Virus record (IMG/VR): IMGVR_UViG_3300038424_000251
Span: 301,300 to 365,299 of that record
DNA: 64,000 nucleotides
Reading direction: 5' to 3' (one strand)
Under the pieces are notes generated by a model that saw nothing but the letters and a program-made list of their open reading frames with translations, was not told the origin of the DNA and did not search any database. This document shows, piece after piece, positions 1 to 64,000 of this stretch; the first letter of the stretch is position 1, and every line of letters starts with the position of its first letter. Both the position numbers and the translations under genes were made by a program.

Positions 1-1
1 T

Positions 2-778
2 AATAAACAAATATTTACATTAGATGCCATTAACCAAGGTTTGACATCAATGTATTATTATTGGACATTGAATAGCGTCACAGAATCAAATTTTTCAAAT
101 AATCCATTATCAATATTGAGTGGTGTACCTAATTCTTTAACTTCTCTATCATGTTCAAATTGCTCTTTGGCATCGTTTTACACATTCCAATCTTCATCGT
201 TAAGTACTCTAAGTTGTGATGGTAATTTCTTAACATCATTACCAAATTTTCCAACATCCATGTCGTATATAAATTGCTCAAATAACAATTTGACATCTTT
301 AAATTTACCATTAACATTATCATATTTGAATTGTTCTTTAAATCAACTGACTTCACTACCAAGTGTTCTTCCATCAGGGTCATATACATTTTTGGCTGAT
401 AATAATCAGATACAAGTTTTACCATCTGCCCTTCCAGATACCATAGTTACTATGTCAATGAATAATAATACTTCATTATTAAACTTTTCACTAACACCTT
501 TACCTGCTCAATTGGGTTATCTTTCTTTCAATAATTGTCCAAATATAGGTAGTTTACCGAGCATACCGACAGGAGTTTTATATTTATCTTTACAAAGTTG
601 TAGTCTTAATTCGACAGTTTTGGAGAATATTACAGCTAATTTAGCATCTAGTAGCTTATCTGCTAGTATGATTAGCGGAACAGTTGATATAAGAGGAAAT
701 GGCGCACCCGATAGTACAGCATTAAACAATTTACAGACGTTAATAAATAATGGATGGGTGGCATTATACGATATGTAA
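2..778 (+). CDS. C-terminal part of a leucine-rich-repeat protein (probably a virion fibre/adhesin); truncated at the window edge
   Basis: Repeated LxxLxCxxNxLTSLP units (LSTLSCDGNFLTSLP, YINCSNNNLTSL, YLNCSLNQLTSLP). The frame is open from position 2, so the TTG at 41 is probably not the real start. Confidence 0.75.
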   Translation, partial: NKQIFTLDAINQGLTSMYYYWTLNSVTESNFSNNPLSILSGVPNSLTSLSCSNCSLASFYTFQSSSLSTLSCDGNFLTSLPNFPTSMSYINCSNNNLTSLNLPLTLSYLNCSLNQLTSLPSVLPSGSYTFLADNNQIQVLPSALPDTIVTMSMNNNTSLLNFSLTPLPAQLGYLSFNNCPNIGSLPSIPTGVLYLSLQSCSLNSTVLENITANLASSSLSASMISGTVDIRGNGAPDSTALNNLQTLINNGWVALYDM

Positions 779-806
779 TACTTATACTTAAAAGGAATAT
801 AAAAAT

Positions 807-1754
807 ATGTCATTACAAAGCATACCAATCAGTGGTTTAAATCCGGATAGTGTAGTTGTATCAAGTGATTTTATACCAATAGTTCAAAGTTCTTCTTTAA
901 CAACTTTTAGAGTACCATTGTCAGTGTTAGCGAATTGGATATCTTCGTCTGTTGATGCTAGTTCTTCATTTTCATCTGTATCAGCATCATATGCCTACTC
1001 AGGCAGTTGGGCTTTTATGAGTATTAGCTCCAGTTATTTAATTTATCCTAATTTATCTACTGCTTCATATGCAATAAGTTCAAGTTATGCAATAAGTTCA
1101 AGTTATACAATAAGTGCTTCGTGGGCATCATCGCCTGCTAGTTCTTCGTGGGCTTCTCGGTCTATTTGGTCGTTATCATCATCGTTTGCTTCTCGGTCTA
1201 TTTGGTCGTTATCATCATCGTGGGCTTCACAGTCAATAAGTTCATCGTGGAGTCCATTTATTCCATCAGTTAGTGCCTCATATGCTTTTAACTCATTGAG
1301 TTCAAGTTATTCAGCAACAGCAAGTTATACACCACCATCTGCTAATATGATACGTGCTTTTGGTACGATATTAATGGCGCAAGCAAACAAATATGATACT
1401 ATACTTATTTCATCAGCTTCATATAACATAAAATCTGCTGTATATTTAGGTAATAATAATGCAAGTAATATTCTACCAGATAATAATTGGTCTTCACCAT
1501 TAGGTGTAAATACATTACACACTCATTTACCCGGAAATGCCATTTGTATTACGTTTAATAATCCTATGCCAACAAAATATTATACGGTTGTAAATACCTA
1601 TAATGGATACGAACCTTATGGGTATGAGGGTATTAATACATATATCAGTCCAGTAGGTCAAACTATTAATGGATATACTATGTCATTTTCTGGTGGTGAT
1701 AATAGTAGTACTGAAGGAAAATTCTTAACTAATTTCATGGTTTTACATCCGTAA
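807..1754 (+). CDS. Ser-rich tail fibre/adhesin-like protein with a C-terminal beta domain
   Basis: SSSYAI/SASWAS repeats. The C-terminal ICITFNNP..YYTVV segment resembles that of the 24918 protein. AAGGA lies upstream. Confidence 0.6.
   Translation: MSLQSIPISGLNPDSVVVSSDFIPIVQSSSLTTFRVPLSVLANWISSSVDASSSFSSVSASYAYSGSWAFMSISSSYLIYPNLSTASYAISSSYAISSSYTISASWASSPASSSWASRSIWSLSSSFASRSIWSLSSSWASQSISSSWSPFIPSVSASYAFNSLSSSYSATASYTPPSANMIRAFGTILMAQANKYDTILISSASYNIKSAVYLGNNNASNILPDNNWSSPLGVNTLHTHLPGNAICITFNNPMPTKYYTVVNTYNGYEPYGYEGINTYISPVGQTINGYTMSFSGGDNSSTEGKFLTNFMVLHP
1069..1222 (+). repeat. In-frame tandem repeats (18-nt and 36-nt units) in the Ser-rich stalk
   Basis: atgcaataagttcaagtt repeated from 1069; gcttctcggtctatttggtcgttatcatcatcgt at 1152 and 1188. 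Confidence 0.85.
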
Positions 1755-1789
1755 AATAGTTATAATATATTACTACTGATGAATTCATA

Positions 1790-2791
1790 ATGAAAGACAA
1801 AAACTTACTAAAGTCTAAATTTTCATGGATATTAGGATGTTCAGCACTTTTTATAGCATTGTGTGCAGCATTTTTTAGTGTTTATGGTATTTCAACCCTT
1901 TTTGCAGGAGCATTTATTTCCGCTGTAATTATGGCGTCATCTCTTGAAATAGGTAAATTGGTTGGAGTTACATTTCTATATCGTTATTGGACAAAATGTA
2001 GGGGATTTTTAAAAGCATATTTAATAAGTGCTATTTTGGTATTAATGCTTATAACGTCATTAGGTATTTTTGGTTATTTATCGGCTGCTTATCAAAAATC
2101 TTCCTCAGAATTTAATGTGGCACAAGAAAAGATATCAAATGTACAGGACCAAAAAACCTATTACAAAGATAAAATAGATGTGGCTAAAAAGCGTATTGAT
2201 GACCTTACTAAACTTCGGGCTTCTCAAGAAACTACAATAAATAACGTGATAGAAAAGAAAGGTCTTTTTTCTTCAAAGTGGAATCAATCATCACAACAAC
2301 AAACGGTGGATTTAATCTCTGATACTGATAAGAGTATAAAAGAAGAAAATCAAAAAATACAAGAATCTATTGATACTATTCGTGGTATTGACAATCAAAT
2401 TAATCAGTTAAAATCAACAATAGTAGCAAGAAAAGATATTCAGACTTTTAAATTTGTTGCCGATGCATTAAAATTACCATTGGATACTGTAGCTAGATGG
2501 TTTATTTTATGTTTAATTTTTGTATTTGACCCATTGGCAATTTCTTTAGTTTTAGCATACAATGTAGCTGTTTATAGAAAAGAAGATGAATCCGTATATG
2601 ATAGAAATACAAATAATATTCCAGTATTGTTGAAAAGCGAACCAGAACCTTTGCCACCACCCATATCTCAACCAAAAATTGATTCAGAACCTTTGCCTAC
2701 TGTCAAAGAGGAACCAAAAGTAGAGAAAATAGAAGAAAAGAAACCTAAATATAATATGCCATTGTGGTATAAACAAATGTTTAAACTTTAA
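1790..2791 (+). CDS. Membrane protein with N-terminal TM helices, a central coiled coil and a further TM helix
   Basis: Hydrophobic helices at about aa 13-97 and 236-257, heptad-rich middle, Pro/Glu-rich tail. Confidence 0.7.
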   Translation: MKDKNLLKSKFSWILGCSALFIALCAAFFSVYGISTLFAGAFISAVIMASSLEIGKLVGVTFLYRYWTKCRGFLKAYLISAILVLMLITSLGIFGYLSAAYQKSSSEFNVAQEKISNVQDQKTYYKDKIDVAKKRIDDLTKLRASQETTINNVIEKKGLFSSKWNQSSQQQTVDLISDTDKSIKEENQKIQESIDTIRGIDNQINQLKSTIVARKDIQTFKFVADALKLPLDTVARWFILCLIFVFDPLAISLVLAYNVAVYRKEDESVYDRNTNNIPVLLKSEPEPLPPPISQPKIDSEPLPTVKEEPKVEKIEEKKPKYNMPLWYKQMFKL

Positions 2792-2896
2792 TACTTGCCA
2801 AAATGAATAACATATATTAAACTCAATTATATTAAAAATTTTGATATTTAATTAGTTATTCAACTATATATGACGCTGATAATCCTTATGTAATTA

Positions 2897-3034
2897 ATGA
2901 TGAATCAATCTGATATAAATTGTATAGTAGAACTATTAAGTAAAGCCATAAAACAAAATGATTGGGATGCCGTGGCAGAAGCTCTTGAATATATTCAAGA
3001 ATTTCAAGATGACCCCCAATATGAAGAAGAATAA
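2897..3034 (+). CDS. Small acidic hypothetical protein (45 aa, not in ORF track)
   Basis: MMNQSDINCIVELLSKAIKQNDWDAVAEALEYIQEFQDDPQYEEE*; it ends 3 nt before the next ATG. Confidence 0.6.
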   Translation: MMNQSDINCIVELLSKAIKQNDWDAVAEALEYIQEFQDDPQYEEE

Positions 3035-3037
3035 CAT

Positions 3038-3331
3038 ATGTTAATTTCTTTAGTTATATTGTTGTTAATATTATTAATAGTATCTGTTGTTTTCAACTTT
3101 CTCCTTTTAAAAGCAGGTGAACGACAACTTGTAATAAATGAATTGTATATAAGCTGGATATCTGAATGGAGAATACAAGTTCTAAAGACTTGGGCACATA
3201 TGAAAATGCTTGATGATAAGCAAATGTTTGAAAAAGACGATGAAGTTGGCATTGTATTTCAAGATATGAAAGACCTTATACAGAATCTTAATAATAGAAC
3301 TGAAGAAACCATAGAAGAAGAAGGAGAATAA
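3038..3331 (+). CDS. Small protein with an N-terminal membrane anchor
   Basis: About 24 hydrophobic N-terminal residues; tight operon spacing. Confidence 0.65.
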   Translation: MLISLVILLLILLIVSVVFNFLLLKAGERQLVINELYISWISEWRIQVLKTWAHMKMLDDKQMFEKDDEVGIVFQDMKDLIQNLNNRTEETIEEEGE

Positions 3332-3339
3332 AATTTTCT

Positions 3340-4269
3340 ATGAAGAAGAAAAAAACCCTGAAGCATAGTCATGTCCATAAATTCAATAAGAAGAATAGAA
3401 AACTAAGAAAAAAAACTATTCATCGAAAAAAAAGAGTTGTTCGTCATTATAGAAGAAAGGTGATGCGCCGATATCATAAGAAAAGAGTTATAAAAAATCC
3501 TATAATATCATCTGTATCTCCCATTGTAGTAATTACACCACCAAAACGAGGTAAAAGAAGTAGTAACACCTCCATTAGTAAGATGTATTTTACTAAAGAT
3601 ACTGAGGATTCTATTATTAAATATAATAACACAACTGATTCTCAAATTAGAGAAGATATTTACAATACTAAAATTAAACATCCGTTTGAAAAATTAGTTG
3701 AGAATATTTTTAATACATTTAAATTTAGTTATTTTGAAATTGGTCCTTTGGATGTTCAAAAAGAAACTGTCGCTCATTTAGTATCAAACATACATAAATT
3801 TGAAGCTGGAAAGGGTAAAGCTTTTTCTTATTTTTCAATTATAGCAAAACATTATTTAATTGCGTTAAATAACTCAACTTATAAAAGACGTAACCAACAT
3901 GTCGAAATAAGTGAAGAGCATGATGAAAATACAGTTCAGCTTCAAACCGAAGATAAACATTATAAAGATGCAGAAATGCATGAATTCATGGAGTTGATGA
4001 TAAAATTTTGGGAAAATAATGTAGGAAAAATTTTTACCAAACAAAGGGATTTAGATATAGCTAATGCGGTTATTGAATTGTTTAGAAGTTCTGACCGAAT
4101 AGATGCATTCAATAAAAAAGCTTTATATCTCTATATCCGAGAAATTTCGTCTTGTAAAACCCAGCAAATTACTAAAGTAATCAACAAGATGAAACAATAT
4201 CAAAATAACATATCCCGTTCTTATCTTAACCAAGGTTCTATAAATACCGAAAATTACATAAAGGTTTAA
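3340..4269 (+). CDS. Phage late-transcription sigma factor (gp55-like) with a basic N-terminal extension
   Basis: Sigma region 2-like segment HKFEAGKGKAFSYFSIIAKHYL, preceded by MYFTK..IIKYN; located next to late genes. Confidence 0.6.
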   Translation: MKKKKTLKHSHVHKFNKKNRKLRKKTIHRKKRVVRHYRRKVMRRYHKKRVIKNPIISSVSPIVVITPPKRGKRSSNTSISKMYFTKDTEDSIIKYNNTTDSQIREDIYNTKIKHPFEKLVENIFNTFKFSYFEIGPLDVQKETVAHLVSNIHKFEAGKGKAFSYFSIIAKHYLIALNNSTYKRRNQHVEISEEHDENTVQLQTEDKHYKDAEMHEFMELMIKFWENNVGKIFTKQRDLDIANAVIELFRSSDRIDAFNKKALYLYIREISSCKTQQITKVINKMKQYQNNISRSYLNQGSINTENYIKV

Positions 4270-4299
4270 TAAAATACCATACGCCTCTATTTATAGGGT

Positions 4300-4677
4300 A
4301 TGGAAACTGATTTTGAATTATTTGAAGGAAAATCCTTCAGGGATTTATGTAGAGATATTGTTACTAATCAAACTCATCGCAAAGAACAAATCGAAATTTT
4401 TATTGGAGATTTGCGTCCAATGATTAAAACGGTTAACGATGCTATGCAAGTTGTTCCTCTTATAAAACAATATATTGATGCAGGCATTTCTAATGACGAA
4501 CATCTTGTAAAATTGGCTCAAATTTGCCAAAGAATTATGGCTATTCAAGCTAATGTTGAAGCCGGTGGTGGTTCTTTTGGTCTTAGTGAAGAAGAAAAAA
4601 AAGAATTGATGACTACTATTGATGAGATTAAGAAATCAGATTCGGTTATTGTTAAAACTATTTCTCAAAAGGAATAA
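4300..4677 (+). CDS. Hypothetical helical phage protein
   Basis: Clean ORF with TATTTATA 4 nt upstream. Confidence 0.65.
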   Translation: METDFELFEGKSFRDLCRDIVTNQTHRKEQIEIFIGDLRPMIKTVNDAMQVVPLIKQYIDAGISNDEHLVKLAQICQRIMAIQANVEAGGGSFGLSEEEKKELMTTIDEIKKSDSVIVKTISQKE

Positions 4678-4680
4678 GTT

Positions 4681-6297
4681 ATGTCATATTGGAATAGACC
4701 TTTTAGTAACTTTGCTCCTTCGTTAGATACAGTATCTCTTTCTGCTGGTATGCGAAAGGGTAAGACTACTGCTGATGAATTTTATGAAATAGAACCTGCT
4801 ATAGTCTTAGATATAATATTAGACATAAATCATCCTTATTTTAAAGAAAAAAATTATAAATTGATTCCTGACCAATGGCCTGTCTGTATAAATGGAAAAC
4901 CGCCTCTAAATACCGACCAAGATTATACTTGGGTAGGTAGAGCGCAAGTCAGGCTTCTTTATAGTCAACGTAATGTAGCTAAAGAAGATTTGATATGGGC
5001 AATACCTTTGGAATCCAATATATCAGAATATCCTGTATTAAATGAAATTGTTGGTGTAGTATTTTATTTGGGTCAATATTATTATACAAGAAAAATTAAC
5101 ATCTTTAATACTCCTAACGCTGATGCTAATTTTAATATGGAATTAGCGTATGGTGGATTTAGAGATAATCCTCAATCTATAATTCAAGGAAATAGAGAAT
5201 TATTGGTTAATTCTACAGACCCAAAAATTCCGTATATTGGACCACCCTCTAAGTTAAACTCTTTAGGTAGTGTTGGATATGTAGGTGCATTAGGAAGATA
5301 TTTTTTTTATAATAATAGAATACGATGCCTTAAGAGAAGAGAAGGAGATTTGATTTTTGAAAGTCGTTTTGGGCAGTCTATTCGATTTGCTTCTTATGAT
5401 GACAACAGAAATAATGATAAAGGTTATAATTCTGATTTCAGTGGATATGCTGATTATAAAGGTAGTGGTATAACCAATCCATATTCTAAAACAGAAGCAG
5501 GTGGCGGCAATCCTATGCTTCTTATTCGCAATCGTCAACGACCATTAAATTCAACAAGTGATGATGAGAAAAATGTTGGTGGTTACATGCTAGAAGATAT
5601 TAATAATGATGGTTCTTCTATACATCTTACATCAGGTGTTACTTTAAGTGCATTTCAAACAACATGCTTAAAGAAAATGTGGGGAATGGGAGAAGAACAA
5701 TCTAAATTTAACGGTAATACTTTATTTGTATTTCCTAAATTATTAGGTGACCAGATAGTAATAAACAGTGATAGAATTGTTATTTCAGCTAAAAGAAACG
5801 AAATGTTTCAATATTCAAAAAAACGAATGGCATTTGTTACGGATGATGAATTTACAGTTGATGCTCAAAATCAAATAGTTATTAACACAAACAATAAAAC
5901 GGTATTAAATTCCCCGGCTATTTATTTAGGAGAATATAATCAGACTAATGAACCTGTTTTGCTTGGGCAAACATCGGTCAATTGGCTGTATAATTTGTGT
6001 AATTGGTTATTGGAACATACCCATTGGTATAAACACAATCATCCGGATGCACAGGGTGGAACAGTGGGTGGCCCAAATCCGGTTCAAACACAAGCATCGG
6101 TTCAGATAGCATCTTTGATTGTATTAAGAGATACTTTAAATTTATTAATGAGTAGAAGAGTATTTGTAGTGGGTGGCGGGCTAGCACCGGGTGTGAATGG
6201 TGGGACTATTCCAAACGGTGCATCACCTGTAACAATAACCACACCTTCTGGGACTGGAGTTCCGGGCGGATGGGGCGGGTCTAATTATAAAACATAA
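4681..6297 (+). CDS. Baseplate hub/central spike protein (gp5-like, no lysozyme domain seen)
   Basis: OB-like N-terminus (EYPVLNEIVGVV), EGDLIFESRFGQSIRF, beta-repeat region, C-terminal HTH..HNH apex motif; upstream of gp25 and gp6. Confidence 0.65.
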   Translation: MSYWNRPFSNFAPSLDTVSLSAGMRKGKTTADEFYEIEPAIVLDIILDINHPYFKEKNYKLIPDQWPVCINGKPPLNTDQDYTWVGRAQVRLLYSQRNVAKEDLIWAIPLESNISEYPVLNEIVGVVFYLGQYYYTRKINIFNTPNADANFNMELAYGGFRDNPQSIIQGNRELLVNSTDPKIPYIGPPSKLNSLGSVGYVGALGRYFFYNNRIRCLKRREGDLIFESRFGQSIRFASYDDNRNNDKGYNSDFSGYADYKGSGITNPYSKTEAGGGNPMLLIRNRQRPLNSTSDDEKNVGGYMLEDINNDGSSIHLTSGVTLSAFQTTCLKKMWGMGEEQSKFNGNTLFVFPKLLGDQIVINSDRIVISAKRNEMFQYSKKRMAFVTDDEFTVDAQNQIVINTNNKTVLNSPAIYLGEYNQTNEPVLLGQTSVNWLYNLCNWLLEHTHWYKHNHPDAQGGTVGGPNPVQTQASVQIASLIVLRDTLNLLMSRRVFVVGGGLAPGVNGGTIPNGASPVTITTPSGTGVPGGWGGSNYKT

Positions 6298-6305
6298 TAC
6301 ATAAT

Positions 6306-6860
6306 ATGAAAATAGATGAATTAAGAAAAGCTATTCGACACTTGGTAAGACAAGAAGTTAAAAAAACGGTAGCAGAAGAGGTCAGTAAAGCTATGGGTAA
6401 GGTGTTGGTGGAAATGGTAAAGGAAATTAAATCCAATAATCCTTCTAAGATAATTGAAGATGTTGAAGAAGTGCCAGAATCTACTGCTGCTATCATACAA
6501 ACAAAAAATCCAAAACTTAATTCTGTTTTGGCTGAAACTGCTCGTAATTTCAAACCATTACAGAAAACAACTGATGCATCTTTGATAGAATTGATTGGTG
6601 GCGGAATGGCAAAAATAGGTCAAGAGGAAAATATGGAATCAGAACAACCTGCTACTAAAATAGATTTCCTGAAACAAATAGTAGGACAGCCATCAGAAGT
6701 AAGTCAACCATCTGCTTTAGATGGCGGAGCTGAAGTTCCTGCTGCTTTAAAGAAGGTTTTCAAAAAGGACTTTAGAGCTATTATGAAAAGGATAGATGAA
6801 CAGAAAAAGGGAACAGCTAGTGGAGGATATATTGATACTACAAAACTTTTATCTGGATAA
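6306..6860 (+). CDS. Hypothetical virion-associated protein with an N-terminal ELRKAIRHLV amphipathic helix
   Basis: ORF within the structural operon; its N-terminus resembles the MKKSQLKxLIKEIV family. Confidence 0.6.
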   Translation: MKIDELRKAIRHLVRQEVKKTVAEEVSKAMGKVLVEMVKEIKSNNPSKIIEDVEEVPESTAAIIQTKNPKLNSVLAETARNFKPLQKTTDASLIELIGGGMAKIGQEENMESEQPATKIDFLKQIVGQPSEVSQPSALDGGAEVPAALKKVFKKDFRAIMKRIDEQKKGTASGGYIDTTKLLSG

Positions 6861-6862
6861 TT

Positions 6863-7297
6863 ATGGCAACTATAGTCACAAATCCTATATCAGCAGTTCC
6901 AATTGGATTAACTTTACCAATTCAAGATGGTAATAGTGGATATTTTGCACAATCGTTTGATACTTTAACACAAGTTAAAACCAATATTACTAATCTTTTA
7001 AATACTCGTCAGGGAGAAAAAAGATTTCAACCAACATTTGGAACAAGATTATGGAATTTGGTTTTTGAACAAAACGTAGATACGTTGAAAGACCAAGCAA
7101 TTAATATAGTGAGTGAAGATATATCATCATGGATACCAAATGTGACGGTTACTAATGTAACTGCTAATTTATTAACAAGTAATCAAATAATAGCAGAAAC
7201 AGATATTTATATGTTGGAAATTGCTGTGACTTTCATGGTAAATTTAACAAAACAAATTGACACGGTAATAGTAACAATTAATAATGCCTTACAGTAA
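6863..7297 (+). CDS. gp25: Baseplate wedge subunit, gp25/GPW-like
   Basis: QVKTNITNLLNTRQGEKRFQPTFGTRLWNLVFE signature. Confidence 0.85.
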   Translation: MATIVTNPISAVPIGLTLPIQDGNSGYFAQSFDTLTQVKTNITNLLNTRQGEKRFQPTFGTRLWNLVFEQNVDTLKDQAINIVSEDISSWIPNVTVTNVTANLLTSNQIIAETDIYMLEIAVTFMVNLTKQIDTVIVTINNALQ

Positions 7298-7300
7298 TTT

Positions 7301-9289
7301 ATGGCAACAACAACACAAAAAAGCTTTCAGCCAAATAGTAAAGAAGTAAGATATCTCAATAAGGATTTTTCTCAATTTCGCCAAAATCTTATTAATTTTG
7401 CCAAGTATTATTTTCCAAACACTTATGCTGATTTTAATGATGCAGCTCCGGGTATGATGTTTATTGAAATGGCATCTTATGTTGGAGATGTTTTATCTTA
7501 TTATACTGACTATGCTTTCAAAGAGGGTCTTCTTTATAATACAACAGAGAGAAAAAATATTATCGCTCTAGCAAAATATCTTGGTTATACAACTTCGCCG
7601 GCAAAAGGTGCCACCGGACAGATAAATGTATCTCAAATTTGTCCTACTACAGTTGATGAGAATGGAAATTATGTTCCTGATAATAATTATGCATTAAGTA
7701 TTCAGGAAAATATGCAAGTGTCTAATAATGCTGGTGCATATTTTTTGACTTCTGAAACCATAGATTTCACAGTTAATACCAACTTATCTCCGTTGACTTC
7801 ATCAGTTTATCAAAGAGATAATACAGGAGTTCCCACATTTTTCTTATTGCAAAAAACTTCTAATATTCGTTCAGGACAAATTGTAACTAAAACTTTTACA
7901 ATTAGTGCAATGCAACCATTTATAAATCTTTATCTTGATGAGGATAATGTTTTGGAAATCATAAGCGTGGTTGATTCTGATAATAATCAATGGCATCAAG
8001 TTGATTTCTTAGCTCAAGAAATGGTTCTTACTGATGTTCCAAATAATGAAGCATTTGAAGGAACGCTTTCCACTTATCAAGGTACTGTTCCTTATATTCT
8101 TGATTACTTGAAAACATCACGAAGATTTACAGTTAATGTAGATGAAAATAATAAAACATATTTGCAATTTGGAGCTGGAACGAGTGGATTTGCTGATGAA
8201 ATTATTAATTTAAGTTCACAACAAATTGGAGTTGGATTATCTAACATAAGTAATCTTAATTTACCAATAGACCCTTCTAATTTTCTTAATAATGACACTT
8301 ACGGATTAGCACCACAAAATACTACATTGACTGTAACATATACAATTGGTGGTGGTTTTGAGTCAAATTCACCATCAAATTCCATTATCAATGTCGATTC
8401 AGTTACTATAAACAATTCAACAGATGGACTTACACCTGAACAAACGTCACTTCTCAATACCGTTCAAAGTTCTTTAAAAGTTAACAACCCAGATGCTACC
8501 GTGGGCGGTGCTGGACCTGAAAGTAATGACAATATTCGGCAAAATGCTATTGCTGCTTTTGCAGCTCAGAATAGAGTAGTTACACAAAATGATTATTTGG
8601 CAAGAGTATATGCATTACCCCCAAAATATGGTTCAATTGCTAAAGCGCAGGTTATAACTTATAATAGTTTGGATGTATATCAAAATCAAATTTTAACAGG
8701 AACAGTTAGTCAAGACAATATTGCTATTGTTAATAATGCCAATACCCAAACTTATTTTAGGAATGTTGCTTTTGATAGAAGCAATCCTTTTGCTGTTAAC
8801 CTTTATATTTTGTCATTTGATGAAAATGGAAATCTTACTCAATCAAATGAAGCGTTGGTAACTAATTTGTTGACTTATTTGAGACGTTATAGAATGTTGA
8901 CTGATGGCATTAATGTTATTGATGGTTATATAATCAATATAGGAGTCCAATTTACAATCAGTGTTTTCAAAGGTTATAATAAGAAAGATGTATTAACAAA
9001 TGCTATTGCTGCTGTTCAAGCTTTTTTTGATATAGATAAATGGGAATTCTCACAACCTATTAATTTAAGTAGCTTAAGATTGGAAATTGCTAAAGTTGAA
9101 GGTGTTCAGACGGTTGTATCGTTAAATATTATCAATCTTACACCATTAACAACCAATGGTGGAAATTATTCTCCCGTAGCATACGATATTTCAGCTGCTA
9201 CTAAAAATGACATAATTTATCCTTCTTTGGACCCATCCATTTTTGAAGTAAAATATCCAAACAGTGATATACAAGGAACCACAATGTAA
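7301..9289 (+). CDS. gp6: Baseplate wedge subunit gp6 (baseplate J-like)
   Basis: KDFSQFRQNL..YADFN..GMMFIEMASYVGDVLSYY and GGAGPES..QNRVVTQNDY motifs. Confidence 0.85.
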   Translation: MATTTQKSFQPNSKEVRYLNKDFSQFRQNLINFAKYYFPNTYADFNDAAPGMMFIEMASYVGDVLSYYTDYAFKEGLLYNTTERKNIIALAKYLGYTTSPAKGATGQINVSQICPTTVDENGNYVPDNNYALSIQENMQVSNNAGAYFLTSETIDFTVNTNLSPLTSSVYQRDNTGVPTFFLLQKTSNIRSGQIVTKTFTISAMQPFINLYLDEDNVLEIISVVDSDNNQWHQVDFLAQEMVLTDVPNNEAFEGTLSTYQGTVPYILDYLKTSRRFTVNVDENNKTYLQFGAGTSGFADEIINLSSQQIGVGLSNISNLNLPIDPSNFLNNDTYGLAPQNTTLTVTYTIGGGFESNSPSNSIINVDSVTINNSTDGLTPEQTSLLNTVQSSLKVNNPDATVGGAGPESNDNIRQNAIAAFAAQNRVVTQNDYLARVYALPPKYGSIAKAQVITYNSLDVYQNQILTGTVSQDNIAIVNNANTQTYFRNVAFDRSNPFAVNLYILSFDENGNLTQSNEALVTNLLTYLRRYRMLTDGINVIDGYIINIGVQFTISVFKGYNKKDVLTNAIAAVQAFFDIDKWEFSQPINLSSLRLEIAKVEGVQTVVSLNIINLTPLTTNGGNYSPVAYDISAATKNDIIYPSLDPSIFEVKYPNSDIQGTTM

Positions 9290-9309
9290 ATTAGGTAAGA
9301 TTAAACAAT

Positions 9310-11874
9310 ATGCATCATTTCATTTATCCATCACAAGACACATTCATAACCAACACTGTAGGACTTGAAGACCTAAATTTTGGATTGGATGAAATTTTGC
9401 GTGTAGGTACTGAAACGATTACTGTTAAAAGCACATCACCAACTACAACTATTCCTATCTTTGGAACGGTATTAAATTTATGTGTGTCAGGATTTTCAGG
9501 TTCTATTGTTAATTCTTCCATTTATGGGACAGCATCATTTGCATCGGGAGTGATTACAAGTAGTATTGATGCAAATGTAACTGCTTCTAATTTTAATGGA
9601 ATATTGACAGGTAGTTATCTTTCATCTTCTTTATTGAGTGGTTCAGCTTTTACAGGTTCATTGACAAATTTCAGTGGTAGTTTTACAGGTATTTTTAGTG
9701 GAAGTGTTTCTGGTTATCTTTGGACTGATTATTTACAGTACTTTAACGGTAATGTGATTGGGTTTACTGGTCAAATTATTTCAGGAAGTGTTAATGGAGC
9801 TGACATTTTACCACAACAAAATACAACCATTTCTGATATAATTTATGATAATAGAGCATTAGTTCAATTTGACATAACTGCTATTTCTCAGTCCATTGCT
9901 AGTAGGGATATTGTTAATCCAGAATTTAGACTAAAATTAAAGGTAGCAAGGGAATTTGAATTACCTATACAATATCATATTTATGCTTTTCCAATTTCTG
10001 AAAGTTGGGTAATGGGTAATGGATATGTATCTGATAACGGTTCATCACAGGGGGCTAACTGGATATATAGAGATTATGATGGAGGCACACCTTGGGCTAC
10101 TACAGGTTCATCTTATATTTCATCTTTATCTGTTACTCAGTCTTTTAATTATCAGGTTGGTGACATCAATGTGGATGTTACACCCATTGTCAATGCATGG
10201 GTAAGTGGAACAGTTCCTAATAATGGAATTGTTTTAATCAGCGGTGATGAATTTGCACCAACAAGTTCAGGTATGAGTTTGTATTTCTTTAGTAAGGATA
10301 CTAACACTATTTATGAACCTATTTTGGATGTTGGATGGAGTGATTTTTCTTGGTCAACGGGTAGTATAATCACTTCTAGTGCGAATATTTCTACAATTCC
10401 TGCAGGTATTTCTGGAAGTGTTAGTGATAGTGGTTCTATAAGTGGTTTCCTATTTGGTTGTTTCACAGGATTTGGTAATATGTCCTTTTCTTCTAGTATT
10501 GACCCTATTAGTGGCTCTAGTGGTTCTTTTATCACAAATTCTTATGCGAGTGGGATAATTCAAGCAACTGGACTTTCTGGGTTGATAACAAGTATGTCTA
10601 TCAATGGGGATTTTGTTGGTATGGTTAGTAGTTCTACAGTTTGTTTAATTTCTACTTGTAGTTCATGCATACCAAACTTTTATTCCAGAACTGGTGATAG
10701 TTGGGTTATTGATGGTCAATTTCCGTCAATGTATTCTCCATATCCTAATGTGCCGGGGTTTGTACAGGAAGGTCTAGCATATCTTAATCAAGGTCAAAAT
10801 CAATCACAATACGAAGGTCATGACATATATGGTTGGGGTGATAAGTTTAATGAATTTAACCAATATGACTGGACGAGTGACCACGTTTTTCAGGAGGAAT
10901 TTGGACCGGGTTCCATACCGTTTTTTGTAAATAAAGGATGTAATTGCAATCCTACTCAACAAGGAGCGATAGCATATTCCTATTCTAGTAGTCTATATAA
11001 CTGTGCAACTGGCGATCCATGTATTCAATCTGCAATTGATAATACAACATGTCTTGGTCCATGTAATCCTTCTTTATCTATTACAATATCATTAATTATG
11101 GGAACTTTTACAGATGGAATTTTTAGTGGAAGTGTTTTTACTTCAAGTTTCTGTGATGGATATCTTTTGGGTAGAGGGTTTTTGATTGGTAATTGGAATG
11201 AATCAATGATAGATGGTACTATCATAAGTTCATCATATCCATCATCATTTCCTTCTGGAATTGTAGTAACTTTTGATGGTAATTATTTCAGTGGGTCAGC
11301 ATTTGGGTCTGTAACGGAACTTCCATTGACTAATAGTTATTCCACTTCTAGTTATGGTATATTTAGTGGTGTATTTATTAATGGTCTTCTTGCCGGCTAT
11401 AAGATTTATGCGCCGTTTTCTGGAAGTATAATGAGCTCTAGTTACAGTTACACAAGTAGCCTCAATACAACTTCATCGGTTATCAATCCTGTTAATGTTA
11501 AAAGTTCATTTGCTACAGTAATTCAGAATGTTCCATCATCTGTAACTGCTGGTGATATAATTAAGGTAAATGTTTTTGCTAGACCAGAGTTTCCACTTAA
11601 AAATTTTGACAGACAAACCCAATTTACTCAATTTCTTATTCCACAATATTTGCCTACGTCATCATATTATGCAATTAAAGATAATGAAACCGAAGAAATG
11701 ATACTTGATTTTGACCAATATACACAATTAAGTTGTAATCTTAATGGTAATTATTTTATGCTAGATACCACAAGTTTTCCACAGGAAAGATATTTCAAAA
11801 TCTTAGTAAGAGTAGAACAAAGTGGAAGTGTTTATACTCTTGACCATAATAATATTTTTAAAATTGTTAGATAA
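9310..11874 (+). CDS. Tail/baseplate structural protein with a DNRLRE-like domain, Gly/Ser repeats and a Cys-rich insert
   Basis: DTFIT..RALVQFDI..VTPIVNAWVSG..NNGIVL pattern; FSGS repeats. Confidence 0.6.
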   Translation: MHHFIYPSQDTFITNTVGLEDLNFGLDEILRVGTETITVKSTSPTTTIPIFGTVLNLCVSGFSGSIVNSSIYGTASFASGVITSSIDANVTASNFNGILTGSYLSSSLLSGSAFTGSLTNFSGSFTGIFSGSVSGYLWTDYLQYFNGNVIGFTGQIISGSVNGADILPQQNTTISDIIYDNRALVQFDITAISQSIASRDIVNPEFRLKLKVAREFELPIQYHIYAFPISESWVMGNGYVSDNGSSQGANWIYRDYDGGTPWATTGSSYISSLSVTQSFNYQVGDINVDVTPIVNAWVSGTVPNNGIVLISGDEFAPTSSGMSLYFFSKDTNTIYEPILDVGWSDFSWSTGSIITSSANISTIPAGISGSVSDSGSISGFLFGCFTGFGNMSFSSSIDPISGSSGSFITNSYASGIIQATGLSGLITSMSINGDFVGMVSSSTVCLISTCSSCIPNFYSRTGDSWVIDGQFPSMYSPYPNVPGFVQEGLAYLNQGQNQSQYEGHDIYGWGDKFNEFNQYDWTSDHVFQEEFGPGSIPFFVNKGCNCNPTQQGAIAYSYSSSLYNCATGDPCIQSAIDNTTCLGPCNPSLSITISLIMGTFTDGIFSGSVFTSSFCDGYLLGRGFLIGNWNESMIDGTIISSSYPSSFPSGIVVTFDGNYFSGSAFGSVTELPLTNSYSTSSYGIFSGVFINGLLAGYKIYAPFSGSIMSSSYSYTSSLNTTSSVINPVNVKSSFATVIQNVPSSVTAGDIIKVNVFARPEFPLKNFDRQTQFTQFLIPQYLPTSSYYAIKDNETEEMILDFDQYTQLSCNLNGNYFMLDTTSFPQERYFKILVRVEQSGSVYTLDHNNIFKIVR

Positions 11875-11875
11875 T

Positions 11876-12367
11876 ATGACGGATTTCAGTCAACAAATAG
11901 CAAGTTTCATAAATTACGGGACATATAATTATCGATTTGATAGTATAGGTAACGAAATTTTAAATCAGTCTTCGTCTATTTTTCAACAAGTTTATTTTAA
12001 TCTTCCTCTGGGAAATTTTGTTTATAACAATTCTAAAGTATTATCTTTTTATAATCCAACATTTACGGAATTTGTTCCAGCTTCGCCAACAAGTTCAACA
12101 TCTGCATCATTGTCATCATCATTTCCACAAGCTGCTATTGACCAAATTAATGCAATTACATATCAAAATACTCAATTACAAAGCCAATTAAATTCTGTGG
12201 TTGCTAGTAGCTCAATAAATACAAGTTCTGCTGATATACAATCTATAGAAAATACGATTATTAATCTTAGAATTCAATTAGGGCAAGGTTCTGTTCCAAA
12301 TGATTTCCAAGATATATATCCATATCTTCCGATTCCACCAGAACAAAAAAATCCACCATCACAATAA
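11876..12367 (+). CDS. Hypothetical structural protein
   Basis: ATG at 11876 directly follows the previous stop and is preferred to GTG 11822; short coiled coil. Confidence 0.6.
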   Translation: MTDFSQQIASFINYGTYNYRFDSIGNEILNQSSSIFQQVYFNLPLGNFVYNNSKVLSFYNPTFTEFVPASPTSSTSASLSSSFPQAAIDQINAITYQNTQLQSQLNSVVASSSINTSSADIQSIENTIINLRIQLGQGSVPNDFQDIYPYLPIPPEQKNPPSQ

Positions 12368-12369
12368 AT

Positions 12370-15300
12370 ATGTCATTACCATATACAATTTTAGGTGAAT
12401 TCACAGGCAGTATTGAATCTGCTTCGGTTTTGAGTGTACAAGATACATCATTACTTTATGTTTCTCAAAGCTCAGATATTTGGTTCGGTCTTTCTACTAA
12501 TGATGCAATTGAAATAGGTGCATATTCTACAGACGATCAAACTCTTATAGCATGGGGAACTATTGGTCAAGATAAGACATTTCAAACAATTACATTAACA
12601 TATTTGAATAATCTTAACATGCCTGTAAGTTATTCATACAGCCAACTTATTAATCCATTTACACTTTATAAAAATAATTCAATATTATTTCAACCACCAT
12701 TTGATTTAAATGGAATAGGAATTACTAGTGGAAGTTATACTGTGTCTTATAATTTTGTAAGAGAAGTGGCAGGTAATTTATCATCATCTCTTACAATCAA
12801 GGATATTTCTCCATCAAGAACTGAAATAAAACTTATACCATCCAATACATTTGATATTGAATATAGTTCTTTCTGTATTAAAAAGTTTCCAATTAGAGAT
12901 GTGGCTCCTGTTTTGTTGTCAATTATTAAAAATTTTCCTTATGATACAATTTATGAGGAAATGAGTTCTTTAAGTCAATATCAAGATGGTATTTCTTTTT
13001 TGAAATTTGTTTTTTTTCTTACTGATGACGGTTCTGTTATAAATTTGTTAAAAAATTTATACGAAGATTACATAAAATATACTTTTGTAACTCCAACAAC
13101 AAATACTTTACAACAACCTGTAACTATAAAGAGAATTCAGGGTATAAGAACATATTATAGTAATTATTTATTACAAAGTTATAGACATATTGCTGATTTT
13201 AATGATATTAGACAACAGTATATCAATTTTGTAAATGCTCGATTAGATGAAAAATTCAGCCAACTTTTAAATTCACAAGACCAAGGATATAAAGATGCTA
13301 GACAGTTTTGTTATGATTTCTTTGTGACATATTTTTATGACAATGCTGTTAGTCCATTACAATCCAGTTACGAAGACAAATATTTTGGATATTTAAAAAA
13401 CGTACTAAATTTTGGAAATAATAAATATTTCTCAATATTAGATATAGGATATCTTGATGAAAGGACAATTCCTACAGACCCTCTGACTCTTATTGTAAAA
13501 TTATCATCGGCACTTTCTTCTGATATTTCAATAAAGGATACGTGCTGGGTATCTAATTTTGGTATGGTGCCTTATGTGTTTACTGCTATTTTACAAGCAC
13601 CGGTACAATATCAAACTATAACAATTTCTTCCCCAAATTTTGGACCACCGCAAAATCTTATTAATGTAGGGAATTCTAACATTTTATATTCAGCAGATGA
13701 CCTTTCTTATCCATCTACTATAGAAAATAGTATTAGAATTAACAAAAATATTGCTAAATTGAATACGGATTATACTGATTATAATAATTTTGTGGTATTC
13801 TCGTCTGCACAAAACAGGCTTAATATTTTTAAGAATAAGATGATTCAATGGACAGTTTTGAGTGCTTCGATAGTGGAACTTAATAATAGATATAATAGTT
13901 CATTATCATCTTCAATACCTTATCAATATTATTTTAATGAATTATCTAGTTTTAGTACACAAAGTAACCAAATAGTTGATTCATTCGATGGATTTGAGTC
14001 CTATTTATTTAATTCTGGTTTCTACCAATATAATTTGCAGTCTGGTTCATTTTATAGTGCGAGTTATATAAGTGATGCAGACTTTAGTGCAAGTCTATAT
14101 GACACAAATAATAGAGATAGTCTTTCATCAAATGTACCCCAATATATTATTGATGACGACAACTATTCAGAGTATTTGACCTTTTTGAATATGATAGGTC
14201 ATCATTTTGATGATATTTACACATATATTTCTGCTATGCCTATTGAAAGGCAGGTAAAAAATGAATTTACTTCTAGCCTTCCAACCAATACATTAAAAGA
14301 AATGTTGTATTCTTTTGGATGGGATGTCGATGATATTATTGGGTCGCTAGACCTTGACGAAGTATATCTGAACAGTATGAATTCAGCATCTTATAATGCT
14401 TTATCTTCCCAACAGAGACTTCAAATTATATGGAATCGCATTCTCATTAGTTTACCGGGCATCTATAAGACCAAGGGTACAGAACAATGTGTGGATTATT
14501 TGTTGTCATGTTATGGTTTACCTTCATCGATGCTTACGATAAGAGAATATGGTGGGACAGATTATGCTAGCGATATATCTCCTACATATGAACTAGATGA
14601 AAAAATGTATATGCTCCAATTCTCAGGCGTGAGTGATTACATTGAAGGACCAATACCATATTCAGTTATGACAACAGAATTCAAATTTTCCATTGGTTCT
14701 GACCCTAACAATACTTATTACCCAAATTTTAAATTTTTCCCATTATTTACAAGTATTCCATATCCATATTCAAGTTCTTATAATTTTAATTGGGCTTTAG
14801 GATTCTATAGAGTTCCGGGTCAATATACTGGAAAAGTTGTGTTTCAAATGGGTTCTGGTTCTTCAGGTATTAATATAACAAGTAGTGTATTGCCTATTTT
14901 CAATGGTGATATTTTTAGTGTGATGTTGAGAAGAAATTATCCAAATTCTTTATTTGACCCATCTACAGATTTAAATGATATTCCTACTGAATATGATTTA
15001 ACCGTTCAAAGGAATGAAAATGGAAGAAAAATTTTTTATTCTACATCCGATGCAATTTTTTATAATAATGACAATGATGTATTTTCTCAATTTGGTAAAT
15101 TTAGATTAAGTGATGGAACATTTAAAGGGGCATTGGATAAATTATTAATTTGGGATGTTCCTATTGATGATAACGATTTTGAAGAACACGTTGATGATTT
15201 AAATTCATATGGTTTTAGTGGTTCTGTTCCTTATCAACATTTATGGGTAAGATTAAATTGGGATTATCCACAAAACATGTATTATTATAGTGGTTCTGTG

Positions 15301-17232
15301 TGGGTTGATAATGAATCTCCATACTATGCTATTCCAAACTATTACACAGACCAAACTCTTACTACTGTTAATCCTACTTTATATTCTGCATCTTTGAGTA
15401 TTATTGAACAAAATTGGCAATCTTATTATCCGACAGGTTCAGTTGAAATTATTGCTCATAACTTTCCAGAAGCAATTGGAAATGCTTTTTCTGCTTCTTG
15501 GGTTGGTTATCCTACATGTCAATGGTTTTCTCAATCAGTTTATCCATATCAATTTCAAGAATTGACATACCAACAGAATATTGATGCATCTAAATTTGGA
15601 CCTAATAAATATAAAAATGTTAAAATCCGAACATTATCTTATAATCTCGATACTAGACTTGACCCATTTGACAGGTCAACCATTAATCCTGATATAACAG
15701 TTTCAGGTGAGTCTAATCAACTTGGATTTTTTATTGACCCACAGGATTCTAAAAATAAAGATATTTTGAGATATGTTGGTAAAAGCGGCATTATGGGGCT
15801 TATTGGTAATACATCTGACCTTTACAATGACAAATATGCAAATTTAGTTAATAAAAATTATGAATATAATACAAATGGTAATAAAAGAACATATTTTAAT
15901 GAATTATTGACAGTATATAAATTTTATTTTGATAAATCTATTTTTCAAGCTATACGAAATATTATACCAGCTAGAGCTAATTCTTATACAGGTGTGGTAA
16001 TTGAGCCAACACTTCTTGAAAGACCAAAATATCAAAATAGGCCAATAACAGCTAGTCTTGACATTTCATATAAAACTCCAACTGTAATAAAAAATATTTA
16101 TAATTTTGATGAATGTCTTTTTTGGACAGATTTTAATACTGACTGGACATTGGTAAACGGTGGTTTTCCACAATTACAACAGTCTATGGCAAACTCTATG
16201 CCTCCAAGTTATAGTGATATAATAGACTTAACATACATAGATGACCCTACAGAAGTAAAGCCTTCTAATATTGGAAGTGGATATTATACTGATTTCATGG
16301 ATAAAATTCAACATTCCTTCTATCCTGATTTTGAATTATTGCCTAGATTGTGGGAAACATCTTCATCAGGACCATTATCATCTAATTACACCATTCCTAT
16401 TTATGGTTCGGTAACTTCTCAAGATGAAGGTGGTAGATTTATAATTGGACCTGACCACGGTGTTAATTATCCAAATAAATTCTTTTCAGGTTCTAATCAA
16501 GGAAATCATCCAATTCTATACTATATGGTAAAAGTGTGGGATAAATATTATTATTATGCCAAAACAGGGGAATATATTCGTTCTGATAATCCATTAGATA
16601 ACACATATTCATCCTCGTCGCTATATCTTTATAGATACGTTATGCTTGATGAACATTATATGAGAAATCTAATATATTTTACGGATTTAGTATCATTGCC
16701 TGTATATGACTCATCAAGCTATTCTTATACATATGATTTTGTTGCAAATGCATATCTTCATAGAACTAACACGTTTCTTGGAACACCAGATCAAAAAGTA
16801 AGTAATATAAGTGCTTCTGCAAATATATTTACACCTATTACCAAAACCAACTTTAATTTAAATATAAGTCCTTTATCACAATATTTTGAATTGGTTTCTG
16901 GTTATCCAAGAAATCATTATTCTCATAAATTACAACAATTCTCAAAAATAAAATATGGAACCTATGGTAATAGAATTTTTATTAAAGGACAAGAAACATC
17001 AGATTCAACGATTAATAGTAATGGTATTAACGATGGAAGTTCTCCTGTTCAATCAACTAACGTCAGTAATGTTACTGTAATAAATGCTAGTAATGTTATT
17101 CAAACTGTTCCTTCTTCAACTACTGGTCAAATAGTTTTATCTGGTGGAGGTTCGGCTGGGCCAACCAGACGACCTAGTAAGGGTCCTCCCAGTAGGGGCG
17201 GTCCTCCCGGTAGTAGGGGCGGCTCCAGTTAA
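12370..17232 (+). CDS. Large baseplate wedge protein (gp7-like) with a probable LamG-like beta domain
   Basis: 1620 aa; LPGIYKTKGT..LLSCYG wedge motif; FKGALDKLLIWD..EEHV LamG-like ending; position in the baseplate cluster. Confidence 0.55.
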   Translation: MSLPYTILGEFTGSIESASVLSVQDTSLLYVSQSSDIWFGLSTNDAIEIGAYSTDDQTLIAWGTIGQDKTFQTITLTYLNNLNMPVSYSYSQLINPFTLYKNNSILFQPPFDLNGIGITSGSYTVSYNFVREVAGNLSSSLTIKDISPSRTEIKLIPSNTFDIEYSSFCIKKFPIRDVAPVLLSIIKNFPYDTIYEEMSSLSQYQDGISFLKFVFFLTDDGSVINLLKNLYEDYIKYTFVTPTTNTLQQPVTIKRIQGIRTYYSNYLLQSYRHIADFNDIRQQYINFVNARLDEKFSQLLNSQDQGYKDARQFCYDFFVTYFYDNAVSPLQSSYEDKYFGYLKNVLNFGNNKYFSILDIGYLDERTIPTDPLTLIVKLSSALSSDISIKDTCWVSNFGMVPYVFTAILQAPVQYQTITISSPNFGPPQNLINVGNSNILYSADDLSYPSTIENSIRINKNIAKLNTDYTDYNNFVVFSSAQNRLNIFKNKMIQWTVLSASIVELNNRYNSSLSSSIPYQYYFNELSSFSTQSNQIVDSFDGFESYLFNSGFYQYNLQSGSFYSASYISDADFSASLYDTNNRDSLSSNVPQYIIDDDNYSEYLTFLNMIGHHFDDIYTYISAMPIERQVKNEFTSSLPTNTLKEMLYSFGWDVDDIIGSLDLDEVYLNSMNSASYNALSSQQRLQIIWNRILISLPGIYKTKGTEQCVDYLLSCYGLPSSMLTIREYGGTDYASDISPTYELDEKMYMLQFSGVSDYIEGPIPYSVMTTEFKFSIGSDPNNTYYPNFKFFPLFTSIPYPYSSSYNFNWALGFYRVPGQYTGKVVFQMGSGSSGINITSSVLPIFNGDIFSVMLRRNYPNSLFDPSTDLNDIPTEYDLTVQRNENGRKIFYSTSDAIFYNNDNDVFSQFGKFRLSDGTFKGALDKLLIWDVPIDDNDFEEHVDDLNSYGFSGSVPYQHLWVRLNWDYPQNMYYYSGSVWVDNESPYYAIPNYYTDQTLTTVNPTLYSASLSIIEQNWQSYYPTGSVEIIAHNFPEAIGNAFSASWVGYPTCQWFSQSVYPYQFQELTYQQNIDASKFGPNKYKNVKIRTLSYNLDTRLDPFDRSTINPDITVSGESNQLGFFIDPQDSKNKDILRYVGKSGIMGLIGNTSDLYNDKYANLVNKNYEYNTNGNKRTYFNELLTVYKFYFDKSIFQAIRNIIPARANSYTGVVIEPTLLERPKYQNRPITASLDISYKTPTVIKNIYNFDECLFWTDFNTDWTLVNGGFPQLQQSMANSMPPSYSDIIDLTYIDDPTEVKPSNIGSGYYTDFMDKIQHSFYPDFELLPRLWETSSSGPLSSNYTIPIYGSVTSQDEGGRFIIGPDHGVNYPNKFFSGSNQGNHPILYYMVKVWDKYYYYAKTGEYIRSDNPLDNTYSSSSLYLYRYVMLDEHYMRNLIYFTDLVSLPVYDSSSYSYTYDFVANAYLHRTNTFLGTPDQKVSNISASANIFTPITKTNFNLNISPLSQYFELVSGYPRNHYSHKLQQFSKIKYGTYGNRIFIKGQETSDSTINSNGINDGSSPVQSTNVSNVTVINASNVIQTVPSSTTGQIVLSGGGSAGPTRRPSKGPPSRGGPPGSRGGSS

Positions 17233-17295
17233 AATATGGAAAGATGGAAAAAAACACATTTAAGAGAATACTTATAAGAGAAAAGAGAAATTCAT

Positions 17296-17952
17296 ATGGG
17301 ATATATTGACAATCAAACAATAACTGTAGATGCTATTCTTACTAAAAAAGGACGCCAGCTTCTGGCGCAGAATGGAAATCTGAATATTACATCATTTGCT
17401 TTGGCAGACGATGAAATTGACTATACACTTTATCAACCAAATCATCCAAATGGTAGTGCTTTTTATGATATTGCTATAAGAAATACACCTGTTTTTGAAC
17501 CTGTTTCCGATGAAACTCAGGTCATGAAATATAAATTGGTAAGTCTTAATCAAGGCGTTACTTCTATTCCTGTTATCAGTATTGCACAGGATAAAATTTC
17601 GGTTGCTAGTAATTATACTGGTCAGATTACCATTGCTCCTTCAACCAATCCACCTTATAATCTTACTCTTGGTTATACAGCAATTCTTGGAAATAAGAAT
17701 GTTGGTGTTTTGATTGTTTCTCAAGCTAATTCAATTAATTCTGTTTCTAGTACAATACCAGCATTTGCTGGTGATATCAATACATCCAGTTCACAGGTTG
17801 TTGTAGGACAAACTTTTATCTTTCTTCCGAATAGTAGTTTAGGTCAAACAACTTCTACGACATTGACAATTATTGGTAATGAATCTGGAGGTAGTTTGAG
17901 TATTGAAGTTACAGTAACAGTCCCACTGACGACTACTAATATAACAACATAA
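17296..17952 (+). CDS. Conserved virion structural protein (baseplate/tail)
   Basis: MGYIDNQTITVDAILTKKGRQLLA..FALADDEIDY; TACTTATA upstream. Confidence 0.6.
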   Translation: MGYIDNQTITVDAILTKKGRQLLAQNGNLNITSFALADDEIDYTLYQPNHPNGSAFYDIAIRNTPVFEPVSDETQVMKYKLVSLNQGVTSIPVISIAQDKISVASNYTGQITIAPSTNPPYNLTLGYTAILGNKNVGVLIVSQANSINSVSSTIPAFAGDINTSSSQVVVGQTFIFLPNSSLGQTTSTTLTIIGNESGGSLSIEVTVTVPLTTTNITT

Positions 17953-17962
17953 ATATAATTAT

Positions 17963-19147
17963 ATGATATTCAATCAATTTGACCCCACTGATATAGTAGC
18001 TGGTAGAACGAGTACCGTTACAAGTGGATTTTGGCCCGAAGGAGTTACCTTCCTAACTCAAAGTTCTTTTCTTGATGACTTTTTTGCACTAACCCAATCA
18101 GCAACTACACCATCACCTTCGTTCGGAGCATCAATTTATGATATTCGTAGAACCATGTATTATATTAATATATTTCCAGATACCACAACTTATGGTAATA
18201 ATGACCCATATTTTTCAGTAGCTTATGGTAATTATTATGGTGAATTTGGAAGTGGTTCTTTTGATTTAGATACTGGAAGTATTTTAGCGTTTGCACCCAA
18301 AGCTATTTATACGCAATATCAAAATTTATTGTTGGGAGAAGGAGAAACTGGATTGTTTCAATTTTTATCTGGAAGTTCTGCTAATCCTCAAATGATTACT
18401 GGATATGATATATTTGTTATAAATTTTTCCTCTTATAAAATGAAAGACAAAGTTGATGAGGGTCTTTTTGAAATTACATTAACGGGGTCTAATGGTTCTA
18501 TAACTTTACGAGATGATTCACCATTCTTTTCTCAAGCTTCATCAGTTTATAATTTGATAATAGGGTCTATTAATGGTTCAACGACCACTTTGCCTTCATA
18601 TCAGGGTATTGGATTATTCTATCCAGAAGATGGTGTAGTTGTATTTAATGCTAAAATTATTGATCAACTCATAGGATTGAGTAATCTTTCAGGAACAGTT
18701 GGGCCGCCTAGTCCTAGTGGTGCTGGAACAGTATGTATGTCAAATTATAGTACTGGAAGTATTTCTGGTATACCTATTCTCGGCCAATTATCATTAGTCC
18801 CAACTACTGTAAATCATAAAGTATTCTTTTGGGCAATTCAGAATGCAAATAATACAATGAAAGTTCGTAAAACTGAATATGTTCCATCTCAGCATTATTT
18901 TGTGAGAGTTAAAAATCTTGATTTTAATTATTCTAATAATCCGACATATGTTTATGATGGTACAGACGGTATTCATGCTGCCGGAACTATATACAATTCT
19001 GATTTTATTACAAATCCAACAACATATATTACTACGATTGGTTTGTATGATGCTAGCAATGAACTGGTAGCAGTTGGTAAATTAAGTAGACCTGCTATAA
19101 AAACCTTTGACAATGAGCTTTTAATTAAGGTCAGATTGGATTTTTAA
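17963..19147 (+). CDS. Tail/baseplate structural protein
   Basis: C-terminal YITTIGLYD..ELVAVGKLSRP..KVRLDF, shared with the 21327 protein. Confidence 0.6.
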   Translation: MIFNQFDPTDIVAGRTSTVTSGFWPEGVTFLTQSSFLDDFFALTQSATTPSPSFGASIYDIRRTMYYINIFPDTTTYGNNDPYFSVAYGNYYGEFGSGSFDLDTGSILAFAPKAIYTQYQNLLLGEGETGLFQFLSGSSANPQMITGYDIFVINFSSYKMKDKVDEGLFEITLTGSNGSITLRDDSPFFSQASSVYNLIIGSINGSTTTLPSYQGIGLFYPEDGVVVFNAKIIDQLIGLSNLSGTVGPPSPSGAGTVCMSNYSTGSISGIPILGQLSLVPTTVNHKVFFWAIQNANNTMKVRKTEYVPSQHYFVRVKNLDFNYSNNPTYVYDGTDGIHAAGTIYNSDFITNPTTYITTIGLYDASNELVAVGKLSRPAIKTFDNELLIKVRLDF

Positions 19148-19156
19148 AATAATGAA

Positions 19157-20629
19157 ATGCTTAAATCACTTTATAAAGATGATACGCAAACCACACCTTT
19201 TGTTGCTACACAAAATTGGGAAGTATCCAATGTAATAAATGAGGATTTAATTCTCATGGAACATAGTGGAAGTGCTGGTCTACCTGTTGCTCTGGAGTAT
19301 ATTGATAATGAACTTTCTGGTCCTATAACTGCTAGTGCTTGTAATATTGCATTGGAACAACAAGAACTTGACTTAGCTTTGTTTAAAGATGGACTAAAAG
19401 TTACGGGAATTTTTTATCCTAACTCCGACCCTCAAAATCCAGATGGAACTTATCAACGGTGTGTTTATACACAAATTGCTGGTATGTTTTATAACAATTA
19501 TCGTGACCCTACAAAAATTTGGGGATTGGAAAACATTGATTTTGAAAATTCCAAAACAAAAAGATTTATAACTGATAAATTCAAAATGTTTGAAATTCCT
19601 CAAGCAGTTTTTGGAGAAAAAATGTTACCTAATACTATTGTGATGTATGATACTACAACAGATAATAATTATACTATTGTAGATGATGGTAATGGAAATT
19701 TGTTTGCTGGAACTAATTTATTTTCCCGTCAGCAAGAACTTGGTACATATCCAAATAATTTTGTAACTGCTAGTGATAGAGGTTGTGATTGGTATTGGGA
19801 ATCATTAACACCGAAGCCTTCCCTTTCTTTTATATTTGTTCCCCAAGATTGTATAGGAGCATATGGGTTTCGCTGTATAATAGATGTAAATGGTACACTC
19901 TATGGTACCGATGGTAGCAATTTCTTTTCTTCGCCTGATGGATACTATTGGACTTTTATAGGTGATGTCAATGATACAATTGTTAGTTTTATTTATGTAA
20001 ATTCTTTGTTTGTTGGTGTAGGGAATGATGGTGTAATATATACATCCTCAGATGCCATTGTCTGGTATCAACAAGTATCGCCCACACTATCCAATTTACA
20101 ATCAATAATTTATGCAAATGGACAATACGTTGCTGTAGGAACCGGCGGTACTACAATTCTTTCATTGAATGGAACTTTATGGACAAAACATGATTCTCCC
20201 GTAGGAAACGACCTGTATAGCGTAATTTACGCTCAAGGACAGTATGTCGCAGTTGGACGTGGTGGAATTGTTATCACGTCAACAAACGCTACTTTGTGGT
20301 CAGTCCAAATTTCTGGAGTAAGCAGTGAACTTCACCAAGTTATTTATGACGGCAATAACTTTGTTGCTGCAGGTTTTGGGGGTACTATTATAGTATCATC
20401 GAATGGAACTCTATGGAATATTCGAAGCAGCGATATCACAAATGACTTATATACTGTTCTATTTGATAATGGTGTGTATTACGTAGCAGGTTTAAATAAT
20501 ACTTTTTACCAGTCAACCGATACTATTGTATGGACGCCAGTTGTCCATGAACATTTTTCACCGGAAGTACGGGGACTTCTGGCCTATGGAAGTTCCATTA
20601 TAATTGGAAGACAATATACTACTGATTAA
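19157..20629 (+). CDS. Tail protein: conserved N-terminal domain plus a C-terminal beta-propeller (BNR/Ycf48-like repeats)
   Basis: Repeats of L.SVIYA.GQYVAVG..G.I..S.NGTLW; the N-terminal half is paralogous to 20632. Confidence 0.7.
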   Translation: MLKSLYKDDTQTTPFVATQNWEVSNVINEDLILMEHSGSAGLPVALEYIDNELSGPITASACNIALEQQELDLALFKDGLKVTGIFYPNSDPQNPDGTYQRCVYTQIAGMFYNNYRDPTKIWGLENIDFENSKTKRFITDKFKMFEIPQAVFGEKMLPNTIVMYDTTTDNNYTIVDDGNGNLFAGTNLFSRQQELGTYPNNFVTASDRGCDWYWESLTPKPSLSFIFVPQDCIGAYGFRCIIDVNGTLYGTDGSNFFSSPDGYYWTFIGDVNDTIVSFIYVNSLFVGVGNDGVIYTSSDAIVWYQQVSPTLSNLQSIIYANGQYVAVGTGGTTILSLNGTLWTKHDSPVGNDLYSVIYAQGQYVAVGRGGIVITSTNATLWSVQISGVSSELHQVIYDGNNFVAAGFGGTIIVSSNGTLWNIRSSDITNDLYTVLFDNGVYYVAGLNNTFYQSTDTIVWTPVVHEHFSPEVRGLLAYGSSIIIGRQYTTD

Positions 20630-20631
20630 AT

Positions 20632-21291
20632 ATGATAAAATCACTTAAAAAGTATCAAGTTCAATCTACACCTTTTAGTGCAATAAAAGCATGGTCAGTT
20701 AACAACACTGATAATTCCGACTTGCTTTTACTGCCTATGGGTACGCAATCAGTTGTTACTCTTGCATTACAATTTCTTGATTATGGTAATGGAAGTTCTT
20801 CTCCAGTTTTAAATATTTCGTGTAGTTTAGCATTAAATCCGGCACCATATGATTTAGCTACAATAGAACAAGGTTTAAATGTTACAGGTTCATTTTATCC
20901 TGATTCTGACCCTGTGAATTTGGATGGAACATATCAGAGGTCCATTTATTATCAAGTTAAAACAGCGTTTTATAATACTTACTATGACCCAAGTAAAATG
21001 TGGGGTATTGAAAATATTGATTTTGAACTTTCTAAAACCAAACGATTTTTATCAAATGGATTTTGGCTGATTGATATTCCAAGATATTTATATGGAGATA
21101 AAATCTTACCGAATACAATTACGATGTATATTGATACTTATGATAATCCATACACTGTAATGGATGACGGTAATGGAAATTTGTTTGCTGGAACTAATTT
21201 ATTTTCTCACCAACAGGAAATAGGTTATTTTTCAAATACATTTAATGCAAATGCCAGTTCATCTGGATGTAATTGGTATTGGGGAGTATAA
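20632..21291 (+). CDS. Tail protein, paralogue of the N-terminal domain of 19157
   Basis: Shared G.FYP.SDP.N.DGTYQR, WG.ENIDFE.SKTKRF and DDGNGNLFAGTNLFS.QQE motifs. Confidence 0.7.
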   Translation: MIKSLKKYQVQSTPFSAIKAWSVNNTDNSDLLLLPMGTQSVVTLALQFLDYGNGSSSPVLNISCSLALNPAPYDLATIEQGLNVTGSFYPDSDPVNLDGTYQRSIYYQVKTAFYNTYYDPSKMWGIENIDFELSKTKRFLSNGFWLIDIPRYLYGDKILPNTITMYIDTYDNPYTVMDDGNGNLFAGTNLFSHQQEIGYFSNTFNANASSSGCNWYWGV

Positions 21292-21326
21292 TTTGAAAAT
21301 TATTTTTTATATGGATAGTTATAGTT

Positions 21327-24026
21327 ATGATTGCAAATATTTATAACCAAAATTTTGGATGGTCTGTAGCATGCGATGGATATTGGGCAGCAGTGGGAAA
21401 TCCTAGTTTATTTCGTTATGACCCAATGACAAGTAGCCTTACCAGAACAGGTTCCGTAGAAGTTTATAAATATAATATAAATTCAGATATTCATGATTAT
21501 AAAACAACTCTTTTTCGCCCTTTAACTCCATCCGAATTGATTTTGTTAACAACAGAATATAATAATCCTTTTCCAACAGGTCCAACCGATTATATACAAA
21601 CAGAATATACAGGTTCCATCCCTTATACTGCAGACTTGGATTTGTCTGTTGATACGGGATTATATTATACAGCTTCGGAAGATGGATATGGATTATCATT
21701 AGATTTACGTAATACTTTATTAGCAATAGGAAATCCATACTTTACAAGTACATTTACATTTATAACGGAGTCTTTTGTTTTTACAGGGTCGGGATATGTT
21801 GACCTTTTTGATGTTTCAGTATTAGATATAGACCCTTATGCTAAGAGAATACCACCTACAATTACCAGTTATTTCTCTTCATCACTAAATGGGCCTGTGA
21901 CTGTTCAAGCAAATGTTCCATCAGTACAAAATTATTCATTTGTATTACTTCAATCATTGGATTTATTGACTCCGGGAGCTAATTGGATAAACGTGTCAAT
22001 AGCATCAACATCAAATAGTGGTGGTAATGTAAACATACAAACATTTTATACAAATACAGACCTTGTAAATTTAAGTCTAAGAACAGTTGGAATAGTTGGA
22101 ACAAATCCATACTTAACGACAATATATAATCCAAATCCTGTCATAACATCTTCCTTTGGGTATTCTGTTTCATTAAATGATGAATGGTTGGCTGTAGGTT
22201 CACCTCTTGAATCAGGAAGTATGGGAGCAGTATTCATGTTTAGAAAATTGGATGAAAATAATCTGAGTTGGTCGTTTTTTCAAACGTTACCACTACCTTC
22301 CGATATTGATGTAGATGATGATTTTGGTGCTAGTATTGGAATGAATAAAGCATCATCCTCTTTTAGTTGGAGTATGGTTGTTGGAAGTTTGAAATCAAGT
22401 GAATCTAGAGCTTATATTTATGAATTTGATGGAACTGAATGGAATAATACGTTTACTTTGTATCCTGATAGTGGTTCTATTTATCCACTTCCATTTTATC
22501 CTACTTTTCCTATAGTTTTAAATTATCCGAATGTTAATGATTCTTTTGGTCATTCTGTTTCGATGTATGGTAATACAGTAATGGTAGGAGCACCAACTGA
22601 CAGAACTATACAAGAATATGAAAATGACAGTTTATCATATACACAAGGTTCTGTTTATTTCTTTGAAAGATGTGCTAATGCAAACTATGGATATTATTTG
22701 GCTAGAAAATCATATGGTAATGAAAAGATTATCAACAATAATATGTTAGGTTGGTCGGTGAGTGTTTATGATCAATATGCTGTAGCAGGAGTTCCAAAAA
22801 TAAATGCTTTATCTTCTTCAATTTGTTATCTTCGAGGTTCTTTATTCCAAAAATGGTTTTGTGGAGATAGTCCTGATGCTCTTTTAAATGGGCAATTTAT
22901 TTTATATAACAAAAACACAGGTTCTATACCCGACACAACTAATATTGATTGGGATATATCCAATATTTATCAAGTTAAAAAACAGTTTTTGTCACCATAT
23001 CGTGTGTATGGGTGGGATGCAAATATTAGTAATCAATTCATCATAATAGGTTCTCCTATGTTGATATCAGGGTCAAACACTATCATGGATTTGAGTCCTT
23101 TTACGGGAAGCTTTACTGGTAGTGTGGATGTTATTGGCGACCTTAGTGGAAAATCTTACATTTATAATCTTAAAAATCTTCGCCCAAATTTTTATGTTGG
23201 TAATGTTTTTTATAGAAACGGTAAAATGGTTATTATGACTTCTGGTTCAAATTTTGAGGGATTACAACTCAGTAATACTGTTAATGAATATGATTATGAT
23301 ATAGAATTCACATCTTCTCAGACCATATTTGAAAAACAAGTTGTTTGTCCTGTTGATATAGGAGAATTTAACGTTAGTACCAATCCAACAGCAATTATAT
23401 TTCCAAATGCCGAATTTGATATAAATCAAAATGGCAAATTTGATTTTCAAGATGCAGATGTATTACTTAGGTATATGGCCTACAAGAATACTGAAGTAAC
23501 AGGACAACCAAATACTGATTGGAGTTCTTCAATTGTTGATACTACTACAAATGAAGAACCAGCTGTGTTTAAGATGTATTCATCTTTTTGGGTTGGAACA
23601 GATAATTTATTTGCCTCAAGTTATTCCACCATAAATAATACTATGTATGGAGATTTGGATTTTAACAATGATAATAAAATTGATAATAATGACATGTATA
23701 TTTTGTGGAAATACTTTATTTACAGATTAACACAGAAAAATTATAATCTTTATATTACTCCAAATTCACAGAACAAATTTTTGGCTAATATTCTTGATTA
23801 TATGAATAGTAAAACTCTTCGTGGTCAACCACCGATGATTAATCCTACCTTTTTAGAATATGAAAGTTTAGTCAAGCAGGACCCAACGGGTTCATATTTG
23901 GCACCTACAGTAACTTCAATTGGATTATATGATGGATGTGATTTAGTAGCCATAGCAAAATTGGGTTCGCCAATCAAAATTACCCCAGATTTTCCTATTA
24001 ATTTTGTGGTGAAAATAGATTTCTAA
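21327..24026 (+). CDS. Tail protein with FG-GAP-type propeller repeats, dockerin-like Ca-binding loops and the conserved tail C-terminus
   Basis: FGWSVA, FGYSVSL..LAVGSP, FGHSVS..VMVGAP; DINQNGKFDFQD and DFNNDNKIDNND loops; TSIGLYD..AIAKLGSP. Confidence 0.7.
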   Translation: MIANIYNQNFGWSVACDGYWAAVGNPSLFRYDPMTSSLTRTGSVEVYKYNINSDIHDYKTTLFRPLTPSELILLTTEYNNPFPTGPTDYIQTEYTGSIPYTADLDLSVDTGLYYTASEDGYGLSLDLRNTLLAIGNPYFTSTFTFITESFVFTGSGYVDLFDVSVLDIDPYAKRIPPTITSYFSSSLNGPVTVQANVPSVQNYSFVLLQSLDLLTPGANWINVSIASTSNSGGNVNIQTFYTNTDLVNLSLRTVGIVGTNPYLTTIYNPNPVITSSFGYSVSLNDEWLAVGSPLESGSMGAVFMFRKLDENNLSWSFFQTLPLPSDIDVDDDFGASIGMNKASSSFSWSMVVGSLKSSESRAYIYEFDGTEWNNTFTLYPDSGSIYPLPFYPTFPIVLNYPNVNDSFGHSVSMYGNTVMVGAPTDRTIQEYENDSLSYTQGSVYFFERCANANYGYYLARKSYGNEKIINNNMLGWSVSVYDQYAVAGVPKINALSSSICYLRGSLFQKWFCGDSPDALLNGQFILYNKNTGSIPDTTNIDWDISNIYQVKKQFLSPYRVYGWDANISNQFIIIGSPMLISGSNTIMDLSPFTGSFTGSVDVIGDLSGKSYIYNLKNLRPNFYVGNVFYRNGKMVIMTSGSNFEGLQLSNTVNEYDYDIEFTSSQTIFEKQVVCPVDIGEFNVSTNPTAIIFPNAEFDINQNGKFDFQDADVLLRYMAYKNTEVTGQPNTDWSSSIVDTTTNEEPAVFKMYSSFWVGTDNLFASSYSTINNTMYGDLDFNNDNKIDNNDMYILWKYFIYRLTQKNYNLYITPNSQNKFLANILDYMNSKTLRGQPPMINPTFLEYESLVKQDPTGSYLAPTVTSIGLYDGCDLVAIAKLGSPIKITPDFPINFVVKIDF

Positions 24027-24056
24027 CTATATTTATAAACAACGGAGACATATTAT

Positions 24057-24329
24057 ATGCCAACACCAATTACAAGACCATCATTAACAACAACCCTAGC
24101 AGAGAGATATGAAACTCAACCTGTTGGTGGAGCATTTGATGCTAGAGATATTATTGAAAGCGGAGTAGATGCATTATTTGCAAGTATGCAGGGTGCAGAA
24201 TTTCAAGTAAAAAATGGATTTTTAACCAAAGAACAATTGGAAGTTTCTGATTTTATAAATGATGGAAATGGATTATCCATATATGTTCAGGGATTGGATA
24301 CTAAAAAATACGATTCAGCTATTGGTTAA
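24057..24329 (+). CDS. Small hypothetical late protein
   Basis: Clean ORF with TATTTATA at 24030 and GGAG upstream. Confidence 0.6.
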   Translation: MPTPITRPSLTTTLAERYETQPVGGAFDARDIIESGVDALFASMQGAEFQVKNGFLTKEQLEVSDFINDGNGLSIYVQGLDTKKYDSAIG

Positions 24330-24384
24330 ATTTAATTAAAAGTTTTATAAAATCCTATATATTATTGTTATATAGGATTTTATT

Positions 24385-24897
24385 ATGTCCAATATTGTTT
24401 TAGGTCTTGATGCATCAACATCCATAGTTGGGTGGGGATTTGCACAAAGTGGTTCAGTAATGGATGCTGGTTTCCTTAATGTTTCAAAATTTGAAACTAA
24501 CAAGGAAAAAGGAAAATTTGTTATAGATTTTTTGTTAAAACATTCTTTAATCACTTCAGTTGACCATATTAATCTCGAAGCTGCATTGTCAGGATTTGGT
24601 GGTGGCCTTACTTCTCAACAAACTATTATTACTCTTTCAAGATGGAATTCTGTGTTTGAATATATGTTGTCTGAATATTTCAAATTTCCAATTGCTCTTT
24701 GTAATGTTAATACTATGAGAAAAAAAGTATTTGGTAAAGCAAGGATAAAAGGAATCAAACCCAAAGATTATGTTAAACAACAAATCCCTTTGATAGTACC
24801 TAATATATCCAAGTTTGAGAAATTAAATAAACGGGGTAAGTGGGATGCGCATAATAGTGATATGTATGATGCTATAGTTTGTGCTTTATTTGGCTAA
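24385..24897 (+). CDS. ruvC: RuvC-like Holliday junction resolvase
   Basis: VLGLDASTSIVGW (Asp), INLEAAL (Glu) and SDMYDAIVCA (Asp) RNase H-fold catalytic pattern. Confidence 0.8.
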   Translation: MSNIVLGLDASTSIVGWGFAQSGSVMDAGFLNVSKFETNKEKGKFVIDFLLKHSLITSVDHINLEAALSGFGGGLTSQQTIITLSRWNSVFEYMLSEYFKFPIALCNVNTMRKKVFGKARIKGIKPKDYVKQQIPLIVPNISKFEKLNKRGKWDAHNSDMYDAIVCALFG

Positions 24898-24917
24898 TCA
24901 ATATATTTATAAACTAT

Positions 24918-25664
24918 ATGCCAAATTACGACAAATACACTTTAGCAGGCAAACAACCTTGGCAAACATGGACCCAACTCGTTGAGTATGTTACAGAATC
25001 TTCGTCTTTTACGGATGGTTCGGGAAATGTATTGACTCAAAGTATAAATTTAACTGCAAGTAATGCAATTAGTTCTAGTTATACCATTACTTCTTCATTT
25101 GATTTTATATCAGTAATGTCAATTACTTCTTCATTTGCTACTCAGTCTATTAGCGCAAGTTATTTAAGTGGTTCTGCTACTGGTTCATTTACAGGGTCAT
25201 ATACTGGTTCATTTTATGGAACTGCTTCGTGGGTAATTAATGCTATTTCTTCAAGTTATTTGAGTGGTTCATCAACAGGCTCATTTATGGGGTCATTTAC
25301 AGGTTCATGCGTTGGGACTTCTAGTTGGGCAAATAATGCAATCACAGCATCTCAAGGTGCTTTTGCTTGGGCAAGTATGGTAACTTCTTTAACTTCATCT
25401 GCGATAAGCAAATCATATAATTGCTATCTTTCTCGTTCAAGTACTGGAATGTATTGTATTGGTTTTAACAATCCAGCAGCAAGTATTTATTATGCAGCAA
25501 TCTTTAATGGATGGAGTGGTAGTAGTTCTTCATCTGTAACTGCTTCGTTTGGAGTTCCTTTTAATATGAATCCGGAAGGATTTACAATGTCAACAGTTTT
25601 ACTTACCGCTTCAAATGCTATAGCTGATTTTGTTTCTGGAAGTTTAGTAGTGTTTAGTTATTAA
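24918..25664 (+). CDS. Ser-rich fibre/adhesin-like protein
   Basis: TGSFTGS and SSSY repeats; C-terminal STGMYCIGFNNP..YYAAI; start set at ATG 24918, 6 nt after TATTTATA. Confidence 0.6.
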   Translation: MPNYDKYTLAGKQPWQTWTQLVEYVTESSSFTDGSGNVLTQSINLTASNAISSSYTITSSFDFISVMSITSSFATQSISASYLSGSATGSFTGSYTGSFYGTASWVINAISSSYLSGSSTGSFMGSFTGSCVGTSSWANNAITASQGAFAWASMVTSLTSSAISKSYNCYLSRSSTGMYCIGFNNPAASIYYAAIFNGWSGSSSSSVTASFGVPFNMNPEGFTMSTVLLTASNAIADFVSGSLVVFSY

Positions 25665-25670
25665 AAATAT

Positions 25671-25699
25671 TTGACTCTCAACTTTTTATAATTTAGCAT
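25671..25699 (+). promoter_or_regulatory. sigma70-type promoter of the primase gene
   Basis: TTGACT-17 nt-TAGCAT, with the ATG 7 nt downstream. Confidence 0.6.
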
Positions 25700-25706
25700 T
25701 TCTTAG

Positions 25707-26639
25707 ATGCTAAAGGAATCACAATTATTTTCTCTTCTTGATAAGGTATTGAACCAAATTTCTTATATCCGGAAGGGTGAAGAAGCAGTTTATTTCTGTC
25801 CATTTTGTTCACACTATAAAAGAAAATTGGAAGTCAATGTTAGAACTCAAGAATGGCATTGTTGGGTTTGTAACTCTTGTGGCAGGTCCATTAGTTCGCT
25901 TTTTTATAAACTTAAAGTCAAAGAAGCTTATTTTGATGAATTGTATAAAATTGTAGGGAAATCGTGGAAGCGAATTATAACAGAAGTAGAGCGACCAAAA
26001 AATTTATCTTTACCAAACGAATTTATACCTCTTTGGAAACCATCAAAATCGTTTGATTATGGACATGCTATAGAATATCTTGGAGATAGAAGAGTTACAA
26101 TGGATGATATTCTTCGTTATAATATTGGTTATTGTGAAGAGGGTATCTATAAACAAAGAATTCTAGTTCCATCCTATGATAAAGATGGTAATGTAAACTT
26201 TTTTGCAGCTAGAGCTTACCATGAAGGAAATTGGTATAAATATATGTTACCACCTTGGTCCAAAGATATTATTGGATTTGAGTTATTTGTGAATTGGCAT
26301 GAACCCATAACATTAGTGGAAGGCACGTTTGATGCAATGTCAGTTAGAAATAATGCAATACCTCTGTTCGGAACTACATTACCATTTTCCTTAAAACTGG
26401 CAGTTGTATCTAATAAAGTTAAGAGGGTTAATATTGTTTTGGATAATGATGCATTAAAACAAGCAGTGGATATTTTTGACAGAATTGAGGATTTACAAGT
26501 TAATCAAATTGATATTCATTTAATCAGATTGGGAGAAAAAGACCCATCTATTCTTGGATTTGAAGCAGTAAATGAATTGATTGAGAAGTCAAAAGCTTTT
26601 GATTTTTCGGACATAATTAAAGCAAGACTTGATAGATAA
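25707..26639 (+). CDS. DNA primase (Zn-finger + TOPRIM)
   Basis: CPFC..WHCWVC zinc ribbon; LVEGTFDA and LDNDA TOPRIM motifs; KDPS. Confidence 0.85.
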   Translation: MLKESQLFSLLDKVLNQISYIRKGEEAVYFCPFCSHYKRKLEVNVRTQEWHCWVCNSCGRSISSLFYKLKVKEAYFDELYKIVGKSWKRIITEVERPKNLSLPNEFIPLWKPSKSFDYGHAIEYLGDRRVTMDDILRYNIGYCEEGIYKQRILVPSYDKDGNVNFFAARAYHEGNWYKYMLPPWSKDIIGFELFVNWHEPITLVEGTFDAMSVRNNAIPLFGTTLPFSLKLAVVSNKVKRVNIVLDNDALKQAVDIFDRIEDLQVNQIDIHLIRLGEKDPSILGFEAVNELIEKSKAFDFSDIIKARLDR

Positions 26640-26838
26640 AGATTATAGAAAATGTTATAAAATTTATTGATAACAATTTGGTTAAACCGTATATTGAAAT
26701 GAGAATGAATGGGAAATCGTGTAAAGAATTTAGTGAATATATTATGTCTGCTATGAATAAATTTAGTGTAAAAGAACAAGAAACATTACAACTTTTATTT
26801 ATGCTTAGAATTGCTCTTCTTACAATAAAATCATTGAA

Positions 26839-27342
26839 ATGATGAAAAGTTTAGAACTAAATTGGATTCGTAGAAAGGTAGATAAAACCATCCCTTTCCC
26901 AGAAGTGTTGTTTTTTCCATTTACTAGTGGTAGAGCTGGTAGTTATTACAATCCATCCCCGAAGAATGAAATATATGATATTGATGGAAAGCCCCATTCT
27001 CTAAAATATGGTGCAATTGTTGTTAGCAGTAAATATGACAATAAAGTACAGAAAAATATTATTGCACATGAATGGCGTCACCATTGGCAATACTTCAAAG
27101 GTATAGAAAAAGAAACGCCAAAATGTAAAGCTACCCAAATAACAAAAGAAAATTATAATGATATAGCAAGATTGTATTTTACCACATCAAAAACTGAATT
27201 AGATGCTCTTCGATTCTCATATATTCATGCAGGGTTTCTTAGCAACTATGAACCTTGGGAAGAATTATTTTACGATTTAATAAAGGATTTAAGAGTAAAA
27301 CCTATTATAACTTATGGCAATCAAGCACTTAATAACAAATAA
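26839..27342 (+). CDS. HExxH zinc metallopeptidase-like protein
   Basis: IIAHEWRHHWQY with a downstream E.DA third-ligand motif. Confidence 0.6.
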   Translation: MMKSLELNWIRRKVDKTIPFPEVLFFPFTSGRAGSYYNPSPKNEIYDIDGKPHSLKYGAIVVSSKYDNKVQKNIIAHEWRHHWQYFKGIEKETPKCKATQITKENYNDIARLYFTTSKTELDALRFSYIHAGFLSNYEPWEELFYDLIKDLRVKPIITYGNQALNNK

Positions 27343-30300
27343 AAAATTCAGCCATATAGTTCATTTATCGGACATTCATATTCGGCTCACAAAAAGACAT
27401 GAAGAATATAAAGAAGTATTTTCAAGACTGTTTGATAAAATATTAAAAACGCCATTAACAACTGCAATCTTTGTTATTGGTGATGTAGTTAATAGTAAAA
27501 TTGATTTGAGTCCTGAATGTGTGGATTTAGCTGCTGATTTTTTGTTTGAGTTGGCCTCACTACGACCTACTGTTCTTGTTGCAGGTAATCATGATACAAA
27601 TCTGACAAATCGCAATAGAATGGATAGTTTAACTCCTATTGTGGATGCATTAAATCATCCATCTCTTTTCTATCTCAAGAAATCAGGTCTTTATGGATTA
27701 GGTAATATTTGTATAAATAACTATAGTGTATTCGATTCACCTGACAAATACATGGAGAAACGGTATATACCTGATATTTATAAAAACCAATATGAATATT
27801 TCATTGTTACATATCACGGACAAGTTGATGGAGCTAAAACAGACCTTGGGTTCACTCTAACCAATCCTTTAATTACTACTCATACATTTGATGGTCATGA
27901 TATCGTTTTATTGGGTGATATTCACAAAGAACAAACTCTTCAAATATATGACGAAGAAGAATCCAAACCTGCTATAAGATATGTGGGGTCACTTATTCAA
28001 CAAAAACACGATGAACCCATAAAGGGCCACGGTTATTCGTTTTGGAATTTAGGGCAAAGAGATTATATTCATTCAGACATTCCAAATGATTATGGGTTTT
28101 TAAGTGTTCTTCTTAATAATGGCGTCATTTCTACCTCTTTGAATAACCTTCCTAAGAAGGCTAGAGTTCGTTTTCAGCTAAAAAATACAATGCCTACCGA
28201 AGTCAAGGAAGCTCTGACTCACGTTAGGCAACTGACGGAAGTTGTTGAATCATGTTATCAAAAGTTGGATTCAGGAATTTCTTTAGCGAAGATTTCAACA
28301 GCTAATGGCAATGTGATTTTGGGTAATATTAACGATAAAAACTATCAAGTTGACCTTCTAAAAGAATTTCTGAAAACTAAACTTAAAATTATCGACCAAT
28401 CCTTTATTGATGGAATCATCAAGATAAATGATGAAATGAATGATTTGGTAAAGAAAGATGATTTTGCCAGAAATATTCGTTGGATTCCAATCAAATTTGA
28501 ATGGGAAAACATGTTTTCTTACGGTGAAAAGAATATTATTGATTTTACAAAAATGAGGGACCTTGTAGGTTTATTTGCAGCAAATACTTCTGGAAAGTCC
28601 AGTATATTTTCTGCAATGACATTTTGTTTATTTGATAAATGTGAAAGAGAATTTAAAGCAGCCAACATAATGAATGTTCATAAAACCAGTTTTAATTGTA
28701 AATTTGAATTTGAAATTGACGGTAAAAGATACTTCATTAAACGAGAAGGTAAAACTGATAAAAAAGATAAAGTCAAAGTTGATGTTCGTTTTTGGAAAAT
28801 TAAAAATGGCCAAGAAGTGGATTTGAATGGTGAACAAAGAAAAGATACAAATGAAATTATTAGAGAATATTTGGGGTCTTATGATGATTTTGTATTAACT
28901 TCCTTGAGTGTTCAGAGTGGTAAAAACAATGCTTCCATTATTGATATGGGTGATACAGACCGCAAAGATTTGTTTGCTCAGTTTATGGGATTAACAATAT
29001 TTGATAGACTTTACACAGAAGCTAATCAAAAGCTAAAAGAACAAATTGTAACTCTCAAAGCCTATAGAAATGATGATTATACGCAAAAATTGGTGAATTA
29101 TACCAATCTTCTTGGACAGGCTGAAGGTTTATATCATGATGAAACTGAAGTATTGGCTGAACTTGGAAAGATTAAGGAAAGAATTCAACAGAATATTTTA
29201 GACGAAACCCGAAAATTGATTAAAATTGATTATGAAATACCTCTTTTGTCAGCAAGTCAGTCCCATTTGGATAAAGCTAAATTGAATATAACCATTAAAA
29301 AATCGGACATTGTCGGTGTTGAAAAGAAAGTGGAAAAGTTGTCGGGACAACTGATAACAGTTGAAAATGAAATAAAGATATTGGAATTAAAAAAGATAGA
29401 TATCGTGTATGTAACTTATCAAAAACTTGTAGCTAGAAGACAAGACGTTGAGAACGCACGAGCAAGAATAAAATTGAATTATGAACATGACATTCAAATT
29501 TGTAAAAATGCTGAAATGCTTGAATATGACTCTGCTTGCTCATACTGTGTTAAAAATGCAGGTAAAGTAGCAACCGAAGCTGAAGAAGCTAAAAAACGAA
29601 TTGTTAAACTTAAAGAAGATGCAACCAATTTAAAAAAGGAAAATGAACTTATTGATGTACAAATTGGTGAATCTTCATGGGCTCATGGAGCTAATCTAAA
29701 ACATATGGGCCTTCTCAAAAAACGAAATGACTTAAAAGATACAAAGTTACAATTTACTAATCAACTTAATTTATTACATCAATCTTTGGCAAAAATTGAA
29801 GAAGAAGTTAAGCTTCATGAAAAAAATATAGAATTATACAATAAAAGTAGTGAATCAATATTGATTAATGAAAAAATTAACAAACAAATCAATGATTACA
29901 AACGAGTTTTAGAAGAAACAGAATATTCTTACAAAGAAAAAAATAAAAGTGTCATGGATATCAATAGTAAAATTTCTGTATGTAAGAATCAAATTTCAGA
30001 AATCAATCGTAAAATTGACCAAATTAAAATTGTAGAACAAAAATATAAACTTTATGAAGTGTATTGTCAAGCTGTCAGTAGAGATGGAATTCCGTTCGGT
30101 GTAATCACAGCCACCGTTCCAGAAATTCAAAATGAAGTTAATAATATTTTGAGTCAAGTTACTGATTTTACATCGATATTTGAAACTGATGGCAAAAATG
30201 TAGTTCCCTATATTGTTTATAATGACAAAAAATGGTTGATGAGTTTAACTAGTGGGTTTGAAAAATTTGCTTTATCTTTAGCCATCCGCATAGCTTTGAT

Positions 30301-30523
30301 AAATATTTCAAATTTACCAAGACCCAATTTTCTTATTATAGATGAAGGTTTTGGGGTATTGGATGCAGAGAATTTGGCCTCAATGCAAACGTTATTTTCT
30401 TATTTGAAGACTAATTTTGATTTTATCATAATAGTTTCGCATTTAGAATCTCTTCGTGATATAGTGGATAAACACATTGAAATAATTAAAGATAAGGGGT
30501 TTTCTAAAGTCAATTTCATTTAA
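27314..30523 (+). CDS. Fused Mre11/SbcD nuclease - Rad50/SbcC ATPase (gp47+gp46-like recombination endonuclease)
   Basis: SDIH, GD, GNHD and GDIH phosphoesterase motifs; Walker A NTSGKSS; coiled coil with a CSYC hook; TSGFEKF signature; Walker B IIDEGFG.LD; VSH. Confidence 0.9.
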   Translation: MAIKHLITNKKFSHIVHLSDIHIRLTKRHEEYKEVFSRLFDKILKTPLTTAIFVIGDVVNSKIDLSPECVDLAADFLFELASLRPTVLVAGNHDTNLTNRNRMDSLTPIVDALNHPSLFYLKKSGLYGLGNICINNYSVFDSPDKYMEKRYIPDIYKNQYEYFIVTYHGQVDGAKTDLGFTLTNPLITTHTFDGHDIVLLGDIHKEQTLQIYDEEESKPAIRYVGSLIQQKHDEPIKGHGYSFWNLGQRDYIHSDIPNDYGFLSVLLNNGVISTSLNNLPKKARVRFQLKNTMPTEVKEALTHVRQLTEVVESCYQKLDSGISLAKISTANGNVILGNINDKNYQVDLLKEFLKTKLKIIDQSFIDGIIKINDEMNDLVKKDDFARNIRWIPIKFEWENMFSYGEKNIIDFTKMRDLVGLFAANTSGKSSIFSAMTFCLFDKCEREFKAANIMNVHKTSFNCKFEFEIDGKRYFIKREGKTDKKDKVKVDVRFWKIKNGQEVDLNGEQRKDTNEIIREYLGSYDDFVLTSLSVQSGKNNASIIDMGDTDRKDLFAQFMGLTIFDRLYTEANQKLKEQIVTLKAYRNDDYTQKLVNYTNLLGQAEGLYHDETEVLAELGKIKERIQQNILDETRKLIKIDYEIPLLSASQSHLDKAKLNITIKKSDIVGVEKKVEKLSGQLITVENEIKILELKKIDIVYVTYQKLVARRQDVENARARIKLNYEHDIQICKNAEMLEYDSACSYCVKNAGKVATEAEEAKKRIVKLKEDATNLKKENELIDVQIGESSWAHGANLKHMGLLKKRNDLKDTKLQFTNQLNLLHQSLAKIEEEVKLHEKNIELYNKSSESILINEKINKQINDYKRVLEETEYSYKEKNKSVMDINSKISVCKNQISEINRKIDQIKIVEQKYKLYEVYCQAVSRDGIPFGVITATVPEIQNEVNNILSQVTDFTSIFETDGKNVVPYIVYNDKKWLMSLTSGFEKFALSLAIRIALINISNLPRPNFLIIDEGFGVLDAENLASMQTLFSYLKTNFDFIIIVSHLESLRDIVDKHIEIIKDKGFSKVNFI

Positions 30524-30540
30524 TGAGCCTATTTATAGGC

Positions 30541-32757
30541 ATGGCATTAAATTTGTTAAATAGTTTTGGGGTTGGGGGAACGGATTATGGTCTATATACA
30601 ATGCAGGCAGATGTGATTGATACACAATATCTTTCACAGTTTTTTGTTATTTCTGAATTTAATCCACAATTTACCGCTGGTAAAAATTCTTTTTCTTTTA
30701 ATGGATCTACTTATCTTAAATCCGGTAGTCAAATTCTTATAGAATGTTTGGATTCTCAAGGCAATGCCCTTCATATTGAATTGGCACAATCTTCTAATGT
30801 TTCTTCTATAACTTATGCTTATAAGGAAGGAACATCCTATATTTTTTCTATATATGTTTTCGGTGATACATCAGATGGTGTTGGTAAAATAATTTTATAT
30901 GGAACATTAATTGATGGAAGAACGGTAAAATGGATACAAAATATTACCATCAATAAAACTTTAAAAAATATTTCAAGAGTAAGATTTTATCGAACACCTG
31001 TGTTAGAAGTTGCGTCTGCTGAAGTTCCTGTTTTAAATTCTAGTATATCTACGGGGTTGGTGAGTAATGAACTGTTTACAGGAACAGTTCAGGGTTTAGC
31101 AATAAGTCCTCCAAAAGATACTAATTTATCTACAATTAATAAACGCAATACGAATATAGATTATAGATTGACATTGTTATCTCCTATTGTTACGGATACT
31201 ACTCCTGACCCGAATGCTTTTAATTCGCAAATGGTGGGTGCTACCATCAATCTCAATATCAATACTATACAATCACCGTTATCTCAAACTAATATTCCCG
31301 TTTCTGCTACAGCATCTTACACTATTACCAGTGTTATAAACAATAGCACCATCCAAATTTCTACACCTTATTATTATAGTGACCAATATGGTAATAGTAC
31401 GATAACTAATATAGTAAATGCAAACTTTTCAATTCAATATCCATTTATAGCATATAATAATGCTACATCCAGTTATCAAACAACAATTATAGGTGGAATT
31501 CCATACATTGTTCAGCAATCATATGCTGATATAACTTATAGAAATATTAGGACATTTTCAGGTTATGTGGCTCGTCATAAAGTGTATAGAAAAAGTTTAT
31601 TATCTACTGCGGACTTTTCAATAGTTGCAGATGAACCTATTATTGCAAATGAATTACTAGAAGATGATATAACTCAAAATGCGTTTTATGATTTATTGGG
31701 TAAATTTTATAATGATGAACATATAGCTCGTTATTGGTTTACGAGTTCCAATAATATATCATTGATTCATTCTCCAAGTTTTGCTATTGATTCTATGTTT
31801 ATATCTTCTCCATCATATACCAGTTTGTCAGGGAGCGATTATTTCATGGTTAAAAGTGATTCTGTAACAACGGATAAAAATGCTATTTATGTTCCCTTTG
31901 ATATGAATCAGTTTTTGGAGGAATCGGGGTCTTCTTATGATTCAAATTTTATAGCTCTAAAAGCTAATGTTCAATATATTATAGAAGTTTCTGCAGTTGT
32001 AATAAAAAACCCATCAGAAACAACGGCTGGATTATCATTTTATTTTACCAGTTCAATTCCTACAGCTCAACAAGAACCTACTTATAATAATACTTTTGGT
32101 ATCAATATTGCCAATTTAGTGGCTAATATTACTTCTTCACAAGTCAATTTTGACAATGTAATTGCTTTTTATACACCTCAAAATGATTTATTTGGGACAT
32201 TGGTGATTGTACCAAGACTTTGCCAATCATATATTAAAAATATTTCATTTAGGGTTTATGGTGATGATGGATTTTCACCTGATGTGTTTGTTACACAGAT
32301 TCCTTGGCCTATTTCTGTAGCTAATGAATGCTTTGATATTAAAGCTGAACTATTTGATATCAATAATAGTTTAGTTTATTCAGATTTGGAGACATTGCAA
32401 AGTTTTGACCCATCAGGTAGCACATTGATACCATATATACCGGGGGGAGGGGGTTATCAAAATTTAGTTGTTACAGGAAGTTTGTTTGTACCAAACTTAC
32501 CAGCAAGACCCGGTGGTTCTGCTATAAGCCAAAGTAGAGTGTTATCGGTTAGAGCTGATGGTGCTATTGTTTTTGACCCGATTGTTGATATTACTTATGA
32601 TAATACATATTTGTATTTAACTTTAGATAATTCATCTAATAGACTGGATACATTACACATTTCTACAAAAAGGTCATTGGTTTCTGAATATGATTCATTA
32701 GCAGGGAGAAAAATTTATTGGTCAGGTAGTACTAAAATAATTGAAACCAGTCCATAA
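30541..32757 (+). CDS. Virion structural protein (beta-rich)
   Basis: Thr/Ser/Ile-rich; FTAGKNSF..G motif; start set at ATG 30541, 3 nt after TATTTATA. Confidence 0.55.
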   Translation: MALNLLNSFGVGGTDYGLYTMQADVIDTQYLSQFFVISEFNPQFTAGKNSFSFNGSTYLKSGSQILIECLDSQGNALHIELAQSSNVSSITYAYKEGTSYIFSIYVFGDTSDGVGKIILYGTLIDGRTVKWIQNITINKTLKNISRVRFYRTPVLEVASAEVPVLNSSISTGLVSNELFTGTVQGLAISPPKDTNLSTINKRNTNIDYRLTLLSPIVTDTTPDPNAFNSQMVGATINLNINTIQSPLSQTNIPVSATASYTITSVINNSTIQISTPYYYSDQYGNSTITNIVNANFSIQYPFIAYNNATSSYQTTIIGGIPYIVQQSYADITYRNIRTFSGYVARHKVYRKSLLSTADFSIVADEPIIANELLEDDITQNAFYDLLGKFYNDEHIARYWFTSSNNISLIHSPSFAIDSMFISSPSYTSLSGSDYFMVKSDSVTTDKNAIYVPFDMNQFLEESGSSYDSNFIALKANVQYIIEVSAVVIKNPSETTAGLSFYFTSSIPTAQQEPTYNNTFGINIANLVANITSSQVNFDNVIAFYTPQNDLFGTLVIVPRLCQSYIKNISFRVYGDDGFSPDVFVTQIPWPISVANECFDIKAELFDINNSLVYSDLETLQSFDPSGSTLIPYIPGGGGYQNLVVTGSLFVPNLPARPGGSAISQSRVLSVRADGAIVFDPIVDITYDNTYLYLTLDNSSNRLDTLHISTKRSLVSEYDSLAGRKIYWSGSTKIIETSP

Positions 32758-32820
32758 AGACTTTATTTATAAATATTATGAAAATTTTTTGTAAACTATG
32801 TAATATAAAAGGAATATATT

Positions 32821-33435
32821 ATGGCTAGACGAAAATGGAATTATGAAACTATACAGCAAGTATTAGATGGTGAAAATCCATTTATTCAGGTTGGTTATGA
32901 ACCAAATATTTCTCAAAGAAAAGAAGGCGAGATATGGAAAGACTCCAGAGGAAATAAATGGCAAAAAAAGAATGGATATAAAGTTCAATTAAGTTCAACT
33001 GACACCCCAATACTTGACAAACTTAACGAATTATCTCGATGTTCTATTTGTGGCACAAATGTTAGAGCATATGGAGATAGGCTAGACCAGAAAGTATTTC
33101 CAAGAACAGGCAAATGTTATGATTGTCTTCAAATAGAAGAAATGGATTATCGTATCAATGGACAGTGGAAAAATTATGAAAAGATGAAATTGCTTAAGAA
33201 TAAACAAGGTGTGTTAGAAGATTTTAAAGAAAAAGTTATAGACTCAATCAACTTTCTTAAAAATGATTCAGGTAAAATGGGTGATGTTTTATCTAATGGT
33301 GAAATAATGACTTGGACAGGTAAATGTAATCCACAATGGTTGAAAGCCGCAGAGGAAGACTTGATAAAAGTCAACGGAGAATTAGAAAAAATGGAAAAAG
33401 AAATAACTACACTTGAATCTGAATTGAAAAAATAA
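32821..33435 (+). CDS. Zn-finger/coiled-coil protein immediately upstream of the terminase
   Basis: CSIC..CYDC; RKEGEIWKDSRGNKWQKKNG; stop 1 nt before terL. Confidence 0.6.
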   Translation: MARRKWNYETIQQVLDGENPFIQVGYEPNISQRKEGEIWKDSRGNKWQKKNGYKVQLSSTDTPILDKLNELSRCSICGTNVRAYGDRLDQKVFPRTGKCYDCLQIEEMDYRINGQWKNYEKMKLLKNKQGVLEDFKEKVIDSINFLKNDSGKMGDVLSNGEIMTWTGKCNPQWLKAAEEDLIKVNGELEKMEKEITTLESELKK

Positions 33436-33436
33436 T

Positions 33437-35050
33437 ATGGTAAATCAACCTACATTAAGAGATATAATAAAAGAAGAGACAAAGAAGTGCATGGAAGACC
33501 CTGCATATTTCATGCGAAAATATGTAAAAATACAGCATCCAACGAGAGGAACTATACTTTTTGATTTATATCCATTTCAAGAAGACACACTTAAGGAGTT
33601 TGATTTACACCGATATATTCTTATACTTAAATCAAGACAATTGGGTATCACCACTTTAATTGCAGCATATTCTTTATGGATGTCCATTTTTAATAGTGAT
33701 AAAAATATTTTAATTATTTCAATAAAACAGGAAGTTTCAAAGGAAATTATCACCAAAGTTCGTTTTGCTAATGAGCATTTGCCATCGTGGTTAAAAGTAA
33801 AGGAAACCACAAATAATTATATGTCTCTTAGATTTGCAAATGGTTCTCAGGTTGCAGCTACGTCATCAGCTAAGGATGCTGGTCGTTCAAAAGCATTGTC
33901 TCTTTTGATTATTGATGAAGCAGCTTTTATTGAAGAGAGTGAAACTATATGGGCATCATCTTATAATACCTTATCAACCGGTGGTAAAGCTATTGTTCTT
34001 TCAACCCCGAATGGTGTTGGTAATTGGTTTCATAAAATGTGGGTGGATGCCGAAAGGAAGAAAAACGATTTTAAAACATTGAGACTTTCGTGGAATCTTC
34101 ACCCAGAACGTGACCAAAAATGGAGAGATGAGCAAACCAAACAACTTGGTGCTAAACTTGCTAGTCAGGAATGTGATGGAGATTTTCTATCATCAGGAGC
34201 AAACGTTGTAGATTTAATAACACTTAAATGGTACGAAGAAAATCCAGAAATGGTAAGAGATAGGAAAGAAGCAAGAAGTGGAGAAGCTTTATGGATATTT
34301 GAAGAACCAATGCAAGGCAAAGATTATCTTGTATGTGCTGACGTAGCTCGTGGTGATGGGTCTGATTTTTCTGCAGCTCATGTGTTTGATATAGAAACCT
34401 TGGAACAAGTTGTAGAATTTCAAGACCAAATAGGTACAAGAGAATTTGGCAATATGTTAGTGTATCTAGCTACCGAATATAATGATGCACTTCTGATTGT
34501 TGAACGTGAAAATATTGGTTGGGCCGTTCTTCAACAAATTATTGACCGCCAATATAAAAATACATTTTATTCTAATACTAATGACCCGAAGATAGCAGAT
34601 GTCTATCATAATATGTCAAATAGATATAATCGTGATGAAGCTAAATTACTTCCGGGATTTTCTACAACAATTAAAACAAGACCATTATTAGTTTCAAAGA
34701 TAGAGGAATATTTTAGAGAAAAGTTGGTTATTATTCATTCTATCAGATTGATTAATGAATTAAAAACTTTTATTTGGGAAAATGGAAAGGCACAAGCAGC
34801 TCAAAATTATAATGATGATTTAGTTTTGGCATTGGGTATGGGATTGTGGGTAAGAGATACAGCTTTAAGACTTAGAAATGAAAAAATGGTTTTAACAAAA
34901 AATATGTTAGATAAAATACACATCAATAAAAATGAAGATAGAACTCCCATTTATACTGCTAAAGTCCAATCAACAGGTCGTGACCAATGGCAAATGAAAT
35001 TTGGTAAAAGACCGGGTGATGTTGAATCCTTAACTTGGTTATTACGATAA
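33437..35050 (+). CDS. gp17: Terminase large subunit (T4 gp17-like)
   Basis: LYPFQ Q-motif, KSRQLGITT Walker A, LLIIDEAAF Walker B, STPNG, nuclease ADVARG..D and NDDLVLAL. Confidence 0.95.
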   Translation: MVNQPTLRDIIKEETKKCMEDPAYFMRKYVKIQHPTRGTILFDLYPFQEDTLKEFDLHRYILILKSRQLGITTLIAAYSLWMSIFNSDKNILIISIKQEVSKEIITKVRFANEHLPSWLKVKETTNNYMSLRFANGSQVAATSSAKDAGRSKALSLLIIDEAAFIEESETIWASSYNTLSTGGKAIVLSTPNGVGNWFHKMWVDAERKKNDFKTLRLSWNLHPERDQKWRDEQTKQLGAKLASQECDGDFLSSGANVVDLITLKWYEENPEMVRDRKEARSGEALWIFEEPMQGKDYLVCADVARGDGSDFSAAHVFDIETLEQVVEFQDQIGTREFGNMLVYLATEYNDALLIVERENIGWAVLQQIIDRQYKNTFYSNTNDPKIADVYHNMSNRYNRDEAKLLPGFSTTIKTRPLLVSKIEEYFREKLVIIHSIRLINELKTFIWENGKAQAAQNYNDDLVLALGMGLWVRDTALRLRNEKMVLTKNMLDKIHINKNEDRTPIYTAKVQSTGRDQWQMKFGKRPGDVESLTWLLR

Positions 35051-35070
35051 ATTGAACATATTTATGTATT

Positions 35071-35274
35071 ATGACAAAAGATAACACGTTAGTATTGATA
35101 AGCCCATATTCTAAATCTAAAATCACTTTAGAATGTTTGGAAGATATTGAGAAATTTCACGGTAAAGATGCATTAAAAGATTCTTTATATGAATTATATC
35201 AATCTGTGATAAATCCTGAAAAATTTGGGATGACTTTAGAAGTTAAAAAAGAATTAAAAATTACATTGAAATAA
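35071..35274 (+). CDS. Small hypothetical protein
   Basis: ORF between terL and portal; TATTTATG 4 nt upstream. Confidence 0.55.
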   Translation: MTKDNTLVLISPYSKSKITLECLEDIEKFHGKDALKDSLYELYQSVINPEKFGMTLEVKKELKITLK

Positions 35275-35286
35275 TAAAAGGATAAT

Positions 35287-37368
35287 ATGCCTGATTCACC
35301 TCTAAGACCAGAAGTAAGAGTAGATAATGACGAAGTTGACATAAAGCAAAAGTCTTTATTTGCGCGTTTAAAGAAGTTGTTTTCTTCAGGCGTTGTAGTT
35401 CGTAACGTTGGTGGTAAAAAACTTAAAGTAAAGGATACCAGCGATTTGATGTACGCAACTGATAGAAACAGTTTGCGTGACCGTTTTAATCGTGTTCGTT
35501 CTACAGCTTATAATGCTTACACTAGAGATTTTTCTCTAGCTTACCAAGCAGCTCGTATTGACCTTTTTAGAGATTATGATACGATGGATATGGACCCTAT
35601 TATCGCATCAGCTTTGGATATTTACGCAGATGAATCGTTAACTGTTAATGAATTGGGAAAAATTTTAGTTGTTCATGCTGAAGATGAAAATATAAAGGGT
35701 ATTCTTACTAATCTTTTTTATGATGTTCTAAATATTGAACATAATCTTTGGTCTTGGACAAGGAATATGGCTAAATATGGTGATTTTTACATGCGCTTAT
35801 ATATTTCGCCTGAATATGGTGTTTATCAGATTGAACCAATTTCTTCCTATAATGTTGAACGGCTTGAAAATACAGACCCACTTAATAAAAATTATGTAAA
35901 GTTTCAAATAAGACCAACCGATACGTCACAAGTTGAAACATTGGAATTTTTTGAGTGTGCTCATTTTAGATTACTTTCTGATTCAAACTTCCTTCCTTAT
36001 GGTAAAGCTATGATTGAAGGAGCACGCCGTGTTTGGAAGCAATTATCTTTAATGGAAGACGCTATGTTGATTAATCGTATTATGCGTGCTCCAGAAAGAC
36101 GTATTTTCAAGTTGGATGTAGGTAACATTCCTCCACAAGATATTGATTCTTTTATAGAAAAGCAGGTAACTAAGTTAAAGAGAGTTCCATATGTTGACCC
36201 TCAAACAGGAGATTATAATCTCAGATTTAATCTTCAAAATATGACGGAAGACTATATTTTGCCTGTTCGTGGTAGTGATAGTGGAACTTCTATTGAAACT
36301 TTGAGTGGTATAGAATGGACGGGTATTGATGATATTCAATATTTACGTAACAAATTAATGGCAGCATTAAAGATTCCTAAAGCTTTCTTAGGTTATGAAG
36401 AAGAACTTTCAGGTAAAGCTACATTAGCATCAGAAGATGTAAGATTTGCTAGAACTATTCAACGTATTCAAAGAGTTCTTATATCAGAACTTGAAAAAAT
36501 TGCTATTGTTCATTTGTATTCACAAGGATATCGTGATGAAAGTTTGGTAAATTTTAAACTTGAACTTACTAATCCATCAACGATTTTTGAGAAGGAAAAG
36601 ATTGAAGTTTGGGGAAATAAAACGGAATTGGCTAAAAATATGATGGAAGCTAAATTATTTTCTAAGCAATGGATTTACAAAAACGTCTTTAATTTGTCCA
36701 AAGATGATTCAGAAGAATTACTTGACCAGATTGTTGAGGATTCCAAACAGGTGTGGAGATTTAAATCCATTGAAGAAGAGGGTAATGACCCTGCTAAACC
36801 ATTTCAGAAAATTAATCCAAAAGCTGAAGGTCTTCCACCGGGTGGTGGAGGATTGCCTGAATTGGGCGGCGGCGGATTACCTGAACTAGGCGGAGCTGGT
36901 GTCGGTGGATTACCTGAACTGGGACCTCCAGTAGGAGGCGGTGGAGCTGGCGTATTACCACCGTTACAAGAAGCAAAGATTAAAGGAGATACTAATTATG
37001 CTAAATGGAATCAAATGGCTATCAATAATACTGGAAGTATAGAAGAGGAACATGGTGAACATGCTGAAGATTATGAAAGGCCGTCGCAAGAAGGGGAACA
37101 TGATGCTCGCAAACAACACCGTTTTGGAGAAGACCCCCTCGGTGATTTGGAAAATAAAAGAAAACCGAGAAAAAGTAGTAATTCTCTGACACCAAAATGG
37201 GCAAAGAATTCTCCATTCAGTCTTGAAACACTTCAAAGAAGTAGTTTGATTAAGAATCTTAACTCTTATTTGGATAAATCAAAAAGAGAAAAAAAGGAAT
37301 TAATTAAGGAAGCAACGACAACAGGAAGCAAGTCAATGCTTGATGAAGATAACATAATTGATGAATAA
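35287..37368 (+). CDS. gp20: Portal protein (T4 gp20-like) with a long low-complexity C-terminal extension
   Basis: LMEDAMLINRIMRAPERRIFKLDVGNIP, EDYILPVRG, ALKIPKAFL, EDVRFARTIQRIQ. Confidence 0.92.
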   Translation: MPDSPLRPEVRVDNDEVDIKQKSLFARLKKLFSSGVVVRNVGGKKLKVKDTSDLMYATDRNSLRDRFNRVRSTAYNAYTRDFSLAYQAARIDLFRDYDTMDMDPIIASALDIYADESLTVNELGKILVVHAEDENIKGILTNLFYDVLNIEHNLWSWTRNMAKYGDFYMRLYISPEYGVYQIEPISSYNVERLENTDPLNKNYVKFQIRPTDTSQVETLEFFECAHFRLLSDSNFLPYGKAMIEGARRVWKQLSLMEDAMLINRIMRAPERRIFKLDVGNIPPQDIDSFIEKQVTKLKRVPYVDPQTGDYNLRFNLQNMTEDYILPVRGSDSGTSIETLSGIEWTGIDDIQYLRNKLMAALKIPKAFLGYEEELSGKATLASEDVRFARTIQRIQRVLISELEKIAIVHLYSQGYRDESLVNFKLELTNPSTIFEKEKIEVWGNKTELAKNMMEAKLFSKQWIYKNVFNLSKDDSEELLDQIVEDSKQVWRFKSIEEEGNDPAKPFQKINPKAEGLPPGGGGLPELGGGGLPELGGAGVGGLPELGPPVGGGGAGVLPPLQEAKIKGDTNYAKWNQMAINNTGSIEEEHGEHAEDYERPSQEGEHDARKQHRFGEDPLGDLENKRKPRKSSNSLTPKWAKNSPFSLETLQRSSLIKNLNSYLDKSKREKKELIKEATTTGSKSMLDEDNIIDE
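36841..36960 (+). repeat. GGGGLPEL repeats in the portal tail
   Basis: ggatt(g/a)cctgaa(t/c)t repeated three times within a Gly-rich, GC-rich stretch. Confidence 0.8.
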
Positions 37369-37429
37369 TGAAATAATACATTTTCATATGTTCACATCAT
37401 ATTTATAAATAAGTGTAAAGGTTGAATAT

Positions 37430-38302
37430 ATGCCTAAGAAAATGCGCCACTCAAAGTTTAGAAATACAGGTATTTTGTTTGAATTGTTGACACGACAAGT
37501 GACAGCAGATATTATTGCTGGTAAAGATGAGTCGGAAGCTAAAGATTTACTTTTTAAATACTTTAAAGAAAACACCGAATTGGGCCGAGAATGGCGTCTT
37601 TATAATTTTCTTTTGTCTGAAAAAATCAAGGATGAGCACCATGCGGATAGATTTTTGTCGGTTATTGTAGAACAACGAAAAAAACTTAGTAACGCTAAAT
37701 TAGCGAGGGAAAAATACGAATTAATTAAGGAAATTAAGGAACTTTATCCAATTAACGATTTTTTAAAAGCAAATATTAAAAATTATAGGACTTTAGCTTC
37801 CATATTCAAACTATTTGAAGATGATTCTTCCAAAGATTTGAAATTTGATGCAAAAGAAGTTTATCAAGCAAAAACGTGTATTATTGAAAACATTGTTGAT
37901 AGACCGAAGAAATCTGGTGAAGAGGATATTCTTAAGTTTTATGCACAACAAAATGAAGATGTTCGTCTTTTATCTTATCGTATATTGGTCGAAGGTATGA
38001 ATAAGAAATATAAAGATTTAGATGAAAATCAAAAGAATGTTCTTCGTGAATATATTAACAATATTTCCAATACTAATTCGCTTGGTGAATATATTGTAAA
38101 AGAAGTGGATAATGTAAAGAAACAATTGTGTGAATTATCATCAAAAATTAAGGATAATGATGTAATAAGAATAAAAATCAACGAAGTTGTTCGTCAACTG
38201 AATAAAGTAAAACCATTACCAAATAAAATAGTAAAGGATAATCAAGTTATGGTTGTTTTACTTTCTTATGAACTTTTGAAAGAAATTAAAAATCAACTTT
38301 AA
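37430..38302 (+). CDS. Head-module protein (putative prohead core/assembly)
   Basis: HSKFRNTGILFELLTRQ N-terminus, helical, between portal and protease, with its own TATTTATA. Confidence 0.55.
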   Translation: MPKKMRHSKFRNTGILFELLTRQVTADIIAGKDESEAKDLLFKYFKENTELGREWRLYNFLLSEKIKDEHHADRFLSVIVEQRKKLSNAKLAREKYELIKEIKELYPINDFLKANIKNYRTLASIFKLFEDDSSKDLKFDAKEVYQAKTCIIENIVDRPKKSGEEDILKFYAQQNEDVRLLSYRILVEGMNKKYKDLDENQKNVLREYINNISNTNSLGEYIVKEVDNVKKQLCELSSKIKDNDVIRIKINEVVRQLNKVKPLPNKIVKDNQVMVVLLSYELLKEIKNQL

Positions 38303-38307
38303 AAAAA

Positions 38308-40359
38308 GTGAAAAAATCTCAATTCCAATCATTGATTAAAAATGTGGTTGAAGAACAATTAGGACGATGGGTTTCTCCTAGTGAGTTAAATAAACAAACA
38401 CCACAACAGAAGGGAGTTGTGCAATATTTGGAAAAACTTAATTATCGTGTTACATCCACAATGCCTGCAGATACAACAGGTAAAACTGTAATAGTTATTA
38501 TGGATAAATCGGGTGGAAAATATGGCCATGAAGAAGCATTAGTAAATCCTAATGGTTCTGTGACTGGAAAGGCTGCATCTGATATTCCTATGAGCCTTAC
38601 GGGTGGAGGTTTAGATTTTTCTATTGTTGAAAAAAAATTACATCTTAAATTTCGGATTAAAAATATGGTAGAAAAAGCTATATTGAATGAGATACTTGGT
38701 GTTGGTCCAGATATTCATCAAGCTACAATAACTCAGAAACGAGCTATTAACACATTGAAAAAAATAGGATTTATTCTTAGAAATACTTATCCAACATCAG
38801 ATGGCGTAGGTATAATTCTCATAAGACATAAAGGGAAGCTTGGTAGTCCAGTAACAAGAGTTGCAAATATAAAACCAGATGGAAGTATTAATGAGCCACA
38901 TATAAATCTTAGTAAATATCTTAGTTTTGTTGGTGGTGGCGCTGGAGGTTCTGAACGTGGAGTTTCTTTACATGAATTGAGTAAACAAACATCATCACAA
39001 ACAAGAGCAGTTAATCATTTTGAAAGGAGAGGGTATCATATAAAATCTACGTCGCCTATAAGTGACAGAACTATAAATGTTATTATGACTAAATCGGGTG
39101 GTAGATTTGCCAGTGATGAAGTAATAATTGGACCAGATGGTTCTGTAAATGGAAAAGTATCTGCTACTCCTATTATTCATGAAAAAATGACTACGAGAGC
39201 CGACTTAGCAGCTGATGTGGGTCTTGGTGGCACAATGAAAGCTGTGAACGTTGCAGAAGAAAATGAGGAAAGAACATGCGACTGTGGTAGTGGATTACCT
39301 AGTAAATGGGAACGTGATGGTCAGGGTATTCCTTTGGTAAGAGCGTGTGATAAATGTAGAAAGCAGAAACTATCAAAATATCGTCCAGAAATTCTTAGAC
39401 CATATACTCAAGCAGATGTGGATGAACCGATTGAACCAGAAGATTATGAGGAACAAATGGGTGCAGTTGGTGGATATGCTACTCCATATGTGTTTAAAAA
39501 GAAAATAAGAGAAAAAATCGGTCCTGATGGAAAGTATCAAGATGATATGGAAAGTGGTGTTAGGTCAAAAAGAATTTCTGGTCTTTCTGAAATTGGTGTA
39601 GGTTTGACTACGGCTGCCGCAGTAGGGGGTATTGCTTTTATTTATATGTTATTAAACCGTATAATTAACCGTGGTTCTAACATTTACGCTGGTGGTGGTG
39701 AGTGGGAGAAAATAGAGATAACACAAGATAACATAAATATGATGCTTGATTTGATAAAAGCACATAATCCAAGACTAAAAGATGCAGATATTGAATTTGT
39801 TAAAAATCAAATTATGAATGAAATAAAGGGTGGTACAGTAAAAACCGTGGGAGATTTAAAAAAATATTTAAAAGCAAGAGAATTGGAATCGAGAAAAAAA
39901 TTAGAAGAAATACATAGGTCAGGACTCCATAGGTTAGGAATGGATTATTCTATAATTAAAAAAGTAAGAAATGCAGCTTCTAGATTTTTTAAGGTCCCTG
40001 TAGGAAATATTGAAAATATTAAAGTATTATATAAAATTACTCCTACTGATATTGTGTTTGAAATTATTTTGGGGCCACCAAGATGGGAAAGAAAATTTAT
40101 AAGATTTCATGGTATAAATAATCCTTTTGAAGTATGGGATGAAGAGCAAGAGAAATTTGTACCAACTCTTAAAACAGTTAGAAATTTTCCTCCAGAGGAA
40201 GAAGAAAATATTCAGGAAATGACAGCAACGGGTGCTATAGCTGGATATGCTACACCATTTGCATTTTCTAAAAAGAAAAGTGGTAGTCAAAGAGCATTAG
40301 ATGTAACTAAAAAGTTAGGATTTAAAGTAGTAGAAAGTATTTTAGAGAAGGTGAAGTAA
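38308..40359 (+). CDS. Multi-module putative internal head polyprotein
   Basis: MKKSQFQSLIKNVVEE start; three approximately 60-aa repeats; a CDC..CDKC module; a hydrophobic helix; two GYATP(Y/F)xF motifs. Confidence 0.6.
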   Translation: MKKSQFQSLIKNVVEEQLGRWVSPSELNKQTPQQKGVVQYLEKLNYRVTSTMPADTTGKTVIVIMDKSGGKYGHEEALVNPNGSVTGKAASDIPMSLTGGGLDFSIVEKKLHLKFRIKNMVEKAILNEILGVGPDIHQATITQKRAINTLKKIGFILRNTYPTSDGVGIILIRHKGKLGSPVTRVANIKPDGSINEPHINLSKYLSFVGGGAGGSERGVSLHELSKQTSSQTRAVNHFERRGYHIKSTSPISDRTINVIMTKSGGRFASDEVIIGPDGSVNGKVSATPIIHEKMTTRADLAADVGLGGTMKAVNVAEENEERTCDCGSGLPSKWERDGQGIPLVRACDKCRKQKLSKYRPEILRPYTQADVDEPIEPEDYEEQMGAVGGYATPYVFKKKIREKIGPDGKYQDDMESGVRSKRISGLSEIGVGLTTAAAVGGIAFIYMLLNRIINRGSNIYAGGGEWEKIEITQDNINMMLDLIKAHNPRLKDADIEFVKNQIMNEIKGGTVKTVGDLKKYLKARELESRKKLEEIHRSGLHRLGMDYSIIKKVRNAASRFFKVPVGNIENIKVLYKITPTDIVFEIILGPPRWERKFIRFHGINNPFEVWDEEQEKFVPTLKTVRNFPPEEEENIQEMTATGAIAGYATPFAFSKKKSGSQRALDVTKKLGFKVVESILEKVK

Positions 40360-40360
40360 T

Positions 40361-41491
40361 ATGAGTAAGAAAATTAAATTAAGAAATTTGTTGAATTTAA
40401 CTGAACAGGCTCCACAGCCACCAATGGCAAGCCCGGCTACTCCTGTGCCTGCTCCTGTTCTTCCCGCAGGTATGAGCGCAGGCGGTGCTGCGGCAGAAGA
40501 GGTACCACCAACCCCTCCACCTGCAGAAACATCACCTGAACCGGAAGACCCATCGGAATATGATTTCACTCGTGATTTTAGGGCATTTGAGGATAAAAAG
40601 AACAAGGCTGAATCTGATGCTAAGAAGGTTCTTTTGGATAAAATGAACAAAAGACTTTTGAACAAAACTGTTGTTGCTAATGCTTCACGCGGTTATGGAC
40701 AACCAAAAACCGATTACACTATAGAAAATATTAAGAAAATTAGTGTAGAATTTTGGTATAAGGATTATGTGGTGATAGCAACCGACCAAAATGATAAGAA
40801 ATACTTTTTAACTCCGGGTATAAATATTAAAATTGAAAGTGAAGGTTCTCAACCTGCTCCGGGTGCAGAAGAAAAACCAATAGCAGGTCCAGAAGTTCCA
40901 CCACAAGAACAACCAGCGGAACAACCACCAAAAGCTGGTGATGAAGAAGAACCAAATGTAGCATCTCCATCAGCACCCTCACCAGAAGAACAACCACCAC
41001 AGGCTGTTCCAATGGTTCCTACTCAAGAGCCAGCACCAATGGCTCCACAACAAACGGTGCCAAAACAAGCACCAGCTCCAGCAGAGCCATCGCTGGCAGA
41101 ACCAGAACCGGAGATTCCACATCGTAAAAAGAAAAAGAAACTTCCACCTGTAGCTGAATGGATTCAAAAAGATTTAAATATATTTCTTGTAGAATTTATG
41201 TCTGATAGTATAAAAGATGAAAATGGAAAAGTTAATTTTCTTCCTTATATAAAGAAAACATCAAAAATATTAGCTGAAAATGTAAATACTACCAAAATCA
41301 AGTACCAGTTATTGATTCCTGAAAATCATATGATAAATAATATAGATAACAGAGATATAAAATTGGCTGCAATTGATGCTATGAGACGACAAACGTATTA
41401 TGGCCAATATTCGAAAGGTTCGGTTGATATAGTTAAAAATGGTAGATATTATCTCTTGGAATATGTTAAAGAGATAGGATGGAACGTTTAA
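40361..41491 (+). CDS. Pro/Ala/Glu-rich head-module protein
   Basis: IKLRNLLNLTE N-terminus, PAE-rich linkers, directly upstream of the protease. Confidence 0.6.
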   Translation: MSKKIKLRNLLNLTEQAPQPPMASPATPVPAPVLPAGMSAGGAAAEEVPPTPPPAETSPEPEDPSEYDFTRDFRAFEDKKNKAESDAKKVLLDKMNKRLLNKTVVANASRGYGQPKTDYTIENIKKISVEFWYKDYVVIATDQNDKKYFLTPGINIKIESEGSQPAPGAEEKPIAGPEVPPQEQPAEQPPKAGDEEEPNVASPSAPSPEEQPPQAVPMVPTQEPAPMAPQQTVPKQAPAPAEPSLAEPEPEIPHRKKKKKLPPVAEWIQKDLNIFLVEFMSDSIKDENGKVNFLPYIKKTSKILAENVNTTKIKYQLLIPENHMINNIDNRDIKLAAIDAMRRQTYYGQYSKGSVDIVKNGRYYLLEYVKEIGWNV

Positions 41492-41492
41492 T

Positions 41493-42122
41493 ATGAATAC
41501 TAAACAATTATTAGTTGATTGTATAACCTTTGAATTTATCAAAGATAATCTCTTTGAAGAAGCTATTCGTACTGATGGAAGACGATTGGTTGTCAAGGGT
41601 ATTTTACAACGAGCAAATATAAAAAATCAAAACGGTAGGCTATATAAGAAAGATGTACTTTTTCGTGAATCAAAAAAATATGAGGAAAACTTTGTAAAAG
41701 AAAGAAGAGCATTGGGAGAACTTGACCATCCAGAAAGCTCAGTTGTAAACTTACAAAATGTGTCTCATAATGTTGTAGAATTACATTGGGAAGGTGATGA
41801 CCTTATGGGAACTGTTGAAGTTTTACCTACTCCAAATGGAAATATTTTAAAGGAATTATTTAAAGCCAATATTCGACTTGGAATTTCCAGTCGTGGATTG
41901 GGAACAGTCAATAAAAGTATAAATGAAGATGCAGATGTGGTTCAAGATGATTTTGAACTTATAGCGTTTGATTTTGTATCAAATCCTAGTACAAGGGGCG
42001 CCTTCATGTTTCCATCGGGTACTCTTCAGGAAGGTGTTAAAACCACTATTCAAAATCCAATTACCCAAAAATGGGAAAGGGTTGAGAATATTGTAAGAGA
42101 TATTTTAACTGAAATTGAATAA
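41493..42122 (+). CDS. gp21: Prohead core protease (T4 gp21-like)
   Basis: KNQNGRLY, ALGELDHP (His), LGISSRGLG (Ser), FDFVSNPS. Confidence 0.93.
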   Translation: MNTKQLLVDCITFEFIKDNLFEEAIRTDGRRLVVKGILQRANIKNQNGRLYKKDVLFRESKKYEENFVKERRALGELDHPESSVVNLQNVSHNVVELHWEGDDLMGTVEVLPTPNGNILKELFKANIRLGISSRGLGTVNKSINEDADVVQDDFELIAFDFVSNPSTRGAFMFPSGTLQEGVKTTIQNPITQKWERVENIVRDILTEIE

Positions 42123-42126
42123 TTAT

Positions 42127-42417
42127 ATGAAAAATAAAATACATGAAATAATAGCAAAACCAACTAAGTCTAGTACTTCAGCGCCATTAGGATTTAAATC
42201 CACTGTTTCAGTACCGGGGAGAGCTAAAGAAACTATTCAAACTATTTTGGATAACATTGGCTATAATCCACGAACATTGTCACATCAAGATGCTATACGG
42301 TTGCTTGAAAAGATTAAAGTTATTTTACAAGACCTTATAACTACAAAAAACGTTGAAGAAGAATCAAAATATCCTATATTTGAAAATGTTAGTGGAAATA
42401 CTTTCAAATTAAAGTAA
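42127..42417 (+). CDS. Small hypothetical head-module protein
   Basis: ATG 42127 follows the protease stop; MKNKIHE. Confidence 0.55.
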   Translation: MKNKIHEIIAKPTKSSTSAPLGFKSTVSVPGRAKETIQTILDNIGYNPRTLSHQDAIRLLEKIKVILQDLITTKNVEEESKYPIFENVSGNTFKLK

Positions 42418-42423
42418 TAATAG

Positions 42424-43689
42424 ATGAAGAAATCACAATTAAAATTGATAATTTCAGAAATTATAAAGCAGGCAAAATTACTTGAAAATGGGTTATCTCG
42501 TAATTGTACTGCTAATGATATTACATGGAAAGGAAAAAAAGGATATCAATGTTTAAATTGTGGTGCATGGGCTGAACATTCTTGGGATATTAAACATAAA
42601 AAACAAAATCCATTAGAAAAACCAAAATTTTTTGAAAATGATTTGAATGAAGCAATATCTCCAAAAAGTGTTGCTACAATTGAAAAATGGCGAAAAGAAG
42701 TCGGAGATAGACAAACTGGTGTAAAATTAATAGATACCGTTTTAGAAAGAAGACTTGGATTATTATCAGCAGATTTAGCTGATACTGCTATATTTGCAAA
42801 TGGATTGGATGCAATAGAAGAAGTGTTAAAGGAGAATAATTATGAAGCTGCTATTCGTCAAGCTATAGAAACTGCTAGGGAAATGATAGAGGATGAAGGT
42901 GGGGCAGGAATATGGGAAGAATACAGAAAATTACAAGAAGCTCAAGGATGGGCAGGTGCAGATGATAGATGGATTTCACACCCTATAACAAAAAAGGAAC
43001 CAAAATATTATAAAGAATATGGTGTAACATATTGTCATATTGACCTAAAAAAAGAAAAGTGTCCTCCGGGTATGAAAATTTTCCCCTACACAGAAGAACA
43101 TGTTCCTACAAAGAAAAAATTTCCAAGACAAATATGTTGTTATAATGAAAATGATTTTCGCAAATTATTAGGGCATTGGAATACAGCAGTGTGGAAATAC
43201 GAACCAACTAGTTCAATGTTACAAGAGAAAGTAAATAGGTCAGAATTAAAATTTATTATTAAAGAAATTGTCAGAGAAATTTATTCTGAACAATTTCGAC
43301 AAGATGAAATTAGTAATAAATGGAAAGCATTAGCAAGCGCCGCTTTGGTTGGATATGCTGGATTGCATACTCCTTTTGGAACAAAAACCGCTCAACATTG
43401 GAGTCAAACACCTGCTGGACAACAAATTGTAATGACGGCTAGACAAATGTGGAATCAAGTACCACCAGCTCAACGAACAGCAGAAAAGGCTAAACAAATA
43501 TGGGGTCAAATAATAAAACCGGGTCATATTGATATGCCCAATCCAAACGAACCATTACCATCAGAAAAAGGTATGAGTCCTTGGGATTTAGCTGGTAAAT
43601 ATACTGCAAGAAATGTGGACCTTACTCAAAAATTACAACCGTTTGTTAAACGTTATCTACCTCCTGTTAGTTCAAAGAATCCTTCTTAA
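42424..43689 (+). CDS. Multi-module putative internal head polyprotein
   Basis: MKKSQLKLIISEII start and internal RSELKFIIKEIVRE; modules bounded by LLE, LNE, LQE and LQE. Confidence 0.6.
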   Translation: MKKSQLKLIISEIIKQAKLLENGLSRNCTANDITWKGKKGYQCLNCGAWAEHSWDIKHKKQNPLEKPKFFENDLNEAISPKSVATIEKWRKEVGDRQTGVKLIDTVLERRLGLLSADLADTAIFANGLDAIEEVLKENNYEAAIRQAIETAREMIEDEGGAGIWEEYRKLQEAQGWAGADDRWISHPITKKEPKYYKEYGVTYCHIDLKKEKCPPGMKIFPYTEEHVPTKKKFPRQICCYNENDFRKLLGHWNTAVWKYEPTSSMLQEKVNRSELKFIIKEIVREIYSEQFRQDEISNKWKALASAALVGYAGLHTPFGTKTAQHWSQTPAGQQIVMTARQMWNQVPPAQRTAEKAKQIWGQIIKPGHIDMPNPNEPLPSEKGMSPWDLAGKYTARNVDLTQKLQPFVKRYLPPVSSKNPS

Positions 43690-43750
43690 TATATTCAAAA
43701 TATTCAGTTTAACATTAATTGCCGTTAAATGGATAAGATTTATCTTTTCA

Positions 43751-43779
43751 TTGACAATCCGCGAATTTTGTGGTATTAT
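43751..43779 (+). promoter_or_regulatory. sigma70-type promoter with extended -10
   Basis: TTGACA-17 nt-TATTAT with TG immediately upstream of the -10; ATG at 43789. Confidence 0.7.
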
Positions 43780-43788
43780 ATTTTTATT

Positions 43789-44253
43789 ATGAAAATTGAA
43801 TTCTATAGAATAGCAGAACCTTATGGAGATTTTTCCAATTTTTCAAGACATCCAATTGTTTTGAAAGGTAAAGTGTGGCCTACTACAGAGCATTATTTCC
43901 AATCACAGAAATTCGCTGGAACTGAACACGAAGAAGATGTAAGGCTTGCCAAAGGCCCGCGAGCGGCTGCTGAAATAGGACGTGACAGGAATCGTCCTTT
44001 AAGAGTTGATTGGGAACAAGTCAAAGAAAGCATTATGAAAGATGCTTTATTAGCTAAAATTGCACAATATCCTAAAATTAAGGAGCTTTTACTTTCTACT
44101 GGAGATGCAGAAATTGTTGAACATAGTTTCAAGGATAGATATTGGGCTGATGGTGGTGATGGTTCTGGAAAAAACAGATTGGGTATTCTTTGGATGGAAA
44201 TAAGAAAAGAGTTACAAGATGAAAAGAACCGAACGGCTCCGCAAGGAAGCTGA
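43789..44253 (+). CDS. NADAR (YbiA-like) family hydrolase
   Basis: FSNFS..WPTTEHYFQSQKF..DWEQVKESIM..AKIAQ..LLSTGDAEIVEHS..DRYWADGGDGSGKNRLG. Confidence 0.9.
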   Translation: MKIEFYRIAEPYGDFSNFSRHPIVLKGKVWPTTEHYFQSQKFAGTEHEEDVRLAKGPRAAAEIGRDRNRPLRVDWEQVKESIMKDALLAKIAQYPKIKELLLSTGDAEIVEHSFKDRYWADGGDGSGKNRLGILWMEIRKELQDEKNRTAPQGS

Positions 44254-44740
44254 AAAAACGATGGAAAAAATTCGCCTAATTGCGAGACATATTCGCAATG
44301 TGGAAGATAATTGCGTAATATTAGCAGAAAAATTATTGGCTTTGGGTGAAGTGGAATTAGCTAGAAATTTGGTTGCTAATGGAATGGTACACGATGCATC
44401 TAAATTTTTTGGTATAGAGTGGGAATATCTTTCTCTTGGAAATCCTGTAGAAGATGTTGCTAAATTGAAAATGAAATTGGCAATTCATCATCATAATTCT
44501 ACAAATAAACATCACCCCGAAGCTTGGCCGGGTGGCATTAAAGAAATGCCTGATGTATATTTGGCAGAATTTTGCTGTGATATTAAAGCAAGAAGTGAGG
44601 AATTTGGAACCGACTTACGAAATTGGATTGATGAAGTTGCAACCAAAAAATATTGCTTTACTAAAGAGGATGAAGTTTATAAAAAGGTAATGAAATTTGT
44701 TGATATGTTGTGTCCGCCGCCGTTTAAAGAAATTAAATAA
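44219..44740 (+). CDS. HD-domain-like protein (DUF5662-like)
   Basis: H..NV, HDASK, AIHHHNSTNKHHPE.W, MP...LAE..CD. Confidence 0.65.
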   Translation: MKRTERLRKEAEKTMEKIRLIARHIRNVEDNCVILAEKLLALGEVELARNLVANGMVHDASKFFGIEWEYLSLGNPVEDVAKLKMKLAIHHHNSTNKHHPEAWPGGIKEMPDVYLAEFCCDIKARSEEFGTDLRNWIDEVATKKYCFTKEDEVYKKVMKFVDMLCPPPFKEIK

Positions 44741-44769
44741 TTGACTTTTGTAATAAAGTGTGATATTTT
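44741..44769 (+). promoter_or_regulatory. sigma70-type promoter
   Basis: TTGACT-17 nt-TATTTT with extended TG; ATG at 44780. Confidence 0.45.
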
Positions 44770-44779
44770 CTTTATAATT

Positions 44780-45184
44780 ATGACACCAAAATCAATAAAC
44801 ATAGCAGTGGCAGAACAAATTGAAAAATTCGGTTCTGATAAAGTAGTTAATACAGTTGTGGAGAAATTAGTTAATGCTGAAGTAATTAAACGAGCTGATG
44901 CTCTTGCTGCAGCCATTAAGTTATCGGAAGAAACTCTCCGTGAAGCTCGCAAGGCTTCTAAACCAGACCAAGTAGCTATAAACGCTGATGGTAGTAGAAA
45001 TGAAACATTTTCTCCAAAAGCATTTGAAGCCAAGAAGAAATTGGATGAAAAACTAACCAAGATTGAAAACACAGTAGTAAATGCTACTGAAAAAGGTGAA
45101 TGGGGTAAATTGTATGAATTGGTAAAGGGCGGCGCTCAGCCAACAGCAGAAACCAAACCTGATGACGCCTCAACAAATAATTAA
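44780..45184 (+). CDS. Hypothetical helical protein
   Basis: Start placed at ATG 44780 because the TTG at 44741 is the -35 box. Confidence 0.6.
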   Translation: MTPKSINIAVAEQIEKFGSDKVVNTVVEKLVNAEVIKRADALAAAIKLSEETLREARKASKPDQVAINADGSRNETFSPKAFEAKKKLDEKLTKIENTVVNATEKGEWGKLYELVKGGAQPTAETKPDDASTNN

Positions 45185-45506
45185 TAGAATTCAAAAAGAA
45201 GCAGACGCTCGATTGGGTGATACCATCGAGCGTTTGTTTTTAATTTTACGAAATCGCCATACACACCAATGCTGGCGGAAGGAATGTGATTGTGAATATT
45301 GTCGGTTTATCAATGGTAAATATGTTCATGAAAAACTTGTATTACATGCATTGAAAAGACGAATTAGAGAACTTGATGATTATTGGAATGCATCTGATTA
45401 TGAATTACAGTTATTATGGCAATTACAAGCAGACCAATGGAAACAGAAAGCGAAAATTCGTTTATTGAAAAATCATAAAAAGGAATTACACGAAAATATT
45501 GTCTAA
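45162..45506 (+). CDS. Hypothetical protein with a Cys cluster
   Basis: HQC...CDCEYC; overlapping operon arrangement. Confidence 0.5.
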   Translation: MTPQQIINRIQKEADARLGDTIERLFLILRNRHTHQCWRKECDCEYCRFINGKYVHEKLVLHALKRRIRELDDYWNASDYELQLLWQLQADQWKQKAKIRLLKNHKKELHENIV

Positions 45507-45676
45507 TGGAAAAATATAATAAAATTTTTAAGAGAATGTTAAAATATCATTTTCATAGAGGATTGTGTTATCCATTGGATATAAACTGGTATGGAAATGA
45601 TGGTCATTATTTAAAAATAATTTTTTACATAGAACTCTTGGACAATCTTAGGGAAGTGATTCTTAAGAACGCTTGA
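45506..45676 (+). CDS. Small hypothetical protein (56 aa, not in ORF track)
   Basis: TAATG stop/start overlap; MEKYNKIFKRMLKYHF..VILKNA*. Confidence 0.45.
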   Translation: MEKYNKIFKRMLKYHFHRGLCYPLDINWYGNDGHYLKIIFYIELLDNLREVILKNA

Positions 45677-45700
45677 CATTTATGCTTTCTCTGATAAACT
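45673..45700 (+). promoter_or_regulatory. sigma70-type promoter of the nucleotidyltransferase gene
   Basis: TTGACA-16 nt-TAAACT with extended TG; ATG 6 nt downstream. Confidence 0.6.
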
Positions 45701-45706
45701 ATCTAT

Positions 45707-46933
45707 ATGAATTTGAATTGGCTTGTTCCAAATACTATTTACATAACTCTCCACGGTTCACAGGCTTATGGCTTGAATAATGAATTGTCCGATGTTGATG
45801 TAAAAGGTATTGTAATTCCGCCTAAAGAAATAGAAAATAATCTATTTCATCGCTTTGAGCAGGCAGAAAATGATAAATCTATTGAATCATTTTTGGAGCA
45901 TTTGAAAAATCCAAAAAATCCAAAATTTGAGTCCACTCTTTACTCTTTGAAAAAGTTCATGATTTTGGCTGCTAATGTAAATCCCAATATTATTGAACTA
46001 TTGTGGACCGACCCCAGTAACCATTTTGTTTTTAAATCACCAATGGATGAATTGATGGATAGTAGAGATTTATTCTTGTCATCCAAAGCTAAATTTACAT
46101 TTTCGGGATATGCATATAGTCAATTAGCGAAAATTGAACGACACCGCAAATGGATTGTTCGTGGTGAATTGACAGAACCAAAAAGAAAAGATTTTGGTTT
46201 GCCCGAAGAACGCCCAAGACAAATGAGTGAAATCTTTGGTTTAATCAAATCCGAAGTTGAACGATGGAATCTATCACAGTTTCCATTAAGTGAAATGGAA
46301 CGCGACGAATTAAAGTCAACCATTTGGGAATTAATTCTTAATGTTTCAGAAGTGGACGTTAATGAAGGTAATTGGCCTCAAATGTATGAGGCTGGTGTCA
46401 TTGAACGTTTGTCCAAGGAATACAACTTGAAGGAAGAAGTAATTGATATTTTACAGAGAGAACGACTTTACAAAAAGGAAATAGAAGCCTACAATTCTTG
46501 GCTTAATTGGAGAAAGAATCGTAATCCAGCAAGACATGAACTTGAAGTTAAATCGGGTTACGATACCAAACATGCTTCACATCTTGTTAGGTTAATGCGA
46601 ATGGGTTTGGAAATCTTGAATGACCGCAAGGTTATTGTCAAACGTCCTGACCGTGAGGAAATCTTAGCTATTAAAAATGGTTCATGGTCTTATGAACAGG
46701 TTATTGAATTTGCAAATTCCATGCAAGTAAAATTAGATGAAGCTTATAAAACTACAACTCTTCCAAAGACTGTGAATTATGAAAAGATTAATGAACTTTA
46801 TCATAAATTGTATGAGGGGTATCATAATAAAAATTCAAATGTTATTTTTGTTCAACCTTCCTGTAATCCTGAACCTATCGGTGTAGGCAGGATATCAGAT
46901 GGACAACCTCTTGAAAATAAATTTTACATGTGA
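45707..46933 (+). CDS. Pol-beta superfamily nucleotidyltransferase (RlaP/YcgL-like)
   Basis: HGSQAYG..SDVDVKG catalytic motif, NPNIIELLW, GYDTKHASHLVRLMRMG. Confidence 0.85.
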   Translation: MNLNWLVPNTIYITLHGSQAYGLNNELSDVDVKGIVIPPKEIENNLFHRFEQAENDKSIESFLEHLKNPKNPKFESTLYSLKKFMILAANVNPNIIELLWTDPSNHFVFKSPMDELMDSRDLFLSSKAKFTFSGYAYSQLAKIERHRKWIVRGELTEPKRKDFGLPEERPRQMSEIFGLIKSEVERWNLSQFPLSEMERDELKSTIWELILNVSEVDVNEGNWPQMYEAGVIERLSKEYNLKEEVIDILQRERLYKKEIEAYNSWLNWRKNRNPARHELEVKSGYDTKHASHLVRLMRMGLEILNDRKVIVKRPDREEILAIKNGSWSYEQVIEFANSMQVKLDEAYKTTTLPKTVNYEKINELYHKLYEGYHNKNSNVIFVQPSCNPEPIGVGRISDGQPLENKFYM

Positions 46934-46935
46934 TT

Positions 46936-47145
46936 ATGAAAATTACACCAAAACAAAGATTTACATTTCAAATAGCAGCTGAAAAAATTATTATAGATAT
47001 AACTTCTAAGAACGAACCTTGGTCGTCAAGAGTTTTAGCCGATGAAATTGTTAATATGGTTTTGAATACTTTGGAAAGAAAAAGAAAATCACCAAAAGGT
47101 AAAGAACTAAAACCTTGGTTAGCTTTTGGGTTTAAGTCAAAGTAA
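46936..47145 (+). CDS. Small hypothetical protein
   Basis: Operon spacing. Confidence 0.45.
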   Translation: MKITPKQRFTFQIAAEKIIIDITSKNEPWSSRVLADEIVNMVLNTLERKRKSPKGKELKPWLAFGFKSK

Positions 47146-47155
47146 TTATTAAAGT

Positions 47156-47380
47156 ATGGCAATTCCACTTAAAAAATTGATTGAAAATCCACACATATTG
47201 GATGAATTTTATGAAAAACATAGGGATTATTGTGCGTATTGCAAAGTTCCATTACAAGGTTTTATCACCGGTAGAAACAAATGCCCAAAGGGTGTTTGTT
47301 GTGATGATTGCTATTATGAAAAACTGGGAGAAGTTATAGAGCGCTACCCAATTTGTTCACCAAGAATTCGACGTGGATAA
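47156..47380 (+). CDS. Small Zn-finger protein
   Basis: CAYC..CCDDCYY. Confidence 0.55.
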   Translation: MAIPLKKLIENPHILDEFYEKHRDYCAYCKVPLQGFITGRNKCPKGVCCDDCYYEKLGEVIERYPICSPRIRRG

Positions 47381-47383
47381 ACT

Positions 47384-47686
47384 ATGACAAATAAGCGACT
47401 TGTATTACAGTGGGAAAATTTATCCATCAAATTTAAATCTGATAATTCCATGCGACCTTTAAAGGATATGTTTCTTGTCTGCTTGGGAGAACGTGAATGT
47501 AATATTAATGACAGGGGAAAAAAGGAGAGACTTGTGATTTTTGATGAAGGCGGTGGATGTGATGAAGGTGCCCCTATATTTTTTTGTAAATCAGATAATA
47601 AAGATAATTGTTGGATATTTGCATGGAATAGTAAAGAAGAAATTTTTATAAAAAGTAATATAGGAAAGTTTATAAAAAATGAATGA
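47384..47686 (+). CDS. Hypothetical protein
   Basis: Operon spacing. Confidence 0.45.
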   Translation: MTNKRLVLQWENLSIKFKSDNSMRPLKDMFLVCLGERECNINDRGKKERLVIFDEGGGCDEGAPIFFCKSDNKDNCWIFAWNSKEEIFIKSNIGKFIKNE

Positions 47687-48176
47687 TAGATTAAAATTAA
47701 GTCATCATTATCCGGGTGCTTATCATTTACCGAATGATTTGTGGACACCGGAAGAAATTGAAGAAGCGGGGTTTATTTTTGTAGAATATCCAACATTTAT
47801 TCATCAATTTGATGACCCCACCCATCCTATAATGAAATCGTATATTGATGGAACTGTTCCTAATGTATTACCAATGATTTGTAAAACAGCCAGATATTGT
47901 GGTGTAGGATACACAAAAACTTATGACCTTGATGCCGGCAGGTGGAGAGGTATTGAAAGTGTGTTTGATTATTTTAGTAAAAAAGATATTTTTAAACCTA
48001 TGATTTTAAAATGGATGAAAGATCAGAAATATCATTACGTTCATAGAATATCATTGGAAGATTCTCCGTTTATTTGGAAAGGAACCTTTGGAAGTTCAGA
48101 AATGTATTACCACAGACATGCCGTACATGTTAGAGGAACTAAATTGCCTATAAATCACAATTATGAAAAATGTTAA
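47679..48176 (+). CDS. Hypothetical protein
   Basis: Overlaps both neighbours. Confidence 0.5.
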   Translation: MNDRLKLSHHYPGAYHLPNDLWTPEEIEEAGFIFVEYPTFIHQFDDPTHPIMKSYIDGTVPNVLPMICKTARYCGVGYTKTYDLDAGRWRGIESVFDYFSKKDIFKPMILKWMKDQKYHYVHRISLEDSPFIWKGTFGSSEMYYHRHAVHVRGTKLPINHNYEKC

Positions 48177-48429
48177 ATATGTTGATCCCAAAACAGTAAA
48201 ACTTATTGATTTGGTGAGAGATAATAAGGTTGTAAGATTTGTTTATTTCAGGGATAATGAATTTTGGTATCAACACCAAGATGGATTTTTATTTCCAATT
48301 TCTCTTCAAGAAGCCACTACAGGTCGTGCTACATTCCTTGCCGAAGATAAAGCAATCTATTTTATGCGTTGGATGAAACGTTATATTGAAGTGTGTAAAA
48401 CTGAGGATGTAAATAATACTACAAATTAA
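48163..48429 (+). CDS. Small hypothetical phage protein
   Basis: FWYQ..GFLFPI..ATFLAEDKAIYFMRW. Confidence 0.55.
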   Translation: MKNVKYVDPKTVKLIDLVRDNKVVRFVYFRDNEFWYQHQDGFLFPISLQEATTGRATFLAEDKAIYFMRWMKRYIEVCKTEDVNNTTN

Positions 48430-48436
48430 GTAGATA

Positions 48437-49036
48437 TTATCCTTCTTTTGGTTTTTTAACAACCCAAGGTTTTATTATCTTGCTTAGAGGAACTGTTGGA
48501 ACAGGTGCAATTGGTGTAGGGCCTTGGCTAAGTTTAGATACATTATATTCATATTTGTAAGCGTTAAAAATTCTGTATGTAAGACTTTCAGTATAACGCT
48601 GAAGTAATATAAGTTTTTCTTGAGCTGTAAACAGGTCGTCTCCTATTTTATGGGGGTCTGTGGATTTTAATCTCCTTCTTTTTAAATCTACATTATTAAA
48701 TTCCAAGTAATCACCAAAAGTATAATCGTGTATGTTATCAGCGATATCTTTTACTGATTTAACAACTTTCATTTTATCTCTAAAATCATTATAATAGTAT
48801 GATGGAAGAAATTTTCCTTGAGGACCACTAACATTACTAATTGTTTTTGATACTGATACGAATGGAATTCCTCTTAAATGTCTAAAATTTGAGTCAAGAT
48901 ACATTGCGTAATTTTCCTTATTGCCATCTACGAAAACAATAACTGAGGGGGTGGGTAAACTTTCCAACAAATCTACAATATGATTGACATCTAATGGAGT
49001 TCTGCCGCTTCTTGTCGTTTCTCCAACTTCATTTAA
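48437..49036 (-). CDS. Hypothetical protein, probably the -1 frameshift extension of the 49815 gene
   Basis: The frame stays open for 22 codons upstream of the weak TTG start, back to the A9 run, and reads LNEVGETTR; no ATG in this frame. Confidence 0.55.
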   Translation of the reverse strand, partial: LNEVGETTRSGRTPLDVNHIVDLLESLPTPSVIVFVDGNKENYAMYLDSNFRHLRGIPFVSVSKTISNVSGPQGKFLPSYYYNDFRDKMKVVKSVKDIADNIHDYTFGDYLEFNNVDLKRRRLKSTDPHKIGDDLFTAQEKLILLQRYTESLTYRIFNAYKYEYNVSKLSQGPTPIAPVPTVPLSKIIKPWVVKKPKEG

Positions 49037-49815
49037 TTTTTTTTTAAGTGTTGTTCGGTAAGACTTTCTTCTTCATCCGATACTTCACCTATTCTTGGAG
49101 CAGGTGCTGAAATTTCTTGTTGTGGAATTGCAGAAGCAATTTCGTCCAAGGATTGTATTTCAAAATATCTTTCCATTTTTCTACCCATATCTTCGTAAAG
49201 AGCATTTAATTGCTGAAGACCACCGTAACATTCTTTGGCTCGTTTTGAAAAATCTTTGGTAATCTTTTTTACTTCATTAAAATCTCTTTTGACAACTTCG
49301 GCTTGAAAATAATCACCAGATTCGGTCATAGCGTAAGATTCTGCCATTTGACCAATTTCAGAAAGATTTTTTGCCATTTCCATTAAAGCCGTTTCACATC
49401 GTAAAACTTTTCCATATTCGTTGAATTTGCTAACCTTCTCCATCAATTCTTTTTTTTGTTGTGGGGAAAGTTTTTTAACTTCATCACCAAATCTAGCACC
49501 ACCATCTCTGGGAATATTGGATAAATTTTCAACAATTTTCTTTAGACTAAACTCTTGTACTTCTAAATTTTCTTTCATAAGATTTTCGGTTTCTTCTTCT
49601 TTCCCAAACATTTTATCTTGACAGTTTTGGCAAAGACCACTAATTCTAAATTCTTTTCTACTTTGTTCATCACGAAATTTATTCACATCTACAGGTTTAT
49701 GACAGAAAGGACAAATTTTATCGATAATAGCTTTTTTTCTGTCAATGCCCGTTAATCTCTTGATATCAGTATCAAGTTGTGGATCTTTTTCAGCTGGGCT
49801 CCAATCGCCATTCAT
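49033..49815 (-). CDS. Head-associated protein with an N-terminal Zn ribbon and a helical domain
   Basis: CPFC..CQNCQD; LMKE, IVE and LTE sites; start set at ATG 49815, 6 nt after a minus-strand TATTTATA. Confidence 0.6.
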   Translation of the reverse strand: MNGDWSPAEKDPQLDTDIKRLTGIDRKKAIIDKICPFCHKPVDVNKFRDEQSRKEFRISGLCQNCQDKMFGKEEETENLMKENLEVQEFSLKKIVENLSNIPRDGGARFGDEVKKLSPQQKKELMEKVSKFNEYGKVLRCETALMEMAKNLSEIGQMAESYAMTESGDYFQAEVVKRDFNEVKKITKDFSKRAKECYGGLQQLNALYEDMGRKMERYFEIQSLDEIASAIPQQEISAPAPRIGEVSDEEESLTEQHLKKN

Positions 49816-49820
49816 ATGTC

Positions 49821-50123
49821 TTATAAATAGGGCCGGTTTTCCCATTTTTGCTTATAATTAGCAAAATATTCTTCAAGGTCTTTAAATTTTAGGAATGTTC
49901 GTTTTTCTTTTTTTGTTCTATCTTCAATAATAAAACCTGTGCCTTTTTTATGGCTTAATCTCATTTCTGGTCTTTTAAGAGCATAATAAAACATACCATC
50001 ATTTTTAAAACCCATATCTTCAAGATACATAGCATCGGTTGCTTTCCAATTATCAACCGGAGTTAATCCTTTATCACGTTCGTCGCTAACAATATGTTTT
50101 AATAATTCTGTAAGTTTAATCAT
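49821..50123 (-). CDS. Small protein with an MIKLTELL N-terminus
   Basis: Same N-terminal motif as 58046 and 40361. Confidence 0.6.
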   Translation of the reverse strand: MIKLTELLKHIVSDERDKGLTPVDNWKATDAMYLEDMGFKNDGMFYYALKRPEMRLSHKKGTGFIIEDRTKKEKRTFLKFKDLEEYFANYKQKWENRPYL

Positions 50124-50124
50124 A

Positions 50125-50904
50125 TTATAGGTCTAATTTTTTTAGAAATTCTACAAGAATAGCCGCGCCTTTAATATCATCTTTAAATAAAATAGATTTG
50201 GTAACGATGATATCTTCTTTTTCTTCTTCTTTTTCTTGTTGTTCAGGTTCAGCGGCTGGTGGAATTGGAGAACCCGGAGGAACTGCACCTTGAGGAAATG
50301 TTGGTGGTCCACCAAGACCGCCTGCGCTACCTAATCCAGCTTCAGTACCGCCAAGACCAGTAGCCATTTGTTTCTCTTGTTCTTTTTTCTTTTTTTCTTC
50401 GTCAGATATTGGTCTGTCATGTTTTTGAAAAGCTGTAAAAGAAAATTGACCACTATCTTTCATTTTCTTAATAACGGTAACATGACTGGTTCCAAATGGG
50501 TCTGTAGTTTTATACCATATTTCGGTTCTAGCAGTAGTGGTTGGTTTCTTTTCTTTGAAATTGTCCAATGCAGCTAATTCTCTTGGTGAAAAGGGTTGAC
50601 CGATGTAAGGTTTTATATATGTTGCCCATTCTTCTTTTACATGAAATGTGGTTGATACTGGGTCAATTGAAGTAGATTCTTCACCTACTTCATCAAGATA
50701 CATCGGTTCACGAATATCTTTAAGAATTGACAATACTGCTTTTTTGGTTTTTAATTCAGCTAAAGAATTAGCAAAATCATCAATATCAGAGTCACTCATT
50801 GAATTTGCTACTTTTCTAACATATGCACTTCCATAATCAGGGTCATGTTTTGCATGTCTTACTTTTTTAAAAAATTCTTGTTGGTTTAATGATTTGCTGG
50901 GCAT
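50125..50904 (-). CDS. Protein with an N-terminal DUF3008-like segment
   Basis: MPSKSLNQQ..VRKVANSMSDSDIDDFA resembles the MPAKS.AQQ..SMS...DFA pattern; Gly/Pro linker. Confidence 0.5.
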   Translation of the reverse strand: MPSKSLNQQEFFKKVRHAKHDPDYGSAYVRKVANSMSDSDIDDFANSLAELKTKKAVLSILKDIREPMYLDEVGEESTSIDPVSTTFHVKEEWATYIKPYIGQPFSPRELAALDNFKEKKPTTTARTEIWYKTTDPFGTSHVTVIKKMKDSGQFSFTAFQKHDRPISDEEKKKKEQEKQMATGLGGTEAGLGSAGGLGGPPTFPQGAVPPGSPIPPAAEPEQQEKEEEKEDIIVTKSILFKDDIKGAAILVEFLKKLDL

Positions 50905-51026
50905 ACATAAATAAATATTACATAATTTTAGTTAAATATCAGTTTCTTTAAGGTAAGATATAGTTTCATTTCATAATAGAATTTTATTATTTAATAAAAT
51001 TTTTTGTATTTTAGAAAATATAATAC

Positions 51027-51034
51027 TATTTATA
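51027..51034 (+). promoter_or_regulatory. Putative late promoter TATTTATA for the scaffold-capsid operon (representative of about 15 copies)
   Basis: The same octamer lies upstream of genes at 4288, 24030, 24904, 30530, 32764, 37400, 55629, 56299, 56712, 58361 and, on the - strand, 49822-49829. Confidence 0.7.
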
Positions 51035-51131
51035 TTACAGAAATGCAGTAATTTCTATTTGCTGCCACGTATTCAAAAACGTAAACTTCATTGGAGTTCA
51101 AATAACTTCAGAAAACAAAGAAAACAATTTT

Positions 51132-52724
51132 ATGATTAATAGTGAACTATTGAAAGAAGCGATTGCTGATGCTAAGGCAGTAAGAGCCACTGCTCTCGCC
51201 AATGCTAAAGCCGCTCTTGAAGAAGCCTTCGCTCCCCGTTTTGAGGCAATGTTTGCCGACAAATTAAAAGAGGAATCCGAAGAAGAAGAAGACCAAGAAG
51301 AGGGACTACAGGAAGTAGAAGCTCCAAATCAGGTTCATGGAAGTGGTGGAGAAGCTAAGGGACCAGCAACCAAAGCCGTTTCTAAAGGTAATCCCAAAAC
51401 ACCAAAAGGTGGCGCCGGTGATGTGGATTTTAAAGCCGTTCAAGCTGGATTAGGCCCAACAGGCGTTCCTAAACTCGGTAAGAAAGTTAATGAAACTGCC
51501 GAAGAAGAAGAAGAGGAAGATGAAGGTAGGAAGAAAATGGATGAAACTGCCGAAGAGGAAGATGAAGGTAGAAGGGAAGAAGAGGGCGAGGAGGAAGATG
51601 AGGGTAGGGTTGAAGAAGCTGGTCTAACTTCGGAAGATTTAGATGAAATTATTGCAGAGTTGGAAAATGAAGTAGCAGAGGAAGAAGAAGGTAGAACGGA
51701 AGAAGAACCTGCTGCTCCAGAACTAACACCAGCACCAGAAGATAGTGGTGGAGTGTCATCGCCTGTTACTGGTGATGAAAGAGAACCCGTTACTGGTGAC
51801 GAAGAACCTGCTGCCAATATTGAAGCAGAACCGGGTAGTGAAGTTGATATTAATCTTGAACCGGAACCAGAAGCTGAACCGGGAGCTGATACAGTCCCCC
51901 CAACAGCTATGGATGCTGGTGGAGCAAGTAGGCGACCAGTTAGAGAACCTGCTGAAGAACCGGTTGAAGAACCTGTTGGAGCTGCAGAAGATGAAGAAAA
52001 TATCAATCTAGATGAATTACTCGCCGCTCTTAATGAAGAAGGCGAAGAAGAAGAGGAAGAAGAAGGGTATGAAGAAATGGATGAAGCCTTACAAAATCAA
52101 GGTCTTCCAACCAAAGAACTTGCTGGTCAGGACAAAACCGGTGGTGTAAAGGGTTATCCACCCGGTCCAGATGCTAGTAAGAGACAGCTACCGGGTAAAA
52201 ATCATAATATTCAAGGTAAAGGCAACATTGGTAGTGGGTCTGAAACAGGTAAACCAATGGCAGAAGCATCTCAATACAGGGTTGCTTTGAAAGAAGCCTA
52301 TAAAACCATTGAATTCCTCCGTGGACAAATTAATGAGGTCAATCTGTTGAATGCTAAACTACTTTACACGAACAAGTTGTTTAAAGAATTCGCAGGTGTT
52401 TTGGACGATTCATATCGTATGAAAATCGTTGAATCATTTGACCTAACAAAAAGTGTTCGTGAAGTCAAGCTGGCCTACGCCCTATTGGCGGAGTCCTTGA
52501 ATTTCGGTACGCAAATGACAAAAACCCACTCTGTAAAATCGGTTGTAAAACCGGTTTCGCAAAAGGGACAAGTTAAGCAAATTACCGAAGGATTCGCATC
52601 AAAGCCGGTGTCATCAACAAAACCTTCCAAGTTAATTACTGAAGGTAATGAGATGGCTCTTAGATTCAAGAAGCTCGCTGGAATCAAAGATACACCGAAG
52701 ACTACTACTCCTGAAAAGAAGTAA
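51132..52724 (+). CDS. Prohead core scaffolding protein (gp22-like)
   Basis: LLKEAIADAKAVRATALANAKAALEEAF, very acidic middle, INEVNLLNAKLLYTNKLF, ITE..RFKKLAGI; directly upstream of the MCP. Confidence 0.8.
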   Translation: MINSELLKEAIADAKAVRATALANAKAALEEAFAPRFEAMFADKLKEESEEEEDQEEGLQEVEAPNQVHGSGGEAKGPATKAVSKGNPKTPKGGAGDVDFKAVQAGLGPTGVPKLGKKVNETAEEEEEEDEGRKKMDETAEEEDEGRREEEGEEEDEGRVEEAGLTSEDLDEIIAELENEVAEEEEGRTEEEPAAPELTPAPEDSGGVSSPVTGDEREPVTGDEEPAANIEAEPGSEVDINLEPEPEAEPGADTVPPTAMDAGGASRRPVREPAEEPVEEPVGAAEDEENINLDELLAALNEEGEEEEEEEGYEEMDEALQNQGLPTKELAGQDKTGGVKGYPPGPDASKRQLPGKNHNIQGKGNIGSGSETGKPMAEASQYRVALKEAYKTIEFLRGQINEVNLLNAKLLYTNKLFKEFAGVLDDSYRMKIVESFDLTKSVREVKLAYALLAESLNFGTQMTKTHSVKSVVKPVSQKGQVKQITEGFASKPVSSTKPSKLITEGNEMALRFKKLAGIKDTPKTTTPEKK

Positions 52725-52766
52725 TAATCTAGTGAGCAAAAAATAAAAATAGAGAAAAAACAATAT

Positions 52767-54614
52767 ATGGAAAATATTAAATCATTGTTAACAAACACTC
52801 TCAATCCTCAAGCTCGTTTGATGCAGGAAACCCGTGGTCTTGTGACCAAGTGGGATAAAACCGGTCTTCTTGATGGTATTAAGAGTGATATTGAGAAGTC
52901 CAATATGTCGGTCTTGCTCGAAAATCAGGCTAAACAACTGATTGAAGAAGCAACTGCTACTGGTACTTCCGCAAACTCTGAACAGTGGGCTGGCGTAGCT
53001 CTCCCGTTGGTCAGACGTGTATTTGCTGAATTTGCTGCGAAGGAATTCGTATCCGTTCAGCCTATGAACCTCCCATCTGGTCTTGTGTTCTACTTGGATT
53101 TCAAGTATGGCTCACCTCACGGTGGTAATCCTGCCGATACATCAGGTTCATATTATCAATCATTGTTCGGTGGTACTGGTGCTAAACTAGGTTCTACTGA
53201 TACATTCGGCGGTGGTCTATACGGCGCAGGCCGATATGGTTACACCATTAATCAAAAAGCTGCAACTGCAGTAACATTTAGTGCAGCTACATCAACATTG
53301 GAAGATATTGACTGGTTGGCTAATTATTATACTCAATATGCCTCATCTGGTTCAGTACAAGGAATTTTGAATAGTATTTCAGCATCGTTTAATAACAATC
53401 AGCTTATTACTTTTAAAACTTCAAATTTTTATAGTACTACGACTAGTCAAGGTAATCCGTTTGACCCATTAGCTGTTCGTTCATTCATGCCATATAGCAT
53501 TGTTACTGGATCTACAGCAGGGCTAACTGCTTCATTTCAATCAGGTAGTGCTGCCGGCTCCGGTCCTATGTATTTCCCACCATTTACAAAATTTGTAGTG
53601 GGTACTGGTATCGATGCTGGTGGTGCTCAGGTTGGTGAAATCCAGTTTGTCTTATCAGCTTCGGCTGGTGCTACTGGTTCCTTCACTGGTAATATTTATT
53701 ACACAGTTCAACCAAGCCCACAAGACCGTGGTGACTTCGAAGATAATCCAAACAATGCTAATGCTACTGGTACTGATACGGGATTTGTTTATGGAACAGG
53801 TAAGTCAACTACTGATACTGGTCTTAACAAGGATATCGGTATTCCAGAAGTAAACTTGCAACTTAACTCCGAACCAATCGTAGCTAAGACACGTAAGTTG
53901 AAAGCTGTCTGGACTCCTGAACTTGCTCAAGACTTGAATGCTTATCATAGCATTGACGCAGAAGCAGAATTGACTGCTCTGTTGTCTGAATATGTTTCAA
54001 TGGAAATTGACCTTGAAATTCTTGATATGTTGATTAACGCAGTATTACCTATCAATATTGAACGTTGGAGTGCAAGGCTTAATACGGAAATAGTTCCTAC
54101 TGGAACTGGTACTTACCAATTCGTTCAAACAACAACGGCAGGTACTGGTGGTTACTACACCAAGGCAACATGGTACCAAACTCTTGGTAACAAGATTCAA
54201 AAGGTATCCAACAGGATTCACCAATTGACGCTTCGTGGTGGTGCTAACTTCATGGTTATCTCCCCAACAGTGGCAACTGTTCTTGAATCTATTCCGGGAT
54301 TCGTAGTGAATACCGATGGCGACCAAGCAAAGTTTGCTATGGGCGTTTCAAGGGTTGGTTCATTTGCTTCAAGGTTCCAAGTTTACAAGAACCCATATAT
54401 GACTGATAATATCATTCTAATGGGCTTCCGTGGTAATAACTTCTTGGAAACTGGTGCAGTATATGCTCCATACATTCCATTGGTTCAGACACCGTTAGTG
54501 TATGACCCTGTGAACTTCACGCCAAGACGTGGTGTAATGACCCGTTACGCGAAGAAGATTGTTCGTCCTGAATTCTATGGCAAGATTTACATTGCCGATT
54601 TGGACACGGTATAA
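52767..54614 (+). CDS. gp23: Major capsid protein (T4 gp23-like)
   Basis: VSVQPMNLPSGLVFYLDF, AKTRKLKAVWTPELAQDLNAYH..DAEAEL, YAPYIPL, FTPRRGVMTRYA. Confidence 0.96.
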   Translation: MENIKSLLTNTLNPQARLMQETRGLVTKWDKTGLLDGIKSDIEKSNMSVLLENQAKQLIEEATATGTSANSEQWAGVALPLVRRVFAEFAAKEFVSVQPMNLPSGLVFYLDFKYGSPHGGNPADTSGSYYQSLFGGTGAKLGSTDTFGGGLYGAGRYGYTINQKAATAVTFSAATSTLEDIDWLANYYTQYASSGSVQGILNSISASFNNNQLITFKTSNFYSTTTSQGNPFDPLAVRSFMPYSIVTGSTAGLTASFQSGSAAGSGPMYFPPFTKFVVGTGIDAGGAQVGEIQFVLSASAGATGSFTGNIYYTVQPSPQDRGDFEDNPNNANATGTDTGFVYGTGKSTTDTGLNKDIGIPEVNLQLNSEPIVAKTRKLKAVWTPELAQDLNAYHSIDAEAELTALLSEYVSMEIDLEILDMLINAVLPINIERWSARLNTEIVPTGTGTYQFVQTTTAGTGGYYTKATWYQTLGNKIQKVSNRIHQLTLRGGANFMVISPTVATVLESIPGFVVNTDGDQAKFAMGVSRVGSFASRFQVYKNPYMTDNIILMGFRGNNFLETGAVYAPYIPLVQTPLVYDPVNFTPRRGVMTRYAKKIVRPEFYGKIYIADLDTV

Positions 54615-54640
54615 TCTTAACAGATAATCAATTAAACAAA

Positions 54641-54673
54641 AAAGGAGCCGTAGAAATACGGCTCTTTTCTTTT
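54641..54673 (+). terminator. Rho-independent terminator after the MCP
   Basis: GAGCCGTA-GAAA-TACGGCTC stem followed by TTTTCTTTT. Confidence 0.9.
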
Positions 54674-54731
54674 GCATTTATTTAATTTTATTTCATTCTT
54701 GTTTAGATTTTATTGTAGAATTTTGATATCT

Positions 54732-55589
54732 ATGGAATATAAATCAAAAATTATGAAAATAGCGAATGTACATGGTGTAGAATGGAAAATGGACGATAAT
54801 ATTTATGAATGGCATAGACGGTATAAGTGTATTGAAGTGGGACCAGAATCTATCTGGAATTCAAACCCAGAAATAGTTTCTGAAATGACAGCTTTTAAAT
54901 TATATTGTATAGAAAATTCTCCGAGTGTTTTTATTGATATTGGAACATATTGTGGAATAGTTTCTTCGGTATATTGTTCTTTAGTAAAAGACCATCGATG
55001 TTATTCAATAGAACCTATTCGTTCTCATTGTGAGAGATTACAAAATACTGCTAAATTAAATAATTGGAATTTAAGTACACATCCAATTGGGTTAAATAAT
55101 TATGTTGGAAAATGTTATTATCACAATACTAATATGGCACGATTTACAAACGACCCAAACTTTAAAGTGTCTGATGCTGAGATTAATAGTAATCCTGAAA
55201 ATGCTAAAATACATGAAGTTAATATTGATACCTTAGATAATTTTGTTAAATCAAATAATATAAAACCAAATTTAATAAAAATAGATGTAGAGGGATACGA
55301 AGTACCAATACTTGAAAAAGCTCAAGAAACATTATCAAACGATGCTGTAGATTTATTTATTGAAACACATAGAAATGAATGTATAGAACTTGGTTGGAAT
55401 ATAGAAAAATTATGTGATTATATACCTCAAAAGGATTATATTTTTTATACTACAGGTCTTTTGTATGACCAAAATTCTCTTCCAAGTTATATTTTTAGGC
55501 AAAGAATTTTTACTGATTTAAAAGATTATATACTTAATCATAAAAGTACTATGAGATTTGTGGCTATAAATAAAAAAAATTTAGGTTAA
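54732..55589 (+). CDS. FkbM-family SAM-dependent methyltransferase
   Basis: FIDIGTYCG, YSIEP, DTLDNF, LIKIDVEGYE. Confidence 0.85.
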   Translation: MEYKSKIMKIANVHGVEWKMDDNIYEWHRRYKCIEVGPESIWNSNPEIVSEMTAFKLYCIENSPSVFIDIGTYCGIVSSVYCSLVKDHRCYSIEPIRSHCERLQNTAKLNNWNLSTHPIGLNNYVGKCYYHNTNMARFTNDPNFKVSDAEINSNPENAKIHEVNIDTLDNFVKSNNIKPNLIKIDVEGYEVPILEKAQETLSNDAVDLFIETHRNECIELGWNIEKLCDYIPQKDYIFYTTGLLYDQNSLPSYIFRQRIFTDLKDYILNHKSTMRFVAINKKNLG

Positions 55590-55670
55590 AATAAAGAAAG
55601 AAATTTGAAATAATATTTTATTTTTAGATATTTATAGTGCAATAAAGTTATATTTAACAGTTAAAATATT

Positions 55671-56225
55671 ATGACAAATCTATCTATCCATTTATGTGAT
55701 ACTTCAGCATCTTTAGTTTTAACATCTGCTTCATTTGCAGATCAATCAATTAGTTCAAGCTATGCTATAAGCTCATCTTGGACGTTATTAACACAACAAC
55801 AGATTTCATGTTCTTGGGCAAGTTCATCTATGTCATCATCTTGGGCACCACCAACCTCTGTTTTGAGATATACAACTACTGCGTCATTTGCAAGTGGACC
55901 ATATATGTACAATATTTCGTTACCGTTTATTCCTTTTAGAACAGGAGTAGGAATCTTGTGTATTAATAATGATGGGACTAGTGGTTATCAATCAGGGTCA
56001 TTGTTAGATATTAGCACTATTAATGGCGCAGCAACCGTGGGTGGTGCCAGTACTGGTCAAATCTTTTGGAATATTAATGAAAATATTGTTACTGTTAGGA
56101 CTACTAATCGTACTGTTGGTTATGAAGCTAGTTGGGCACTTTGGAAAGCTACTACTTATGGTGATAATCCTATAGGTGGGTTATCATCATGGAATAATTT
56201 TGTAATTCAAGTGAATGCAGAATAA
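55671..56225 (+). CDS. Small Ser-rich fibre-like protein
   Basis: SSSYAISSSW/SWASSS stalk followed by a beta-rich C-terminus; TATTTATA at 55629. Confidence 0.55.
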   Translation: MTNLSIHLCDTSASLVLTSASFADQSISSSYAISSSWTLLTQQQISCSWASSSMSSSWAPPTSVLRYTTTASFASGPYMYNISLPFIPFRTGVGILCINNDGTSGYQSGSLLDISTINGAATVGGASTGQIFWNINENIVTVRTTNRTVGYEASWALWKATTYGDNPIGGLSSWNNFVIQVNAE

Positions 56226-56242
56226 TTTTAATATTTGAATAC

Positions 56243-56275
56243 AAAGGAGCCGAATTTCTTCGGCTCTTTTCTTTT
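56243..56275 (+). terminator. Rho-independent terminator, near-copy of 54641
   Basis: GAGCCGAA-TTTC-TTCGGCTC stem followed by TTTTCTTTT. Confidence 0.9.
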
Positions 56276-56313
56276 GCATTTATTCAATAAAAATTGAATA
56301 TTTATATTAGAAT

Positions 56314-56703
56314 ATGAAGCAAAGTCAACTTAAACAACTTATTAAAGAGATTGTATATTGTATTTTTAAAGAACAGTTTGGTGAACCAACTCCACAAAAG
56401 TTAATACCTGATGATGAAGAAGAACTATGGAAAATAGTACAGAGTTTACCTATTGATTATTCAATTCAATTTTCAATTTTTCATCCAATATCAAAAGGGT
56501 TGTTGATTATACTTCATAGTAGTAAGGGAAATGTATTTGCAGCTACCAGTCTTGGTGGGTTAAAACATGCTGGTCCACCTGATGGAAAATGGCATGTACC
56601 GGGTGAGAAAATTTTAAGAATTTTAGTAAAGGATGTATATGATTATGGTGAAAATAATGATGTATATTATTCCATAGTTAAAACTACTCCAACTAACCTT
56701 TAA
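56314..56703 (+). CDS. Putative internal head protein
   Basis: MKQSQLKQLIKEIV..FKE N-terminus; own TATTTATA. Confidence 0.6.
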   Translation: MKQSQLKQLIKEIVYCIFKEQFGEPTPQKLIPDDEEELWKIVQSLPIDYSIQFSIFHPISKGLLIILHSSKGNVFAATSLGGLKHAGPPDGKWHVPGEKILRILVKDVYDYGENNDVYYSIVKTTPTNL

Positions 56704-56724
56704 AATTTTTATATTTATATCAAT

Positions 56725-58053
56725 ATGACCGATTTTATTTTTAAGGAATCATATCATGATAATATGTCAGATGCTGAAAAAGAAGCATTGGCTCTCTCTT
56801 ATTGGTCAATAGGACAGTCAGATGAAGATGGTGAAGATATTTCGTGGAAAAATTGGTGTTGGATTTATAAAAATGACATATTGCGCTACAAAAAAGGACA
56901 AACGCATGGTATCAACTTTGGTATTGATAGAGAAAATTATTTTAGAGGTTGGTATGATGCTAAAAAGAATACAATATCTGTGGTTTTTCCTGCACATGAA
57001 CTTAGAAAATTTGGTAATAGAAGGCCATCAGAAGATGACATACCACAATTACTTTATCAAAAACTAATTAATACATTTGGCGCTGGGCGTCCAAAATTCA
57101 TTGTATTTGAGAATGCTACACTGATAAAAAGAAGTGAATTAAAATTGCTTCTAAAAGAAATTGTTCAACAAATTCTTCTAAACGAAAGAGAAGAGAATGA
57201 ATATTATTGGTTAGAACCAAATTTACAGTTTCAAAGAGTTCCGTGGGAAGGACATGCAAATTGGGCAAGAAATTATTTAGAGAATATGGGAAAAAAATTA
57301 TCTTATGGTGATTATGATGATGTGGGTGTTTATAATAGAATGTATGAATTGGGATTTGTTAGAGTTGTCAAAGTTGGTTATTTTGATGGTGATATTCTGA
57401 CATATAATTATAAAAAAGGATTTCCGCCTTCTCCACAAAAAATAAAAGCAATGAAGAATTTTGCAATAGAAAAGAATTGTGACACAATTAGAGATGATAC
57501 GAGTGGAAGAATTGAAAATTTGTTACAGGAAGGAATATTTCTTAAAGAAACAATGACTTATAAAGAACTTTTAGCTTTAACAACTCCTGAAAGAAAAGAA
57601 CGTGCAGCAAATGTAAGAGTTCGCTCTATTCCTGTTAGTATTGAAGAGGGATTAGAACAATGGAATTTCAGATATAAATCCAGTCCACAAACCACTGTAA
57701 CTGATGAACCATTTGAAGGTCATATTACATTCTTAAAAGGTAGAGTAGAACGAAGTGATGATGCTATGAATTTAGAGTGTAAAGTTGATTGTAGTTGTCC
57801 TGATTTCATGTATAGATTTGCTTATAATGATACTCAAAAAGGTGCAAGTGATATTGGACCTGACAGTTTAAGCGGTTGTATTAATAGAAAACCAAAACCA
57901 GCTTATGATTATGGTGAAGGCTTATGTAAACACTTGGCAGCATTGCGTAGATATTTACAAACAAAAATATTAGCGACTAGAAGAAGTAATTTATTTGAAG
58001 CAATCGGTGATGTGGCAAAACAAGGACCATTTAATATAACCTATTATGATTAA
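56725..58053 (+). CDS. Multi-module putative internal polyprotein with a C-terminal SWIM-type Zn finger
   Basis: Internal KRSELKLLLKEIVQQILLNE; CSCPDF..GLCKHL. Confidence 0.6.
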   Translation: MTDFIFKESYHDNMSDAEKEALALSYWSIGQSDEDGEDISWKNWCWIYKNDILRYKKGQTHGINFGIDRENYFRGWYDAKKNTISVVFPAHELRKFGNRRPSEDDIPQLLYQKLINTFGAGRPKFIVFENATLIKRSELKLLLKEIVQQILLNEREENEYYWLEPNLQFQRVPWEGHANWARNYLENMGKKLSYGDYDDVGVYNRMYELGFVRVVKVGYFDGDILTYNYKKGFPPSPQKIKAMKNFAIEKNCDTIRDDTSGRIENLLQEGIFLKETMTYKELLALTTPERKERAANVRVRSIPVSIEEGLEQWNFRYKSSPQTTVTDEPFEGHITFLKGRVERSDDAMNLECKVDCSCPDFMYRFAYNDTQKGASDIGPDSLSGCINRKPKPAYDYGEGLCKHLAALRRYLQTKILATRRSNLFEAIGDVAKQGPFNITYYD

Positions 58054-58327
58054 ACTTAAATCATTATTAACTGAATTTCAAGGTGAAAATTTAAAAGTGG
58101 GAGATTTTGTTCTTACAACTGGGAAGGGTCCATTAACAGGACCTAATTCTCCATTGGGGTTTGATAATCTTCCAGCAATAATTGTAGGTAAACGACAAAA
58201 TAAGTATCTTATTATGTTTAGAGGGTCAATCAGTCCATTAGAAGCCACAGATGAACAAATAATAAAAGTATCAAAACCTCATAGATTTCCTCTATCACCT
58301 TGGGTCAAAAAGTATCTTGGAAAATAA
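58046..58327 (+). CDS. Small protein with an MIKLKSLLTE N-terminus and an SH3/KOW-like body
   Basis: LKVGDFV..AIIVG..KYLIMF. Confidence 0.55.
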   Translation: MIKLKSLLTEFQGENLKVGDFVLTTGKGPLTGPNSPLGFDNLPAIIVGKRQNKYLIMFRGSISPLEATDEQIIKVSKPHRFPLSPWVKKYLGK

Positions 58328-58370
58328 TATCTAATTTTAATGTATGATTAACGGATAATATATTTATAAT

Positions 58371-58718
58371 ATGAGCCAGATTTGTTATATATGGGGATTT
58401 ACAGACGTTTTATGGAAAAACGCCAATTGGGAATGGTCAGAATGTTTGTTGGTAGCTGAAATTTTAGCTGGCAATCCACTGGGAGTAGATGCAGCTACAT
58501 TGGTTCAGCCGTGGCTTGAAGAACCTTGGAGTCCGTATAGAGCTGGTGAAGACCAAGAAAAGCAAAATAAAAGAAGGCGGTTGATAAAACTTATTTGTAA
58601 AGTAAAAGGAGTTGAGTATAACGAAGAAAAAATGAAGAAAGATTTTAAGGTGACAGCTAATGATATTAAATTGGTTGTAAAAGCTGTTTCTGATATTGAT
58701 ATTAAATTAAAGGAATAA
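58371..58718 (+). CDS. Hypothetical late protein
   Basis: Trp-rich N-terminus; TATTTATA 2 nt upstream. Confidence 0.55.
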   Translation: MSQICYIWGFTDVLWKNANWEWSECLLVAEILAGNPLGVDAATLVQPWLEEPWSPYRAGEDQEKQNKRRRLIKLICKVKGVEYNEEKMKKDFKVTANDIKLVVKAVSDIDIKLKE

Positions 58719-58721
58719 AAA

Positions 58722-59321
58722 ATGTCATATAAATTATACACTGATAAAAATGAGAACTTTGAGTGTGAGATAGATGTTAAAAATGCCTCATTAAAAAATT
58801 CTATAACACGATTGATTGTGGAATCAACTACTGGACCAAACTTGATATTCAATGGTCAATTAAATGGTGATAAATGTATTATCCCTATTAAACGGTTAAA
58901 AGGAATATTAGATGAAAATACCCGTGGTAATATGCATCTTGAAGTGATTGTGGAAGATACTTATTTCAAGCCTTGGGAATCGGATTTTATAGTTGAAGAA
59001 CACACATCTGTAAAAGTTAAGGTCAATGAACAAAAACAATCTTTTAAACCTCTTGTTAAACTTAAAACACATCCAATTTTAAATTATGTAAAGGGAACCC
59101 CATCTGATATTATCTCACCATCAAAAAGAAAAGGCATTAATGTTTTTATTCCAAAAAAAGAAATAGCAATAATTTGTGAACAGTTTGGTATAAAAAAGAG
59201 AAATTTCCAAAAAAAGCAAAAAGAATTTATTCAAATCTTAAAGGAATATTTCAAGGCTAATCCAGAATATAATTATCATGCTAGGGTGATTTTAAAGGGA
59301 ATAGATAACTTCTTAAGATAA
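58722..59321 (+). CDS. Hypothetical phage protein
   Basis: Clean ORF in the operon; Ig-like beta N-terminus. Confidence 0.55.
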   Translation: MSYKLYTDKNENFECEIDVKNASLKNSITRLIVESTTGPNLIFNGQLNGDKCIIPIKRLKGILDENTRGNMHLEVIVEDTYFKPWESDFIVEEHTSVKVKVNEQKQSFKPLVKLKTHPILNYVKGTPSDIISPSKRKGINVFIPKKEIAIICEQFGIKKRNFQKKQKEFIQILKEYFKANPEYNYHARVILKGIDNFLR

Positions 59322-59334
59322 TTATAGGTTATAT

Positions 59335-62300
59335 ATGCAATTTCCTAGTCGTGATTTTACCAATCAGTATATTTCTAAATCTTACCAAGATGTAGTCCAA
59401 CGATATGCTGATACAGGTTCTACCACTTATTTTTTAGATGGTCTTGGATATGTTATTGCGGGGATTCCGACATCTTCAATTGGTAATATCATTGTTACTC
59501 AAGATCAAACTGCTTCTTATTCTTTCTTTGCAATAACAGCTTCATACGCTGCTACTTCCTCAGTGACATATGTTACTTCTTCAATAACTTCTTCAGTAAC
59601 GTCAGCTATATCTGCATCATGGGCATCATCTTCGATTAGTGCGAGTTATTTTAGTGGTTCAATCGTATCAGCTTCTTTTATTAGTACTCCAAATATAGAT
59701 TCAAGTAACAGTTATCTTTATAGCAGTGGTAAATTTGTAGCAACCATAGAGGGTTCTCATACCGCAGTTTATAGCTTAAATGGTATTAACTGGAACGTTG
59801 TTACAATGCCCGGTGATTTTGGTTGGGATGGTTTAATTTATGGAAATGGTAAATATGTAGCCGTTGCATATTATAATACCAATGGTAGTGCATCAGCTTA
59901 TAGTTATGACGGTATTCATTGGTCATCATCTATCATGCCCGGTGGCTCTTCACTTTATTGGGCTAGTGTAGCTTATGGAAATGGTAAATATGTAGCTGTT
60001 GCAGATAATTTTGTTAATACTGCATCTTATAGTTCAGATGGAATAAATTGGTCAGCCTCTGTAATGCCTGATTCTCTTGAATGGTATTCTGTGTGTTATG
60101 GAAATGATAAATTTGTGGCAGTTACGTATGATGGGTCCAATACATCGAGTTATAGTTATGACGGAATTCATTGGACGGCTTCTGTAATGCCGGGAGTTCC
60201 ACCCATTTATTGGACTAATGTATGTTATGGAAATGGAAAATTTGTAGTAGTTCCAAACACTTCTAATACAGGAGCTTATAGTTATGACGGAATTCATTGG
60301 ACGGCTTCTGTAATGCCCGGAATATATTGTTGGAATAGTGTAATTTATGGGAATGGCAAATTTGTGACAGTTGAAGATAGTGGTGATATTGCAGCATATA
60401 GTTATGATGGAATTACTTGGTACTCTACTCCAATGCCTTTGTCTGGTTCTGGACTTTTCTGGATTGGTGTAGCTTATGGAAATGGAAAATTTGTAGCAAT
60501 TGCAGATACACCAGATACAGCTTATAGTTATGATGGTGTCAATTGGACTGCCTCCGTGATGCCTGTTAATTTGTCTGGTTGGTTTAATGTAGTTTATGGA
60601 AATAATGATGGTAATAACAATAGTAACAATATTTCTATTGATTGGCAAAATCAAATATTATCAGATGGTCTTTGGAAGGGTACAATTTTCAATGCTATAT
60701 CTTCCTCTTATGCAAATATTTCATCATTATCATTAGTTTCTGATGTAGCTTTGATAGCTGATACTGCTTCTTTTGCTGGTTTTACTACTGAACCTGTTAT
60801 ACATCTCTATGCATATCCACAGCCAATGTATTGTGTAGATATGAATGGAACTAGCAGTGGTTTCAAAATTTTTTCCGGTAGTGATTGTTCACCAATGATT
60901 CAAGCCGCTATTAATGACCCTATTAATTTTGCTAATATGGATTTGTTGAGTGGTAGTGTTCCAGTTGGGAGTAAATTAGTATTTGCTCCCGGTACATATA
61001 ATTGTAATAGCCCCATTTCTTTCTCTGTTCCAAATATTACTTTGCCAAATAGCACTAGAGGACCGGGTTATCCTGTTAATTACGTCATTGAAGGTGCTGG
61101 AAAATTTAATACTCAAATAATTTATACAGGTACAAATGCAATTAGTTCTAGTAATCCTAATACTGCTTCTGCTTTTATCACTATTGGAACTACGGGTCAA
61201 AATGATAATGCGTGGGTAAATTTTAGTGCATATGATATCGGATTCTGGTGTTGGGAACAACAATGTGCAGTTGTTTATGCTATTGGTTTTAATCAATGTG
61301 AATTTAATAATTGTGCATTTGGTAATTCTTATTCTTTACAAAATGGTCGTGTAGCTGGTTCTTCTATACAATTGGGTGTACCTGCTAATATTCCACCTTC
61401 TTTAATTTGTTTGTGGGCGGATGCAGGTGGAGATAATGCACTTATTGTGGAAAATCATTGTATTTTTTCAGGAGGTGCAATAGGATTATATTTGAATTGT
61501 GACCATGCTAGAATTGTTAATAGTGATTTTGGTGGATTTGGACAGTATAATACTGGTAGTGGTGGTGATATAGTTGGAACTTCATATTCACCATCAAGCA
61601 GTGTATTCAGTTTGGGTTCAGCAATATTGGATGCAGTTCGTCAAGAAATAGTTATTGAGGGATGCCATATGGTTAGTTGCGCAGGAGGTATTTATGCAAT
61701 TGCAAATCCTCAACGACCATATTATCAAGTTCCCTACCATCAATATTCATATAATTATAATGAATTTTGTAGTGGTTTTGATATTGGTATTCAAAATGAT
61801 TGGTTCTTATCAAGTGTAAAAAAAGCTCAGTTTAATGCTGAGCAAAATATGTTTTATAATCAAAATTATGGTTCCATATCTTCGGGGTCTGGATATTGGA
61901 CTGGTAGTAGTATTTTTCCGAGTTATCTTTCTTTACAATTTACTCAAGTAACCAATGCTGGAAATGGTCCTTCTGCATCTTTAAATCTTTGGGGTCTTAC
62001 TAATATACAAAATGGTGTTATAATAGGTTCTTTGACTGGAACTTCAAGTTGGTCAAACAATTCAACTTCAAGTAGTTATGCTATAACTGCTTCTTGGGCA
62101 CCAACACCAACAAATGTAACAAGTTGTAGTTATATATCTTCTTCAACTATAGATTCTGGTAATGGTTTACTTTGTTTAGCCACTAGTCAATCGATGTTTG
62201 TATCAGTTACAAATAGTACTTTTACATCTTCATATAGTTATGACGGTATAAATTGGACTGCTTCTATAATGCCCGCTCCGCTTATTTGGTCATATGCTGC

Positions 62301-63825
62301 ATATGGAAACAAAAAATTTGTAGCTGTATCAAATAGCAGCTCTACATCTTCATATAGTTATGACGGTATAAATTGGACTGCTTCTGCTATGCCTGCTTCT
62401 CTTCAATGGGATGGAATTACTTATGGAAATGGAACATTCGTAGCAGTTGCGTATAATTCTAATGTAGGAGCTTATAGTTATGATGGAATTAACTGGATAT
62501 CTTCTTCAATGCCTGCTACTCTTAATTGGCAGAGTGTGGCTTACGGAAATGGAGTATTTGTAACAGTCGCTGTAGGTTCTAATACGGGGTCTTATAGTTC
62601 TGATGGTATAAATTGGACTGCTTCTGCTATGCCTGCTTCTCTTAATTGGCAAAATATAACGTATGGAAATGGGAAATTTGTTATAGTTGCATACAATTCT
62701 ATTTCAGGAGCTTACAGTTATGACGGTATCAATTGGACATCTTCTACAATGCCTCTTTCACGTCTCTGGGAAAGTGTTACTTATGGTAATGGAACTTATG
62801 TAGCTGTTGCAAGAAATTCTCTAACTGCCTCTTATAGTTCCGATGGTATTAATTGGACATCTTCCAGAATGCCTGCTTCACTGTTTTGGAGTAGTGTTAC
62901 CTATGGAAATGGAAAATTTGTAGCTGTCACAATCAATACTGCAACCTCATCATATAGCTCAGATGGTATCAATTGGACATCTTCTAAATTGCCGGCTTCA
63001 CTTCAATGGATAAATGTAACGAATGGATTTGGTAAAACTTTCTATGTTCCATCAATAGATTGGCAAAATAATATGTTAGCAGATGGAATTTGGACTGGTA
63101 ATATCACCAATGCAAATCTAGCTACTTCATCAATTTCAAGTTTATTCGCTTCCCAATCTTTAAGTGCATCGTGGGCATCTTCATCTATTTCGTCAAGTTA
63201 TGCAATAACTGCTTCTTGGGCTCCGATGCCCGATGTAAGTAATTCGTCATCTTGGGCTTCTTCTTCTATTAGTTCAAGTTATGCTATAACTGCTTCTTAT
63301 GCTCCATTTACAGATAATCCAAATGCAACATCATCAAGTTGGGCAAGTTCATCTATTAGTTCATCTTGGTCAAATATATCAATTTCCTCAAGTTACGCTC
63401 TAAGTGCTTCGTGGGCTCCGGGTGGTGGTTCATCTGTAAGTGCTTCTTGGGCATCAAGTTCATTGGGAGATGTTCCTGTTGGTTGTGTAGTGGCTTGGTT
63501 GCAAAATTTGAGTGGAACACCTGCTTTACCAAGTAATTTTGTTCAATGTAATGGTCAAACAATTACCGACCCACAAAGTCCTTATAGTGGATCAACAATA
63601 TCAAACTTAAATGGTTCTGGTGCTCAAACCCAAAGATTTTTAAGAGGTTCAACAACTTCGGGTGGAACGGGTGGAAGTGATACCAATACACACTATCATA
63701 ATATAACATTTAATCAGAATGCCGCAGGGTCAAGTCCTTGCAGTGCAAACGGTTCAACAGATAATACAACCATAAGCATACTTCCATCTTATTATGAAGT
63801 TGTCTGGATAATTCGTATAAAATAA
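59335..63825 (+). CDS. Large tail fibre/receptor-binding protein: two beta-propeller blocks, a central beta-helix-like domain, Ser-rich stalks and a C-terminal tail-collar domain
   Basis: About 40-aa SYDGI.WT.S.MP..W..V.YGNGKFVAV repeats in two blocks; MIQAAIN..LVFAPGTY..IEGAG pectate-lyase-like start; VPVGCVVAW..PSNFVQCNGQ..RFLRG collar. Confidence 0.8.
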   Translation: MQFPSRDFTNQYISKSYQDVVQRYADTGSTTYFLDGLGYVIAGIPTSSIGNIIVTQDQTASYSFFAITASYAATSSVTYVTSSITSSVTSAISASWASSSISASYFSGSIVSASFISTPNIDSSNSYLYSSGKFVATIEGSHTAVYSLNGINWNVVTMPGDFGWDGLIYGNGKYVAVAYYNTNGSASAYSYDGIHWSSSIMPGGSSLYWASVAYGNGKYVAVADNFVNTASYSSDGINWSASVMPDSLEWYSVCYGNDKFVAVTYDGSNTSSYSYDGIHWTASVMPGVPPIYWTNVCYGNGKFVVVPNTSNTGAYSYDGIHWTASVMPGIYCWNSVIYGNGKFVTVEDSGDIAAYSYDGITWYSTPMPLSGSGLFWIGVAYGNGKFVAIADTPDTAYSYDGVNWTASVMPVNLSGWFNVVYGNNDGNNNSNNISIDWQNQILSDGLWKGTIFNAISSSYANISSLSLVSDVALIADTASFAGFTTEPVIHLYAYPQPMYCVDMNGTSSGFKIFSGSDCSPMIQAAINDPINFANMDLLSGSVPVGSKLVFAPGTYNCNSPISFSVPNITLPNSTRGPGYPVNYVIEGAGKFNTQIIYTGTNAISSSNPNTASAFITIGTTGQNDNAWVNFSAYDIGFWCWEQQCAVVYAIGFNQCEFNNCAFGNSYSLQNGRVAGSSIQLGVPANIPPSLICLWADAGGDNALIVENHCIFSGGAIGLYLNCDHARIVNSDFGGFGQYNTGSGGDIVGTSYSPSSSVFSLGSAILDAVRQEIVIEGCHMVSCAGGIYAIANPQRPYYQVPYHQYSYNYNEFCSGFDIGIQNDWFLSSVKKAQFNAEQNMFYNQNYGSISSGSGYWTGSSIFPSYLSLQFTQVTNAGNGPSASLNLWGLTNIQNGVIIGSLTGTSSWSNNSTSSSYAITASWAPTPTNVTSCSYISSSTIDSGNGLLCLATSQSMFVSVTNSTFTSSYSYDGINWTASIMPAPLIWSYAAYGNKKFVAVSNSSSTSSYSYDGINWTASAMPASLQWDGITYGNGTFVAVAYNSNVGAYSYDGINWISSSMPATLNWQSVAYGNGVFVTVAVGSNTGSYSSDGINWTASAMPASLNWQNITYGNGKFVIVAYNSISGAYSYDGINWTSSTMPLSRLWESVTYGNGTYVAVARNSLTASYSSDGINWTSSRMPASLFWSSVTYGNGKFVAVTINTATSSYSSDGINWTSSKLPASLQWINVTNGFGKTFYVPSIDWQNNMLADGIWTGNITNANLATSSISSLFASQSLSASWASSSISSSYAITASWAPMPDVSNSSSWASSSISSSYAITASYAPFTDNPNATSSSWASSSISSSWSNISISSSYALSASWAPGGGSSVSASWASSSLGDVPVGCVVAWLQNLSGTPALPSNFVQCNGQTITDPQSPYSGSTISNLNGSGAQTQRFLRGSTTSGGTGGSDTNTHYHNITFNQNAAGSSPCSANGSTDNTTISILPSYYEVVWIIRIK

Positions 63826-63839
63826 AAGGAAATAAATTT

Positions 63840-64000
63840 ATGGCTATAACATTAGATTGGCAAAAAAGAATTTTATCGGGGTCTTGGACAGGTTCAATAT
63901 CCAATGCAATTTCTGCGAGCTATGCAAGTTCATCAATTTCTTCAAGCTATGCTTTGACTTCAAGCTATTGGTCAAGTTCTATTCAGATTTCTAGTTCTTG
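63840..64000 (+). CDS. Start of another Ser-rich fibre gene (truncated)
   Basis: MAITLDWQKRILSGSWTGSISNAISASYASSS; AAGGA upstream. Confidence 0.6.
   Translation, partial: MAITLDWQKRILSGSWTGSISNAISASYASSSISSSYALTSSYWSSSIQISSS

What the first reader, a model, noticed from the sequence alone, without database searches (positions are those of the whole stretch)
48437..49815. Probable -1 frameshift on an A9 run joining two minus-strand head-associated ORFs
Seen on the minus strand: CAC TTA AAA AAA AAT TAA, with nine A's at 49045-49037, giving an in-frame A_AAA_AAA slippery heptamer immediately before the stop. The -1 frame continues K-K-K-L-N-E-V-G-E-T-T-R without a break into the 177-aa ORF, which has no ATG start of its own. 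That frame is closed by a TGA just upstream of the run. The first residues after the shift form LNE, the same putative protease site used in the polyproteins. Inference: programmed ribosomal frameshifting or polymerase slippage appends a cargo module at sub-stoichiometric level. A homopolymer phase switch or an assembly error are alternatives.
Basis: partly seen in the sequence, partly recalled or inferred. Interest (0 to 1): 0.7.

Follow-up and report, generated by a model that had tools for sequence, protein, structure and literature searches.

The report
Conserved A9 recoding site in phage head gene
A run of exactly nine A's, kept across a whole clade of giant T4-like phages, most likely lets a fraction of a conserved head-module protein be made as a fusion to a fast-evolving "cargo" domain that starts with a head-protease cutting motif, so a frameshift may be how these phages load a passenger protein into the capsid.

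Summary
On the minus strand, CAC TTA AAA AAA AAT TAA has A9 at 49045-49037. The 0-frame stop is at 49035-49033. The -1 frame is closed by TGA at 49075-49073 and then stays open to 48437.

It is not an assembly error. Four IMG/VR assemblies and eight run-level assemblies from peat or wetland metagenomes are identical there.

It is not chance. The 365-kb genome avoids such runs: 4 A/T runs of 9 or more against about 26 expected, and 2 of 56 KKK tripeptides spelled AAA-AAA-AAA against 29 expected. Yet 17 distinct relatives keep exactly A9 at the end of the same gene. In each, a 115-535-aa ORF (one 62-aa case is cut by the contig end) follows in the -1 frame, has no start codon before the run, and has an [LI]xE motif starting 5-10 residues from the start of the run.

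The genome encodes a T4 gp21-type prohead protease and a gp23-type capsid protein, and the gene always lies between them.

Five variants put the extension in the +1 frame (A9, A10 or A8). This, with the phase-independent length of nine, favours RNA-polymerase slippage over classical -1 ribosomal frameshifting.

No RNA or protein data exist. Cargo function is unknown. I class it as a new variant of known kinds.

The parts
49033..49815 (-). Upstream gene (0 frame), 260 aa from ATG 49815; an in-frame ATG at 49845 overlaps the preceding gene. It has an N-terminal Zn-ribbon, then a conserved helical domain, then an acidic disordered tail ending LKKN*.
   Evidence: phrog_19722 on residues 37-86; 146 homologues, none annotated. 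AF2 gives helices plus a disordered tail.
49141..49578 (-). Conserved helical domain of the family. It is 76-88% identical in relatives whose cargo is only 20-59% identical. It ends with a nearly invariant L-D-E at 49149-49141.
   Evidence: (L149 nearly invariant, E151 invariant in A1).
49084..49092 (-). Second conserved candidate protease site, I-G-E ([IVLM]GE in relatives), in the acidic tail.
49073..49075 (-). TGA that closes the -1 frame ten codons upstream of the run.
   Evidence: no ATG/GTG/TTG between it and the run.
49037..49045 (-). A9 tract (T9 on the + strand): the recoding site. The first A is the third base of a 0-frame codon (phase 2).
   Evidence: Identical in 4 IMG/VR and 8 Logan assemblies. 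Exactly A9 in 17 distinct relatives.
49033..49035 (-). 0-frame stop TAA, beginning two bases after the run.
   Evidence: In relatives the stop begins 1-9 nt after the run.
49028..49036 (-). L-N-E in the -1 frame: candidate gp21-type cleavage site that would free the cargo as VGETTR...
   Evidence: L4 and E6 invariant in A2; background 7.9%.
48437..49045 (-). Cargo ORF in the -1 frame (202 aa from the first AAA, plus stop at 48439-48437). First start-type codon is TTG 48970-48968; first ATG is 48904-48902.
   Evidence: alpha/beta fold, mean pLDDT 74, residues 11-40 above 90.
49821..50904 (-). Two upstream genes of the same minus-strand unit (259 aa and 100 aa). They are syntenic in relatives.
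41493..42122 (+). T4 gp21-type prohead protease (Peptidase_S77): the enzyme expected to cut after [LI]xE.
   Evidence: PF03420, E 1.7e-27, above the curated cut-off.
51132..52724 (+). Acidic 530-aa protein rich in [LI]xE, immediately upstream of the capsid gene. Candidate main scaffold.
   Evidence: inference from position and composition; no family hit.
52767..54614 (+). T4 gp23-type major capsid protein. L-I-E-E|A lies at residues 58-62, about where T4 gp23 has LTE|A.
   Evidence: (PF07068, E 9e-72).

Best explanation
The A9 tract is a programmed recoding site at the end of a conserved head-module gene of a clade of T4-like giant phages. Normal decoding gives the short protein: a helical domain plus an acidic tail, ending ...LKKN.

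In a fraction of expression events one extra A is read, so translation continues into the -1 frame. The most likely cause is RNA polymerase slipping on the nine-base homopolymer and making A10 transcripts. The product is a fusion of helical domain, acidic linker, KKK, [LI]xE and a roughly 200-aa alpha/beta cargo domain.

I infer three further steps. The conserved helical domain carries the fused cargo into the prohead core. The phage's gp21-type protease then cuts after the [LI]xE (LNE|VGE here), and probably after the conserved LDE and IGE sites upstream. The fast-evolving cargo is thereby released inside the capsid, as with T4 internal proteins and in the logic of Gag-Pol.

Shown by sequence: the site, its conservation, its phase independence, the absence of any start codon, conservation and foldability of the trans-frame N-terminus, the protease gene, and the synteny.

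Inferred: that slippage happens and at what rate, head incorporation, cleavage, and what the cargo does.

The confidence of 0.6 is for the whole chain. For programmed recoding by either mechanism I would say about 0.85.
For: **The tract is real**
- A9 is identical in 4 IMG/VR and 8 independent run-level assemblies, with no gaps.

**The recoding site is conserved**
- Of 49 distinct family loci with DNA, 17 have exactly A9 with an extension in the -1 frame. Extensions are 115-535 aa, apart from one 62-aa case cut by the contig end.
- None of the 27 loci without a run has an extension. One locus with the run decayed to A6 (L054) has lost it.
- All 21 shift loci placed in the tree (L123 fell out of the core trimming) form one clade with 100/98 support. 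Its basal members carry A9/-1, which suggests an ancestral state with repeated loss.

**The downstream ORF is translated from the upstream gene**
- No ATG, GTG or TTG lies between the alternative frame's upstream stop and the run in any lineage.
- The first start codon is 16-61 residues into the extension. L027 has no ATG at all.
- Residues before the first start codon are conserved (L4, E6, G8, P17 invariant). In the AF2 model, residues 11-40 have pLDDT above 90.
- A full-database HMMER search found only three relatives, all called from an internal Met and none fused in frame.

**Polymerase slippage fits better than -1 ribosomal frameshifting**
- The length is nine whether the run starts in codon phase 0 or 2, although seven would do for A_AAA_AAA.
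- The extension lies in the +1 frame after A9 in L048 and L123, after A10 in L053, and after A8 in L128 and L129.
- There is no conserved downstream RNA structure: z-scores run from +0.6 to -3.4, with only one of eight below -3.
- The genome avoids A9. AAA is 80.5% of Lys codons, yet only 2 of 56 KKK are AAA-AAA-AAA against 29 expected. Only 4 long runs occur against about 26 expected.
- High-efficiency slippage of bacterial RNA polymerase on runs of 9 A or T, and its productive use in Thermus thermophilus dnaX, are established. The RNA:DNA hybrid is 9-10 bp (PMC5009743).

**Head loading and cleavage**
- A Peptidase_S77 gp21-type protease and a gp23-type capsid protein are encoded in the window.
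- The family gene lies between protease and capsid genes, 3-5 kb from the capsid gene, in five distant relatives. It lies directly after the prohead protease in Microcystis phage Mel-JY01.
- An [LI]xE starts 5-10 residues from the start of the run in 19 of 19 cargo-family extensions. The background is 7.9% per position window.
- A nearly invariant L-x-E follows the helical domain.
- T4 internal proteins use a cleaved capsid-targeting sequence and are a highly diverse set (PMC3012670, PMC9026906).
Against: - No transcript, ribosome-profiling or peptide data exist. No RNA run was listed.
- Only contigs could be laid, not raw reads, so minor A8 or A10 DNA subpopulations cannot be measured.
- A_AAA_AAA is also a valid -1 ribosomal slippery heptamer in every phase of an A9. 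+1 slippage of tRNA-Lys on A runs is conceivable. A translational contribution is therefore not excluded.
- The +1-frame and A8/A10 variants could be defective alleles or low-coverage errors. Against that, the A9/+1 arrangement recurs in two different sequences.
- Head association rests on synteny and motifs only. The family shows no detectable homology to T4 gp22 or gp68 (hhalign probability below 1%), and its fold is a generic helical bundle.
- The type-G module has no [LI]xE near its junction.
- The [LI]xE specificity of this phage's protease is assumed from T4.
- The cargo has no confident structural or family match.
Confidence: 0.6

Rival explanations
1. This is a classical -1 programmed ribosomal frameshift. 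tRNA-Lys pairs slip back one base on A_AAA_AAA just before the 0-frame stop. The resulting fusion is the same and has the same downstream role.
For: - The heptamer is in frame in the window and in every A9 relative, whatever the phase.
- The 0-frame stop begins 1-9 nt after the run, an arrangement common at frameshift sites.
- Low-level -1 frameshifting without stimulators is used by tailed phages, for example lambda G/GT (PMC5009743).
- The protein product would be identical, so none of the protein-level evidence discriminates.
Against: - Seven A's would suffice, yet 17 of 17 -1-frame sites have exactly nine, in two different codon phases.
- Five loci need a +1-frame shift, which a -1 frameshift cannot give.
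- There is no conserved downstream stem-loop or pseudoknot.
- Genome-wide avoidance of A9 even inside KKK points to a length-dependent process that is not codon-dependent.
Confidence: 0.2
2. The site is a DNA-level phase switch. Replication slippage toggles the genomic tract between A9 (short protein only) and A10 (fusion only). The population, rather than each infected cell, is then heterogeneous.
For: - Natural tract-length variation exists among relatives: A8 in L128 and L129, A10 in L053.
- Homopolymers of this length are hypermutable (general knowledge).
- Contig-level data cannot exclude minor A10 genomes.
Against: - Twelve assemblies of this phage from different samples and years all give A9.
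- Of 22 loci with a tract and an extension, none is fixed in the in-frame state. No in-frame fusion was found among 1.8 billion representative proteins.
- The one A10 locus is also out of frame.
- Keeping the out-of-frame state across a clade whose cargo has diverged to 20% identity implies selection for making both products from one genome.
Confidence: 0.06
3. There is no recoding. These are two separate genes, and the downstream one initiates independently at TTG 48970, at ATG 48904, or by reinitiation after the stop. The A9 merely encodes a KKK C-terminus.
For: - Gene callers annotate the downstream ORF from the internal ATG in this and related genomes (P0003-P0005).
- A TTG exists at residue 26.
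Against: - The 25 residues upstream of the first possible start are conserved, including an invariant LxE, G and P. They form a confident strand and helix of the predicted fold.
- The position of the first start codon varies from residue 16 to 61. One lineage has no ATG in 170 codons.
- The alternative frame is open exactly from the run in every lineage.
- KKK is spelled with AAG almost everywhere else in the genome.
- Loss of the downstream ORF goes with loss or decay of the run.
- No promoter-like or terminator-like site lies between the ORFs on the minus strand.
Confidence: 0.05
4. It is an assembly or sequencing error. The true tract is A10 and the two ORFs are one gene.
For: Homopolymers are error-prone on some platforms.
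Against: - A9 appears in the window, in 4 IMG/VR assemblies, and in 8 separately assembled public runs at 5-20x depth, with zero gaps.
- The same out-of-frame A9 appears in 17 distinct sequences from many projects and assemblers.
Confidence: 0.01

Closest known systems
Transcriptional slippage on A9/T9 tracts (Thermus thermophilus dnaX; also Shigella mxiE and some IS transposases)
   Same: A homopolymer of nine, matching the RNA:DNA hybrid length. Two products share an N-terminus at a set ratio. Such runs are avoided elsewhere in coding sequence (PMC5009743).
   Different: Here the site is in a phage head-module gene. The trans-frame part is a separate, fast-evolving domain preceded by a protease motif. 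Slippage itself was not observed.
T4 internal proteins (IPI, IPII, IPIII, Alt) with a capsid-targeting sequence cleaved by gp21
   Same: A gp21-type protease is present. An [LI]xE site lies between the presumed targeting part and the cargo. The cargo is highly variable while the targeting part is conserved (PMC3012670, PMC9026906).
   Different: T4 uses a roughly 10-residue N-terminal propeptide encoded in frame. Here the targeting part would be a whole 180-aa protein that also exists on its own. The cargo is C-terminal and attached only by a frame change.
Gag-Pol type frameshift fusions of retroviruses and totiviruses
   Same: A frameshift fuses a minority passenger to an assembly protein so that it is packaged, and a viral protease then releases it (PMC5009743).
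   Different: This is a dsDNA tailed phage, the site is a homopolymer rather than a heptamer plus pseudoknot, and the passenger is not a polymerase.
Phage lambda G/GT tail assembly chaperone, and the T7/T3 gene 10A/10B and Listeria phage capsid frameshifts
   Same: A conserved two-ORF arrangement in a phage morphogenesis gene gives a C-terminally extended minor product (PMC5009743).
   Different: Those are ribosomal shifts at specific heptamers or proline codons, in tail chaperone, major capsid or tail genes. None uses a length-conserved A9, and none is followed by a prohead-protease motif.
Paramyxovirus P/V/W, Ebola virus GP and potyvirus P3N-PIPO polymerase stuttering
   Same: A viral gene uses a homopolymer so that +1 and +2 insertions open different C-terminal ORFs. 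Compare the -1-frame and +1-frame modules here.
   Different: Those are RNA viruses with their own RdRp. Here the host RNA polymerase is presumed, since no phage RNA polymerase was detected.

Membership tests
Programmed transcriptional slippage site | Homopolymeric A or T run of about 9 or more in the coding strand | tested here: met
   A9 at 49045-49037.
Programmed transcriptional slippage site | Run length conserved regardless of codon phase; alternative-frame ORF conserved in relatives | tested here: met
   17 distinct A9/-1 loci in phases 0 and 2. Five further loci have +1-frame extensions.
Programmed transcriptional slippage site | Such runs are otherwise avoided in the genome's coding sequence | tested here: met
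   4 runs against about 26 expected. 2 of 56 KKK as AAA-AAA-AAA against 29 expected.
Programmed transcriptional slippage site | Heterogeneous mRNA (A10, A11, A8) from a homogeneous A9 template | not testable with these tools
   No RNA run was listed. Only contigs, not reads, were available for DNA.
-1 programmed ribosomal frameshift site | X_XXY_YYZ slippery heptamer in the 0 frame with an overlapping -1 ORF | tested here: met
   A_AAA_AAA in frame; -1 ORF of 202 codons.
-1 programmed ribosomal frameshift site | Stimulatory downstream RNA structure or upstream SD-like element, conserved | tested here: not met
   Eight lineages folded: z from +0.6 to -3.4, with no common structure. Not all phage sites need a stimulator.
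-1 programmed ribosomal frameshift site | All relatives use the -1 frame | tested here: not met
   L048, L123, L053, L128 and L129 have the extension in the +1 frame.
T4-type capsid-targeted, protease-processed internal protein | gp21-type (Peptidase_S77) prohead protease in the genome | tested here: met
   PF03420, E 1.7e-27, window 41493-42122.
T4-type capsid-targeted, protease-processed internal protein | [LI]xE cleavage motif between targeting part and mature protein | tested here: met
   LNE at 49036-49028. Found in 19 of 19 cargo-family extensions, with L4 and E6 invariant. This shows the motif only; cleavage was not shown.
T4-type capsid-targeted, protease-processed internal protein | Short N-terminal capsid-targeting sequence of about 10 residues | tested here: not met
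   The cargo has no N-terminus of its own. It is C-terminal to a 180-260-aa protein.
T4-type capsid-targeted, protease-processed internal protein | Protein present in proheads or virions and ejected | not testable with these tools
   No isolate and no proteome.
T4 gp22 / gp68 prohead core proteins (homology) | Detectable sequence similarity | tested here: not met
   hhalign probability 0.2% against gp22 and 0.1% against gp68. No Pfam or PHROG head family.
T4 gp22 / gp68 prohead core proteins (position and character) | Gene in the head module between protease and major capsid gene; helical and acidic | tested here: met
   Seven genomes. Helical bundle plus acidic disordered tail.
Lambda G/GT-type tail assembly chaperone frameshift | Located between the tail tube and tape-measure genes | tested here: not met
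   The gene lies between the prohead protease and the capsid gene.

The most novel reading that the evidence does not exclude
A clade of T4-like giant phages uses host RNA-polymerase stuttering on a strictly maintained A9 tract as a Gag-Pol-like device. A tunable minority of a conserved prohead-core protein is made as a fusion to an exchangeable, fast-evolving effector domain. The fusion is packed into the head and released by the prohead protease for injection. This would be a capsid-loading route distinct from the T4 N-terminal targeting peptide. I found no reported case of programmed transcriptional slippage in phage head morphogenesis. Different tract offsets (+1 or +2 A) would open different cargo modules.
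Probability: 0.45. Interest if true: 0.75.

Novelty: new variant of a known kind. Interest (0 to 1): 0.66.

Why it matters
- It would add a head-morphogenesis example to the short list of productively used transcriptional slippage sites. It would also show a new way for large phages to load passenger proteins into capsids, by borrowing an assembly protein through a frame change rather than using a short targeting peptide.
- Standard annotation misses it in every one of these genomes. The cargo is either called from an internal Met or dropped. Injected-protein repertoires of uncultured giant phages may therefore be under-counted.
- The cargo family evolves much faster than its carrier: 20-59% against 76-88% identity. 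That is the pattern of T4 internal proteins that counter host defences, which makes these domains candidates for anti-defence or host-takeover factors.
- The strict A9 beside genome-wide avoidance of A9 is a clean natural test case for how run length sets product ratios.

Tried and rejected
**Searches that found nothing useful**
- Megablast of the region against GenBank phages: no match.
- tblastn of the family against the same collection: only two distant hits, Mel-JY01 and an unannotated 484-kb phage.
- Pfam and PHROGs on both ORFs and on four other cargo modules: nothing above threshold, apart from the N-terminal Zn-ribbon PHROG.
- Profile search of both alignments against PDB sequences: nothing.

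**Fold searches**
- Cargo model against PDB, BFVD, AFDB clusters, ESM Atlas and VIA-align wide: no confident match (best Foldseek E 2.6e-4 at TM 0.35; best Z 5.7).
- Papain-like, C39 and C58 peptidase folds recur below threshold, but no Cys or His is conserved. I do not call the cargo a protease.
- Language-model neighbours were RHS/TcdB-tip clusters at 0.87. This is a lead only.
- The family model gives only generic helical-bundle matches, with Z up to 8.7.

**Other negative results**
- Type-G module against the cargo profile: E 0.05, not significant.
- Homology of the family to T4 gp22 or gp68: rejected.
- A conserved downstream RNA stimulator: not found.
- Phage-encoded RNA polymerase (PF00562, PF00940): not found, though the PF00940 control did not ring anywhere, so that search is uninformative.
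- The other three long A/T runs of the genome as further recoding sites: rejected, because their alternative frames close within a few codons.
- RNA runs: none was listed.
- One contig look-up returned no DNA (P0013).

**Not attempted**
- I did not fold the fused protein, because a -1 shift cannot be given by reference.
- I sent no complex-prediction job.
Full report
**1. The observation**

Reading the minus strand of 48300-49950 gives ...GAA CAA CAC TTA AAA AAA AAT TAA ATG AAG.... There are nine A's at 49045-49037. The 0-frame stop is at 49035-49033 (ORF 49845/49815..49033).

The frame one base back reads RRKSYRTTL-KKK-LNEVGETTRSGRTPLD... and runs without a stop to 48439-48437. It is closed upstream by TGA at 49075-49073. 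No ATG, GTG or TTG lies between that TGA and the run. The first start-type codon is TTG at 48970 (residue 26 of the extension) and the first ATG is at 48904 (residue 48). The only correction is that the ORF does contain an internal ATG.

**2. What genome this is**

The window is the last 64 kb of a single 365,299-bp virus record with 33% G+C. It encodes:
- a T4 gp23-type major capsid protein (52767-54614; PF07068, E 9e-72);
- a T4 gp21-type prohead protease (41493-42122; Peptidase_S77, E 1.7e-27).

No canonical RNA polymerase was found with PF00562. The PF00940 search was uninformative.

The two ORFs of the finding end a four-gene minus-strand unit (50904..48437). That unit sits between the protease and an acidic 530-aa scaffold-like gene followed by the capsid gene.

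**3. Not an artefact, not chance**

Assemblies:
- Four IMG/VR assemblies from different metagenomes are identical across the junction, including A9.
- Eight further public peat or wetland runs, each assembled on its own at 5-20x depth, carry the stretch with no substitutions and no gaps.
- Only contigs were available, so minor variants cannot be quantified. No RNA run was listed.

Genome-wide statistics:
- A/T runs of 9 or more number 4, against about 26 expected from composition. The other three sit inside ORFs whose alternative frames close within a few codons.
- AAA makes up 80.5% of Lys codons in 255 long ORFs, yet only 2 of 56 KKK tripeptides are AAA-AAA-AAA against 29 expected. They are almost always broken by AAG.

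The genome therefore avoids exactly the sequence that is kept here.

**4. Comparative evidence**

The upstream protein belongs to an unannotated family with 146 hits. Most members are 175-200 aa. A subset of about 245 aa, like the window's, carries an N-terminal Zn-ribbon (phrog_19722).

I recovered DNA for 49 distinct family loci and tabulated them:

| Class | Loci | Notes |
|---|---|---|
| No run, no same-strand extension | 27 | Often a terminator-like hairpin and a convergent gene follow |
| Exactly A9, extension in the -1 frame | 17 | 115-535 aa, plus one 62-aa case cut by the contig end; run starts in codon phase 0 or 2 |
| A9, 450-aa module in the +1 frame | 2 | L048, L123; different sequences |
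| A10, related module in the +1 frame | 1 | L053 |
| A8, ordinary cargo in the +1 frame | 2 | L128, L129; in-frame length would be A10, as for the majority |

Further points:
- One locus (L054) has the run decayed to A6 and has no extension.
- No locus has the fusion in frame. An exhaustive HMMER search of 1.8 billion representative proteins with the cargo found only three relatives, each called from an internal Met.
- On a maximum-likelihood tree of the conserved domain, all 21 shift loci that could be placed fall in one clade (100/98 support). Its basal members carry A9/-1. Ten cargo-less members are nested inside. This suggests an ancestral arrangement with repeated loss.

**5. The downstream ORF is translated, and from upstream**

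- In all 17 A9/-1 lineages the alternative frame has no start codon before the run. The first one appears 16-61 residues in. L027 has no ATG in 170 codons.
- The cargo modules of 14 lineages align as one family at 20-59% identity. Invariant L4, E6, G8 and P17 all lie upstream of any start codon in the window.
- AlphaFold2 on this alignment gives an alpha/beta domain (mean pLDDT 74, pTM 0.65). Residues 11-40 score above 90, and the strand at 10-15 and helix at 20-29 are part of the fold.

This is hard to reconcile with independent initiation at TTG 48970 or ATG 48904.

**6. The [LI]xE motif**

All 19 extensions of the cargo family have [LI]xE starting 5-10 residues from the start of the run (LNE, INE, LFE, LTE, LLE, ILE, IIE, LKE). 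The background chance is 7.9% for such a window in this genome's proteins.

The upstream family has a nearly invariant L-[DE]-E right after its helical domain, and an [IVLM]GE in the acidic tail.

The capsid protein has L-I-E-E|A at residues 58-62, roughly where T4 gp23 has LTE|A. That T4 gp21 cuts after Glu in L/I-x-E is established knowledge (figure legend in PMC9026906).

T4 internal proteins enter the prohead through a short propeptide that gp21 removes. They are otherwise a very diverse set (PMC3012670, PMC9026906).

**7. Head association**

- In five distant relatives (35-63% identity) the family gene lies between the Peptidase_S77 gene and the gp23-type gene. It is 3-5 kb from the capsid gene and on the opposite strand, as in the window.
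- In Microcystis phage Mel-JY01 the homologue directly follows the 'putative prohead protease' in a T4-like head module.
- The AF2 model is a bundle of long helices with a disordered acidic tail. That fits a core or scaffold-type protein, but the fold is generic.
- There is no detectable homology to T4 gp22 or gp68.

The head role is therefore an inference from conserved position and motifs.

**8. Mechanism**

Both RNA-polymerase slippage (A10 transcripts) and -1 ribosomal slippage on A_AAA_AAA would give the same protein, ...HLKKKLNEVGE.... I favour polymerase slippage at about 0.55-0.6 against 0.2, for five reasons:
1. The conserved quantity is a length of nine, independent of codon phase, where seven would do for a heptamer.
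2. Nine matches the RNA:DNA hybrid. It is the length at which bacterial RNA polymerase slips efficiently, as used productively in Thermus dnaX (PMC5009743).
3. Five loci need the +1 frame. Deletion of one A or insertion of two would supply it, and a -1 ribosomal shift cannot.
4. No downstream structure is conserved.
5. The genome's avoidance of A9 inside KKK points to a cost that depends on run length.

From my own knowledge, ribosome sliding on poly(A) is another translational possibility. It is usually seen on longer tracts.

A DNA-level phase switch is unlikely as the main mechanism, because the out-of-frame state is the one fixed everywhere. It cannot be excluded as a contributor without raw reads.

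**9. What the cargo is**

Unknown.
- No Pfam, PHROG or PDB-sequence hits.
- No confident fold match in five libraries.
- Sub-threshold matches lean towards papain-like effector folds, but no Cys or His is conserved.
- Language-model neighbours are RHS-toxin tips at 0.87, which is a lead only.

The cargo diverges far faster than its carrier. Against the window, L051 is 59% identical in the cargo and 80% in the carrier. L017 is 42% and 72%.

**10. Modularity**

In L023 a 95-aa module has been inserted at the junction. It carries its own copy of the family tail (...EEEETTSLQEASLKKK) and a second A9. That second A9 is in frame with the 450-aa type-G module. In L048 and L123 the same type-G module follows the family gene directly, but in the +1 frame. 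The tail plus tract therefore behaves as a junction at which modules are exchanged.

**11. Verdict**

- The interpretation (programmed recoding that appends a protease-releasable cargo) is supported by strong comparative evidence, but not by any expression data.
- The closest known systems are A9/T9 transcriptional slippage (dnaX, mxiE, IS elements), T4 capsid-targeted internal proteins, and Gag-Pol-type fusions.
- Literature searches found no report of such a site in a phage head gene. The nearest mention is a presumed rescue of a frameshifted methyltransferase in Campylobacter phage CPt10 (PMC2853527).
- I rate it a new variant of known kinds, with interest 0.66.

Noticed in passing
Whole genome (G000), including window: Long A runs are strongly avoided in coding sequence. 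KKK is nearly always spelled with an interrupting AAG: 54 of 56 cases, although AAA is 80.5% of Lys codons. Only four A/T runs of 9 or more occur in 365 kb.
   Followed up: yes
L023 3046-4647 (IMGVR_UViG_3300038428_000448); second A9 at L023 3333-3341: A relative has two A9 tracts. The first is out of frame. The second is in frame, between an inserted 95-aa module and the 450-aa type-G module. It is preceded by a duplicated copy of the family's C-terminal tail, which suggests cassette exchange at the junction.
   Followed up: partly
L048, L123 (A9), L053 (A10), L128, L129 (A8): Five relatives have the extension in the +1 frame with tract lengths 9, 10 or 8. The two A8 cases come from run-level assemblies and could be natural length variants or errors.
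   Followed up: partly
window 49588-49737 (-): The window's family gene carries an N-terminal CxxC...CxxC zinc-ribbon (phrog_19722, E 1.7e-10). Most relatives (about 185 aa) lack it; a subset of about 245 aa has an N-terminal extension of similar length. An internal Met (…NLMKENLEV…) lies where the short relatives start.
   Followed up: no
P0119-P0127 (distant family members, 326-388 aa): These carry in-frame C-terminal arrays of roughly 25-residue repeats (N[IL]KSQRxLPxxGP…VKEV). Each repeat ends in an xKE motif, so they may be cleavable peptide arrays.
   Followed up: no
window 51132-52724 (+) and 52767-54614 (+): An acidic 530-aa protein with 14 [LI]xE motifs lies directly upstream of the capsid gene and is a likely main scaffold. 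The capsid protein has LIEE|A at residues 58-62, near where T4 gp23 has LTE|A.
   Followed up: partly
window 51027-51034 (-), and window-wide: The T4 late-promoter-like octamer TATAAATA is enriched (28 against 14.8 expected; none of 100 shuffles reached 28). One copy lies about 120 nt upstream of the first gene of the minus-strand unit.
   Followed up: no
G001 (368,758-bp relative, record of L039) 91495-93003: The gp23-type capsid match in this relative is split into two stretches and includes one in-frame TAA. This could be an intron, a frameshift or an error.
   Followed up: no
window 59335-63825 (+): A 1496-aa ORF has weak Pfam hits to EPTP repeats (E 1.8e-9) and a GFP-like domain (E 1.2e-4).
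   Followed up: no
window 49033-48992 (-): An ATG directly follows the 0-frame stop (TAA ATG AAG...) and opens only a 13-codon ORF. The recurrent TAAATGA string in relatives is a by-product of the -1-frame codons for [LI]-N-E.
   Followed up: yes
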